A stretch of DNA of 63,870 bases, filler included. It is 9 parts of 9 records of this genome, joined end to end, with 100 filler letters (N's around TTAATTAATTAA, not from the genome) between each part and the next. Parts side by side here need not be neighbours in the genome. Positions count along the whole stretch, not along the records: positions 57,632 to 63,870 come from SRR31147125_24009; 8 more parts are not named here. One strand, 5' to 3'. The position numbers and the translations under genes are program-made. The notes under the pieces were generated by a model. That model was not told the origin of the DNA. It saw only the letters and a program-made list of their open reading frames with translations, and ran no database searches. Shown here one piece after another: positions 1 to 63,870 of this stretch (positions are counted from its first letter, which is position 1; each line of letters begins with the position of its first letter).

Positions 1-834
1 CTCGGCAATCTTTTCGATCAGACGCGCCTTGTTTACCTGGTAGGGTATTTCAGTGATGATGATGGCTTCGCGATTACTGCGCCGGTCGACTTCAACCAGG
101 GCTCTCGCGCGCATCTGGACAATGCCCCGCCCGGTGGAATAGGCCTGATGAATGCCCTCTTTACCATTGATAAAACCAGCCGTTGGGAAATCGGGGCCAG
201 GTATTTTCTCAATCAGTTCGTCGAGACCGATCCGCGGATCGTCAATCAAGGCAACCAGTCCATCAATCACTTCACCCAGATTGTGGGGCGGGATCTTGGT
301 CGCCATGCCGACAGCAATCCCCTCTGAACCGTTGACCAACAGGTTCGGAAAACGGCAGGGAAGAACCAGCGGTTCTTCGAGGGAATCATCGTAGTTGGGT
401 CCAAAGTCGACGGTTTCCTTCTCGATATCAGCGAGAAGTTCATGAGACAGCTTATCCATGCGTATTTCGGTGTAACGCATCGCTGCAGCAGAATCACCAT
501 CGATGGAACCAAAGTTCCCCTGTCCATCGACCAGAGGGTGACGCATGGAAAAATCCTGGGCCATACGAACGATGGTATCGTAAACAGCGGTATCACCGTG
601 CGGGTGATACTTACCGATAACGTCACCAACAACACGCGCTGATTTTTTGTAGGGCTTGTTAAAATCGTTGCCCAGATCGTGCATGGCGAAAAGAATCCGG
701 CGATGCACCGGTTTGAGACCATCGCGAACATCGGGAAGCGCCCGCCCGACAATAACGCTCATCGCATAGTCCATATAGGACTTGCGCATTTCGTCTTCTA
801 TGTTGACTGTAACTTTATTCTGCTCAGATAACAT
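1..834 (-). CDS. gyrA: DNA gyrase subunit A, 5' part, runs off window edge
   Basis: Manual translation from ATG 834: [53 protein letters not shown] at 841-844; follows gyrB. Not in ORF track because it lacks a stop. Confidence 0.97.
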
Positions 835-872
835 CGAGTCCTCCAAGGCTCTGTAACAGGAGCCTTTTAAAT

Positions 873-4330
<3,458 letters not shown>

Positions 4331-4338
4331 TAATAATA

Positions 4339-5448
4339 TTATAATCTCATTGGCATTATAACTGTTATGTAATTAGGATCATTCTCAGGGTTTATTTTTC
4401 CAGGAGAAATATTATCTTTCAAATTTAAATTAACACTATCTGTTTTTATAACTTGAAGTATATCTATTATATATTTAGCATTAAAACCAATAGATATATC
4501 TGCACCATTATAGTTAATATCAATTTCTTCTTTTGCATCTCCCAGATCTGGATTTGAAGATGTCAAAATCATAAGATCATTTACAATATTTATTTTTATA
4601 CCTTTAGATTTTTCGTTAGATAATACTGATATTCTCTTCAAAGAATGTAAAAATAAATCCTTATCTATTATCGCACTATTATTTGATATTTCAGGAATGA
4701 CGCGATTGTAATCGGGAAATTCTCCGTCAACCATTCGCATAATCAATGCAATATTATCAGCATTAATTGAAAAATTATTATCCGATATTCCAATTTCAAT
4801 TTGTTCATCATTATCATCAATCAACTTCTTTAATTCAATAATGCCTTTTTTAGGAAGAATAAAACCTTCTATAAATTTACCGGCAAGTTTTTCATCTAAT
4901 TGTTTCTCTATTTTTGATAGTCTATGACCATCAGTAGATACAAAAATAATATTTTTAGTCTCAGCATCAAATTTTATAAAAATACCCGTCAGATTAAATT
5001 TTGTTTCATCATTTGAAATTGAGAAGATTGTTTTCTCAATCATTTCATTTAATACTGACTTACTTATTTTAGTTATATTATTACTAATGTCTGGAAATTT
5101 AGGGAATTCTTCTGGAGATAAACCAACAAGATTAAATATTGATTTTCCGCATTTTATCTCAACCCAAAAATTATTTTTAGCAGTTATATAAATATCTTTA
5201 TCTGGAAGTTCTTTTATTATTTCAAATAATTTTTTAGCAGAGAGTGTTATTTTTCCTTCTTTTATTGTATTTACTTCATAACTAGCTTTAAGGCCAACTT
5301 CGAGATCTGTAGCAATAAATGTTATTTTATTATCTTTTGTTTCTATTAATACATTAGCAAGAATAGGAAGAGTGTGTTTTTTTTCTATTATGCCCTGAAC
5401 TTTTGTAAGTGCTTCTAAAAATGTACTTTTCTTAATAATAAATTCCAT
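4339..5448 (-). CDS. dnaN: DNA polymerase III beta sliding clamp
   Basis: ATDLE, STDGHRL, GEFPDY, GFNAKY, C-terminal MPMRL; GGAGG RBS upstream. Confidence 0.98.
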   Translation of the reverse strand: MEFIIKKSTFLEALTKVQGIIEKKHTLPILANVLIETKDNKITFIATDLEVGLKASYEVNTIKEGKITLSAKKLFEIIKELPDKDIYITAKNNFWVEIKCGKSIFNLVGLSPEEFPKFPDISNNITKISKSVLNEMIEKTIFSISNDETKFNLTGIFIKFDAETKNIIFVSTDGHRLSKIEKQLDEKLAGKFIEGFILPKKGIIELKKLIDDNDEQIEIGISDNNFSINADNIALIMRMVDGEFPDYNRVIPEISNNSAIIDKDLFLHSLKRISVLSNEKSKGIKINIVNDLMILTSSNPDLGDAKEEIDINYNGADISIGFNAKYIIDILQVIKTDSVNLNLKDNISPGKINPENDPNYITVIMPMRL

Positions 5449-5451
5449 CAC

Positions 5452-5648
5452 TTATCCTCCTACCCTAATAACTAGTTATATATTTAAAATGTATAGTAAT
5501 AGTAATAGGTCTTGTTGAAACTGTTTAAATCAGTTAACTATTTAAAATATAAAGAAAATTTTAAAAATATTATCTGTTTATAAAATGTTTAAAAAATAGA
5601 GTGAATGTTGATTTAAAATTTTATTTTCGGTTATTAACAAATTTCTTT
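5452..5648. other. Probable replication origin (oriC) in the dnaA-dnaN spacer
   Basis: AT-rich tract, TAG-TAA-TAG-TAA-TAG trinucleotide repeat at 5494-5508, then tandem degenerate DnaA boxes TGTTGAAAC and TGTTTAAAT (5513-5530), plus TGTTTATAA and TTATTAACA further along. Confidence 0.75.
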
Positions 5649-6984
5649 TTATGTTGATATTTTATCCATCAGCTTTTCCACAAGTGTCGTTGTGTGAATG
5701 TCATCATCCAATTTTTTTTCAATTTTTTTAATTGCGTGAATAATCGTCGAATGATCTTTCCCACCAAATTTATTTCCAATTTCCGGATACGACATATCCG
5801 TCAATTTTCTGCATATATACATAGCTATTTGTCTTGGGTAAACAATGCTTTTAAGTCGCTTCGAGGATCTCAATTCTGCTGTTTTCATCTGAAAATGCTC
5901 AGCGACAACTTTTTGTATTTTATCTGCAGTAATTTCCTTATTATCTTCAATAAGGATATCCTTCAAAATCTGTTTAGCCATATCCAGATCTATTGGTGTT
6001 GAGGTAAGACTGGAATATGCGCCAATTCTTATAAGGTATCCTTCGAGCTCTCTGACATTATTTGTTATTGAATTAGATAAAAAATAGATAACTTCTTCAG
6101 GTATATTAATTTTATTCTGATCAGCTTTCATCTTTAGAATAGCTTGCTTTGTTTCAGTATCAGGTGCCTGAATATCAGCTATAAGGCCCCATTCAAATCT
6201 CGATCTCAATCTTTCTTCTAATTCAGGAATTTCTTTAGGAAATTTATCAGATGTTACGACTATCTGTTTATGTGACTCATAAAGTGCATTAAATGTATGA
6301 AAAAATTCTTCTTGAGTACTTTTTTTACCTGCAATAAATTGAATATCATCTATTAATAGTATATCTATTGATCTGAACTTGTTTCTAAATTCATCCATCT
6401 TTGCATGTCTTAAAGAATTTATTAATTCATTTGTAAATTTTTCTGATGAATAATAACAAACTTTTAAGTTTTTATTATCTTTTATAATTTTGTTACCAAT
6501 AGCATGAATTATATGTGTTTTTCCAAGGCCAACACCACCATATATGAATAATGGGTTATATGTCGTGGCTGGATTATTTGATACAGCGAGAGCTGCTGCA
6601 TGTGCAAATTGATTTGATGATCCTGATACAAAAGTATCAAAAGTGTATTTAGGATTTATATTTGAAAAATCTATCGTATTAATTAAATCATTTATTTTTT
6701 TCTTTTGTTATATTTGTATCTTTTAAATTTTCTTTTATCTTTATTTTACTGTTAATATTTATTCTCAGATTATGGTTATTATAGCCTAATTGATTAAAAA
6801 TATTTTCTATTGAAAATCTATAATTTTCGTTGACCCAATCTTTAATAAATTTATTGGGGACCTCAGCCTCTATAATATTATTTTTAATATTTATTAATTT
6901 TATAGGTTTAAGCCATGTTTTTATATTCTGATCGCTAATTTGATCGCTTAATTTATTTAAAACTTTTTCCCACAGGTTTTCCAT
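5649..6984 (-). CDS. dnaA: Chromosomal replication initiator DnaA, split by one extra A near 6695-6701
   Basis: Domain I ORF 6688-6984 joins [42 protein letters not shown] and [12 protein letters not shown] once one A is removed. Confidence 0.96.
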
Positions 6985-6993
6985 TTATCCACA
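6985..6993 (+). promoter_or_regulatory. Perfect DnaA box immediately upstream of the dnaA start codon
   Basis: TTATCCACA adjacent to the ATG. Confidence 0.8.
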
Positions 6994-7202
6994 CTTTTTT
7001 AACAGCTGTTTATAAAACTGTAAGTTATTGAAATATTTATGAAATTATAAGAATTATAGGGAAATTGGCCAACTGAATTATTACTATATAGATAATCGTC
7101 GTTATCCGCCACATTTTTTTTACTGTAATTATTATTGACATAGACTAAATTATATGTTTAGTAGTGTTGCTTTGTCATTTTCAGGACCGGAGGATATAAA
7201 TC

Positions 7203-7268
7203 ATGTCTAAAAGAACTTTTCAGCCAAGTCGCATCAAGCGTAAGCGGACTCATGGCTTTAGAAAAAAA
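7203..7268 (+). CDS. rpmH: 50S ribosomal protein L34, truncated by contig end
   Basis: MSKRTFQPSRIKRKRTHGFRK; GGAGG RBS; divergent from dnaA. Confidence 0.95.
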
Positions 7269-7368
7269 NNNNNNNNNNNNNNNNNNNNNNNNNNNNNNNN
7301 NNNNNNNNNNNNTTAATTAATTAANNNNNNNNNNNNNNNNNNNNNNNNNNNNNNNNNNNNNNNNNNNN
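7269..7368. other. Artificial contig spacer
   Basis: N44-TTAATTAATTAA-N44, giving stops in all six frames. Confidence 0.99.
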
Positions 7369-8941
7369 TTTTTGAGTCAAGCAATCCCCAGCGTACCAAG
7401 TCAAGTTTTCGCATACTCTCTCCCCCAAACTCCCATGCACGCTCGTTTACGATCGCATTAAAGAAGTCAGAATCATAGTTTTGAATTTCAGGTGATCCAG
7501 TTCCAAAAGCTCTTTCCCTAACTTTCTCCAATGCCTGCCTAGCTGTAATACTTGCACCAGCATATGAAGCATCAGGTCCATTAAGAGCATTCATTGCTTC
7601 AGCGTACATTAGATAGACATCTGAGTAGCGCATAACAATCCAGTTGATTCCGGTTGGGGTACGCGATGTAGCTGTAGAGGCAATATCCTGATAGCTCCCA
7701 CCGGTCCAAAAGAAATTCCATTTACCAAGACGAACAGACATGATATCATTTCTCATCGTTTCTTTATTCATACCATCTCTTTTACCGTAGCTAGGCCAAT
7801 AGCAAGCGTAATCACGACGCAAATCGTTTGGTGTAAATGAGTAAAAATAATACCCGTTTGTACTTACATAAGTTCCTCCGAAACCACGAGAACCGTAACC
7901 GATACCTCCATCAATTGCTCGCCCCATTAGTGTACCAATATCGCCACTATATCCAACACCATTTGCAACCTCAAATAGATTTTCGTTAAAGGGGTTATAC
8001 TTTAAGCCACAAACTGATTTCCATACATTTCCATAATCAGGATCTAAAGAGTGTGGGTTATCAGGATCTGAAATCAGTTCAGCACATTGTTTAGCCGCAA
8101 TTTCATAATAATCTCTCCAATTATTTGGTCGCCCAACATAGTAGTCATTTATGGCTTCCATTCCTGGATTATTTTCGGTGTTTGGATAACGTTCTACATT
8201 TGTATCCGGGAACTGACCACCATCCCGTACAGACCATCCTCCGGCAAAAAGGGCAACACGAGCCAATAATCCTTTCGCAAAACCTTTTGTTACTCGTTCG
8301 CAATTATAATCTGCCTTCTCTCCAAGCCATGGTAAATAATCAATTGCCTCAGTCAGGTCTTCCACAATTGAGCTATATATACTATCCCTGTCAACTTTCC
8401 CCATATAAACATTTGAAAGATCTGACTTAGACATACTAGATTTATAAGGTATATCTCCCCAACGACGTACCAACTCGAAGTTAGCTAAAGAACGTAATGC
8501 CAATGCTTCACCCAAATATGGTTCCATTTTCTCGGGGGCGCTAATAATCATCTCAGAATTACGGATTCCATCTACAGATGCATTTGCAAGTTCTACCAAT
8601 TTAAAAATAGAACTCCATCTAACCGTGCGGTTATACCAGTCGCACCAGTAGTTAGCAGCTCCAGTATCACTTGTTTTATCTGTATTTGTTTTTGAAGGAT
8701 AACCACTAGCTAACTCAATATCAGAAACGCCCTGCCAGTTTACTGACATTTTTTGGCCATAAACGTAGGTGTCTGATAATTTAGTATAAACTCCCATAAT
8801 AGCAGCTCTTGCCATACCATCATTCTCAAAAACAACTTCACTACTTTGTATTGAAGGTGACTTCGTATCCAGAAAGTCATCAGTACATGCGCTAAACAGC
8901 AATGCTACTGACACTATTAAGTATAATAATTTATTATTCAT
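7369..8941 (-). CDS. SusD/RagB family outer-membrane lipoprotein, 3' truncated
   Basis: Lipobox FSAC; GEALALRS, MRYSDVYLMYAEA, ERAWEFGGESMRKLDLVRWG; downstream of SusC. Confidence 0.93.
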
Positions 8942-8951
8942 GATTCAATCT

Positions 8952-11900
8952 CTAAAAAGTTACGTTAATTCCAAAAATATATGCTTTTGATTTCGGGTAT
9001 GCAGAGTTGTCAACACCCGGTGTCAAATTACTATTCGATGTATTAACTTCAGGATCCTGTCCGCTATAAGAAGTTAGAACAAATACATTATTCGCTGTTC
9101 CATAAACACGCATATTTTGCACTCCGAATTTTTTGGTTAAGTTTCGTGGTAATGTATAACCAAATGAAAGGTTACCAAGACGCAGGAATGAACCATCCTC
9201 AACTGCCCAATCAGTCATTACTGTTGCATTTGTCATTGGATGCCAATATTTTTTGTTCGCATTTAGTTCTTGTATTTTTTCAGGGTTTGCAAATTCTCCG
9301 TAGTAAATATTTCTTCCAGTCTCCGGCTCAATAAATGTAAACCTGTTTCCCAGGCTCATTTCTGTTGTCATATTCTGATAACGTTTTGATCCGGCAAAAC
9401 TGTTGTAATCGATTTTACTTGCATTAAAAATATCATTGCCATAAGACCAGTTAAACATAGCAACCAAATCAAACCCTTTCCATCCAGTTGTAATGCTGAA
9501 ACCACCAGTATGTTTCGGCTGTGCATTTCCAATTACCCGACGATCATTATCAGCATCAATTTTTCCGTCACCATTTAAATCTTTCAGTTTCATGTGACCC
9601 GGACCGTAAAAGTCTCCTGCCCTACTTAAAACACCAGTTACATCAACAATGCCTTCGTTTGGAACCCATTTTTGTGTAGCCTGGTCAAATGAAAATTCAT
9701 CAAAGGAATACATACCATCATGCAGATATCCCCAAATTAGCCCAACTTCTTCTCCTACAATAACCCGGTAATTGTCACGTCCAATGTCAGGTCCACCACC
9801 ATTCAAAATCATCTGATCACTGTTTGTTCCATACAATGCATCTACCCTATTTTTGTTGAACGAGATGTTAAAGTTCATATCAAGGAAAAAGTCTTTTGTC
9901 TTTACAAGGCTACCATTCAATGTAAGCTCAATCCCTTTGTTTGTTGTTTGTCCCAAGTTTTGATATTGATAATCATAACCGGAATGAGAAGGAAGATCCA
10001 CTCTCATAATCAAATCTTTACTTATGTCTTTATAAAGATCAACAGTTAAGCTTATACGTTCATTAAGAAAACCAAGGTCAAATCCTAAGTTTGAGGAGTA
10101 TTTTGTTTCCCATGATAAGTTTTCGTTACGCAAAGTAGAACCAGTTACTAAGGCACTTTGCCCCACTTCATTTTGGTAATACAACCTTCTGGTACTTGTT
10201 TCCGGGCTATATGTTTGACGCCAGTATGAACCTACACGAGCATTCCCGGCCAAACCATAACTTAAACGAACTTTCATGTTGGATAACCAATTCTTTGTTG
10301 ATTGCATAAAGTTTTCTTCGGATACACGCCATGCCAAAGAACCAGCAGGGAAAACACCCCATTTGTTACCCGGTGAGAAAACATTTGTTCCATCTGCACG
10401 AGCAGTAAATGTTAGGTAGTAACGATTATCAAAAATATAATTGGCACGCCCAAAGAATGATTGTGTACGATTAGGTTCTGAAATTGTTGTATAAGTTGGC
10501 TCTTGAGTACCATTATTCCACATAGCCAGGATATTCTCTGCACTGTAATCGTGTGGGTAATAATCAGAATTGATTTTCATCTCATCTCTTTCGGAGTTAT
10601 TCATCTCATAACCTGTTGTAAAATCGAAGCTATGTTTAGCTATACTGTTTTTATAAAAAAGCACTCCCCTTGTAGTCCAGCCATTTCCATTCCAATACTG
10701 GCGATATGCAACAGGTTGTCCTGCTTTTGAATTTGCTTCTCCTGTATTCTTAAGATAGATTTGATCTGTTCTGTCAAATCTAAAGGAATAAGAACCTTCA
10801 ACTCTCATTGACAAGCCTTTAATAATTTCCCATTTTAATGCAGTATTATAGGTGTTATTGAACCTTATTTGCTTTTTATACTCGTTAGCAATATTATAAA
10901 ATGGATCATTTAGGTTACTGATATTTTCAACGTTATACCCATCACCCAAGTCATCTAAGGTAAGGCTTGTTAGTGTTCCAACAGGTGGGTACTTTATACA
11001 GTCTCTCAATTTACGACCAGCAGAAACACTTGCTCCATTAATAATACGATATGACATTTTTGGATTGAATTCGAGTTCCAACTTGTCATTGAATTTCTTT
11101 TTGATCTTGACGTTCAAGTTATGACGAGAATAATCGGAGGTCTTCATTATATAATCCTCCATATCAACCGTATAGCTAACACTGTAAATAAGCGATTTGT
11201 CACCGCCGCTCATATTCAGGTTGTAGTTTTGCTTCACACCTGTTTCGCTAAACAACCTATCCTGCCAGTCGTCTCCTTCTCTTGATTTGTAAATATCTAA
11301 ATCTTCCCAACGACCATATTTTCCAAAAAAACCTGCTGACTCGCCAGAGTCTAGTTCGCGTTGTAAATAAACATACTCATACGGTGAAAGCACAGGGGTA
11401 TAATTGTACATGCTGTTAAAACCTACAGATGAATTGAATTTGACAGTTGTTTTACCAGCTTTTCCGCTTTTTGTAGTAATAAGAATTACACCATTAGCAC
11501 CTTTTGCCCCGTATATAGCGGTTGAAGAAGCATCTTTCAATAAGTCAAAACTTTCAATATCGCCAGGAGGAATATCATTGATACTGCTCACCTGAAATCC
11601 ATCTACAATAAACAAAGGGGAATTATCCTGGGAAATAGAACCTCCACCACGAACACGAATATTAATAGCAGCATCTGGTGAACCTTCTGTTGTAACAATA
11701 CTTACACCGGCCATACGTCCGGTAATAGCTGAAGCTGCAGAAGTTACTGGAATACTTTTCAGAACATTTTCTCCAACTGAAGCAACAGCACCTGTCAAAT
11801 CTTTACGTTTTGCAGTACCATACCCAATAGCAACAACCTCATCTAAACCAATAGATGCTTCCTGCATTGATAGATTAATTATACTTTGACCTTGAACATT

Positions 11901-12467
11901 CACTTCTTCAGGTTTCATTCCTAAGAATGAAAAAACCATAATACCATCAGTTGGTACATTATTTAAGGTGTAATTTCCATCAAAATCAGTTATCGTTCCA
12001 TGAGATGTTCCTTTTACAAGCACTGTAACGCCTGGGAGCGGTTGGCCTGAAGAATCAATAACTTTTCCTTTAACTTGTTTTTGTTGTTGACTACCATCAG
12101 TTATTGAACTTGTTAGAATAATCTGCTTATCAATTATTTGATAATTGATTCCTTTACGAGCAAAAAGATCATCTAATACTTTTTTTACACTGGTTGTTTC
12201 AGCATTCACTTTTACTTTCTGTTCAAGATTAACTTGACTTTTGTTATAAATGAACCTAAATTCTGACTGGTCTTCAATGTCACTCAAGATTTCCTCTAAA
12301 CTTGTAACTTCATTCTTCAACGTCACTTTTGTGCTTTGCGAGTAGCCATCGGATGCTACCGATTGCAAAATACCTGCCAACAATAGAAATAATACAAAAC
12401 GCATAATTCTGAATGTTTTTTTTAGGGTATAGTCAGGCCATACCCAATTACCATGATTTTTTTTCAT
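8952..12467 (-). CDS. SusC/RagA TonB-dependent transporter with N-terminal STN signalling domain
   Basis: STN-like segment LSDIEDQSEFRFIY, carboxypeptidase-like domain GTITDFDG, plug KDASSTAIYGAKGANGVILITTK, EDGSFLRL, terminal F. Confidence 0.95.
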   Translation of the reverse strand: MKKNHGNWVWPDYTLKKTFRIMRFVLFLLLAGILQSVASDGYSQSTKVTLKNEVTSLEEILSDIEDQSEFRFIYNKSQVNLEQKVKVNAETTSVKKVLDDLFARKGINYQIIDKQIILTSSITDGSQQQKQVKGKVIDSSGQPLPGVTVLVKGTSHGTITDFDGNYTLNNVPTDGIMVFSFLGMKPEEVNVQGQSIINLSMQEASIGLDEVVAIGYGTAKRKDLTGAVASVGENVLKSIPVTSAASAITGRMAGVSIVTTEGSPDAAINIRVRGGGSISQDNSPLFIVDGFQVSSINDIPPGDIESFDLLKDASSTAIYGAKGANGVILITTKSGKAGKTTVKFNSSVGFNSMYNYTPVLSPYEYVYLQRELDSGESAGFFGKYGRWEDLDIYKSREGDDWQDRLFSETGVKQNYNLNMSGGDKSLIYSVSYTVDMEDYIMKTSDYSRHNLNVKIKKKFNDKLELEFNPKMSYRIINGASVSAGRKLRDCIKYPPVGTLTSLTLDDLGDGYNVENISNLNDPFYNIANEYKKQIRFNNTYNTALKWEIIKGLSMRVEGSYSFRFDRTDQIYLKNTGEANSKAGQPVAYRQYWNGNGWTTRGVLFYKNSIAKHSFDFTTGYEMNNSERDEMKINSDYYPHDYSAENILAMWNNGTQEPTYTTISEPNRTQSFFGRANYIFDNRYYLTFTARADGTNVFSPGNKWGVFPAGSLAWRVSEENFMQSTKNWLSNMKVRLSYGLAGNARVGSYWRQTYSPETSTRRLYYQNEVGQSALVTGSTLRNENLSWETKYSSNLGFDLGFLNERISLTVDLYKDISKDLIMRVDLPSHSGYDYQYQNLGQTTNKGIELTLNGSLVKTKDFFLDMNFNISFNKNRVDALYGTNSDQMILNGGGPDIGRDNYRVIVGEEVGLIWGYLHDGMYSFDEFSFDQATQKWVPNEGIVDVTGVLSRAGDFYGPGHMKLKDLNGDGKIDADNDRRVIGNAQPKHTGGFSITTGWKGFDLVAMFNWSYGNDIFNASKIDYNSFAGSKRYQNMTTEMSLGNRFTFIEPETGRNIYYGEFANPEKIQELNANKKYWHPMTNATVMTDWAVEDGSFLRLGNLSFGYTLPRNLTKKFGVQNMRVYGTANNVFVLTSYSGQDPEVNTSNSNLTPGVDNSAYPKSKAYIFGINVTF

Positions 12468-12520
12468 AAATTTGAAATGTTTAGTAATAGTTTATAAAAC
12501 TTACGTAACTACTAAATGCC

Positions 12521-12549
12521 AAGAGGAAGTGTCTCCAGCACTTCCTCTT
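12521..12549. promoter_or_regulatory. Perfect 11-bp stem-loop between fecR and susC
   Basis: AAGAGGAAGTG-tctccag-CACTTCCTCTT. Confidence 0.6.
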
Positions 12550-12557
12550 TTATTTAA

Positions 12558-12823
12558 TTAATTTTTTCTTGATATTTTTAATTTCCGCTGTTCAACATCA
12601 CCATCTTCTGATTTATCAGCATCAACTAACTGATATTGAATTGGAAGTGCTAAAGACATGTATTTCAATAACTCATCTACACTCCCAATTGTTATATTTG
12701 CTCTGAATTGTTGGTTCTCCAGACCATCCATATTCAGTTCTACATCTACATCATAAAAGCGTTCAATTTTTCGGCAAACTGACTCAATATTTTCATTGTC
12801 AAATTCCAAACGTCCATCAATCC
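12558..12823 (-). CDS. FecR-family anti-sigma factor, C-terminal part
   Basis: WIDGRLEFDNENIESVCRKIERFYDVDV resembles the FecR C-terminal domain; upstream of an STN-SusC. Confidence 0.8.
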
Positions 12824-12923
12824 NNNNNNNNNNNNNNNNNNNNNNNNNNNNNNNNNNNNNNNNNNNNTTAATTAATTAANNNNNNNNNNNNNNNNNNNNN
12901 NNNNNNNNNNNNNNNNNNNNNNN
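12824..12923. other. Artificial contig spacer
   Basis: N44-TTAATTAATTAA-N44. Confidence 0.99.
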
Positions 12924-12924
12924 G

Positions 12925-15138
12925 GGCGGATTTCCCTTTGCATTACGATGGAAAGGATCAAAAATAGAAGGTCGTCTCCTTTACAATGTCACAAAAGAAA
13001 TTTTGGTAAAACTTGATGACTATGAATCTGAGGGCCAGTTATACAAAAGAAAAATCGCTAAAGTGCAAGTCAACGGAGAAATTTTAGAGGCTTTTGTTTA
13101 TGTAGGAAAACCCAAAGCATTGAAACCTTACTTTCAAAAAGGTTTTGCTGAAAGGGATCGCATTGAAGAATATGTGGAAAAAAACGTAACCCGCTATCTG
13201 GAAGGTGAAGCTGGTCGTCTTATTTTTGATAATCCTGAGAATTTATCGGTCAATGTTATCCGGGAGTTATTATCTGAAGAGATCCATAGCCTTATGCGCC
13301 AGTATTTTCATGACGCTGGACTGCCGCCCTTTATAATCCGGCATGAAATTGAAAAGGCTAACATTCCAAATCTTAACTGGCTGAAAACAGATACGACAGC
13401 TCGTCGATACGCTGATAATTATATAGCGCTTGCAGTCAGATTTATGATATTTAACCAATTGGAGGAACGCTTTCGCGACGATTATCGATCACATTTAAAG
13501 GTCGATGAGCCCTATTATCTTCATACGATCTCTGCCATGGTGGCTCTTAAACTGCTGGCAAAATATCATCAGCAGCTCGAAACAGCCCTGTTACAACTTG
13601 GTGTTGACAGGTATGTTCCGGATCTTCAATATACGGATTATGCTGTCGCTGCCATCTATATTGCTGAAAATCTCTATACCAAACCCCGTGCAGACCAGAT
13701 CATAGACTGGGTTCGAAGTAACCGCAAGGTCGGCATGCTTCCACTGGGTGCGGAACTGGAATTTTCAAATCTTGGTGTCAGAGCTGTCGAAGCAAAAGAA
13801 GGAGAAGATCCTGTCTATGACAGTTTTAACTATTTCTATGACTTTGATCTTATGCGACGAGGTTGGAAACTTGGAGCTCATGTGGACGATCACGGTTTTT
13901 TGACATCAGCCGATATTCGAACACGTGGTTTTCTGGAATTAGCTTTTGGCAGATTTAAACTTTTAGGCGACATCTCAAAGCCAGCGACTCAGGATCCATG
14001 GATTCTTTCAAATATAATTGATCTTTCTATTCGCTTTGTCAACATCAAACCACATAGTTTGCATTTAAGTATTGATATTCCTCCTAATACGCCTTTTAAA
14101 AAGGTGAAAAATCCGGAGCTTTTCCTCTGTCTTTTACTCCTTGGAGGTGATCTTCGAGAAGATCAAAATGGCAAGCTTCGGGAAATGCGAGTTTTTCGTA
14201 GTGAGATTTATCATCAAAAAGGAGGTCTGTTTTTCTCCCGGCTCAATCGTCATCACAATAATCCCGAAGAGGATAAATGGTCTTTTGTCGTTGAATATCA
14301 ATTTCCACGTTTACATTATGAATATGATTATCAACCACTGATAATGGCTCTGAAGGGATTTCAGATCGAAGCAAATCCATACCCTTTCAGAAATTGTAAA
14401 GATTTTCCTTTTCAGGAATATTATGACGAAATTGAAGCTAATATTAAACAATGGGCCGCTAATCCGATACCCATATCCAAAGAAACAATTAACGAGTTTC
14501 TCAATCTGGTTGAAAAAGGTCTGGATATGGAAGCGTCTATTATAAGTAAAGAATATGAAAAATATTGCCAACGAATTATTGGTCGAATTGAAGAACAACT
14601 TAAACGAAGAAACAAAAGAATAATAAATTATCATGCACAATTTCAAAAAGACCTTTTAGCAGTCATTAACGATCATCGGGAAGAACTCATTTACAGAATC
14701 TGTAACCGTTTACAGGGACTCCCATCTTCCCATTACGAACTGATCGATTATTCCAGTCATCAGGAAAGAGAAGAAGAATTTATGGACATTCTCCTTCAGG
14801 CTTTCACAGATGGTAATTATCATTCCTTTATATCCTACATGGAAGAGCTGGCATCGACTCGATCCAATGAAGGATACAGCCTGGATGAAGTCCAAAAAGC
14901 AATCAATATCATCCAGGATGAACTGACAAACATTTTTATCACTCATCTTAATCTCCCCAAGGATGTTGTAAAGACACTACTCAGCTTTTTTCGAGGATTT
15001 GGTATTGCCAAAGATCATGCAGCAACGATCTATCTTAAAGAGGCCATAGAAACACAGAAAGAACTGGAAACATTAAAGCAAAAATTTTACGCCTACCGAC
15101 ATGATCGAAAAGATCATTCAAATAATAAAGAGCCTTAA
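12925..15138 (+). CDS. Gamma-glutamylcyclotransferase-like domain + putative amidoligase (GS/GCS-fold) domain + RsbRD_N-like helical region; 5' truncated
   Basis: Frame open from contig edge: GGFPFA...IEGRLLY...KLDDYESEGQLYKR...AFVYVG (GGCT-like); GAELEF, GFLELAFG, HSLHLS, VEYQFPR (ligase-like); EELASTRSNEGYSLDEVQKAINII (RsbRD_N-like). Confidence 0.6.
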   Translation, partial: GGFPFALRWKGSKIEGRLLYNVTKEILVKLDDYESEGQLYKRKIAKVQVNGEILEAFVYVGKPKALKPYFQKGFAERDRIEEYVEKNVTRYLEGEAGRLIFDNPENLSVNVIRELLSEEIHSLMRQYFHDAGLPPFIIRHEIEKANIPNLNWLKTDTTARRYADNYIALAVRFMIFNQLEERFRDDYRSHLKVDEPYYLHTISAMVALKLLAKYHQQLETALLQLGVDRYVPDLQYTDYAVAAIYIAENLYTKPRADQIIDWVRSNRKVGMLPLGAELEFSNLGVRAVEAKEGEDPVYDSFNYFYDFDLMRRGWKLGAHVDDHGFLTSADIRTRGFLELAFGRFKLLGDISKPATQDPWILSNIIDLSIRFVNIKPHSLHLSIDIPPNTPFKKVKNPELFLCLLLLGGDLREDQNGKLREMRVFRSEIYHQKGGLFFSRLNRHHNNPEEDKWSFVVEYQFPRLHYEYDYQPLIMALKGFQIEANPYPFRNCKDFPFQEYYDEIEANIKQWAANPIPISKETINEFLNLVEKGLDMEASIISKEYEKYCQRIIGRIEEQLKRRNKRIINYHAQFQKDLLAVINDHREELIYRICNRLQGLPSSHYELIDYSSHQEREEEFMDILLQAFTDGNYHSFISYMEELASTRSNEGYSLDEVQKAINIIQDELTNIFITHLNLPKDVVKTLLSFFRGFGIAKDHAATIYLKEAIETQKELETLKQKFYAYRHDRKDHSNNKEP

Positions 15139-15408
15139 AGTTCATACTTGCATTTTCCCTTGTTGCTTTATAAGAAATATCTTCTATCTTTGATTATGTT
15201 ATGATTTTATATCTTTAACACGCTCGCAAATTTATCTAAATTCAAAAGATCTATTTGAAGCTGGTATAAAGATGGGTCATTTAATCATACTATCCGTTTT
15301 GTAATGTTCAAACAAGGAAAATAATTTCTTTTGTTACCTGGAGCTACACATTTATAGCTCCGGATTTAAAAAATGAGCTTGATTAATACTAATGATAAAG
15401 GAGAACCC

Positions 15409-16605
15409 ATGAATAATGAAATACTCGAAAAAGCAAAGCAGCATTTTGCTACCCTGGTACAGAATCAATTAGACCGTGTTGAAAAAATGAAAAAAGCTGA
15501 AGATTGGCTCGATTTCAATCAAATAAAATCCATCAAGATTGGTTTTTGCTGGGGTGATGGTATCGGTCCGATTATTTCCCAGGAAACCCAAAGAGTACTG
15601 GAGTATCTCCTTGAAGACGATATCAAATCCGGAAAACTGGAGTTTCGCACTATCGAGGGCTTGACAATAGAAAACCGTGTCAAGCACATGAAAGCCATTC
15701 CTGATGATGTGCTCCAAGAACTCAAAGCCTGCCATGTTATCCTGAAAGCACCAACAACAACACCTGAAAAAGGCGGTCCTTATCCTAATATTGAAAGTGC
15801 GAATGTTGCAATGCGTCGGGAACTGGATCTGTTCGCCAATGTGAGACCTGTAAAAGTGCCAGCTGAAGGTATTGACTGGATCTTCTTTCGTGAAAATACA
15901 GAAGGATCCTATATCCTGGGTAGCCAGGGCATACAGCTGACAGAGGATGTGGCTTTTGATTTCAAAGTCATTACCAAACAGGGTGCCGAACGCATAATCC
16001 GCATGGCATTTGAACACGCTAAAAAGAATGGCATTGATAATGTCACTGTTGTCACAAAAGCGAATGTCGTCAAAACAACAGATGGGCTTTTCCTGGAAAC
16101 TGCGGAAAGAATTGCCAAAGAATATCCTGGCATTAAATGGGAAGGTTGGTACATTGATATCATGACAGCCAAATTGGTAGACCCAAAACGCCGGACTCAA
16201 TTCCGCGTCATCGTTTTACCCAATCTCTATGGCGATATTTTAACCGATGAAGCAGCCGAGTTTCAGGGTGGTGTTGGTACAGCTGGAAGTGCCAATATCG
16301 GCAAACAATATTCCATGTTCGAAGCGATTCACGGCTCTGCACCAAGGATGATGAAAGAAGGAAGAGGACAATACGCTGATCCGTCAAGCCTGATCCGAGC
16401 TTCCGCCATGATGCTTAATCATATTGGTCTTATGGAGTTAGGTGGAAAGTTGGAAATGGCTCTGGATATCACCGGTCAATACGAGAAAAAAGTGGTCATA
16501 ACCGGGCGTGATGATGGCGCTACAAGTCGTGAATTTTGCGACTATTTACTGGATACTGTCAAAGATCCTGATTTGAAAAACAAATGGGAAAAATTAGTTA
16601 AATAA
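15409..16605 (+). CDS. Isocitrate/isopropylmalate dehydrogenase family protein, likely isocitrate dehydrogenase
   Basis: GDGIGP, RENTEG, KANV, NLYGDILTD, FEAIHGSAP; AAGGAG RBS before ATG 15409; adjacent to aconitase. Confidence 0.88.
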   Translation: MNNEILEKAKQHFATLVQNQLDRVEKMKKAEDWLDFNQIKSIKIGFCWGDGIGPIISQETQRVLEYLLEDDIKSGKLEFRTIEGLTIENRVKHMKAIPDDVLQELKACHVILKAPTTTPEKGGPYPNIESANVAMRRELDLFANVRPVKVPAEGIDWIFFRENTEGSYILGSQGIQLTEDVAFDFKVITKQGAERIIRMAFEHAKKNGIDNVTVVTKANVVKTTDGLFLETAERIAKEYPGIKWEGWYIDIMTAKLVDPKRRTQFRVIVLPNLYGDILTDEAAEFQGGVGTAGSANIGKQYSMFEAIHGSAPRMMKEGRGQYADPSSLIRASAMMLNHIGLMELGGKLEMALDITGQYEKKVVITGRDDGATSREFCDYLLDTVKDPDLKNKWEKLVK

Positions 16606-16629
16606 TCTCATTTAAAATAATTTAAATTC

Positions 16630-16715
16630 CCGCAAATGCGCAAAGGCTATATAAAAACACAAGAAAAGTGAGTAAAATCCAACTGTGTTTCTTGTATTTT
16701 CTTTGCGTTTTGCGG
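16630..16715. repeat. Long imperfect inverted repeat (REP/MITE-like)
   Basis: CCGCAAA.GCGCAAAG...ACAAGAAA pairs with TTTCTTGT...CTTTGCGTTTTGCGG. Confidence 0.6.
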
Positions 16716-16776
16716 TTTTATAAAGTATTATCACATTTTCAAGCTGTAATACATAAATACATTAAGGGATTTCATT

Positions 16777-19490
16777 ATGCCGCTATTAAATAAAAACCCA
16801 TTCGGTGCAAAATCTCAGATTCAAACCGATTCAGGGTCTGTTGCTCTCTATCGTTTAGACCAATTGGAAAAAATGGGAATTGGCAACATTGCAAAATTAC
16901 CCTTTACCATAAAAATTCTTCTGGAATCCGTGTTGCGCAATTGCGACAACACAATCATTTCAGAGCAGGATGTAGAAAATCTGGCCAATTGGCAGCCACA
17001 GCAAAAGAATCCAACTGAAGTACCATTTAAGCCCGCCCGCGTGCTTTTGCAGGACTTTACCGGCGTTCCATCCCTGGTTGATCTAGCTGCCATGAGATCA
17101 GCTATGAGCAAACTGGGTGGAGATGCAAAAAAAATTGAACCATTAATCCCGTCAGAGCTGGTTATTGATCACTCTGTTCAAATCGATTATTTTGGCATTC
17201 AGGATGCCCTCAAGCGAAATATGGAAATTGAATTCCAACGCAATCGGGAACGATATGAATTCCTGAAATGGGGTCAAAACGCATTTAAAAAATTTACTGT
17301 CATTCCACCAGGTGTAGGTATCGTTCACCAGGTCAATCTTGAGTATTTTGCCCGCGGTGTTTTCCAGGCTAAAGAAAATGGTGAAACAGTTGCCTATCCT
17401 GACAGTCTTGTTGGAACAGACTCTCACACAACCATGATTAACGGGCTTGGAATCGTAGGCTGGGGCGTTGGTGGTATCGAGGCCGAAGCTGTCATGCTGG
17501 GACAACCTATCTATATGCTTATGCCAGAAGTTATTGGATTTCGTCTTTTTGGCAAATTGCCTGAAGGAGCCACTGCAACAGATCTGGTTCTAACCGCCAC
17601 AGAAATGCTGCGAAAAAAAGGCGTTGTGGGTAAATTTGTCGAATTTTTCGGACCTGGTTTGAGTCAGCTATCTCTACCTGACCGTGCTACACTGGCAAAT
17701 ATGTCTCCGGAATATGGTGCCACTATGGGTTTCTTTCCCATAGATGATGAGTCGCTCAACTATCTGCGTAATACAGGACGCTCGAATGAGCTCGTTCAAC
17801 TTGTCGAAAAATACACAAAAGAGCAGGGACTTTTCCGCACAGATGACACACCGGATCCCGAGTTTACAGACACACTGGAACTGGACCTGAATACTGTCCA
17901 GGCAAGTCTCGCCGGACCAAAACGTCCGCAAGACAGAATCACCCTGCCAAACATGAAAAAAGCGTTTCAAAACTCGTTGACAGCGCCAATTGAACAACGG
18001 GGATTTCAGCTGGGTGAAAAAGAGTTAATAAAATCCACTGATATTTCTATGAATAGCGATGAAAAAACCACACTCAAACATGGTTCTGTGGTTATTGCAT
18101 CGATCACGAGTTGCACCAACACCAGCAATCCTTCCGTCATGCTGGGTGCAGCGATTGTGGCTAAAAAAGCAGTTGAACGCGGCCTTTCAGTGCCACCTTA
18201 CGTCAAAACAAGCCTGGCACCTGGTTCCCGCGTTGTGACCGAATATCTTGCTGATACCGGACTGGATAAGTATCTTGACCAGCTCGGTTTTCAAACTGTT
18301 GGATATGGTTGTGCAACATGCATTGGCAACAGTGGCCCATTGCCGGAACCAGTGGCAAACGGCATCAAGGAGGCGAATCTGATTGCAGCGTCTGTTCTAA
18401 GTGGCAATCGTAATTTTGAAGGTCGTATTAATCCGTTAACCAAAGCCAATTATCTGGCCTCCCCCCATTGGTTGTGGCTTTTGCTCTGGCCGGAAAAGTG
18501 GATATAGATCTTGATTCAGAACCTCTGGCCAATGGTAAAGATGGAAAACCTGTTTATCTGAAAGATATCTGGCCCACGAATGAAGAGCTCAAGACCTATC
18601 TGAGTAGCGCTACCAAACCGGACACTTTTCACAAGATGTACAAAGATGTGAACTCTTTTAATCCGGATTGGAACAAGGTGCCGGTTGAGGAGAGCGAGCT
18701 TTATAATTGGCGTGCGGATTCCACTTATATTCAGGAACCACCCTTTTTTATCGATCTGAAAGAAGAACCGGACTCCATTCAGGCCATAAAGAGTGCCCGG
18801 GTGTTAGCCTTGCTGGGTGATTCAGTCACCACCGATCATATCTCTCCTGCAGGCGCGATCCCTCTGGATAGTCCGGCTGCCCGTTACCTGCAGGATAATA
18901 ATGTGGAGCCCAAAGATTTTAATTCTTTTGGCTCACGTCGTGGTAATGACAGGGTGATGGTTCGTGGTACCTTTGGCAATATACGACTAAAAAATCTACT
19001 GGCACCAGGCACGGAAGGTGGCGTTACACGTTATTTGCCTGATGGAGAACAAATGTGGATCTATGATGCTTCTGAAAAATATCAGAAAGAAGGCATCCCA
19101 CTTGTTGTACTGGCTGGTAAAGAATACGGTACCGGCAGTTCCCGCGACTGGGCTGCTAAAGGCACCCTCCTGCTTGGCGTTAAAGCCGTTCTGGCAGAGA
19201 GCTTTGAGCGTATCCATAGAAGCAATCTGGTTGGAATGGGAGTATTACCCATGCAATTCAAGCAAGGTGATTCTGCAAAATCTCTCAATCTCACAGGCCA
19301 TGAAAAATATACTATTCATGTCGATGATAACATTCAGCCATTACAGGATGTTCAGGTTGACGTTGAAGATGATAATGGCAATATTAGTACTTTTACGGCT
19401 ACTTTACGTCTGGACACACCTGTTGAGATTAAATATTATAGAAATGGTGGAATCCTGCAAACAGTGCTTAGGGATATGCTGGGGAAATAA
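16777..19490 (+). CDS. acnA: Aconitate hydratase A, split by a missing C at 18461-18466
   Basis: [56 protein letters not shown]; restoring one C gives YLASPPLVVA. Confidence 0.96.
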
Positions 19491-19546
19491 GGTTTTCCAA
19501 TTGAAAAGTTACGTAAAATACATATAATCAAAATCTTACTAACCTC

Positions 19547-19570
19547 CGTCCCAAACTGCAGTTTGGGACG
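19547..19570. repeat. Perfect 24-bp palindrome at contig end, REP-like
   Basis: CGTCCCAAACTG|CAGTTTGGGACG. Confidence 0.65.
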
Positions 19571-19670
19571 NNNNNNNNNNNNNNNNNNNNNNNNNNNNNN
19601 NNNNNNNNNNNNNNTTAATTAATTAANNNNNNNNNNNNNNNNNNNNNNNNNNNNNNNNNNNNNNNNNNNN
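19571..19670. other. Artificial contig spacer
   Basis: N44-TTAATTAATTAA-N44. Confidence 0.99.
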
Positions 19671-20930
19671 TCCCGGATATTCGTAATAATGATAATACAA
19701 CGATTCGCGCCAATCGTTAGGAGTTTCACCTTTCAGAAGCGGAACTATACTTAAGCCCTGCATATCTTCAGGAATTGGAGCGCCGGCAATATCAAGAAAA
19801 GTTTCAGCAAAGTCGATATTTTGAACCAAGTCGGTATTTACGCTACCGGCTTTTACTGTTCCCGGCCATTTTACAAGTAGTGGCGTGCGGAACGACTCTT
19901 CGTACATCATTCGTTTATCGAACCAACCGTGCTCGCCCATATAAAATCCCTGGTCCGAAGAATAACAAACAATTGTATTTTCGTCTAAATCCAAGTCTTT
20001 CAGGGCATTCATAATTTCACCTACACTTTCGTCCACACTCCAAATGCAGCGCAGGTAGTCTTTCATATAGGTTTGGTATTTCCATTTTGTCAATTCTTTC
20101 CCTTCAGGTTTATTTTGGGCCATCCATTCAAAACGACTTTTGAAACGCGGATCGTTGGCATACATTTTCCCTTCAGCTTTTAAATCGCGGGCAAGGTTCA
20201 TGCTTGTGGCAATGTCCAATTCCTGTTCGTTGGCTGCGGTTCCTTTTGTGGCATAGTCATCAAACAGGTTATCCGGCTCAGGAATTTCAATGTCTTCGTA
20301 TTTTTGCATGTGTTGTTTTGCCGGATCCCAGTTGCGGTGGGGGGCTTTATGGTGCACCATCAGCATAAAAGGCTTTTCTTTTGTCCATCCGTTTTTCAAC
20401 CAGTTCAGCGCACGTTCTGTAATTACTTCGGTAACATAACGCTCTTTATAATTTGTTTTCCCTTCTTCAGTAATAAATTCTGGATTATAATATTTTCCCT
20501 GACCTGGCAGAACTTCCCAATAATCGAAACCCTGCATATTTCCATCAAGGTGTATTTTTCCAATCATAGCTGTTTCGTACCCATTATGGCGAAGTATTTT
20601 CTGAAACTGTTGTTGGTCGTGGTTAAACGGATGACGTTTAGTGTTGGTGTATTTGCCATTCATGTGGCTCATTTTGCCGGTAAGTAGAGCAGCGCGGCTT
20701 GGTGCACAAATAGAATTCTCTACATAACACTTCTCGAAACGCATTCCATCGGCTGCAAGTTTATCGAGATTTGGAGTTGGATTCAAACTTTGTAAGCGCC
20801 CGCCGTAGGCTCCAATGGTTTGGTACGAGTGGTCGTCGGAGAAAATCCATACGATGTTGGGCTTTTGTTTCGTTTTAGTGCATGACGAAAAAATAATCAG
20901 GCATAAAATAAATACTGAAAGAAGTTTCAT
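19671..20930 (-). CDS. Cys-type formylglycine sulfatase, lipoprotein, 3' truncated
   Basis: Lipobox FSSC, PNIVWIFSDD, CAPSRAALLTG, GKIHL, SDQG...GEHG.FDKR. Confidence 0.93.
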
Positions 20931-21284
20931 AGGTTTATTGATTTATTATTCCATTCAAAGTTATTAATTCCATTAGGCGACAACGGTGGTTAAATTGCTT
21001 AAGAAAGGTGGCAAAAACTCAAAATATAGAGCTGCCTGCCAAAGGGCTGACATTTTAAGTCAGCCCATTTCTTACTTACAAATCAATCTTATTTACTTAA
21101 TTAATCCATGAGTAGAATATTCAAACTCATGCTTAATTTAACACTGCCAAAAATACGAACCAAAAACACCAATAAACAGGAAATGCTATACATAAAAACT
21201 ATACAAGATTTATTTTTCTTTACATTCGTACTTATACAAGTCGAGAAATTAATATATTAGTAGTCGAATTAGACATCTATTCAT

Positions 21285-22922
21285 ATGAAACTAATTTTCA
21301 GTTGTTTAAAACAAATTATATTGATATTTATTCTCTTTTTAGGGGGTAAACCTTATCTTATTCAGGGGCAAAATTCTATATCAAAATCCGAAAGCTATTA
21401 TACAAGTCAAATGTCTGTAGCCCGAAACCAATTACGAATTCGACCCGATAGTTCTTATTTGATTTTAAATGAATGTTATCGTTTTTTCAATCATAAAAAA
21501 GATACAAGTAAAACAGTTGCATGCCTTTTAAATATGGCGCAAGTTCAAAATCTAAAAGGGAAATACAGCCTTTCGTTCGACCATTTATGGGAAGCTCAAT
21601 ATATTCTCCGGAATCAAGATAAATCCCATGAAAAAGCAGCGGTTCACATCCAACTGGCACGTTTGTACGACTCGTTTAACATGACAAACGAAGCCCTTCA
21701 ACAGTTAGAAGGGGCAGTTCGGGTTTCGAAACTTATTTATAAGGATGATAAAAACGATACCCAACAACTTGTTGCCAGCTACATGAATTTAGCCGTAATA
21801 AATAGAAAATTAAATAATTACGCCATTGCACTGAGTTATCTCGATTCGTGTATCACTAACGAGCAATCGAAGGTTAATAAAAGTATAGAAATGCCATTCT
21901 GGGATGCCGAATGGGGCTATATTATGCTAAAACAGGGCGACTTCGCAGAAGCTGAAAAACATTTATTTGCTTCGAAAACTAATGTTAACGAACAAAAAGC
22001 AGACTACACACCTAATATTAATATGTATTTGGGAGAACTTAAAGTTGCCACTAACCAGCCCGACAGTGCTATTTTTTATTTCAATAAAAGCCTGAGTCTT
22101 ATCCAAAATAAAAAATTAAGTACTGAACTCGAATCAAAGGTGCTCAATAAATTATCGGAGGTGCATTATTCCCTTGGAAGAACTCAACGTGCTTTTCATT
22201 ATTTATCTCAGGCAAAAACGGTAGCCGACAGTACGCTTCGTTTAAAAAACCAAACCAACCGCGAACTTTTCGAAATTAAAAATACCTATCTCGAATCTAT
22301 CTCGGAAAAGAATGAACAAATAGAACAACAATCGGTTGTTATTCGGCAAAACAAATTAATCCAACAACGATTAAAAATTATACTGGCACTGGTTGTTCTG
22401 CTTGGGGTAGTTCTGGTTTTGGTTATTCGTATGCGTTTGAAATTACGAAAAACGCTTATCGAAAAAGATGCAAACGAACTTCAGGCAAAAATAAAGGAAG
22501 AACGCAATCAGGCTAAACTTGAATCAAAAAGTAAGGAACTCACTTCTTATGCCTTGCAGTTAATCGATAAAGACACTGCCATTGATGAATTACTAAAAGT
22601 TTTACAGAACGAATCTATTTCATCGTATAAAGCGCTTAACAACAAGTACCGTAAAGGATCGCAAGATTTATGGAATGAATTTAATTTGCGGTTTACTGAA
22701 GTTAATTCCGCATTTTACGAACGCTTAAAGTCGAAACATCCGAACCTTAGCGTAACCGAACAAAAACATTGTGCATTAATAAAACTGAACTTTGCTACCA
22801 AAGAAATGGCTCGTATACTGAATATTGAAACGCACAGTGTTCATATGTCGCGTTCCCGGATTAGAAAAAAAATTGGCTTGGAGCGAAGTGAAAGTTTGGA
22901 GGAATATATTGCCGGATTATAA
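21285..22922 (+). CDS. Membrane-anchored TPR sensor with C-terminal LuxR-type HTH
   Basis: Signal peptide, TPR-like helices, TM segment IILALVVLLGVVLVLVI, HTH region TKEMARILNIETHSVHMSRSRIRKKIGL. Confidence 0.85.
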   Translation: MKLIFSCLKQIILIFILFLGGKPYLIQGQNSISKSESYYTSQMSVARNQLRIRPDSSYLILNECYRFFNHKKDTSKTVACLLNMAQVQNLKGKYSLSFDHLWEAQYILRNQDKSHEKAAVHIQLARLYDSFNMTNEALQQLEGAVRVSKLIYKDDKNDTQQLVASYMNLAVINRKLNNYAIALSYLDSCITNEQSKVNKSIEMPFWDAEWGYIMLKQGDFAEAEKHLFASKTNVNEQKADYTPNINMYLGELKVATNQPDSAIFYFNKSLSLIQNKKLSTELESKVLNKLSEVHYSLGRTQRAFHYLSQAKTVADSTLRLKNQTNRELFEIKNTYLESISEKNEQIEQQSVVIRQNKLIQQRLKIILALVVLLGVVLVLVIRMRLKLRKTLIEKDANELQAKIKEERNQAKLESKSKELTSYALQLIDKDTAIDELLKVLQNESISSYKALNNKYRKGSQDLWNEFNLRFTEVNSAFYERLKSKHPNLSVTEQKHCALIKLNFATKEMARILNIETHSVHMSRSRIRKKIGLERSESLEEYIAGL

Positions 22923-23143
22923 TATTCATACTGTTTTTCACGCTTGTTGCTCCCTATTTTCAAAGAAAACTGTAGGATCAACACTAATTATCAGGCATTT
23001 ATATTATTTTCAACAACTTTTATTCCCAAAAATCCATAATAGTATTTTCGAATAGTATTGAACAATATTCGATTTCAAAAGTTAAGAAAGCCGGGTTATT
23101 TGTGTAATTCCACAAATTCCATATTTCCTTATTTAAACTGAAT

Positions 23144-23151
23144 TAACTTTG
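23144..23151 (+). promoter_or_regulatory. Bacteroidota -7 promoter element for fabI
   Basis: TAACTTTG matches TAnnTTTG, 27 nt before the ATG. Confidence 0.6.
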
Positions 23152-23178
23152 CAGCGTTAAAATTCATAAAAAGAAATC

Positions 23179-24051
23179 ATGGGTAATAACTTATTACAAG
23201 GAAAACGAGGAATTATTTTTGGGGCGTTAAATCCCGACTCAATTGCCTGGAAAGTGGCAGAAAGAGCTTGCGAAGAAGGCGCTACTTTAACATTAACAAA
23301 TACCCCGGTAGCCCTGAGAATGGGTGAAACAAAAGTTCTCGCTGAAAAATTGAATACCGAAGTTATTGGTGCTGATGCAACCAATATTGAGGATTTGAAT
23401 AACTTATTTATTAAATCGATGGAAGTTTTGGGTGGAAAAATTGACTTTGTTCTCCACTCAATTGGCATGTCTCCAAATGTGCGAAAAGAGCGCCATTACA
23501 GTGACTTAGATTATAACTACCTGGACAAAACGCTAGACGTTTCGGCAGTATCTTTTCATAAAATATTGCAGGTAGCCCGAAAACTGGATGCTATTAACGA
23601 ATGGGGCTCGGTTGTAGCTTTATCGTATGTAGCAGCACAGCGAACATTCTTTGGATACAACGACATGGCCGATGCTAAATCGTTATTAGAATCGATAGCA
23701 CGTAGTTTTGGATACATTTATGGTCGCGAGCGCCGTGTGCGGGTAAATACCATTTCACAATCGCCAACAGCTACTACTGCCGGAAACGGAATTAAAGGCT
23801 TCGATCGTTTAATGGATTTCGGCGAAAGAATGTCGCCACTGGGCAATGCATCGGGCGACGAGTGTGCAGATTACTGTATTACTTTGTTCTCTGATTTAAC
23901 ACGAAAAGTTACAATGCAAAACCTTTTCCACGATGGAGGATTCTCGAACATGGGTATGAGTTTGAGGGCGCTTCAGCAGTACGAAAAAGGATTAGCAAGT
24001 GATTGTGAATGTGGCGATTTGCCGGAGACCGATGAACACCGTTACGATTAA
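23179..24051 (+). CDS. fabI: Enoyl-ACP reductase
   Basis: GKRGIIFGALNPDSIAW, HSIGMS, YNDMADAK catalytic motif, HDGG. Confidence 0.9.
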   Translation: MGNNLLQGKRGIIFGALNPDSIAWKVAERACEEGATLTLTNTPVALRMGETKVLAEKLNTEVIGADATNIEDLNNLFIKSMEVLGGKIDFVLHSIGMSPNVRKERHYSDLDYNYLDKTLDVSAVSFHKILQVARKLDAINEWGSVVALSYVAAQRTFFGYNDMADAKSLLESIARSFGYIYGRERRVRVNTISQSPTATTAGNGIKGFDRLMDFGERMSPLGNASGDECADYCITLFSDLTRKVTMQNLFHDGGFSNMGMSLRALQQYEKGLASDCECGDLPETDEHRYD

Positions 24052-24078
24052 CTACAACTAATTCAATATATATTTTCT

Positions 24079-24110
24079 AAACCGTTCTCTTTTTTAGGGA
24101 GCGGTTTTTT
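24079..24110 (+). terminator. Rho-independent terminator of fabI
   Basis: AAACCGTTCTCT/AGGGAGCGGTTT stem followed by T-run. Confidence 0.7.
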
Positions 24111-24116
24111 ATTTGC

Positions 24117-24153
24117 AAAAAAAAGACAGCGATAAATACTACCGCTGTCTTTT
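24117..24153 (-). terminator. Rho-independent terminator of pyrG-yidC
   Basis: AAAAGACAGCG/CGCTGTCTTTT stem with U-tract on the minus strand. Confidence 0.7.
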
Positions 24154-24174
24154 CAATATAAAATCGTTATTCTT

Positions 24175-26118
24175 CTATTTCTTTTTCTTTCCTTTTTGCA
24201 CTGTTTGTTGCTGCTTAGCCATATCTTCCAAACGCTTTTGAAAACCCGATTTTTTAACCGGCTTTTTCTTATTCGCTTGCAATTGAGCCCTAATTTTGTC
24301 TTCGTTAACAAACTGGCGAATTAAGTAGGTCTGTCCAATTGTAATAAGGTTGGCAAGGAAATAATAGTAACTCAATCCCGATGGGTAGCTATTCAGAATG
24401 AAAAAGAACATAACCGGCATCATGTACATCATTGTTTTCATCCCGGGCATTCCCTGGCTATTGGCAGCCGACTGGTTTAAGCTTGTAGAAATAACTGTAG
24501 TTATTGTCATTAAAATACAGAACAAACTCAAATGATTTCCTAATATATTACTAATTAGTGGAATTTGATAACTCCAGGTAAGAATCGAATCATATGTTGA
24601 AAGGTCGTTTGCCCACAAGAAACTTTGGCCACGCAGCTCAATAGATGTTGGGAAGAAGAAAAACATGGCAAACAAAATAGGCATTTGTAGTACCATTGGT
24701 AAACAGCCTCCCATAGGATTTACCCCGGCTTTTTTATACAGTGCCATGGTAGCCTGTTGTTTTTCCATGGCTTTGTCTTGTCCCGTAAACTTGGCGTTAA
24801 TTTCATCTACCTCGGGTTTTAAGGCACGCATTTTTGCCTGCGACATGTACGATTTGTAGGTGAATGGAAACAGCACCATTTTAATCATTACCGTTAACAG
24901 CAAAATAATAACACCAAAATTATCGATGAATCTTCGTAACCAGTTAAACACCGGAATAATTACATAACGGTTAACCGGGCGAACAATAGCATAACCAAGG
25001 TCTATCTGGCGCTCCATTCCCATATCGTATTGTTTTAGGGTTTGGTAATGGTTAGGGCCAAAGTAAAATTGCATTCCCAGAGTTTCTTTTTGCGAACCCG
25101 AATAAGGAACAGCAATATCAGCACTGAATCGTCCTAAATAATTTTCTTCGGTTTCGTGATCGTACATTTCCTGTCGTACCTGCGCATTCGGGAAAAATTC
25201 GTCGGCAATCAATGTTGTATTGAAAAAGAGCTGTTTAAAACCAATCCACTTAATTCGGGTGGTTAAGTTCTCTTCATCCGATTTACTTTTGCTCAGTTTT
25301 TCAATTTCATCCTGGTAAAATTTATATCCAATATTAGTATGGCTATCCTCCCCAATTCGCGAATAACGCTCCTGACGAGGAACCTCGTAAGCCAGCGAGA
25401 AGTTCAGATACGACTGATTAGCAGCAATGTATTGATTCATTCCCTGCATGTTAATATCAAAATCAACCATGAATGAATTGTGCTCTAATGTATATATATA
25501 CTCGATAAATTTACCAGGCTCAAGTTCTAAACGAAATGTTACTGTCTCTTTTCCTCCCGGATTTTCGAGATTTACCTTAATTCTACCTTCGTCTCCTTTT
25601 TTTACTTCAGGTCCGCTAATAACTACATTCTTTTTTCCACCAACTTGCTTAAAATAAAGCTGTTTTGTTTGAATACTGCGGTTTTGAGCAAAAAAGTTTA
25701 ATCCGAAAAGTGTTTCCGGACCATCGAAAAGCATAAGAGGCAACGAATCGTGGGTCTGATAATTTTTCAACTGAATCGAATAAATTCGTCCTCCTTTATT
25801 AGAAAAGGTGATTATCATCCGGTCGTTTTCCATGGTCGAATATTCTTCTTCGCCAAGTGCAGCAGCACCAAAAACACCAAATTCATCAATTTTGGCTTGT
25901 TTTGATACCGAATCGGCTACCGTAGAAACTTCCTGTTGTACAGTCTGCTGTTCTTCAAGCTTCTGTTGTTCAAGTGCTCTTTGCGTTTGAACTTGTTCTA
26001 TGGAATCCTTAATGTGTTGTTGCTTTGCAATTTCTTCTTCCGATGGCTTCATTAAGAACTGCCACCCAATCAGAATAACAAAAATCAAAAGAATTCCAAT
26101 TATCGATCTTTTATCCAT
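24175..26118 (-). CDS. yidC: Membrane protein insertase YidC
   Basis: N-terminal TM, SNKGG, YFGPN, GVNPMGGCLPMVLQMPI, FLWANDLS, GLSYYYFLAN. Confidence 0.96.
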   Translation of the reverse strand: MDKRSIIGILLIFVILIGWQFLMKPSEEEIAKQQHIKDSIEQVQTQRALEQQKLEEQQTVQQEVSTVADSVSKQAKIDEFGVFGAAALGEEEYSTMENDRMIITFSNKGGRIYSIQLKNYQTHDSLPLMLFDGPETLFGLNFFAQNRSIQTKQLYFKQVGGKKNVVISGPEVKKGDEGRIKVNLENPGGKETVTFRLELEPGKFIEYIYTLEHNSFMVDFDINMQGMNQYIAANQSYLNFSLAYEVPRQERYSRIGEDSHTNIGYKFYQDEIEKLSKSKSDEENLTTRIKWIGFKQLFFNTTLIADEFFPNAQVRQEMYDHETEENYLGRFSADIAVPYSGSQKETLGMQFYFGPNHYQTLKQYDMGMERQIDLGYAIVRPVNRYVIIPVFNWLRRFIDNFGVIILLLTVMIKMVLFPFTYKSYMSQAKMRALKPEVDEINAKFTGQDKAMEKQQATMALYKKAGVNPMGGCLPMVLQMPILFAMFFFFPTSIELRGQSFLWANDLSTYDSILTWSYQIPLISNILGNHLSLFCILMTITTVISTSLNQSAANSQGMPGMKTMMYMMPVMFFFILNSYPSGLSYYYFLANLITIGQTYLIRQFVNEDKIRAQLQANKKKPVKKSGFQKRLEDMAKQQQTVQKGKKKK

Positions 26119-26121
26119 GTT

Positions 26122-27741
<1,620 letters not shown>

Positions 27742-28134
27742 TTATAATTTGAAGCCACAAAATTAATCAATTAAAACGAACCGAAAACTATACAAGACCG
27801 AATTTAGAGGAGATTGCAATTAGTTAATAACAAACAGCTTTTAACAACTACTTTCTATTTAACAATAATTAAGTCGATTTCCCTTGAATATTTTCACACA
27901 ACTGACATTCCGTACGTAAATATCAAAATTCATTCTTTGTTATAGAAATAGAAAGTAATTAAGTAATGTTTTTACTTTTGTACACAATAATAAATTATGC
28001 AAATGCACTTATTTACAGAACATTACAGAATACAAATTGGTGATCAATCATCATATATTTCACAATGTTAAACATTGCGATACATTTGTAACTATTCGTA
28101 TTGTTATAATCAACGGAATTTTTAGCCGGCAATT

Positions 28135-28521
28135 CTATGTAAATCCGAACCTGGAATAGCAATTCGAAACAGCCCCGGCAGTCTTCAAATGATGAGTGGA
28201 AATCAACAACTTATCAATCCCATTTGTAACAAACTGCCCCACATTAACAATGGTTTTGAGATTCGTCTTTTCTGTTTTATGCGATGCTTCAACCGGCACA
28301 GAATCGACATCCTGTTTTACAAAAATAAAATCTAAAACAATTAAAATACCCCTTTTAATACTCGCTAATAAACCAGAACTTTCTTCTTTTAAAAACTGTA
28401 GCTTTTCTACTACAGCATCAATACTGAAGGAGTTTTCTGACTCATCATCAAAGAAATCGAAGCAGAAATTTGCATAATCAGTCTCAATCTGCTCCAAACT
28501 AACAGTTAAAATTTTAACCAT
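28135..28521 (-). CDS. Hypothetical protein
   Basis: 128-aa ORF with an A-rich Bacteroidota-style leader; no recognised motif. Confidence 0.45.
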   Translation of the reverse strand: MVKILTVSLEQIETDYANFCFDFFDDESENSFSIDAVVEKLQFLKEESSGLLASIKRGILIVLDFIFVKQDVDSVPVEASHKTEKTNLKTIVNVGQFVTNGIDKLLISTHHLKTAGAVSNCYSRFGFT

Positions 28522-28688
28522 ACCTTTTTGTTTTTAGTTTAATCCAAAATCATTCTTCCACAGAGCAAATTTCAGCAGTAATTGGCCTATAAAACAAGTA
28601 ATTAAATAACAAATTGAGGTTCATTATTCGTTTAGCTTAAGCAATTAACCTCAAATTTAATTTAGTATTTTATACTTTGCTTATGGTA

Positions 28689-28715
28689 TTAATTAAACAA
28701 AATTTGCTTAATTAA
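28689..28715. promoter_or_regulatory. 27-bp near-perfect palindrome, candidate operator
   Basis: TTAATTAAACAAA-A-TTTGCTTAATTAA (one mismatch), next to TAGCTTTG at 28727-28734. Confidence 0.4.
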
Positions 28716-28739
28716 ATAAATCACAATAGCTTTGTAAAT

Positions 28740-29888
28740 GTGAAAAAGGAATACAAATATTACGAGTACGATCCGGGGCAGGCGGTGGTATATTTACTGT
28801 CTTCAACCATTGGAGAATCAGAGATTAATGCAGTTTCTTGTTTTTTATCGCCTAACCGAAACAACCATGATATTTATTCATGTATTAACGGGGAGTTTAA
28901 AAAAGTAATTAATCAAAAACCTTATGAGCTTCCTGAGCGGGGCAATAATGAAGATTTGTTTGTTGAAATAAAGAAACTATCGCAAACTCCGAAAACAGTA
29001 CAAAATATTATTAAACCACAGAAAACCCTCTACGATTTTGAAAAAGGGAATGATGATGTTATTATATTACGTTTTACAAATGTAAAAGATAAAAATCAAG
29101 ATTGCATATACCTATTCATTAACAACGACTTACAGAAATCTATCGGCACGGCACTCAGCAAAATATCGGGAGCGAAAGAAAAATCGGTAATATCAGCTGA
29201 TTTAGTTTTATTTTACTTCAACCTTATTTATCCGATGCTTAAAGAGTTTGTGAATATTGAGTATAAAAAATACCAGTACTTTGATGAAGTTACCACGACT
29301 CTTGAAAATACCATAAAAAGCAAGACTAAACTGCTTGAGAAAATTGAGGAATTAAGGAATGCTCAGAAATCAGGTCTCGAAAATGAGATAATGGCTATTT
29401 TAAAAGAAAAATCCGGTAAGGACGGACCGCAAATTCAACTATCTAAAGCAGCAAAAGACTACATATTAAAATACAAGGGTGATGAAAAGGCTTTACTGAA
29501 AGCAATTAACGAGGCCGCCGATTTTGTGAAGAAGATGTACATGCTGAATCGGAATGAGAAACTTGAAATAGATCTGAATTACATTGAAATTAACATTGAA
29601 AAAGAAGGCCATTTAACAGGTATTCCTGAGAAAAAGCGGAAAGAAAAAGCCCGCTTCTATTTAGATAAATACGAAGAGGCTGCCTCTCAGGCGCTGCAAT
29701 TCAAAAAGAAAGTGAATATAAAGCTGATAGCTGATTATACGCATCCAAAAGCAGTTCAACCTCCTGCTGTAAGTGCTAATATTAGCAAATACAAGGAGGA
29801 GATTAGATATTTGCTTCAGGGCTACCCGGACAAATGGGAGAATTTACGCACTCGATTCAGCCCGGTAAAAGCATTGGCAAACGAATAA
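28740..29888 (+). CDS. Hypothetical protein, possible degenerate sigma54-activator-like regulator
   Basis: 382-aa ORF with a coiled coil, QLSKAAKDYILKYKGDEKALLKAINEA (AAA-lid-like) and an HTH-like C-terminus. Confidence 0.55.
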   Translation: MKKEYKYYEYDPGQAVVYLLSSTIGESEINAVSCFLSPNRNNHDIYSCINGEFKKVINQKPYELPERGNNEDLFVEIKKLSQTPKTVQNIIKPQKTLYDFEKGNDDVIILRFTNVKDKNQDCIYLFINNDLQKSIGTALSKISGAKEKSVISADLVLFYFNLIYPMLKEFVNIEYKKYQYFDEVTTTLENTIKSKTKLLEKIEELRNAQKSGLENEIMAILKEKSGKDGPQIQLSKAAKDYILKYKGDEKALLKAINEAADFVKKMYMLNRNEKLEIDLNYIEINIEKEGHLTGIPEKKRKEKARFYLDKYEEAASQALQFKKKVNIKLIADYTHPKAVQPPAVSANISKYKEEIRYLLQGYPDKWENLRTRFSPVKALANE

Positions 29889-29908
29889 AGAAAATTCTTA
29901 AAGTGACT

Positions 29909-29934
29909 ATTCCCGAGACAAAACCTCGGGGAAT
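29909..29934. terminator. Hairpin between convergent genes
   Basis: ATTCCCGAG-acaaaac-CTCGGGGAAT. Confidence 0.5.
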
Positions 29935-29942
29935 TCTCTTGA

Positions 29943-30272
29943 TTAAACCATTTCGCTTTTTAGTTGCTCTACCCACTTTTCAACACGGCCTTGTGTTAAT
30001 CTTGCCTGGTTTTCCTGGTCGAGCGGCAAACCAATAAATTTATCTCCACGCTGAGCTTTCGACGATTCGTAAGTATAATCATCTACAGAGGTTTGTCCAA
30101 CAAGTGTTGCTCCGTATTCTTCAAGAATTTTGGCCAATAAACCAATTGCATCGCAAAAATTCTCGGGATATCCTTTCTGATCACCAAGCCCAAAAATGGC
30201 AAAACGTTTTCCTTTTAAATCCATTTCTTCCAAATCGGGAATAAATTCATCCCAATAATTAGGTAATTCTCC
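29943..30272 (-). CDS. Long-chain flavodoxin, 5' truncated
   Basis: GELPNYWDEFIP, AIFGLGDQKGYPENFCDA, FIGLPLDQENQ. Confidence 0.92.
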   Translation of the reverse strand, partial: GELPNYWDEFIPDLEEMDLKGKRFAIFGLGDQKGYPENFCDAIGLLAKILEEYGATLVGQTSVDDYTYESSKAQRGDKFIGLPLDQENQARLTQGRVEKWVEQLKSEMV

Positions 30273-30372
30273 NNNNNNNNNNNNNNNNNNNNNNNNNNNN
30301 NNNNNNNNNNNNNNNNTTAATTAATTAANNNNNNNNNNNNNNNNNNNNNNNNNNNNNNNNNNNNNNNNNNNN
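30273..30372. other. Artificial contig spacer
   Basis: N44-TTAATTAATTAA-N44. Confidence 0.99.
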
Positions 30373-31872
30373 CCATATCAAGGTCTTCACTCAATAATTC
30401 TGAAACCTTGAGGAAGAACGCATCCATGACGAGAGGATCCGGAATATCCAGGATTCTGCTCGTTTTGATCAGATTGTGAAACCGATCCTGTGTCAGATTG
30501 TCCCGTTCTATGACAATATCCCGCAACTCGGTAAGCAGGCTGTCTGTGGAAAGCTCCTTATCCTTCGCAACAAGCTTTTCCAATACATAAATAAGTGCGG
30601 AATGCTGGGAAGCCTTCTCCTTTGCATACGTCTTATACCAGATGGCTCCTGCAGACAGAAAAACCAGTGTAAAAAAGATGACCAGGGAACCCATTTCGAT
30701 CAAAAGGAATACTCCTGACAGGATACCCATTATTTGAAGGTAGGGATAAAAAGGAGCCTTGAATTTCGGTTTGTAACTCAGGATTCTGCTCTCACGGAAC
30801 ATTATGAGTGTAAAATTCGCAAACATAAACAGTATTATCAAAACACTGGATGCGACTTTCACCAGCAGCTCCAGTTTCAGAAAGGCTATGACCGCCAGGG
30901 TAAAACTTCCGGTGAAAAGTATGGCAACATAGGGACTTCCGAACCGCGAACTGATCCTTTGAAAAAAGTGAGGCAGAAGATTGTCCCTGCTCATGCCCAG
31001 AGGATACCGGGATGCCGCCATGATTCCGGCATTGGCAGTGGAGATAAAGGCAAAGAAAGCGCTGAGCCCGATGGCGACGACCAGGACATCCCCGCCGAAG
31101 ATCCCTGCTCCATCGGAAATGGGGGTAAGGGTGTTTTCCAGGTTCCCCGGTTCCATCACCCCTATGGTGACAAAGAGAACAGAGGTATAAACCACTGTGA
31201 TCGCCCCGAGAGACAGCATCATCCCCAGAGGGATATTCCTGCCCGGGTGCTTGATCTCTTCCGCCAGCGCCGCGATTTTGGTTAACCCGCCGTATGAAAT
31301 AAAGATAAAACTGGCTGTTGCCAGGACCGGATTGATCCCTTTACCGAAGAAGGGTGTAAAATTGTCATATTTAATATGGGGAAAGCCCACAATAACATAG
31401 ATAAAAAGAATCGTCAGAAGACCGGCTACCAGAAGAACCTGAAACAAGGCAGCCTCTTTTACTCCCAGCAGGTTCAGTACGATAAAAAAGACACAGCAGA
31501 TCAGTGCAACCGTATTTAAGGGCAAATTAATGAAAAGGCTGATATACGCCCCCATTCCCAGAAGAGCAAAGGCACTCTTCAGGCTCAGGGAAAACCAGGC
31601 GCTCATACCGGCGACGGTACCCATCAAAGGTCCGAATCCTCTCATAATGAAGAAATAATCCCCCCTGCTTTCGGCATGGCGGTCGTCAGTTCCGCCTTGC
31701 TGAGAGCTGTCGGAATTGCCAGGATTCCCGCCAGTATATAGGAAATCATTACAGCCGGTCCCGCTTTTGCATATGCCAGCCCGGGCAGGATGAAGAGGCC
31801 GGAACTGATCATGGCTCCCGAAGCGATACAGAACACATCGAGCAGCGACAGCTTTCTTTTGATTTGTCCCAT
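30373..31872 (-). CDS. APC-family amino acid permease, copy 1, probably EIIA-fused; frameshift near 31660-31665; 3' truncated
   Basis: ATG 31872 after GAAGGAG; SGAMISSGLFILPG, AELTTAMPKAGG, then DYFFIMRGFGP in the next frame; AEEIKHPGRNIP; collinear with copy 2. Confidence 0.88.
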
Positions 31873-32050
31873 AATATCTCCTTCACTGTTCATATAAAGC
31901 TGATGGAAAAGAGATCCTGTCAGTTTAATTATTCGCGATGCATCGGGGTCTGTCAAAAATACATCAACGGAGGACTTGCCGGCGGAAAAGTATTATACGC
32001 CGGGAATGCCGGGAAACGGGGATTGGTTAGATTATACGGGTTCCGAATGG

Positions 32051-32070
32051 CGGTCCGGGGGACCGGACCG
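32051..32070. other. Perfect 8-bp GC hairpin with GGGA loop in the divergent spacer
   Basis: CGGTCCGG-ggga-CCGGACCG. Confidence 0.45.
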
Positions 32071-32270
32071 GCTTGCCGAAGTTATCAGTGAAAATAAAGA
32101 CTCACATGTTTTAGTTAGATATTTCCAATAAGAACCGTTCTGTCGACTTAAGATCATATAAATATACGAATATCCGATTGACAATTACATCTAATCCTAA
32201 TTTTTAATTGAGAGAACATTGGCATTTAATAATTATTTTCAATTAGAATATAGTGATAAGAGGGAATATT

Positions 32271-34106
32271 ATGGATCTGAGAAAAGGTATAAGTTTTTGG
32301 GGAGTATTTAGTATAGCCTCTGGTGCAATGATAAGCTCTGGTTTATTCATTTTACCAGGACTTGCTTTTTCGAAAGCCGGACCTGCCGTATTAATTTCAT
32401 ATTTGATAGCTGGTATTTTGGCGCTGATGGGAATCTTAAGTATAGTCGAACTAATTACAGCTATGCCTAAAGCCGGAGGGGATTATTATATAATAAATAA
32501 AACATTTGGCCCTATGTTGGGGACAATTTCCGGGTTTCTGGGTTGGTTTGCACTTTCCTTGAAAAGCGCATTTGCGATATTTGGTATATCGGAAATTATA
32601 TATCTTTATACTGGAATCACTCAATCTTTGTCTGCTTTACTTCTGTGTATATTTTTTGTATCAGTTAATATTAAGGGAATCAGAGAAGCAGCAATATTTC
32701 AGATTATAATGGTTTTTGTTTTAATATCCTCGATTGTTATTTATATTATAATTGGTTTACCACAAATCCAATCATCACATTTTAAACCATTCTTAACGGG
32801 TGAAATCAATGAGATCTTGATTACTTCAGGTTTTATTTTTATATCTTTTGGCGGTTTACTTAAAGTAGCAAATATATCTGAAGAAGTCATAAATCCAAAA
32901 AGAAACATTCCACTAGGAATGATATCGTCAGTTATTGTTGTTACTATTCTATACACATTGGTAACTTATGTGATAACCGGTACATTAAATCCATCAGTTT
33001 TCAAAGACTCCCTAACACCTGTAGCAGATTCTGCAAAGATTATCATGGGAAATGCTGGATATATAATGATAATCATTGCATCTTTGCTGGCTTTTTTTAC
33101 TACTGCCAATGCTGGGATCATGTCTGCTTCTCGATATCCATTAGCTCTAAGCCGAGATCAATTATTACCAAGCCAGCTTAGTATAGTTCACGGAAAATAT
33201 AAGACACCAGTAATTTCTACAATTATTACAGGGATAATCATCTATCTGTCTCTACTACTACCTTTGGAAGTTCTTGTAAAATCTGCATCAACAGTAATTT
33301 TAACATCGTATGTATTAACTAATATTTCAGTTATCATTTTGAGAGAAAGTAAAATAATAAATTACAAACCATCTTTCAAAACTCCTTTTTATCCTTTTTT
33401 ACAGATTTTTAGTTTCATTTTGTTTACTTTCTTCATTGTAGATCTTGGTAAAGATGCAATAGAAATTAGCTTGATTTTTCTCTTTTTAAGTTTCTGTGTT
33501 TATATATTTTATGGGAAGAAAATTAAAAGTAGAGAATCAGCTCTTTTGCATCTAATGAAGAGAATTACAGATAACAGATTGACTGAAAATATTATCGAAG
33601 ATGAACTGAGAGAGATTCTAATTAATAGAGACAATATAGAACAGGACAATTTTGATAAACTAATTAAAGAATCAGAAGTCATTGATATCGATGAAACGTT
33701 ATCTTTTGAAAACCTTTTAAATAAGATAGTTAATGATCTAACAGACGAGATCGGTGTGAATAAAGAAGAACTTATCTCCTTTTTTTAGAAAGACAGAAGG
33801 AGTGCAATACAGCTATTTCAGATTTCCTTGCGATTCCTCACATTATTATTGATGGCGAGAATAAGATGTTCATGAGAATAATTAGATGTAGGTCAGGGAT
33901 TAAATTCACTGAAAATGAGAATTCAGTAAAGGCTGTATTCCTATTTGGAGGGACACAGGATAAAAGGGTTCTACATCTAAAGACAATCATGTCGATGGCA
34001 ACGCTTGTTGAAAATAAAGATTTTCAAAAGAAATGGATACAATCTGATGGAATTGTTGAATTAAAAAAACCTGATGATATTAAGCAGCAGAAAACGGTTT
34101 TATTAA
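32271..34106 (+). CDS. APC-family permease fused to PTS EIIA(Ntr/Fru)-like domain, copy 2; homopolymer frameshifts near 33780 and 34065
   Basis: SGAMISSGLFILPG, MPKAGGDY, SEEVINPKRNIP; corrected tail reads LERQKECNTAISDFLAIPHIII...RVLHLK. Confidence 0.87.
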
Positions 34107-34254
34107 TATCTTCTATTGGGCAATATGGTCTTCAAATAGAAGGCTGAAAAGAACATACGCATTAAAGATGAAGATATCGATTACTCATAGATTCTTTCAA
34201 GCACCAGGGGAAAGGCTACTAGAAATAACCGCCCCGGAAAAGGGCGGCGGAATA

Positions 34255-35931
<1,677 letters not shown>

Positions 35932-35942
<11 letters not shown>

Positions 35943-37281
35943 AGGCCAGTCTCCTTCCTGCCAGTTCATTCTTCATGGTATCACACTGGTCATCGTTGAG
36001 GGGGTACAGCAGCATCAGAAGGATGGTCAGTGCGCATCCGGCTGCCGGGACATAACTCATCATAAGCCGCAGACCGTTGACGGCCTGAGCACTCTGCGCC
36101 GCACCTGCCTGATACCCGAAGAAGGTCAGAAGAGCACCTGTCAGAGCGCCGCCCAGCCCCATACCGAACTTGTGGGAAAACGTCGCGGCGGAGAAGACGA
36201 TACCGGTCTTCCGCATATTGAATTTCCACTCTGCGTAGTCAGCGGTGTCGCCGATCATGGCCCAGAGCAGGGGAACGGTCATCATCATCCCGGCGGTTCC
36301 GATAACCTGGAGGGCATAGAGGAGTCCGAGATTCTGGGGTGATACGTAGTAGAAGACAACGTAGGATGCGATGGCAACGGCCTGTCCCAGGATAAAGGTC
36401 CCTTTCTTGCCGAGCAGACTGGAAACCGGTTTGGTCAGGATAACCGCCAGGATTCCGGTGACCGAGCCCAGAGTCATAAACAGACCGGCCTTGCTCTGGT
36501 CGCCCACCACATAGGTGAAGTAGTACATGACCACGCCCATCCGGACGATGAAGAAGGTGAAAGTCGCCACGCCCACCAGGAAGATAATGATCCAGGGCCT
36601 GTTCTTTGTCAGCATCCTGAGATCTTCCTTCAGACTGGTTTTCTGACCCGCCGGAGGTGCGACCCGCTCTTTCGTACTGCTGAAACAGATGAAGAACAGG
36701 ATAACGGCAATGATACCGTAGACCCCCATAGTCAGGGAGAATCCTTTCGCCTGGTCGCCCTTTCCGAGCATACCAACCAGGGGCAGGGTTCCTGCTGCAA
36801 CGATCAGCCCGCCCACGTTGGCCAGTCCCATCCGGAAGGCGCTGAGGGTGGTCCGTTCCCGGTGGTCTGCGGTGATGACTCCCGACAGGGCGGAATAAGG
36901 AATATTGATCGCCGTATAGGCCATCATCAGCAGGATGTATGTCACCCAGGCGTAGACGATCTTGCCGCCGCCGCTCAGGGAGGGAGTGGAAAAGGTCAGA
37001 AAAGCCAGGAACGCGAAGGGCACGGCAAACCAGAGCAGATAGGGGCGGAACTTGCCCCATTTTGTGTTCGTCCGGTCCGCAACGGCCCCCATGATGGGAT
37101 CGTTGACCGCATCCCATATCCGGGAAAAGAGGAACAGGGTTCCCATGGCGGCGGCGGGAATACCGAAGATATCGGTATAGAAGAAGGTCAGGTACATGGT
37201 GACCATGTTGAATACGAAGTTGCTGGCCGTATCGCCCAGACCGTATCCGATTTTTTCCTTCAGAGAAATTCTGTCAGACAT
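35932..37281 (-). CDS. GPH-family (MFS) glycoside/sugar:cation symporter
   Basis: KIGYGLGD, FYTDIFG, DAVNDPIMG, WGKFRPYLL, NIPYSAL. Confidence 0.93.
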
Positions 37282-38213
37282 TATTCATCTCCTTCGATCA
37301 GTTTGATCAGGGATTCATCGTTTTCCAGTCCGGCATGCCAGGAAGCGGAAAGGAGTTCGATGGTGATATAGCGGTGATTCAGCATATCCTCGTCGTTCAG
37401 GGGATCGGGTGTTTCGGGAATGCTCATCATCTCCTTCGAGGGAACGGGAACGGCGACGCCGTCTTCCACAACCTGATAGACGAACTGATGATTGGCGGGC
37501 CGGGGATTCACAGGCCAGGCGATTCCCTGAATGTCCTCTTTGGCCCAGGCGGGATAGTTAATGGAAAGGCCGGTGCCCACGGGCAGTACGGTCCCGGTGT
37601 TCTTCCAGTTTTCATTCAGCCGGTCCACCAGGTCGGCGGTGAAAACAACGGCTTCGGGAAGATAAACCATGGTACTGGGGAATCCTTCCTTCATCTCCTC
37701 CATCCGGAATCCGACGCTGGAAGCGATGGCGGGAAAGCCGTGTTTGACCGCTCTCATGGCGCCGCCGACGGTACCGGAATTGAACTGGGATACACCCACA
37801 TTGGGCCCGTCGTTGACGCCGGAAATCACAAGGTCCGGGGGATTGTCCGCCATCAGGGCGGTCAGGCCCAGGAGCAGGCAGTCCGACGGGGTGCCGGGCA
37901 TGTAGTAGTGGTTGCCGCCGATGTTTGTAAAGCGGACGGGTTTTCCGGGTTTGAAGGTGATGGCGGTGCCGATGCCGCTCTGATTGGTTTCGGGTGCAAC
38001 GGACCAGACTTCATATCCCCGCTCTTCCAGCAGGCCGGCCAGCTGACGGATACCGATGCTTTCATATCCGTCGTCATTGACCAGCAGGATCCGCATGGGC
38101 CGGTCGGGAGCGGCCGGATTCATATCATTGCCCTGTACTTCCTTCTTTCCCGATGCATGGACGGAAAGGATCAGGGCAAAAGCCAGGGTTATTACAGTTA
38201 TGAGTTTTTTCAT
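37281..38213 (-). CDS. surE: SurE-family phosphatase/nucleotidase with N-terminal signal peptide
   Basis: ILLVNDDG, APETNQSG, GTPSDC, DLVISGVNDGPN, SGTVGGA; hydrophobic leader. Confidence 0.85.
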   Translation of the reverse strand: MKKLITVITLAFALILSVHASGKKEVQGNDMNPAAPDRPMRILLVNDDGYESIGIRQLAGLLEERGYEVWSVAPETNQSGIGTAITFKPGKPVRFTNIGGNHYYMPGTPSDCLLLGLTALMADNPPDLVISGVNDGPNVGVSQFNSGTVGGAMRAVKHGFPAIASSVGFRMEEMKEGFPSTMVYLPEAVVFTADLVDRLNENWKNTGTVLPVGTGLSINYPAWAKEDIQGIAWPVNPRPANHQFVYQVVEDGVAVPVPSKEMMSIPETPDPLNDEDMLNHRYITIELLSASWHAGLENDESLIKLIEGDE

Positions 38214-38349
38214 CTGCGCCTCCTTAAGACTGACTTCAGTATGAGGCCGGTCCGGCGGGACGTCTTTCCCTTATTTGATCTGGATGTTGGGTGTTTTTTT
38301 ACCCTTTGCGGCCCTCAAGCCCCTTTTCCCAGCCACTGGTTGAGAATTT

Positions 38350-39282
38350 TTACCGCATTATCCCGGTTGAAGTCTCCGTAGGGATTGTAGCCCTCCCCCC
38401 GGGGACGGGAGCAGCAAGGGGTTGTTCGTCCGCCGCCTTTTCCGCCCGCCAGGCGGAGGGGGTGGTATTGAAGGTCTTTTTGAAAGCGGTGTTGTATGCC
38501 TTGACGCTGGGGAATCCGTACTCCAGAGCGATATCCGAGATATTCCAGTCCCTCGTCCTCAGGGTCTTCAGGGATTTCTGCAGCCTGACGAAGGCGACAT
38601 ACTCCCCGAAGGTGCAGCCCACCTTGTCGTGGAAGAACCGGGAGAGATAACTGGGATTGATATTCTCCTTCTCCGCCAGCTCAGAGGCGGAAATCTTCTC
38701 CGTATAATGACGGTCGATATACCGGATGATCCGGGAGAGACGGGAAAAATAGCGGCTGTTCTCTTCGATCCGGCTCTGCTGTACACCCGAGACGGGAGAA
38801 CTGATCTGAAATCGCTGAACAAGGAGCATCAGCAGGCTGTTGACCGCCGACGCGGCCTGAAAGGCGTAGCCCTCCTCCTTCTCCCTCATGGTGAACATGA
38901 TCCGGGCCAGAAGGTTCCTCAGGGTGTCGTAAGAGACCGCCCGGCCGGGGTCTTCGTCGGTCCGGGAGTTGCAGAAGAACTTCCGGTCGCCGAATTCCGG
39001 ATCGAACTGGATGGCCGCCGCCGGATCCAGCTGGAAGGCCAGAATGATATTGGTCTCTTCTGTCTCATGGGTCAGATGAATCTCCCCGCTATTGGCCAGG
39101 AAGAGGTTGCCCTCATCCAGCAGGAACTGGGTACCTTCGATCTGAACCAGAACCGAGCCCTTCAGGACAAACAGGATCTCCAGTTCCCTGTGCCAGTGGG
39201 AGGAACAGGACCGGACGCTGTGAAAGAAAATCTTGAACGGCAGAGGCGAATCGTGAACGATGTTCTCAAAGGCGTATTCCAT
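38350..39282 (-). CDS. AraC-family regulator (cupin + double HTH)
   Basis: HWHRELE, SGEIH, SYLSRFFHDKVG, DIALEYGFPS..YNTAFKK. Confidence 0.93.
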   Translation of the reverse strand: MEYAFENIVHDSPLPFKIFFHSVRSCSSHWHRELEILFVLKGSVLVQIEGTQFLLDEGNLFLANSGEIHLTHETEETNIILAFQLDPAAAIQFDPEFGDRKFFCNSRTDEDPGRAVSYDTLRNLLARIMFTMREKEEGYAFQAASAVNSLLMLLVQRFQISSPVSGVQQSRIEENSRYFSRLSRIIRYIDRHYTEKISASELAEKENINPSYLSRFFHDKVGCTFGEYVAFVRLQKSLKTLRTRDWNISDIALEYGFPSVKAYNTAFKKTFNTTPSAWRAEKAADEQPLAAPVPGGRATIPTETSTGIMR

Positions 39283-39334
39283 GCCACTCAGTGTAATACC
39301 GGAATTGCGGGAGGCGCAACCGTTTTTCTCCGGA

Positions 39335-39591
39335 TTACATGACTCCCGCGGCTGCTGAAATGGTCGCTCCCAGGTTCAGAGCCAGGAGCAGAGCAAGCAT
39401 CAGGAACGGGACAGGTCCGCCTGTATGGCGGGTATCGGCCTGTTCACCCCGCAGCAGCGCATGGACCGCCTCCTCGATATCCCTCCGCCAGACCAGGAGG
39501 AAGGGCAGGATGGTACAGTAGGAGACAAGGTGGATGGTCTGACCGAAGTTTTCGAAAAACCTCTGCCCCATGGCTTTGACTTCCACCAGGG
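39335..39591 (-). CDS. Hypothetical membrane protein, 3' fragment
   Basis: Open to contig end with hydrophobic segments. Confidence 0.35.
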
Positions 39592-39691
39592 NNNNNNNNN
39601 NNNNNNNNNNNNNNNNNNNNNNNNNNNNNNNNNNNTTAATTAATTAANNNNNNNNNNNNNNNNNNNNNNNNNNNNNNNNNNNNNNNNNNNN
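39592..39691. other. Artificial contig spacer
   Basis: N44-TTAATTAATTAA-N44. Confidence 0.99.
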
Positions 39692-40021
39692 AATTTCAGA
39701 AATTAGACATTCTACAAATTCTTTTGTAACAAAAGGCATGTCGCAAGCCAGTACAATATTCCATTTTGTTTTTGATGAATTAAGCGATGAATACAATCCA
39801 CCCAGCGGCCCAACTCCTTTGTACTTGTCCGTTACAACGGCGAAACCAAATTTGCTGTATTCGTTATTATTTGTGCTTATTAGAACATTTTCGCATGATT
39901 TTTTTAGTGCTTTCAGCGGGTAAGCAACCATTGGCTTATCTTTATAATCCAATAACCCCTTGTCAGTTCCCATTCGTTTGCTATTACCTCCAGCCATTAT
40001 GATTCCTGTAACCTTCATCAT
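39692..40021 (-). CDS. mobA: Molybdenum cofactor guanylyltransferase, 3' truncated
   Basis: IIMAGGNSKRMGTDKG, GPLGG, LACDMPF. Confidence 0.92.
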
Positions 40022-40751
40022 TAAATAAAAATTAATTTGAATGAAGCAAACGACAACACTACTGCTAAAGAAAATCGAAGGAATTTTTCCTGCAATTTAA
40101 AACTTCCGATATAAGCTCCTAAAATCCCACCAATGATAGCTGCCACCACCATATAAATTATTTCTGGAGCTAATAACATAGAATTGTTGATTATCAATCC
40201 ACTTAAACCTGATACGGAATTTACAAAAATGAAGGCCGCTGAAACCGCTGCAGTTTCTTTTTGATTGCCCCAAGCCAGTAATATTATAATTGGGCTTAAA
40301 ATAATGCCACCTCCAATTCCAATCAGTCCGCTCAAAAATCCAAGGGCAGCACCAATTAACAATGCCGATGGGTAATGCAACTGTTTTTTGTTACTACTAC
40401 CCGTTTGTTTAAAAAACAACATTCGTGATACTGCAAACAATAAAAAGACACCAAGGATTATTTTGTAGAATTTATCATCTATTGTAATCGTACCGCCTAA
40501 AAAGGCAAATGGAATAGATGTTATAATAAAAGGCCATAAAAGTCTAAACCTAAAGTGCCTGTTTCTAAAAAGAAAATAAAGGCAATTGATGATACCAGGA
40601 TATTTAATATTAATGCAGATGGTCGCATTTCTTCTGGTGTAAAACTAAACAGCGCCATTAATGCCAGGTATCCACTAGCCCCTCCATGCCCTACAGAAGA
40701 ATATAGTGCAGCCAAGAATAATACAAGTACCAGAAAAATAATATTCGCCAT
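40021..40751 (-). CDS. TauE/SafE (TSUP) family membrane protein, split by a T-run frameshift near 40567-40571
   Basis: YSSVGHGGASGY in the first half; GFLSGLIGIGGGIILSP and TAAVSAAF in the second; joined by adding one T. Confidence 0.9.
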
Positions 40752-40857
40752 ACCATTAAACAATATTCCAGAAAATTAGATAGGTAGGATCAACAAATTA
40801 GAAGACTTAACGTATTTAAAAACACGCTTCCGCTTGCATTGTTATCATCACATTCCC

Positions 40858-40968
40858 ATCTCCTTTCCAAGTCAATTCGCATTGCAAAAATCGGGAGGAC
40901 AAGCTGTTTCCGGCTTATCCCATCGGTATTAAAACCATACTTCCATTCAGGTTTTAATACTCGGAGAA
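40858..40968 (-). ncRNA. Moco RNA motif riboswitch, P3-less (Tuco-type) variant
   Basis: Minus strand reads CTCCGAG; stem GTATTAAAACC/GGTTTTAATAC; GGATAAGC-CGGAAACA-GCTTGTCC; TCCCG...TTGGAAAGGAG; upstream of TauE-mobA; TAAATTTG promoter element at 41000-41007. Confidence 0.85.
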
Positions 40969-41095
40969 ACCAATGCATATATTAAAGTATGTAAATATAC
41001 AAATTTATTAATGACGATAATATGTTAATAAAATCGGGTAAATTAATCACTCTTCCAAACAATCATTTTTTATATTTAGACTTAATTAAAAACAT

Positions 41096-43090
41096 ATGTA
41101 CACTGATAATTTCTTGCAGCACATAAAAACTATTGAAAAAGAACTTAACAGTATTAATAAAATAGGGCATGATGGATCTAATATTTTTAAAACAATTATC
41201 AACCTATCGCCAAATGCAATTTTTATAGCGATAGGAGATAATTTTGTTTACGCAAATCCTTCTGCCATATCGCACCTGGGATTAGAAAGCATGGAAGATG
41301 TCCTTAATCAGTCCTTACTATCAACTGTACATATTGACTACCGCGAAAAAGTTAAAAAACGATTGGATGATGTCCACAAAGGAATAAGAAATAAACCTAT
41401 AACCATTAAACTACTAAGGCCAGATAACGAGGACATTTACATTGAATCAATTTCAATTCCAATTAGATTTGAAGGCAATGATGCCGCGTTAATAGTAGCG
41501 AGGAATATAACCAAAGAGTATAAATTAAAAATTCAGCTCGAAGAAAAAGAAAAGCTATTAATTGAAACAGAAAAACAATCGAAAACAGGAAGTTTCAGGC
41601 TAAACCTAAAGACTGGAAATGCTACATGGTCTCAAGGACTATACGATATTTTTAACCTAAGCTACGATACACCTCCACCTGACACAAAAGCTTATTTAAG
41701 TTATGTTCACCCTGATGATATTGATAAGGTTAGAGAACTAAATAGTGATTGCCATAATAAAAACGAAAATTTCGATCTATCTTATCGCATTATTTTGCCA
41801 GGAAAAATTGAAAAATGGATTCAACAAAAATGTGAGGTTAAAACCTCTGTCAATGGAGATAAATATCTTGTTGGTTTTTACAAAGACATAACGAGCGAGG
41901 TAGAACAAAAAAATAAAGTTGAAGAAAGTGAAGATTATGTTCGCCTGCTTTTTGATACCATACAAGAAGGTATTGCGTTAAACGAGGCCATTTATGATGA
42001 GGAGGGTAACATTGTTGATTACAAGATATTAATAGCCAACCATGCCTTTGACAGGAATAGTGAATATAGTGCAAATGATGTTATTGGAAAAACAGCATCT
42101 GAAGCATACAAAATGGATAAGGAATACATTAAAGAATGGTGGATAAATAATAAAAACGCAGATTTTCCTGTTTACACAGAAATGTTTAGGCCTGATGTTG
42201 AAAGATGGGCATATATCTCAACATCAAAAGTAGTTAACAACAAATTTGTAACCGCCTTTTTTGATATCAGCGATAAAAAGAAAAAAGATATTCTACTCGA
42301 AGAAAGCGAAAAAACATATAAAAACCTAGTGGAAGATTCACCTACAGGTGTTGCGCAAATTACAAGAGATAAACTTCTATTTGCCAACAAGTACTTTTTA
42401 AATTTATTGGGATATAATTCATATAAAGAAATTGCCAACAAAAATATAATTGATTTTATACCAGCATCTGACAAGTGTAAATTAGCCAATATTTTAAATT
42501 CCACAAATCTTAAATATAAAAACCACAACTATCTTACGCAGGTAAAAATCAATAATATTTCCGGTGCAGAAAAAGAAGTTGAAATGTTAATATCTGTAAT
42601 AAAAACAAAACCGGAAACTACCTGGCAATGTATAATTAGCGATATCTCAGAAAAATCAAACTTAATAAGGAAAGCAAAAAGAGTTTCAACAGATGCTATC
42701 TTTCTAAGCCGAAAATTGGAATTATTCTCCGAGATAGAGTCTCAGTTAGACACCATAATTAAAAACAATAAATTAGAGAAAAATACATTTAAAGAACTTT
42801 ATGAAAGACTAAAACAAGACAAAAATATAGAGCAGTTATGGTCTGTTTTTCAAAATAATTTTGAAATTATTTACATTGATTTTTTTGAAAAACTGCACGC
42901 ATTATCGCCCTCGTTAACACAACAAGAATTAAAGCATTGCGCCTTTATTAAGATGAATTTTGAAACAAAGGAAATAGCGTCACTTTTTCATGTAAAACCT
43001 TCGAGTATTCAAACATCTCGCGTAAGGCTAAAGAAAAAGCTGGGCTTGAAGCCCAACCAGGATTTAATTAATTTTATAATATCCCTATAA
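41096..43090 (+). CDS. Multi-PAS domain protein with C-terminal LuxR-type HTH
   Basis: Repeated PAS/PAC segments (YANP, VHPDD, ANHAF, FANK); TKEIASLFHVKPSSIQTSRVRLKKKLGL. Confidence 0.88.
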   Translation: MYTDNFLQHIKTIEKELNSINKIGHDGSNIFKTIINLSPNAIFIAIGDNFVYANPSAISHLGLESMEDVLNQSLLSTVHIDYREKVKKRLDDVHKGIRNKPITIKLLRPDNEDIYIESISIPIRFEGNDAALIVARNITKEYKLKIQLEEKEKLLIETEKQSKTGSFRLNLKTGNATWSQGLYDIFNLSYDTPPPDTKAYLSYVHPDDIDKVRELNSDCHNKNENFDLSYRIILPGKIEKWIQQKCEVKTSVNGDKYLVGFYKDITSEVEQKNKVEESEDYVRLLFDTIQEGIALNEAIYDEEGNIVDYKILIANHAFDRNSEYSANDVIGKTASEAYKMDKEYIKEWWINNKNADFPVYTEMFRPDVERWAYISTSKVVNNKFVTAFFDISDKKKKDILLEESEKTYKNLVEDSPTGVAQITRDKLLFANKYFLNLLGYNSYKEIANKNIIDFIPASDKCKLANILNSTNLKYKNHNYLTQVKINNISGAEKEVEMLISVIKTKPETTWQCIISDISEKSNLIRKAKRVSTDAIFLSRKLELFSEIESQLDTIIKNNKLEKNTFKELYERLKQDKNIEQLWSVFQNNFEIIYIDFFEKLHALSPSLTQQELKHCAFIKMNFETKEIASLFHVKPSSIQTSRVRLKKKLGLKPNQDLINFIISL

Positions 43091-43098
43091 GTTTAATA

Positions 43099-43488
43099 TC
43101 ATGATGCAAGTTTATTTCCCCCATAATTAAGCATGCGCCTTAACATGTATTCAATATCATTCAGATTAATTGGTTTCTTAACATAAGCATGAACACCAAA
43201 TTCGCATACTCTCTGTTCAGCCTCAATATCCTGACGAGCAGTAATAACGATTATCGGGATTTTAGCCAATTTCGGTTCTGACTTTAGTATTTCCAGAATT
43301 TTAAAACCATCAAGATGCGGCATCATTAAATCGAGCACTATTAAATCAGGAAGTTGCTCCCTGAGAATTGGGAGCGCTTTCCTGCTATTGCTTTCTATAA
43401 TAACTTCTACATTCGTATCATTAATAAAAATTGATTCCAGAAGGTACAAATTAACTTCTGAATCATCTACAATAACAATTTTCTTCAT
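43099..43488 (-). CDS. Single-domain response regulator
   Basis: IVIVDD, DLIVLDLMMPHLDG, ITA, KKP. Confidence 0.93.
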   Translation of the reverse strand: MKKIVIVDDSEVNLYLLESIFINDTNVEVIIESNSRKALPILREQLPDLIVLDLMMPHLDGFKILEILKSEPKLAKIPIIVITARQDIEAEQRVCEFGVHAYVKKPINLNDIEYMLRRMLNYGGNKLAS

Positions 43489-43497
43489 GATATTAAT

Positions 43498-44850
43498 TTA
43501 GAAATTTTCAAATTCGCTGTCGGCAGTTACTTCATTTTTTAAATTGAGACTTAATTTCTTACCGTTTACAGGAGCTATTTTTTCTTTTTTGCCAGGTTGA
43601 AAATGTAATGATTTATTATTATTCGAATAATTATTTTGATTGCCCCCGGTATTAAAATACATAACCAGTTCTTTTAATTGCAAAGCCTGGCTTGCCAATT
43701 CTTCTGAACTTGTAGCCAATTCTTCGCTGGCAGCAGCGTTCTGTTGCGTTACATTATTCATTTGTTGTATGGCGCCATTAACCTGGGCAGCTCCAGTACT
43801 TTGCTCCATACTTGCCGAGGAAATTTCTTGTACAAGTTGTGCAGTTTTTTCAATTTCAGGTACAATTTCGCCTAATTTGCTTCCTGCTTTTTCTGCGACT
43901 TCTACACCGCTCTTTGACAGTTCATCAATTTCATCAGCAGCTATTTTGCTTCTCTCTGCCAACTTTCTTACTTCTGCAGCCACAACGGCAAAACCTTTTC
44001 CGTGCTCCCCTGCCCTTGCTGCTTCAACGGCAGCATTAAGAGCCAAAATGTTTGTTTGAAATGCAATGTCATTTACAATCCTTATTTTTTCGGCTATATT
44101 TTTCATGCCTTCTACAGCCGTATTTGTAGCCGCACTACCTTCCTTTATCCCATCTGCTGCATTTACAGCAATCTTTTCGGTTTGCTGTGCATTGTCGGTA
44201 TTATTTTGAATATTAGCTGCCATTTCTTCCATGCTGCTTGAAACTTCTTCTACTGACGAGGCTTGTTCGCTCGCTCCCTGGCTCATTTCTTGTGCAGTAC
44301 CAGACATTTGCTGGCTCGAAGATGCGATGTTATCAGCTCCAGAAAGTATATTTTCAACTATTTCCCTGAGTTTCCCGGCCATATTTGTCAATGCTTTTGC
44401 TAACTGGCCTATTTCATCATTCTGTTCCAATTCTATGGTAGCAGTCAAATCTCCTTCTGATAATTGTTCTGCAAATGCTACTCCCCTGTTTAAAGGTTTT
44501 GTTATTACTTTTGTAAGGAACATAGCAAACAACACACCTATAATAAGTGCCATTAACAAACCTGAAATCATGGCTGTATTCGATGTCTTTAAAATTGCAA
44601 TAGTATTGTCGGCTATGTTTTGTGTGCCGGCTAAACCGGCGTCTGCCGTTGCAATACAAGCAGCAATCAGTTCTTTTCCGGCTTCATCTCTTTCACGTGC
44701 CAAATCCTCCCTTTTCATCCAGTTCTCAATAAACGAGTTCATTGCATTCTCATATGCCAATGCCTGGTCGCTAATAATTTCCAGCGCTTTTATATCTGCA
44801 TTTACCTTTGTGTATTTTCTAATATCTTCTAATAAATCATGTACTTGAGG
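43498..44850 (-). CDS. Methyl-accepting chemotaxis protein, 5' truncated
   Basis: TM + HAMP (GDLT...DEIGQL); [40 protein letters not shown]. Confidence 0.96.
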
Positions 44851-44950
44851 NNNNNNNNNNNNNNNNNNNNNNNNNNNNNNNNNNNNNNNNNNNNTTAATT
44901 AATTAANNNNNNNNNNNNNNNNNNNNNNNNNNNNNNNNNNNNNNNNNNNN
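44851..44950. other. Artificial contig spacer
   Basis: N44-TTAATTAATTAA-N44. Confidence 0.99.
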
Positions 44951-47900
44951 AAGTGATTTTATGTTTTCCTGCATAAGAATCTCTCTTACTATTCCTGAGT
45001 CTTCCTCTAACTCCTCAACATTAGGTATATAAATGTTTTTAAATGTCTTTAATTGATCCATAAACCATGGAAAAGGGAAAAGCCCTTTTAAGATATCAAG
45101 TTGTGACTTAACTCCCTCAGCTCTCCATTCATGAGTATTATAGATAATCCTTCGATCCGGGGAGATAAGGAAAAGATATCCCCTATCTACTTTAGAAAAT
45201 TCTCCTATTTTTCGAAGACCATATTCAATCTCTGCATCAATCTCCTGCATGGAGTGTATTACTAAATGAGTAGAGATATCAGCAAACAATTTCTCAAGTT
45301 CAGATTGATGTTTTCTTGTCTCTTCGATATATTTTTGTTGGTCAATATCATCGATGTTCACTACATAGTGAGATAAAATATCCTTTGAGAAAATTGGTGA
45401 TACAGTTATTTTTGTCCACAAGTTACGATTGTTTTTAGTTCTTATCTGCTTTTCTTCTGACCATACAATACCAGCTTTTAAGGAGCTCTGTATTTTGTCG
45501 TAGTTCTCAAAAAAATATGGTTTTTCATGGACAATATCCAGTAGTTGATATCCCGAAAGTTTAAAAAAAGCTTCATTTGAATATTCAATTTTAAAATTAT
45601 TATCAGTAATAACTACAGCAGAAGGACTTTGTTCTATAGCTTGACTTATTTTTAACAGATTCTCTTCGATTCTTTTTCTGTTTTTAATTTCTCTTTTTAG
45701 ACGATTATTCCATATTAGAATAATACATAAGATTATTATAAAAATTAATAAAACTAAGCTAATACTTTTAAATATATATGTCCATGAAGGTTTTATATTA
45801 ACATTTGTCCCTAGCCATTTTTTTGATATTTTATCTCCGTTACTCACCTTTATAGTTTCAAGTGCAACTCGAAAAGTCTCTAGAGGTATTGTGGAATCAT
45901 TTTTTATTGCAAAAGAAAGCCTAGTAGGGAAATTACTATTTGAATTTAATCTTAAATTAGATAATCCATTTTTTTTGACTAAATAATTTAACGTAGCTGG
46001 ATTTATAAGGATAGTGTCTGCTTTTTTTTCATTTATTAGATTTAGTCCATCCTCAATATTTTCCATAGAAATAATCTTAATATCTGGATATTCTAAAGAA
46101 ATAGATTTTTCTAAATTGTATTTTTTTGGAATTATTAGACTTCTATCTTTTAGTGCTTTTAGGTTAGGGATGATAGGGTAATCATCATGTGAAACAATAG
46201 AAAGATCTTCAGTATAGTAATTTAATATTGGGATGAAGTTTTTGTTGAAATCTTCATATTCTGGGATCTCAGAAATGAATTTGATATTTGTATCATTAAA
46301 ATTATAATAATTATCTACTGCGATAAAATTAAATTTAATGTTCAATTGCTCTTCAAGTAACTCTAAATAATCGATAACAATTCCTTTAAATTTTTTATCT
46401 TCAAAAAAACTAAAAGGAGGGTTGTTTTTTAGAACTGCAATATCAATTTCTAAGTTTTCGTTAAACCATTTCAAGTCTTTAGGGATTATAGAACTAAAAA
46501 TTGAATTCAAATCATTTTTAAGAAACTTATCAAATAGAGCTTTCCTTTCGTTAAGTGGAATACTATCAAGTTTTTTATTAATAAGACCTTTCAAAATAGT
46601 AAAATCACTCCGTATTCCAAAGGAAATGGGTATTTTGGGAAATGTACTAGAGTTAATTATATTTAAATGGTTAATCACTTCATTATTTTTTAAAGTGTCA
46701 ATAAGGTATATATTTCCAATAAACCCAAAAACACTCTCTTTTGAGACTAAGTTTACCCCTTCTAAATAGTTATCAACCTCAACGATTGATATTTTAGGGT
46801 AATTTAACTCAATATAGTTTTTTAAAAAAGAGTCTTTCTCTATCGCAAGCTTTTTGTGGTTAAGATCACTTAGAGACTGAAATTGTTGATTATTTGTGAG
46901 AACAACGGAGTCGCTAAATAAATATGGTGTTGAAAAAACCATATTTTGGTTATCATCTTTTGATGGAGACACAGTTAGTATGATGTCTAGCTCTTTTTTA
47001 GCAAGTTTCTTCTTTAAGAGATTTTGGTTATAATATTCAAGGCTGTAGTCAAGGTTAAGATCAGAAATGGCACGGTTAAGGTAGTCAAATGATATTCCCT
47101 CGGTTACATTTTGATTATTAAGTTTTTCAAAAGGCATATAATCAATTTGAGAACCGATTTTTATTATTCCGTGCGTTTGAATCCATTCTTTTTCAGCTTC
47201 AGTTAATGAGGTGAAATTTTTTCCATAAATTTTGTCTTGTGAGTTACTAATCCACCTGTTTTCAATTTCATTCCATTCTTGCTTTGATATTTTTGAGATT
47301 CCCTCATTAATTAGCTTTATTAGCTCTGTATTACCTTTTAGCACACCTGCCTGAACATTGTTTTTTAAACTAAAAGTAGATAGTTTATAGAAATTATTTT
47401 CCTGAAAATTTGTTGAAAGAAGCCTTCTGGTTGGAAGTGTTTCGTAGAAGAAACCTTTTGTTAAATTGTTTGTCGAGGCTTCTAACATACTTATTACTTT
47501 TTTAAACTCAATACTTTCTATATTTGGATATTGTTCTTTTATATATTCAGCCTGAAAACTTCCCATCCAAACGCCTATTTTCTCAGTTTTCATTTGATTA
47601 ACATCTGCAATTTTAGAATCGTTTTTTAGGAAAAAACTTGATTCAATTTGGTAAAAAGGATCAGAGAAATCTAAAACTTCAGATCTTGTTTGTGAAAAAA
47701 ACAAACCAGTTTGGATATCTGCTCTTCCGTCTTTTACCGCATTAATGGAGTCTTTCCAATACGTGGGAAGAAATCGTATTTCTTGCCCAGTTTTTTTGGC
47801 CCAAAGATTCCAAAAATCAATAAAAAGACCTCTTTCGTGATTAAAATTATCTAAGAATGAAAATGGTGCATAATCATTTGGATAAGATATAACTAATGAA

Positions 47901-48686
47901 TTATCAGAATGTTTTTTTTGTTCAAAAGCCCATTTTCTTTCAATTTCTTTTCTCTCTTCTTTTGTGATTTTTTCCATTCCCTTGGATATTTTTTTAGCTA
48001 ATTCGGAATCTCCCTTTTTTACTGTTGCAAAAAATGAATTGGAATAGAGAGCATTATTTTGTGCATAACTAAACTTTGCTGAAAGATCATACTTATTTAA
48101 AAAATAAAGAGCAGTTGGAGTATCCATTACAAAACAAAGGATATTTCCATTGATCAAATCTTTCATAAGTGAATCTGCGGAGTTATATCCTTGAATGTTG
48201 TTTGGATATTCTAGATTGTTTTTTAAAAAAGCCTCAGAGTAGTCTCCTTTAAAAACTCCCACCTTGTATGGAGATAAAGCAGCAATGCTATCTAACTTGC
48301 GTAAAGAGTTATGATAAAAGATATGAGTTTCAATATCTTTTAATGGAAGAACATAATCCATATATTTTTCTCTGTCGCTTGAGTAAAAACAACCTGCATG
48401 TATATCTGCTTCTCCTTTTCTCATTAAATTTAACGAGTCATTCCATATATTAACTCGAAATTCAATAGGAGTATTGTTTTTTTAGACCATAATTTCCATA
48501 AATCAATAAATATTCCTTCTGGCTCTCCAGTTTCTCCTAAAAAATGAAAAGGATATACATTATCTGCTGTGGAGATGACTAAAGGTTTTCTTTTTATTTT
48601 TTCTGCATATTGAATTTGTTGGAATAACAAAAAAATATAGAGAAAAAAAGTATTTTTATATGTAAATGAATTTTATTTTTTCTCAT
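44951..48686 (-). CDS. Membrane sensor with four tandem family-3 SBP domains, TM, PAS and GAF; frameshifts near 48480 and 48630; output domain missing
   Basis: Four repeats (YPFHF..G..ID, YAPFSF..G..ID, YMPFE..G..D, PPFSF..G..ID); TM LVLLIFIIILCIILIWN; AIEQSPSAVVITD; VDRGYLF..THEW; AAGGAG RBS before ATG 48686. Confidence 0.85.
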
Positions 48687-48967
48687 AGGATTCTCCTTTA
48701 AATGAATCATATTTATAAAACAAAATAGAGATTTACTTAATATATTTATAGTACATTATTTATTAAAAGTCTACGAAAACCTCTTTAAAAAATTATTACT
48801 TATTTTCTCTGCTGTTTAAAAGCTGTGTAAAATTGTAGGAAAAAATAATATATGTAGTATAATTAGTTATATGAAGCTCAATTGCGATTAGTAAATTTCA
48901 ACTTATACGTGTAAAAAAATAATATAAACTTCAACAAGAAAAAATACAAGTAAGGGAGTTGAGAACA

Positions 48968-50281
48968 ATGATGAAAACTTATATTCTGGATACAAATGTA
49001 TTGATACATGACCCTAACGCAATGTTTAATTTTGAAGAAAATGAAGTTGTAATACCGATTTATGTAATTGAAGAGATTGATAAGCTGAAAAGAGCAGAAG
49101 GAGAAAGAGGTAGAAATGCGAGAGTTACAGCTAGAAATTTAGATGAACTAAGGAAAATGGGAAGCATAAATGAAGGAGTAAAGCTTGAATCAGGTGGATT
49201 CATCAGGGTAGAAACCCAAGGGCACATTAAAGATCTCCCCAATTTTATGAGAGAGGATAAAGTTGATAATAGAATAATTGCAGTGTCACTTGAGTTAACT
49301 AGAAGAGAAGGAAAAACAATTCTCGTAACTAAAGATATAAACATGAGAATTAAAGCTGATGCGATGGAAATAGAGGTTCAAGATTATGAATCGGATACCG
49401 TCGATGTAGGTGAACTGTATGTAGGTTTGAATAAAATCAAGATAGATGATGAGAGTTATTTAAGATTTACAAAATCAGGAAAACTAAAATTTTCTGATAT
49501 ATTGGAAAAAGAACCATATGCAAATCAATTTTTTAATTTCATGAATAATGGGAAAAATTATCCAGGGATATATAATAAAGACAAAAAAAGAATCGAAAAA
49601 TTTGTTTATGGTGGAAACATGGAGGCTTGGGGAGTAAGGGCTAAAAATTTGGAACAAGAGTGTGCCATGGAGATGCTGATGGATGAATCAATAAAGGTAA
49701 TAACATTGGTAGGAAAAGCTGGAACGGGAAAAACATTACTTGCCCTTGCAGCAGCGTTAGAACAAGTAGTGGAAAGAAAAGTGTATAAAAAAATCTTGGT
49801 TGCAAGACCAGTAATTCCAATGGGAAAAGATATAGGTTATTTGCCAGGTGGTGAGAAGGAAAAACTTAGACCGTGGATGCAGCCAATATATGACAATTTT
49901 GATTTCTTAGCAGAAAATAAAGATGACGACTCAAGGGCTGGTGAAAAGGTGATAACTGGACTGGAAACTATGGGTATGCTAAAGATAGAAGCCTTAACTT
50001 ATATAAGAGGAAGAACTATTCCAAAAGGGTTTATAATAATTGATGAGGCTCAAAATTTAACTCCCCATGAGATAAAGACAATAGTGACAAGAGCTGGAGA
50101 AAATACTAAGATAGTATTTACTGGAGATCCATATCAGATAGACAATCCATATTTGGATTCAAATAGTAATGGACTAACTTACTTAGCTGAAAGATTTAAA
50201 TATGAAAAGATAGCAGGACATATAACTTTGATGAAGGGAGAAAGATCTGAATTAGCGGAATTAGCAGCAAAATTACTATAA
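48968..50281 (+). CDS. PIN-PhoH family protein (PhoH2/YlaK-like)
   Basis: PIN motifs YILDTNVLIHD, EEID, DNRI, TKDINMR; GKAGTGKT, IGYLPG, RGRT, IDEAQN, GDPYQID. Confidence 0.93.
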   Translation: MMKTYILDTNVLIHDPNAMFNFEENEVVIPIYVIEEIDKLKRAEGERGRNARVTARNLDELRKMGSINEGVKLESGGFIRVETQGHIKDLPNFMREDKVDNRIIAVSLELTRREGKTILVTKDINMRIKADAMEIEVQDYESDTVDVGELYVGLNKIKIDDESYLRFTKSGKLKFSDILEKEPYANQFFNFMNNGKNYPGIYNKDKKRIEKFVYGGNMEAWGVRAKNLEQECAMEMLMDESIKVITLVGKAGTGKTLLALAAALEQVVERKVYKKILVARPVIPMGKDIGYLPGGEKEKLRPWMQPIYDNFDFLAENKDDDSRAGEKVITGLETMGMLKIEALTYIRGRTIPKGFIIIDEAQNLTPHEIKTIVTRAGENTKIVFTGDPYQIDNPYLDSNSNGLTYLAERFKYEKIAGHITLMKGERSELAELAAKLL

Positions 50282-50331
50282 AAACTCTCTTTATACTTGC
50301 TAAAAGTACATTTAATTACTATAATATTATT

Positions 50332-50363
50332 TAGGGAAGAATTTAACACTCTTCCCTATTTTT
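50332..50363 (+). terminator. Rho-independent terminator after the PhoH gene
   Basis: TAGGGAAGA-9nt-TCTTCCCTA-TTTTT. Confidence 0.7.
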
Positions 50364-50397
50364 AATACCTTAGTATAAACATGCTATTGATAAATTA

Positions 50398-50426
50398 TTG
50401 ACAAAGTTTATATCGAAAGGTATAAC
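50398..50426 (+). promoter_or_regulatory. Sigma70 promoter for the PTS IIB gene
   Basis: TTGACA-17nt-TATAAC. Confidence 0.65.
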
Positions 50427-50475
50427 ATATAAAAGTTTAAATTAATATCTATATGATTTGAGGAAAGGAGAAAAA

Positions 50476-50751
50476 ATGATAAAAGTACTAGCTGTTTGTG
50501 GAAATGGAATGGGAACGAGTATAGTTATAAAAATAAAAGTTCAAAAGATTTTTAAAAAATTAGGAATAGAAGCCAAAGTTGATTATAGTAGCTTGGAACA
50601 AGCAGCAGTTTTGGTGGATAATTTTGATATTGTTCTAGCATCAACACATGTGGCAGATGAACTGGAATCAGAAACAACTAAGATTGTGGCTCTTAGAAAC
50701 ATTATTGACGAGAAAGAACTAGAAGAAAAATTAATAAATAACTTAAAATAG
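50476..50751 (+). CDS. PTS IIB component, UlaB/SgaB-like
   Basis: KVLAVCGNGMGTS phospho-Cys loop; AAGGAG RBS. Confidence 0.88.
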   Translation: MIKVLAVCGNGMGTSIVIKIKVQKIFKKLGIEAKVDYSSLEQAAVLVDNFDIVLASTHVADELESETTKIVALRNIIDEKELEEKLINNLK

Positions 50752-51045
50752 AGAATACGAGAGAAAATGATTGCTTATCAACATTAGTTGAAAAAATATG
50801 GCAAAGGTAAAATGATACCAAATATAGCATTTCCAATAAATGGAGCAGTGTAAAATAAAGCTTGAAAATAAATAAGTGCTATTATATAATGATTTGGTAT
50901 TATGGGGTTATTGTGTAGATTTTTAAAAGTAACAATAGTTTCTAGTTTTAATCAAAATTGATTAGGTTTGGAACTTCTTTTAAAATAGAATTAAACCTTT
51001 ATATTAAAATAAATATAATGAAAAAGAAAAGGAGAGGATTCTTTT

Positions 51046-51145
51046 NNNNNNNNNNNNNNNNNNNNNNNNNNNNNNNNNNNNNNNNNNNNTTAATTAATTA
51101 ANNNNNNNNNNNNNNNNNNNNNNNNNNNNNNNNNNNNNNNNNNNN
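51046..51145. other. Artificial contig spacer
   Basis: N44-TTAATTAATTAA-N44. Confidence 0.99.
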
Positions 51146-53125
51146 GATGCAGATGGAAACCTGCCTTTTTACGAAGGATATATTGAAGATATAACAGATA
51201 GAAAAACAGCCGAATTAGCACTGCAATACAGTAAGAACAAATACAAACATCTTGTTGAAACGATACCCTATGGAATTGTCGAAGTTGATTTGGAAGGATA
51301 TGTAACTTACTGCAATACCCCCTTCGAAATTATGCTGAAATATAATCCCGGCGAATTAAAAGGAAAACAGATTTATAGTTTAAAACCAGAAAGACTTTCT
51401 AAACAACTATTTATTGAATTTTCACATGCAGCAAGTAATGAAATAACAAAACCAGAACGTGGTTTTGATAGAATTAAAACAAAATCTGGGAATATTTTAG
51501 AAGTACAGATTGATTGGAACTATCTATATAATGAGAATAAAAATATTATTGGATTTATGGCTGTACTTTCCGATATATCAGGTCAAATTCAAGCAGCCAA
51601 TGCGCTGAAGGAAAGTGAGAACCGATTTCGGGGCATATATGAAAATTCAACAATAGGAATTTATCGATCTACTATTGATGGGGAAATTTTAATGGCAAAT
51701 CCGGCCATGTGCAGTTTTTTTGGGTATTCTTCTTATAAAGATTTCAAAAAAATAAATATAAGCGATATTTATTTGTACCCCGAAGAGAGACAAGAATTTC
51801 TTGAGCAACTAAAAAAGTTTGGGTTTATAAATGGATTTGAAACGAGAGGGAAAAAGAAGGATGGTTCTATGCTGTATCTACGTATTTCTGCTCATGTTGT
51901 TGAAAATAAGGATGACACGATCTTATTTTACGACGGTATTCTGGAAGATTATACCGAGAAAAAGTTAATGGAATGCAAACTTTTAAAAGCAAAAGAGGAG
52001 GCTGAAAATGCTGATCGCTTAAAATCTGCTTTTTTAGCAAATATGAGCCATGAGGTAAGAACCCCTATGAATGGTATTATGGGATTTGCTAATCTTTTAC
52101 GAAAACCTGATTTGACGGATGCTGTAAGATTAAAATATATAAATATAATTAGAAATAGAGGAGAAGATTTGCTAAGGATAATTAATGATATCCTGGATGT
52201 TTCAAAACTTGAAGTGAGCCAGTTAAAACTTTACAAAAAAGAGTTTTTGATCAATAATTTTATGAGCCAGCTTTATGAAGTTTATAAACAAAAACTTTTC
52301 GATCTTGGTAAAACAGCACTAAAGATTGAGCTAGATCTTGAGCATGAAAATTTTGTTTTGTATGAAGATGAAACACGAATTAACCAAATTCTTACAAACT
52401 TTATTGATAATGCCATAAAATTCACAGAATCAGGAAGTATTGAAATAGGATATGAAATTCAATATAATTCAATCATAAGGTTTTATGTAAAAGATTCAGG
52501 TATTGGGGTACCGGAAAATATGCAAAAGGTAATTTTCGAACGCTTCAGGCAGTACGATGAAGCACCTTCAAGAATTTATGGTGGTAATGGCCTGGGTCTG
52601 GCTATTTGCAAAGGTCTTGCCGAATTAATGAATGGTAGTGTTGGTGTTGTTTCAAAAGAAAAACAAGGTTCTACTTTTTATTTTAACCTGCCGTCTAAAA
52701 TAAAATACAAGATTTCTGAGAAAGAACCAGACACAAAAAATTTAAATTATAATTGGCGCGGGAAAAAAATACTTGTTGTTGAAGACGATGACATAAGCTC
52801 TGCCCTCATTGAGGAATATTTTGAGACCACAAAAGCTACTGTAAAAATAGCCATGGACGGTTATTCCGCTTTACGGATATTAAAAGACGACAAAAATTTC
52901 AACCTCGTACTCCTAGATATTGGATTGCCGGATATCTCAGGTTTAGTGATTGCAAAACAGATTAAAAAGTTCTACCCAAATATACCTGTTATTGCGCAAA
53001 CCGCTTTTGCCATGCAAGATGATGAATTCAAGTGCAAAGTTGCTGGCTGCGATGACTATATGCAGAAACCAATAGTTAAAAAAATAATGCTCGAAAAAGT
53101 AGGTGAGTATTTAAATATAAATTGA
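51146..53125 (+). CDS. PAS-containing hybrid histidine kinase with receiver domain, 5' truncated
   Basis: Frame open from 51146; FLANMSHEVRTPMNG, NFIDNAIKFT, DSGIG, GNGLGL, LVVEDD, LLDIGLP. Confidence 0.95.
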   Translation, partial: DADGNLPFYEGYIEDITDRKTAELALQYSKNKYKHLVETIPYGIVEVDLEGYVTYCNTPFEIMLKYNPGELKGKQIYSLKPERLSKQLFIEFSHAASNEITKPERGFDRIKTKSGNILEVQIDWNYLYNENKNIIGFMAVLSDISGQIQAANALKESENRFRGIYENSTIGIYRSTIDGEILMANPAMCSFFGYSSYKDFKKINISDIYLYPEERQEFLEQLKKFGFINGFETRGKKKDGSMLYLRISAHVVENKDDTILFYDGILEDYTEKKLMECKLLKAKEEAENADRLKSAFLANMSHEVRTPMNGIMGFANLLRKPDLTDAVRLKYINIIRNRGEDLLRIINDILDVSKLEVSQLKLYKKEFLINNFMSQLYEVYKQKLFDLGKTALKIELDLEHENFVLYEDETRINQILTNFIDNAIKFTESGSIEIGYEIQYNSIIRFYVKDSGIGVPENMQKVIFERFRQYDEAPSRIYGGNGLGLAICKGLAELMNGSVGVVSKEKQGSTFYFNLPSKIKYKISEKEPDTKNLNYNWRGKKILVVEDDDISSALIEEYFETTKATVKIAMDGYSALRILKDDKNFNLVLLDIGLPDISGLVIAKQIKKFYPNIPVIAQTAFAMQDDEFKCKVAGCDDYMQKPIVKKIMLEKVGEYLNIN

Positions 53126-53230
53126 TCACATCCATTTTATAGCCTCAATTCTTTTATTACTTGAAAAAAAGAGCTAAAACTATTTTTTAATCTGATTTAC
53201 ATCCTATTTTTGGAATCTAATTTTTAATAA

Positions 53231-53965
53231 ATGGATTTTAGTACAATTAAAAGAGTCTTCACGTTTATTGTAATCGCAGGATTATTTTTTGGGTTTTCGG
53301 CTGATAGCCGACGAATAATGGCACATATGGAATCTGAAAAACTGATTGCCGGAAAAAAAGTAATTATCCGGGGTGATGTTTTTTACAGCCAGAGCGATGG
53401 GAGAATGGTAGTTCATTATACTTATCCGCAGGATTATTTTTTTGTTTCCAACACCAAGGGTGAAGTACAACTTTATTTGCCGGAAGCCAACCAGGTAATG
53501 ATTCAACGCAATCCGGTTCTTTCTTCTCAAAACGATGTTTTATACTACTTTCTATCAAACAAAATTTCTGATCTTGGGTTAAAAGATGCTGGATTTGAAT
53601 TAACAGAAACAAAAGTTGAAGATAGAAACGTGATTACAACATGGACCCCTCCGGCACCTGCCAGCAAAACAATTTCAAAAGTTGAGATGGTGCATCAGGA
53701 TTTTGTCCCAATCTACACGGCTTATTTCGACTTAAAAGAGAAAATAACGAAAAAGATTTATTACTCTAAATACCTGCAAACATCAGAATCTATGTTGCCC
53801 CAACTGATTACCGAGATTGAATATATTCCAACTGGCGATTCAATAATTAGCAGGAAAAAATATTCTGATATAAAAACAGGTTTTTCAGCACAAAGTCAAT
53901 ATTTTGATTTTAGCGTGCCAGGCGATGCCAAATTAATTACCTTCGACGAAAATTTTGGGAGATAG
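53231..53965 (+). CDS. Exported protein, putative LolA/LppX-like fold
   Basis: Signal-like N-terminus, beta-rich pattern GDVFYS..GRMVVHY.YP and terminal FDFSVPGDAKLI; TATTTTTG promoter element at 53205-53212. Confidence 0.55.
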   Translation: MDFSTIKRVFTFIVIAGLFFGFSADSRRIMAHMESEKLIAGKKVIIRGDVFYSQSDGRMVVHYTYPQDYFFVSNTKGEVQLYLPEANQVMIQRNPVLSSQNDVLYYFLSNKISDLGLKDAGFELTETKVEDRNVITTWTPPAPASKTISKVEMVHQDFVPIYTAYFDLKEKITKKIYYSKYLQTSESMLPQLITEIEYIPTGDSIISRKKYSDIKTGFSAQSQYFDFSVPGDAKLITFDENFGR

Positions 53966-54424
53966 ATGTATAAGGTAATTCTGTTATTTGCGTTCGTTTT
54001 TTGTTGTTCCTTGATTAATGTCGTGGCACAATCAAATCAAGAAAAAGAGATTTTAAAAGAGCACTCATTTCACGATGAGCATTATTATTATAAAAGAAAC
54101 GTTACGTTTGGTATCTCATCGAATAAGAATTGGCTTGTAAAATACAATCCTGTTTCGCTGGTTTTTTCATCGCTTATGTTTACCTACCAAAAATGGATAT
54201 CCAAGCAAATTTCAGCGGATTGTTTATATCATCCTACATGTTCGGGTTATTGTAAATCATTGTTTCACGAACATGGGTTTGTAAAAGGGATGATTGCCTC
54301 GTCAGACAGGCTCATGCGTTGCGACAGGATATCAGCTACCACCATAAACCCGGTTTCCATTAGTCCTCACGACGGGAAAGTTCATGAACATCCTAATCGA
54401 TATAATTTGCGCGAAAAAGAATGA
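53966..54424 (+). CDS. YidD-like (haemolytic-domain) protein with an apparent signal peptide
   Basis: YQKWIS...CLYHPTCSGYC...HG..KG.....DRLMRC three-Cys YidD pattern. Confidence 0.8.
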   Translation: MYKVILLFAFVFCCSLINVVAQSNQEKEILKEHSFHDEHYYYKRNVTFGISSNKNWLVKYNPVSLVFSSLMFTYQKWISKQISADCLYHPTCSGYCKSLFHEHGFVKGMIASSDRLMRCDRISATTINPVSISPHDGKVHEHPNRYNLREKE

Positions 54425-55283
54425 GAGGACTAATAGTTTTACTTCTAATTGTAATATCAGGTGTTACATTTAGTCAGAATTTTAGTATTGATGAAGAGTT
54501 GCAATTGGCTAACCATTTGATTAACTCAAGTAATAGCGATGAGGCTATTCATCATCTGAAAAATACGTTAAACCGATTTTCAGGTTCGCAATTTAACAGA
54601 GATACACTGAACGTATTGTTAGGTTTGGCTTATTACCAACAAAAAAAATGGAAGAATCGAATGCCCATTTTTTAAAGGTATCAGAAAACTCAGAATCATA
54701 CTTAAAGGCAAGGTTTACATCAATATATAATTCTTTGTATAATGGGGATTATTCAGAGTCTGAAAATTTACTATCTGATTTACATCCAAAGAATGATTTA
54801 CAATTACAATATAAAACCTTGCAAAAGGCTGGCCTATCGTTATTAGAAAAAGATTATGAAGGCTATTCTGACTTGTCGAAAGGGTTTACGTACAATTATT
54901 TTCAGGTAGAAAAGGAACAAACAGAGCTTGATAATTACTATCAGGAATTAATGGCTTTTAAGCCAAAGTCGATGGCAGTTGCCGGTTTATTATCAACCGT
55001 TGTTCCGGGAACGGGAAAAATGTATGCAGGAAAACTGGGCGAGGGGATGTCGGCATTTTTAATCGTTTCAATTTTAGGGGCAATAACAGCAGAGAATTAT
55101 ATAAAAAGCGGGATAAAAAATTACAAGACAATAACCTTCGGGAGTTTACTGGGTGTTTTTTATCTGGGGAATATTTACGGAAGCATGGTTTCTGTAAAAG
55201 TTTATCGCGACGAATTTTATAAATCATATGAAAGAAAAATATTGGTTAACCTGCATATTCCTTTGCGTAACATTTTTTATTAA
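54421..55283 (+). CDS. Exported TPR protein with C-terminal TM2/DUF5683-like membrane hairpin; A-run frameshift at 54641-54648
   Basis: Signal peptide, TPR-like helices, AGLLSTVVPGTGKMYAG followed by two hydrophobic helices. Confidence 0.7.
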
Positions 55284-56070
55284 GGCACAGGGAGAGTTTA
55301 TATATCCTGATGAACTTTATGCTGCTGAAAAATATTTGGATGCAGCCATTGAGTACGAAAGGATTGTAATATCGACATCGGATAATAAAATAGCGAACGA
55401 AGCGAAGTATAGAAAAGCACTCGCATACCGCGATATAGAGAAGTACAGTAAGGCACTCGATGCACTTACACAGATTTCATATTTTGGGATTCAGGATTCA
55501 ATTCATTTTCGCTATCGCTACCAAATGGCTTTTTGCTACTACCTAAATGAGGATTTTTCTGAGTGTGAATCTCAACTTTTGCAGATTGAGGCATATATAA
55601 AGGATTCATCACTAACAAAAAACACGTATTTATTAAGGGCATTGAATTACAATGAAATGCTTGAATGGGAAAAGGCAAAAGCTTTTGCAGAGAAATTCAT
55701 AAAGAATAATTCTGCCAATCAACAAGAAGATATAAAGAATATCGAAGAAATTTATTCTAAAAAGAATCTTCCCAGGTTAAAGAATAAAAAGGTGGCAGAA
55801 GTCTTAAAATATATTCCGGGTTTCGGGCAAATCTATGCTGGAGCCTTTGGAGAAGGTTTTGTTAATCTCGCATTAAATACAACCTCAATTTATTTGGGTG
55901 TAAACCAGGTTTTGAAGAGTTTTTATGTAACTGGTTATTTTGTTGCTACAATCCCTGTAAGTAAATTTTATTTTGGGAGCAGAAAACGCACCGATTTTTT
56001 AGTAGAAAAAAAGAATTACGAGCGTGTAAGAACATTTAACGATGAAGTAAAATCCATCTTACTGAATTAA
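55228..56070 (+). CDS. Exported TPR protein with similar C-terminal membrane hairpin
   Basis: Signal peptide, AAIEYER..AKYRKALAY TPR-like repeats, IPGFGQIYAG. Confidence 0.7.
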   Translation: MKEKYWLTCIFLCVTFFIKAQGEFIYPDELYAAEKYLDAAIEYERIVISTSDNKIANEAKYRKALAYRDIEKYSKALDALTQISYFGIQDSIHFRYRYQMAFCYYLNEDFSECESQLLQIEAYIKDSSLTKNTYLLRALNYNEMLEWEKAKAFAEKFIKNNSANQQEDIKNIEEIYSKKNLPRLKNKKVAEVLKYIPGFGQIYAGAFGEGFVNLALNTTSIYLGVNQVLKSFYVTGYFVATIPVSKFYFGSRKRTDFLVEKKNYERVRTFNDEVKSILLN

Positions 56071-56795
56071 TCCTTTGCTTTTTTTCCACTCGATGCCCAT
56101 AATAGATCCCTGCCCATGAGTGGGTACCAGATAAGATAGAAGGGGCCTGCAATCATTAAAATAATTCCACCAACTGATGGAGCAAAAAAAGTTATGAGGT
56201 GTTGAGATAAGTCAAAACCGTTTGCCAGAATTCCGGAAAGTGCTGTTATTTTGCTGAAATTTTTATTGCTGAGCATCACAACAGATATCATTATTCCTGA
56301 ACCTTGAAGTAGGATTCCACTTAAAAATCCGGAACTGCTATTCCACATGTCAGAAGCAATAACAGCTTCTCCTGCTGCAATAATCATGTTTTTTTCAGCT
56401 TCGGTGGTAGCAAGTAAAAATTTTTCGCTCAGGTGTACCATCGAAAATGTTGACTCCGTAGCGATACAGGCAATAACCACTGCAATGCTGAATAATGAAC
56501 CTAATGTTATTATGGATGGATTGGTTCGGAATAAAGTCACAAATAAAGCCGGAATAATAAAAATGTATAGCGTAATAATAAATAAGCTTAAAAAATCTTC
56601 AGTTAGAAAAGCCAGGATTTTATTTTCCTCGTATAGCCCGAAAAACTCCAACGCAGTCTCTGGTTTGGCCGCTACCAAGGGATTTGTAACAGCAAAAAGT
56701 GCATAGCCCAATAATAAGAATATTTCTAAAATAGCAGCTATACCGCCAATTCTAAGGAGTGTTCTCCAGTTCGATGCATTATTCAGTAGATTCAT
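56067..56795 (-). CDS. Multi-pass membrane protein, DUF4386-like
   Basis: About six hydrophobic helices; MVHLSEKF...AAGEAVIA pattern. Confidence 0.55.
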   Translation of the reverse strand: MNLLNNASNWRTLLRIGGIAAILEIFLLLGYALFAVTNPLVAAKPETALEFFGLYEENKILAFLTEDFLSLFIITLYIFIIPALFVTLFRTNPSIITLGSLFSIAVVIACIATESTFSMVHLSEKFLLATTEAEKNMIIAAGEAVIASDMWNSSSGFLSGILLQGSGIMISVVMLSNKNFSKITALSGILANGFDLSQHLITFFAPSVGGIILMIAGPFYLIWYPLMGRDLLWASSGKKAKD

Positions 56796-56881
56796 TTTAG
56801 TGTATTTATTTGCACAGGTAAATTTAACAATTCTGCGTTTACTTCCATTTTACGTGTATATTTGCGCAAAATTTTAGACTT

Positions 56882-57531
56882 ATGGCACTTAAATGTGGAA
56901 TTATTGGAATTGCAAACGTTGGTAAAACTACGCTGTTCAACTGCATGTCGAACACAAAGGGTGAGACTTCTGACTATGCTTTTAGTTCAAATAAATCAAA
57001 TATGGGGATTGTAAATGTTCCCGATCCCAGGTTGATTGAACTCGAAAAATTACAACCAACAGAAAAATTAATCCCGGCAACTGTTGAGATAGTTGATATC
57101 CCCGGATTAACAAAAGGTTCCAGCGAAGGTCAGGGTGTGGGCAACCAGTTTTTAGCAGATATTAGAAATACCGATGCATTAATCCATGTTTTGCGCTGTT
57201 TCGATGATGATAACCTTCCTCATATCGATGGTTCTGTAGATCCGGTAAGAGATATCGAAACAATTGACTTCGAGCTACAGGTGAAAGATTTAGAATCTGT
57301 AGAGAAGAAAATCATGCGTATGGAGAAAATTGCCAAGTCGGGTGATAAAGAGGCGAAACAAGCCATTGAAGTGCTTAACGTTTATAAAGAACATCTGGAA
57401 TCTTTTCAGAATGCACGGACTGCTCCTGTGAAAGAAGACGATAAAAAACACATTGAAGATATTTTCCTGCTTACTGCAAAACCAGTTATGTACGTTTGTA
57501 ATGTTGACGATAGTTCTGCTGTTGATGGCAA
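56882..57531 (+). CDS. ychF: Obg-family ATPase YchF, 3' truncated
   Basis: CGIIGIANVGKTTLFN, VPDPRL, VDIPGL, GNQFLADIR, HVLRCF, YVCNV; TATATTTG promoter element at 56857-56864. Confidence 0.95.
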
Positions 57532-57631
57532 NNNNNNNNNNNNNNNNNNNNNNNNNNNNNNNNNNNNNNNNNNNNTTAATTAATTAANNNNNNNNNNNNN
57601 NNNNNNNNNNNNNNNNNNNNNNNNNNNNNNN
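57532..57631. other. Artificial contig spacer
   Basis: N44-TTAATTAATTAA-N44. Confidence 0.99.
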
Positions 57632-57632
57632 T

Positions 57633-58151
57633 GAGTCAATCATTAATGAAAAACTGGCGGAATTTATCGCAAAAGAGTTGACCCTACAAAACAATGTTAG
57701 AAATCTATTTTTAGAAATGGATGGATTAGCATTATTTCTAAAATATTTATACAAAAATCACGAGAAAATAAAATTTACTAAAAAAGAGATTTATAATGAT
57801 TTTTTTAAAGCTCCTTTTATAAAAAGTTATTTGGATAGAAATGGAATTGATAAACCAACAGAAGAGGGTGCAAAACACCGAGTTCCCTTCATGCTTAATT
57901 TGCTAGAAGCATTGGGCATTATAAAACAAGAACGAAGTGAAATCGAATTATTAGGTTTCTATCCGAGTCATCGTCTCTTCGAATTTATTACCGATGAAAA
58001 TGGTAATTCAATTTCAAAGCAAATTTCTGCCAAGGTAGGTAATTATTTTAGCACAGGGGAAGATGAAACAACTGATGAAGAAAGGTCTTTATTAAGAGAA
58101 GAATACGGAAAACAATTTTTAACTAATAATTACTACTTAAATAGGATATAG
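57633..58151 (+). CDS. Unknown protein, C-terminal part; winged-helix-like; candidate restriction or sensor component
   Basis: Frame open from contig edge; GAKHRVPFMLNLLEALGIIKQE resembles a wHTH helix-wing; stop lies 1 nt before the MTase ATG. Confidence 0.55.
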   Translation, partial: ESIINEKLAEFIAKELTLQNNVRNLFLEMDGLALFLKYLYKNHEKIKFTKKEIYNDFFKAPFIKSYLDRNGIDKPTEEGAKHRVPFMLNLLEALGIIKQERSEIELLGFYPSHRLFEFITDENGNSISKQISAKVGNYFSTGEDETTDEERSLLREEYGKQFLTNNYYLNRI

Positions 58152-58152
58152 T

Positions 58153-59115
58153 ATGGCTAATAAATCTCATTTTAATAGTGGATTAAAAGCTATAAATCAG
58201 CTGAATAAAAACGGTGAAAAACATAGTTCATATATTGACGGTATAAACGCGACAAAAACAATACAAGCTTTTTTTATAGAAGATGCTATTAAGTTCTTAA
58301 AGAAATTACCCGACAATTCAATTCAACTCATATTAGTTGACCCACCCTACAATTTAGATTTAGATACTTGGGATACTTATGAGAACTATTTAGAATGGGC
58401 AAAACAATGGCTTGATGAAATTTATAGAATATTATTACCAACAGGAAATTGTGTAATCTTTGGTGGTTTTCAGTATCAAGACTTAAAAAAGGGAGATTTA
58501 CTTGAAATACTCCACTATACAAGGCACAATACAAATTTGAGGTTTACTAATTTAATTATTTGGTATTACAAAAACGGCATGAGTGCTCATAGATATTTTG
58601 CTAATAGGCACGAAGAAGCTGTTTGGTTAACGAAAACAAAAAAATATTATTTTGATTTAGATTCAGTACGCTCTCAATATACACCAGAACAAAAACAGTT
58701 AGCTCTAAAAGATAAAAGACTAATTCCAGCAAATATTGAGAAAGGAAAGAACCCAACTAATGTATGGGAAATTGGACGTTTAAATGGTAATTCTAAAGAG
58801 CGTGTAGGTCACCCTACTCAAAAGCCATTAGAAATTATTAGAAGATTTGTTAAGAGCTTATCTTATGAAGGTTCTATTGTTTTGGATTTCTTCGCTGGTT
58901 CGGGTACAGCTGCAAGAGTTTGTGTTGAAGAAAATAGACATTCAATAATGGTGGATTCTGATGCAAAAACATTAGAATATTTTAAAGAACATATTTCTAG
59001 AAAAGACAGAAATTTATCACACAAACCATTTGAACAGTTTGTAAATGAGGATTTAAAGAGCATTTTTGAAAGAATTTACAGTGTTAATGAACAAGAAAAC
59101 GAAGAAAGTTTATAA
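58153..59115 (+). CDS. Beta-class amino DNA methyltransferase, M.RsrI-like (predicted GAATTC m6A)
   Basis: DPPY before HPTQKP and DFFAGSG; MANKSHFNSG, NGMSAHRYFANRHEE, KDKRL and RLNGNSKERVGHPTQKP match M.RsrI as recalled. Confidence 0.9.
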   Translation: MANKSHFNSGLKAINQLNKNGEKHSSYIDGINATKTIQAFFIEDAIKFLKKLPDNSIQLILVDPPYNLDLDTWDTYENYLEWAKQWLDEIYRILLPTGNCVIFGGFQYQDLKKGDLLEILHYTRHNTNLRFTNLIIWYYKNGMSAHRYFANRHEEAVWLTKTKKYYFDLDSVRSQYTPEQKQLALKDKRLIPANIEKGKNPTNVWEIGRLNGNSKERVGHPTQKPLEIIRRFVKSLSYEGSIVLDFFAGSGTAARVCVEENRHSIMVDSDAKTLEYFKEHISRKDRNLSHKPFEQFVNEDLKSIFERIYSVNEQENEESL

Positions 59116-59147
59116 CCTTTCTTCTAATTGAATTGATAATAATTATA

Positions 59148-60134
59148 ATGGCAAGAAAAGTACAGCATTCTTTATTAGCAAAAGCAAAAACAAATAAGAA
59201 AGATGAGTTTTATACTCAGCTTATAGATATAGAAAGTGAATTAAAATACTATGAAAATCATTTTAAAGGTAAAACCGTTTATTGTAATTGTGATGACCCA
59301 AATATTAGTAACTTTTTTAACTATTTTTCCACAAACTTCGAGAGACTTGGGTTAAAGAAAATAATCACTGCTTGCTATAAAAATCAAAGTCAGGAATTAA
59401 TTGCAAATACAGAAAGCGAGAAAGGGTTTTACAGTGAATATGCTCCAGAAAGAGGAAAATATAACAGAGCCAACATAGAAAAAATTGATGTAGTTCCGTT
59501 TAATGGAGACGGTGACTTTCGAAGTCAAGAGAGCATCGAGCTTTTGAAACAATCTGATATTGTTGTAACTAACCCTCCATTCTCATTGTTTAGGGAATAT
59601 GTTGCTCAACTAATAAAGTATAATAAAATGTTTCTAATAATTGGTAATGTAAATGCTATTACGTATAAAGAAATATTTAAATTAATTAAAGAAAATAAAG
59701 CATGGCTAGGAATAAATTTAGGTAGAGGAATTTCGGGGTTTATTGTTCCTGAACATTATGAGCTTTATGGTACAGAAGCTCGTGTCGATATCTCAGGAAA
59801 AAGAATAGTATCTCCAAATAATTGTTTGTGGCTAACAAATTTAGATATAGATAAACGACACAAAGATATAGTTCTTTCAAAAACATTTCATGGCAACGAA
59901 GGTGAATATCCTAAATACGACAATTTTGATGCTATTAACGTTAACAAAACCAAAGACATTCCAAAAGACTACTATGGTTTTATGGGGGTTCCAATAACGT
60001 TTTTACACAAGTTCAATCCTGATCAATTTGAGATAATAAAATTTCGAAAGGGAAATGATGAGAAGGATTTATCAATAAATGGTAAATGCCCCTACTTTAG
60101 AATTTTAATCCGTAACAAAAGGTTACAAAATTGA
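59148..60134 (+). CDS. EcoRI-family adenine DNA methyltransferase, M.EcoRI-like
   Basis: DEFYT, YCNCDDP, GDGDFRS, VVTNPPFSLFREY, GFIVPEHYELYGTEAR, SPNNCLWLTNLD, GKCPYFRILI match M.EcoRI as recalled along its whole length. Confidence 0.93.
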   Translation: MARKVQHSLLAKAKTNKKDEFYTQLIDIESELKYYENHFKGKTVYCNCDDPNISNFFNYFSTNFERLGLKKIITACYKNQSQELIANTESEKGFYSEYAPERGKYNRANIEKIDVVPFNGDGDFRSQESIELLKQSDIVVTNPPFSLFREYVAQLIKYNKMFLIIGNVNAITYKEIFKLIKENKAWLGINLGRGISGFIVPEHYELYGTEARVDISGKRIVSPNNCLWLTNLDIDKRHKDIVLSKTFHGNEGEYPKYDNFDAINVNKTKDIPKDYYGFMGVPITFLHKFNPDQFEIIKFRKGNDEKDLSINGKCPYFRILIRNKRLQN

Positions 60135-60181
60135 ATTTTATGAGATTCCAAGTAGCAACACTCAGATAATTTGAAATAATT

Positions 60182-61899
60182 ATGAGAATATTAAACATTT
60201 CATTAGAGAATTACAGAAACTTAAATAATGTAGAAATACATTTTGATGCTACTTGCAATTTCATCGTAGGTGAAAACAACTTGGGTAAGTCAAACATTCT
60301 AAATCTGATTAACACAGTATTTACACGTAGAGCGTTTTGGATTGACGATTTTAAGGATAAATCATTACCCATACACATTGAACTTAGTTTACAATTAGAA
60401 GTTGTCGAAATAGGTCATTTTGAAGATTTATTTGACCTTGAAGATTATTCAAAGATAAATATTGTTTGTAAACAACACTCACCAGATGATAACCTTGAGT
60501 ACTATCACAAGGAGACAGAAACCTATATTGCTCCACCATTAATAAAGTGTTTAAATTTTATATTTTACGATTCCTTGAGAAACCCTATTGCTGAGATCAA
60601 TTTTGATAAAGGTCGTGGTGTTGGACGCTTTTTAACTAATATTGTAAAAAGATATTTAAGTGAAAAAGAGTTAAATACAGAAAATCTAATCGACGGAACT
60701 GAAATTGAAGGGTTAATAACTGATTTAAATTCAAAACTCTATAAAATTAAGGCTTTTAAGGATTATAATGTTTCTGCAAGTGTTGAAAATGAAATCGAAC
60801 ATTTGATTCCAAAACTAATATCTCTTAAAGACAATAAAGGGGGTACTCTATCGAAGTGTGGATATGGAGTTCAGTTTTTATTATTAGTTACACTTTCTAT
60901 TTTAGATAAACTTCAAACAATTACAGAGCAAAGGGGAGAAAGAGGTGTGTTTGAGGATGAAGAATCAGGTGAAAAATCTATTTCAATAGTACTAGGTCTT
61001 GATGAACCTGAAATTCATTTACATCCATACATGCAACGTTCATTAGTTAAATATCTTAATCGGGTAATCAATAATGAAAATGAGGATTTCGCATTTTTGG
61101 TTAAAGAACTCTTTGGAATAGATAAATTTATTGGTCAGGTTATTATTGCAACACATTCTCCCAATATAATTTTAAATGATTACAAACAGATTGTAAGAAT
61201 ATATAAAGAAGAGGAAAGTATTGAAATTATATCTGGAAGTAATATTAATTTGGGTGAACAATTAAACAAACATCTATTTCTTCATTTTCCATTTATTAAA
61301 GAAGCCTTTTTTCTCGATGTGCAATTTTTGTGGAAGGTGATTCAGAATATGGCAGTTTTCCTTTTTTTGGAGAAAAATTAGCTGTTGATTTTGATGATTT
61401 AGGAATTACCGTGATACAAGCTGGAGGTGATTCTGTAAAGCAACTTATACAGATTGCTGAGAAGTTTGGTATTCCATGTATTGGGATTAACGATAGCGAT
61501 GGAGATAATAGTCCGACAGGAATAGATAATCTGTTAAAAACGAATGAATGTGATTTTGAGGCAGAATTAATGTTCTTGATTGACATTGAAAAAGAATCCG
61601 TTTTGGAAGATATCGTTTGCGAATATGACTCATTAAAAACAGAACGTGAACTTGATATTAAAGCAATAAATAAACGGGCTTTCAAAAAATATGGTTTCTT
61701 GCCCTCGCCTATCGAAAAGAAACTCAAATTATCTGAGATTGAAAAAACAGACCATGTCCATTTAAAAGCATTTTATTCAACCTGGTTTGCAATAAATAAA
61801 TCTCAAACATTAGCTCGATTCATCGGATTGAAATTAGATAATAATGAAATACCTGAAGTTTATAAGAATTTGATTGTTCAGGCAAAAGATATGTGCTAA
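60182..61899 (+). CDS. gajA: OLD-family ATP-dependent nuclease (ABC ATPase + TOPRIM), Gabija GajA-like; T-run frameshift near 61307-61312
   Basis: GENNLGKS, GYGVQ, LDEPEIHLHP, ATHSP; adding one T gives EAFFSRCAIFVEGDSE and the DxD motif NDSD. Confidence 0.82.
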
Positions 61900-63671
61900 T
61901 GGAAAATTCTACACTTGAATTAATAAAAACTAGAATAAAGGAAAAGCACCAAGGTGATGAAAAACAACTTGATGTTATATTCTCTCCTGAAAAAAGAATT
62001 TTAGTAGAAGCTCCTGCTGGCTATGGGAAAACTCATACGATGGTAAGTCGCATTGCATATTTGATTGCAAGCAATCAAATTCCATCACCTAAAAGACTTC
62101 TAGCTTTAACGTTTAGTGTGAATGCTGCATACAAAATCAAAAAAGATGTTAGCAAAAACATTCCTGCAATTCTTGATGGTGTTGGCAAAGAAATTAATAT
62201 AAGGGAAAAATCTTATGTCTCAAATTATCATGGGTTTTGCAGAACAATATTAAAGAAATATGGGCAAAAATTACATTCTAGCTTATTGAGCTTAGATACA
62301 TTACAATCAATTGATGATAATGATACAAGCAAATTAATGCAGACATTTAAGAATCTGTCACTTAAAGATGCAGAACTATTATCAGAATTTAATATTTCTG
62401 TAAAAAATATAAAAGGAAAAAAGCTTAATGAAAAGATTGATAGATACAACGAAATTGTAATTTCTGAGTTGTTACCAAAAGGGGCAATTCCTTTTAATGG
62501 TATATTGACTTTGACTCTAAAGCTATTCAAAGATTTTCCGAATATACTCTCGTTTTATCAAAATTATTATACTACAGTACTCGTTGATGAATTTCAAGAC
62601 ACGAACATACTTAGCTATTGGTTATTACACTTTTTAGTAATTGATAAGACCAATGTAATATTTTTAGGAGATTCACTTCAAAGAATATACGGCTTTATTG
62701 GGGCAATACCCAATTTATTAACCCATGCTAAAGATAAATTTAATCTAAATGTCATTACCTTAGATAAGAATTATCGTTTTGCATCTAATCCCAATATGCT
62801 TCAACTAGATAAAATCATAAGACAAAATGCATTAACACCCTTTGCTAATCCGAACTCTTTAAAATCAGAAATTGAGTTTTCTATATACGATGAACAGAGT
62901 ATTGAAGCTTTGGAAGTTGTAAAAAAGACACTTAAAACACTACAAGCTGACAAAGAATCAAATTTATCTATTCTTGTAAAACAGAGAGGGCCAAATATTG
63001 ATTTTATAATTGAAACATTCAAGCACAATAAGATTCCTTTTTTCTACGGTCTTTTTACTGATGAGGATGCTAACTACATAAACTTTAACCGTAAGTGCTT
63101 GTATGAATTTATTGAATTAATAAAAGACAGGAAGAGAGTTACTAAAAAATTAGGTAAAGCCCATTCGAAAAAAATTAGAGAAATCTTTACCGATAATAAT
63201 ACTGCCTTGATTCAAGCAATGTTTGAATTATTAGATGTTTTCTGGTTACGCCTATTTATGGACTATTCCTTCTTAACTGATGAAGACAGGATAAATTTAG
63301 TAAAGGATACATTTGAGCATAATGGATTAAAACAGTTTATGGAATTTCTTGATTCCAAGATTATTATTTCAACTGTACATGCAGCAAAAGGTCTTGAATG
63401 GGATTATGTTATTTTGCCTGATATGGAGCAGGATTTATTTCCAAATTGGTTTGGCTTATGTGGTAAATGTAAAAGTAAGCAGGATTGTAATATTATTGTT
63501 GATAAGGACAATGAGAATAAGTTCCTAGAAGAATTGAGTATTTTTTATGTGGCTGTTACAAGAGCAAGAAAAAAGGTGTCTTTCAGTGCTAGTGAAATTC
63601 AACTAACGAAATATAATCCTAAGAAAAAATATAAGTTGTTTTATGAAATTACCAGGATTGGAGTTTTTTAA
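61899..63671 (+). CDS. gajB: UvrD/PcrA-like SF1 helicase, Gabija GajB-like; true end may be 63675
   Basis: APAGYGKT, LTFSVNAA, VDEFQDT, GDSLQRIYGF, NYRF, TVHAAKGLEWD, YVAVTRARK; TAATG overlap with the OLD gene. Confidence 0.82.
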   Translation: MENSTLELIKTRIKEKHQGDEKQLDVIFSPEKRILVEAPAGYGKTHTMVSRIAYLIASNQIPSPKRLLALTFSVNAAYKIKKDVSKNIPAILDGVGKEINIREKSYVSNYHGFCRTILKKYGQKLHSSLLSLDTLQSIDDNDTSKLMQTFKNLSLKDAELLSEFNISVKNIKGKKLNEKIDRYNEIVISELLPKGAIPFNGILTLTLKLFKDFPNILSFYQNYYTTVLVDEFQDTNILSYWLLHFLVIDKTNVIFLGDSLQRIYGFIGAIPNLLTHAKDKFNLNVITLDKNYRFASNPNMLQLDKIIRQNALTPFANPNSLKSEIEFSIYDEQSIEALEVVKKTLKTLQADKESNLSILVKQRGPNIDFIIETFKHNKIPFFYGLFTDEDANYINFNRKCLYEFIELIKDRKRVTKKLGKAHSKKIREIFTDNNTALIQAMFELLDVFWLRLFMDYSFLTDEDRINLVKDTFEHNGLKQFMEFLDSKIIISTVHAAKGLEWDYVILPDMEQDLFPNWFGLCGKCKSKQDCNIIVDKDNENKFLEELSIFYVAVTRARKKVSFSASEIQLTKYNPKKKYKLFYEITRIGVF

Positions 63672-63870
63672 CTAGATACGTGTCGTTCTAGTTAACAAAT
63701 CAATATTTAAGTATCTCAATAACACATGGATCGTAAAACATGAACATACTAAAAAAGGATGGAATATCACCTACCTCATTTATACCATTCCAACAAAAAA
63801 ATAACCAAATCCAACCAACTCTAGCAAATCATAACCAAACACAACCAATCCGTAACCATAGTCCTGCTAT

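What the first reader, a model, noticed from the sequence alone, without database searches (positions are those of the whole stretch)
58153..60134. Two dissimilar methyltransferases predicted to hit the same site (M.RsrI-like + M.EcoRI-like) in tandem
Seen: adjacent co-oriented MTase genes 32 nt apart, one beta-class (DPPY...FAGSG) and one EcoRI-family (NPPF). Known: M.RsrI and M.EcoRI are the classic pair of dissimilar enzymes that both make m6A in GAATTC, each serving its own R-M system alone. A palindromic site needs only one MTase. Inference: the pair could be (a) insurance against phage MTase inhibitors, (b) a split of labour between ssDNA/hemimethylated and dsDNA substrates as in DpnII-type systems, (c) one enzyme per strand of a drifted asymmetric site, or (d) a displacement caught in progress.
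Basis: partly seen in the sequence, partly recalled or inferred. Interest (0 to 1): 0.8.

Follow-up and report, generated by a model that had tools for sequence, protein, structure and literature searches.

The report
Two GAATTC methylase genes in tandem
Two unrelated DNA-methylating enzymes that most likely mark the same six-letter DNA site sit side by side and are inherited together, a rare but recurring variant of an ordinary bacterial restriction-modification system.

Summary
M1 (58153-59115) is a close homologue of M.RsrI (PDB 1eg2, E 4e-100). M2 (59148-60134), 32 nt downstream, is 69.7% identical to the methylase beside the gene annotated 'type-2 restriction enzyme EcoRI' on E. coli plasmids. 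Relatives of each enzyme separately partner EcoRI-family nucleases, so GAATTC is the likely target of both. This is inferred, not measured.

The pair is not unique. The same cassette, with the same 32-nt spacer, lies in locus L002 as R(EcoRI family)-HTH-M1-M2. Four more pairs are inferred from matching contig lengths. Across the six pairs M1 and M2 co-diverge (r 0.90, Mantel 1 of 720).

The pair is rare: 1 of 80 M2 loci, and none in the plasmid, phage or E. coli collections searched.

Both genes are intact and under purifying selection (dN/dS 0.12 each).

The best reading is a stable double-antidote cassette, formed when an RsrI-type methylase module entered an EcoRI-type operon.

In this window no nuclease gene is visible. 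The contig ends 520 nt upstream. The neighbours are the tail of a nuclease-helicase-type gene and a Gabija system.

This is a new variant of a known kind and of moderate interest.

The parts
57633..58151 (+). 3' end (172 codons, open at the contig's 5' end) of a gene called U here. It encodes the C-terminal domain of a nuclease-helicase-type or PLD-nuclease-type protein. Its stop codon lies 1 nt before the M1 ATG.
   Evidence: The ORF is open to the contig start. It has no Pfam, NCBIfam, PADLOC or PHROG hit. It has 73 relatives at E<=0.001. In those relatives the domain ends ~890-905-aa DUF559/MTES_1575 + ResIII + Helicase_C + HNH_repeat proteins and ~550-aa PLD (NgoFVII-like) proteins. The helicase core of the long forms hits PADLOC mREase_IV at 3e-67. 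A profile against PDB gives only weak MarR-type winged-helix hits, E 0.004-0.2.
58153..59115 (+). M1: M.RsrI-type N6-adenine DNA methyltransferase, 320 aa.
   Evidence: PF01555 at 8.5e-53. PDB M.RsrI 1eg2 at E 4e-100 over residues 1-282. PADLOC MTase_II PDLC03327 at 1.2e-102. DPPY at residue 63 and FAGSG at residue 247. It keeps 154 of 155 columns that are >=95% conserved in 118 homologues. dN/dS is 0.12 against L002.
59116..59147 (.). 32-nt spacer between M1 and M2. The spacer in L002 (6969-7000) has the same length.
   Evidence: Coordinates come, the alignment. A hairpin over the M1 stop (59101-59124) is not better than chance.
59148..60134 (+). M2: M.EcoRI-family N6-adenine DNA methyltransferase, 328 aa.
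   Evidence: PF13651 at 4.5e-132, full length. PADLOC PDLC03297 at 1.8e-146. It is 69.7% identical to the methylase of E. coli EcoRI plasmid L081. NPPF is at residue 142. It keeps 169 of 171 conserved columns in 119 homologues. dN/dS is 0.12 against L002.
60182..61899 (+). Neighbour, not part of the pair: gajA (Gabija ATPase/TOPRIM nuclease), read as two ORFs (60182-61381 and 61330-61899).
   Evidence: PADLOC GajA PDLC00085 positions 1-380 (3.1e-156) and 384-577 (5.2e-46). The two frames meet at a T6 run, 61307-61312.
61893..63671 (+). Neighbour, not part of the pair: gajB (Gabija UvrD-type helicase).
   Evidence: PADLOC GajB PDLC00107 at 2.2e-222. Pfam UvrD-helicase and UvrD_C.

Best explanation
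M1 and M2 form a two-gene modification cassette that is inherited as a unit. Both enzymes most likely make N6-methyladenine in GAATTC. M1 is the RsrI type and M2 is the EcoRI type.

The cassette most likely arose when a methylase module of an RsrI-type system, with a small HTH regulator, came to lie between the nuclease gene and the methylase gene of an EcoRI-type operon. Systems with the same recognition site belong to one 'incompatibility group'. One of the two nucleases can therefore be lost without killing the cell, which leaves R-M-M.

Both methylases have since been kept by selection. The cassette acts as a doubled antidote that keeps GAATTC methylated.

In this window the cassette has no nuclease gene next to it. 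It lies in a defence island, between the 3' end of a nuclease-helicase-type gene and a Gabija system. Here it either serves an EcoRI-type nuclease encoded elsewhere, or it is an orphan pair left after loss of the nuclease. An orphan pair would still protect the genome from incoming GAATTC systems.

Shown: the identity of both genes, their intactness, the recurrence of the cassette, co-divergence of the two genes, and purifying selection. Inferred: the target site, the order of events, and the selective reason.
For: Identity of the two genes:
- M1 against M.RsrI scores E 4e-100, and the next structure scores only 118 bits.
- The middle block of that alignment (query 103-205) is the best conserved, 61 of 103 by my count. 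From recall of the beta-class motif order, the target-recognition region lies there.
- M2 is 69.7% identical to the methylase of the E. coli EcoRI plasmid.

Partners of each type:
- 50 of 80 M2 loci have a full-length EcoRI-family nuclease adjacent: 43 upstream on the same strand, 6 downstream, 1 upstream on the opposite strand.
- An M1 relative (78% identical) on Acinetobacter plasmid NZ_CP044480 is followed by an EcoRI-family nuclease.

The cassette elsewhere:
- L002 carries R (PF02963, 6.7e-135), an HTH gene, M1 (86% identical) and M2 (80% identical), with the same 32-nt spacer. The block is a low-GC island of about 3.4 kb in a genome of about 50% GC.
- DNA homology between the window and L002 begins at the M1 start codon.
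- Exact contig-length matches between the M1 and M2 hit lists give four more putative pairs: 7421, 7241, 4337 and 1359268 nt. The last is Christiangramia sp. ASW11-125.
- Over the six pairs, M1 and M2 pairwise identities correlate at r 0.90. In an exact Mantel test, 1 of 720 permutations reaches the observed value.
- All six M2s fall in one 19-row subclade with SH-aLRT 99 (quick tree).

Direction of the merger:
- The L002 nuclease is 65% identical to the E. coli plasmid R.EcoRI and 64-75% identical to the other M2-linked nucleases. It is only 49% identical to the nuclease beside the M1-type methylase.

Function of both genes:
- dN/dS is 0.12 for each gene, with dS 0.74 and 0.95.
- M1 keeps 154 of 155 conserved columns and M2 keeps 169 of 171.

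Incompatibility of systems with the same site is stated in passages of PMC3874152.

Loss of the nuclease is common. In 27 of 80 M2 loci it is split (5), a remnant (9) or absent (13).
Against: - No methylation data exist. The target site of each enzyme is inferred from homology and from neighbours in other genomes.
- 54% identity to M.RsrI does not guarantee the same site. PF13651 relatives at 40-57% identity are often fused to other methylases and probably have other sites.
- In this window no EcoRI-family nuclease is found anywhere (tblastn). The gene upstream of M1 differs from the one in L002.
- GAATTC is under-represented in the window: 15 observed against 33 expected in shuffles. This is not distinctive. 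The Markov observed/expected ratio of 0.57 ranks 16th lowest of 64 palindromes, and the window is a mix of contigs.
- Only two cassettes are seen as DNA. Four rest on contig-length coincidences, of which about one could be chance by my rough estimate.
- The closest M2 relatives include L001, which has no M1 and carries a nuclease remnant directly against M2. A single origin therefore requires later losses.
- The tree is the quick version. The careful search did not finish.
Confidence: 0.6

Rival explanations
1. Division of labour, as in DpnII or BcnI. Both enzymes recognise GAATTC, but one handles a substrate the other handles poorly: single-stranded DNA entering by transformation or conjugation, or fully unmethylated versus hemimethylated duplex. 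On this view both are needed and selection keeps both.
For: Both genes are under purifying selection and co-diverge, which a truly redundant copy would not obviously do. There is precedent. DpnII has DpnM plus the ssDNA methylase DpnA, and BcnI also has an ss-methylase (abstract and passages of PMC3573125). Isospecific beta-class methylases differ in their activity on ssDNA (passages of PMC5974420). M1 is in the same Pfam family as DpnA (5hfj at E 2e-8).
Against: M1-type enzymes serve as the only methylase next to an EcoRI-family nuclease on plasmid L083, and M.RsrI does the same in its own system (from recall). M1 is therefore a normal duplex enzyme. Similarity to DpnA is weak and covers only residues 215-277. 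No competence-type or separate promoter was found between the genes. The sigma-70 scan found fewer sites than in shuffles and does not cover Bacteroidota promoters.
Confidence: 0.15
2. Different sites. One of the two has drifted to a related or broader site, for example one sharing the AATT core. The two genes would then be two modification functions that happen to be neighbours, not a doubled one.
For: Specificity cannot be read from family membership. PF13651 proteins at 40-57% identity occur fused to m5C or Dam-type methylases. M1 is only about 54% identical to M.RsrI. Unrelated methylase genes do lie near M2 relatives in 4 of 80 loci: L025, L031, L036 and L064.
Against: M2 is 70% identical to the methylase of the EcoRI plasmid. 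M1 relatives at 78-86% identity sit beside EcoRI-family nucleases. The L002 nuclease keeps the MAAGNAIER stretch and the NR.DR stretch that are invariant among five EcoRI-family nucleases. The role of those residues in recognition is from recall. The best-conserved part of the M1/M.RsrI alignment is its middle block. An EcoRI isoschizomer with similar divergence, LraI, has been shown to keep the site (passages of PMC5896346).
Confidence: 0.12
3. The pair is the modification half of a new ATP-dependent restriction system whose nuclease is the upstream gene U. U is a nuclease-helicase-type or PLD-nuclease-type protein with a C-terminal DNA-binding domain, and it is translationally coupled to M1.
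For: The stop codon of U lies 1 nt before the M1 ATG. Relatives carry the U domain at the end of nuclease + SF2-helicase or PLD-nuclease proteins. The domain has weak winged-helix similarity.
Against: The same cassette in L002 follows a different gene, and homology starts only at the M1 ATG. None of the 80 M2 loci holds a U relative. The helicase core of the long relatives resembles methyl-directed Type IV enzymes, and such enzymes do not need a methylase. Only 172 codons of U are visible. The plasmid collection gave no context for U.
Confidence: 0.08
4. A transient state. One of the two methylase genes is a redundant leftover on its way to decay, a displacement caught in progress.
For: Merger of two systems of the same specificity makes one copy dispensable in principle (PMC3874152). 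Decay of the nuclease gene is common in this family.
Against: Both ORFs are intact in both loci seen as DNA. dN/dS is 0.12 for each over dS 0.7-0.9. Nearly all conserved residues are kept. Six pairs co-diverge.
Confidence: 0.05

Closest known systems
EcoRI restriction-modification system (R.EcoRI + M.EcoRI, GAATTC; gene order R then M)
   Same: M2 belongs to this family: PF13651 over its full length, and 69.7% identity to the methylase of E. coli EcoRI plasmids. Of 80 relatives' loci, 43 have the canonical R-then-M order, L002 among them. In L002 the nuclease of the cassette is of the EcoRI clade.
   Different: An M.RsrI-type gene lies directly upstream of M2, 32 nt away. In L002 it sits, together with an HTH gene, between R and M. 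In this window no R gene is present in the visible sequence.
RsrI restriction-modification system (R.RsrI + M.RsrI, GAATTC)
   Same: M1 is a close homologue of M.RsrI along residues 1-282. An M1 relative on plasmid L083 is the sole methylase beside an EcoRI-family nuclease that is 48% identical to R.EcoRI. That is the degree of divergence reported for R.RsrI against R.EcoRI (passages of PMC4081073).
   Different: Here M1 is not followed by a nuclease gene but by a second, unrelated methylase gene. The nuclease in L002 is of the EcoRI clade, not of the clade linked to M1-type methylases.
Type II systems with two methylases for one palindromic site: DpnII (DpnM + DpnA), BcnI, BsuMI (bsuMA-bsuMB, CTCGAG)
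   Same: Two methylase genes for one symmetric site sit in one gene cluster (passages of PMC3573125; PMC11311917). In BcnI the two enzymes are of different permutation classes; this detail is recalled and was not read here.
   Different: A pairing of the EcoRI and RsrI types was not found in my searches. No evidence of ssDNA specialisation was obtained. The cassette also occurs without an adjacent nuclease.
Solitary (orphan) methyltransferases acting as immunity against restriction-modification addiction (for example Dcm versus EcoRII)
   Same: A methylase without a linked nuclease can neutralise killing by a system of the same site (passages of PMC3874152). The window's cassette has no linked nuclease in view.
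   Different: Two different enzymes are kept rather than one. Orphan status is not proven, because the contig is short.

Membership tests
M.RsrI-type beta-class N6-adenine DNA methyltransferase (Pfam PF01555) - M1 | Match to PF01555 above the curated cut-off | tested here: met
   180 bits against a cut-off of 26.7, covering profile positions 1-220 of 221.
M.RsrI-type beta-class N6-adenine DNA methyltransferase (Pfam PF01555) - M1 | Catalytic DPPY motif placed before the FxGxG AdoMet motif (the permuted beta-class order; this definition is from recall) | tested here: met
   DPPY at residue 63 and FAGSG at residue 247. Both align with the same motifs of M.RsrI.
M.RsrI-type beta-class N6-adenine DNA methyltransferase (Pfam PF01555) - M1 | Specific closeness to M.RsrI rather than to other family members | tested here: met
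   338 bits to 1eg2 against 118 bits for the next structure. PADLOC single-family hit PDLC03327 at 1.2e-102 against 9.7e-59 for the next.
M.RsrI-type beta-class N6-adenine DNA methyltransferase (Pfam PF01555) - M1 | Methylates the second A of GAATTC | not testable with these tools
   Inferred only from homology and from EcoRI-family nucleases beside relatives.
M.EcoRI family (Pfam PF13651) - M2 | Full-length match to PF13651 and the NPPF catalytic motif | tested here: met
   441 bits, covering profile positions 2-344 of 345. NPPF at residue 142.
M.EcoRI family (Pfam PF13651) - M2 | Close to the methylase that partners R.EcoRI | tested here: met
   69.7% identity over 327 aa to the methylase next to the gene annotated 'type-2 restriction enzyme EcoRI' on NZ_CP068038.
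M.EcoRI family (Pfam PF13651) - M2 | Methylates GAATTC | not testable with these tools
   Inferred. 50 of 80 close relatives (71-82% identical) have a full-length EcoRI-family nuclease adjacent.
Complete Type IIP restriction-modification system of EcoRI specificity | A cognate restriction endonuclease gene (PF02963) linked to the methylase gene(s) | tested here: not met
   tblastn with the nucleases of L002 and L081 finds nothing in the whole window at E<=1e-4. The 520 nt upstream and 3.7 kb downstream of the pair are other genes. The contig ends at 57632, so a more distant or unlinked gene cannot be excluded. The feature is met in the related locus L002.
DpnII/BcnI-type two-methylase system with an ssDNA methylase | One partner is a DpnA-like enzyme acting on single strands, with its own induced promoter | tested here: inconclusive
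   M1 matches DpnA structures only weakly, at E 2e-8 over residues 215-277. No promoter signal stands out. Activity on ssDNA is not testable here.
C-protein-controlled R-M system (for the relative L002 only) | A small HTH controller gene inside the operon, plus a C-box operator | tested here: inconclusive
   A 71-aa HTH_3 protein overlaps the M1 start in L002. A C-box was not searched for. The window has no such gene; U occupies that place.
Gabija (neighbouring genes) | GajA (ATPase + TOPRIM) next to GajB (UvrD-type helicase), both intact | tested here: inconclusive
   Both match PADLOC models strongly. GajA is read as two ORFs that meet at a T6 run. Whether this is a sequencing error or a real frameshift is unknown.

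The most novel reading that the evidence does not exclude
The M.RsrI-type and M.EcoRI-type genes form a mobile, co-evolving 'double antidote' module that selection keeps because the two unrelated enzymes are not interchangeable. They might differ in substrate (single-stranded, hemimethylated or unmethylated DNA), in timing, or in vulnerability to phage or plasmid interference. The module moves between contexts with and without a nuclease. Without a nuclease it would vaccinate a genome against the very widespread EcoRI-type selfish systems. That would make the textbook example of convergent methylases into a case of functional complementarity inside one operon.
Probability: 0.2. Interest if true: 0.6.

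Novelty: new variant of a known kind. Interest (0 to 1): 0.4.

Why it matters
M.EcoRI and M.RsrI are the classic pair of unrelated enzymes that perform the same reaction for homologous nucleases. Finding them fused into one conserved, co-diverging gene cassette gives a natural experiment on three questions. What happens when two restriction-modification systems of the same specificity meet? Which parts survive? Is a second, structurally unrelated antidote truly redundant?

The question is directly testable with simple expression and methylome reads. One isolate, Christiangramia sp. ASW11-125, appears to carry both genes on one contig.

The practical importance is modest. Two-methylase Type II systems are already known, and the site and chemistry are ordinary.

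Tried and rejected
- GAATTC avoidance as a sign of an active nuclease. The window has 15 sites against 33 +/- 5.6 in shuffles. The Markov observed/expected ratio of 0.57 is only the 16th lowest of 64 palindromes. The pair's own contig has 0 sites against about 2 expected. The window is a mix of contigs with GC from 0.29 to 0.50. This has no discriminating power.
- A conserved hairpin over the M1 stop codon. In the window it folds at -8.6 kcal/mol with z -1.7. The L002 counterpart is no better than shuffles. Dropped.
- Promoter and terminator scan of the contig. It found fewer promoter-like sites than in shuffles and no + strand terminator. Uninformative, and the tool does not model Bacteroidota promoters.
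- A fused M1-M2 protein. None of the 120 listed longer PF13651 proteins (of 839 found) carries PF01555.
- The pair in annotated collections. In plasmids, an M1-type gene at >=60% identity occurs in 1 record, which has no M2. In phages, 8 records match the M2 half only. In E. coli, 8 of 5426 genomes match the M2 half only.
- Context for U in plasmids: no match.
- Fold of U. Structure prediction would not accept jobs and the Atlas did not hold the sequences. A profile against PDB gave only weak MarR-type hits.
- Complex prediction was not used, because I make no claim that M1 and M2 bind each other.
- Literature. A search for M.RsrI + M.EcoRI + GAATTC found 1 paper, a labelling review seen only in the search listing. 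Searches on two methyltransferases with the same recognition sequence, on BcnI circular permutation, on GAATTC methylomes and on RsrI/EcoRI isoschizomers turned up no description of an RsrI-type plus EcoRI-type tandem. REBASE and subscription journals were not searchable.
Full report
WHAT THE WINDOW IS. The 63,870-nt window is not one piece of DNA. It is nine contigs joined by linkers of 44 N + TTAATTAATTAA + 44 N, with GC contents from 0.29 to 0.50. The finding lies in the last piece, 57632-63870 (6,239 nt, GC 0.30). Only 520 nt are visible upstream of the first methylase gene.

THE OBSERVATION. On the + strand the contig reads as follows:
- a 5'-open ORF, called U here, at 57633-58151;
- M1 at 58153-59115 (320 aa);
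- a 32-nt spacer;
- M2 at 59148-60134 (328 aa);
- gajA at 60182-61899, read as two ORFs;
- gajB at 61893-63671.

M1 matches Pfam PF01555 (8.5e-53) and M2 matches PF13651 'EcoRI_methylase' over the whole profile (4.5e-132). M1 has DPPY at residue 63 and FAGSG at residue 247. M2 has NPPF at residue 142. The ATG at 59148 agrees with the N-termini of relatives.

HOW CLOSE ARE THEY TO THE NAMED ENZYMES?
- M1 against all solved structures gives M.RsrI (1eg2) at E 4e-100 and 338 bits over residues 1-282. The next hit has 118 bits.
- Counting on the printed alignment, 151 of 282 positions are identical. The best-conserved block is 103-205, with 61 of 103 identical. From recall of the beta-class motif order, the target-recognition region lies in that block.
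- M2 has no solved relative.
- A tblastn search of plasmids finds small E. coli plasmids whose annotation reads 'type-2 restriction enzyme EcoRI' followed by an EcoRI-family methylase. M2 is 69.7% identical to that methylase over 327 residues.

WHAT DO RELATIVES SIT NEXT TO? A scan of one genome per species found 565 relatives of M2, and the best 80 loci were kept. tblastn with the nuclease of L002 classifies these 80 loci as follows:
- 43 have a full-length EcoRI-family nuclease directly upstream on the same strand;
- 6 have it downstream;
- 1 has it upstream on the other strand;
- 5 have it split into two pieces;
- 9 have only a remnant;
- 3 have it cut by the contig end;
- 13 have none.

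M2 therefore belongs to the ordinary, very widely transferred EcoRI-type R-then-M operon. The hosts span many phyla, and identities to M2 are 71-82%.

An M.RsrI-type gene next to M2 occurs in exactly one of the 80 loci, L002. In three loci (L020, L059, L062) fewer than 210 nt lie upstream of M2, so an M1 could have been missed there. A Pfam scan of 114 flanking ORFs found other DNA methylase domains near the unit in four loci (L025, L031, L036, L064). None is of the RsrI type.

From the M1 side, the only plasmid with a close relative (78% identical) is Acinetobacter schindleri NZ_CP044480. Its order is M1-type methylase, then an EcoRI-family nuclease, with a divergent HTH gene. Each methylase type can therefore serve an EcoRI-family nuclease on its own. 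That is the main ground for predicting GAATTC for both.

THE SAME CASSETTE ELSEWHERE. L002 is a contig of a Hydrogenedentota MAG. It carries the following genes:
- an EcoRI-family nuclease at 4885-5700 (PF02963, 6.7e-135);
- a 71-aa HTH_3 protein at 5807-6022;
- M1 at 6012-6968 (86% identical);
- M2 at 7001-7987 (80% identical).

The M1-M2 spacer is again 32 nt. The block is a low-GC island (0.29-0.37) between housekeeping genes in DNA of about 0.5 GC. DNA similarity between the window and L002 starts at the M1 start codon and runs through both genes. Upstream of M1 the two are unrelated.

The lists of close homologues of M1 and of M2 share five exact 'longest contig' lengths. These are 22254 (which is L002), 7421, 7241, 4337, and 1359268 (both named Christiangramia sp. 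ASW11-125). By a rough estimate about one such match could be chance. Two results argue the matches are real:
- Among the six putative pairs, the pairwise identities of M1 and of M2 correlate at r 0.90. In an exact Mantel test only the true pairing, 1 of 720 permutations, reaches that value.
- All six M2 proteins fall in one 19-row subclade of a 98-row tree, with SH-aLRT 99. This is the quick tree; the careful search did not finish.

The accession look-up that could have confirmed adjacency was switched off. No pair was found in the plasmid, phage or E. coli collections.

ARE BOTH GENES ALIVE? Between the window and L002, Nei-Gojobori dN/dS is 0.12 for M1 (dS 0.74) and 0.12 for M2 (dS 0.95). 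M1 keeps 154 of 155 columns that are at least 95% conserved in 118 homologues. M2 keeps 169 of 171 such columns in 119 homologues, and the two differences are Tyr to Phe. Neither gene looks like a decaying leftover.

WHERE DID THE CASSETTE COME FROM? The L002 nuclease is 65% identical to the E. coli plasmid R.EcoRI and 64-75% identical to the nucleases of other M2 loci. It is 49% identical to the nuclease that accompanies the M1-type methylase on the Acinetobacter plasmid. The backbone is therefore an EcoRI-type R...M operon. HTH-M1 looks like a module from an RsrI-type system that landed between R and M.

According to the review PMC3874152 (passages read), systems with the same recognition sequence form an incompatibility group. 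Either one can be lost without cell killing because the other still protects the sites. That gives a simple route to R-M-M. The same review notes that a solitary methylase can blunt killing by a system of the same site.

Loss of the nuclease is common in this family, affecting 27 of 80 loci. In L001, a close relative of the window's M2, a 44-codon nuclease remnant abuts M2.

THIS WINDOW'S COPY. No EcoRI-family nuclease is detectable anywhere in the window.

The gene before M1 ends 1 nt before the M1 ATG. It matches no family library. An exhaustive search found 73 relatives. In them the domain closes two kinds of protein:
- proteins of about 890-905 aa with a DUF559/MTES_1575 nuclease, a ResIII/Helicase_C helicase and an HNH_repeat;
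- proteins of about 550 aa with a PLD (NgoFVII-like) nuclease.

The helicase core of the long forms resembles PADLOC's methyl-directed Type IV model at 3e-67. A profile of the domain gives only weak winged-helix (MarR) hits in PDB.

Downstream lies a Gabija pair. The setting is a defence island. Whether the cassette here serves a nuclease encoded elsewhere or is an orphan pair cannot be decided from 6.2 kb.

MECHANISM AND RIVALS.
- Best reading (about 0.6): a co-inherited double antidote for GAATTC, born from a merger of two isospecific systems and kept by selection.
- Division of labour as in DpnII or BcnI (0.15). The precedents are in PMC3573125 and PMC5974420. This would explain why both genes are conserved, but nothing here tests it. 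M1-type enzymes also work alone elsewhere.
- Different sites (0.12). This is disfavoured by the closeness to the reference enzymes and by the nuclease partners. It is not excluded. More distant PF13651 proteins are often fused to other methylases.
- Partnership with the upstream nuclease-type gene (0.08). This is disfavoured because the cassette has a different upstream gene in L002.
- A transient state (0.05). This is contradicted by the selection data.

COMPARISON WITH WHAT IS KNOWN. Two methylases for one palindromic site are known in DpnII, BcnI and BsuMI. The EcoRI and RsrI nucleases are the classic 50%-identical isoschizomers (PMC4081073; PMC5896346). That their methylases are unrelated is textbook knowledge, which I recall rather than read here. 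My five literature searches found no report of the two methylase types in one cassette. REBASE could not be consulted, and the listing may exist there. I file this as a new variant of a known kind, of moderate interest (0.4).

Noticed in passing
window 1-63870: The window is nine separate contigs joined by linkers of 44 N + TTAATTAATTAA + 44 N. GC ranges from 0.29 to 0.50 between pieces, so distant parts of the window need not be neighbours in a genome.
   Followed up: yes
window 60182-61899 (T-run 61307-61312): The Gabija gajA gene is read as two overlapping ORFs that together cover the PADLOC GajA model (positions 1-380 and 384-577 of 580). The two frames meet at a run of six T. One base more would restore a continuous reading through the TOPRIM motif VEGDSE. 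This could be a homopolymer sequencing error or a real frameshift.
   Followed up: partly
window 57633-58151: This is an uncatalogued C-terminal domain of about 165 aa with no Pfam, NCBIfam, PADLOC or PHROG hit. Its 73 relatives place it at the end of either DUF559-nuclease + SF2-helicase + HNH_repeat proteins (~900 aa) or PLD-nuclease proteins (~550 aa). It has weak winged-helix similarity. It is possibly the target-binding module of a family of restriction-like nucleases.
   Followed up: partly
L001 6862-6993: A 44-codon remnant of an EcoRI-family nuclease gene abuts an intact M2-type methylase gene between housekeeping genes. It is a clear case of nuclease loss leaving an orphan methylase.
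   Followed up: partly
L064 7001-8913: An M2 relative without a nuclease is followed 30 nt later by a D12-class (Dam-like) methylase gene. A PF01555-like stretch lies further downstream (9523-10197). This is another tandem of unrelated methylase genes, probably from a different system.
   Followed up: no
proteins P0319-P0433: Many proteins of about 700 aa fuse a PF13651 (EcoRI-type) domain to a cytosine-5 methylase domain (PF00145). Several PF13651 proteins carry LAGLIDADG (PF14528) insertions that look like inteins. Four proteins of about 590-630 aa list PF13651 as their only domain, and their internal structure was not examined. All are only 38-60% identical to M2.
   Followed up: no
L001-L080: EcoRI-type R-M operons with methylases 71-82% identical to M2 occur in Bacteroidota, Cyanobacteriota, Pseudomonadota, Chlamydiota, Chloroflexota, Spirochaetota, candidate-phyla bacteria and a Woesearchaeota MAG. 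The family is unusually well conserved and very widely transferred.
   Followed up: partly
L002 4885-5700: The nuclease of the double-methylase locus is more diverged from the E. coli plasmid R.EcoRI (65% identity) than the nucleases of ordinary single-methylase loci are (72-81%). It keeps the conserved catalytic and MAAGNAIER stretches.
   Followed up: partly
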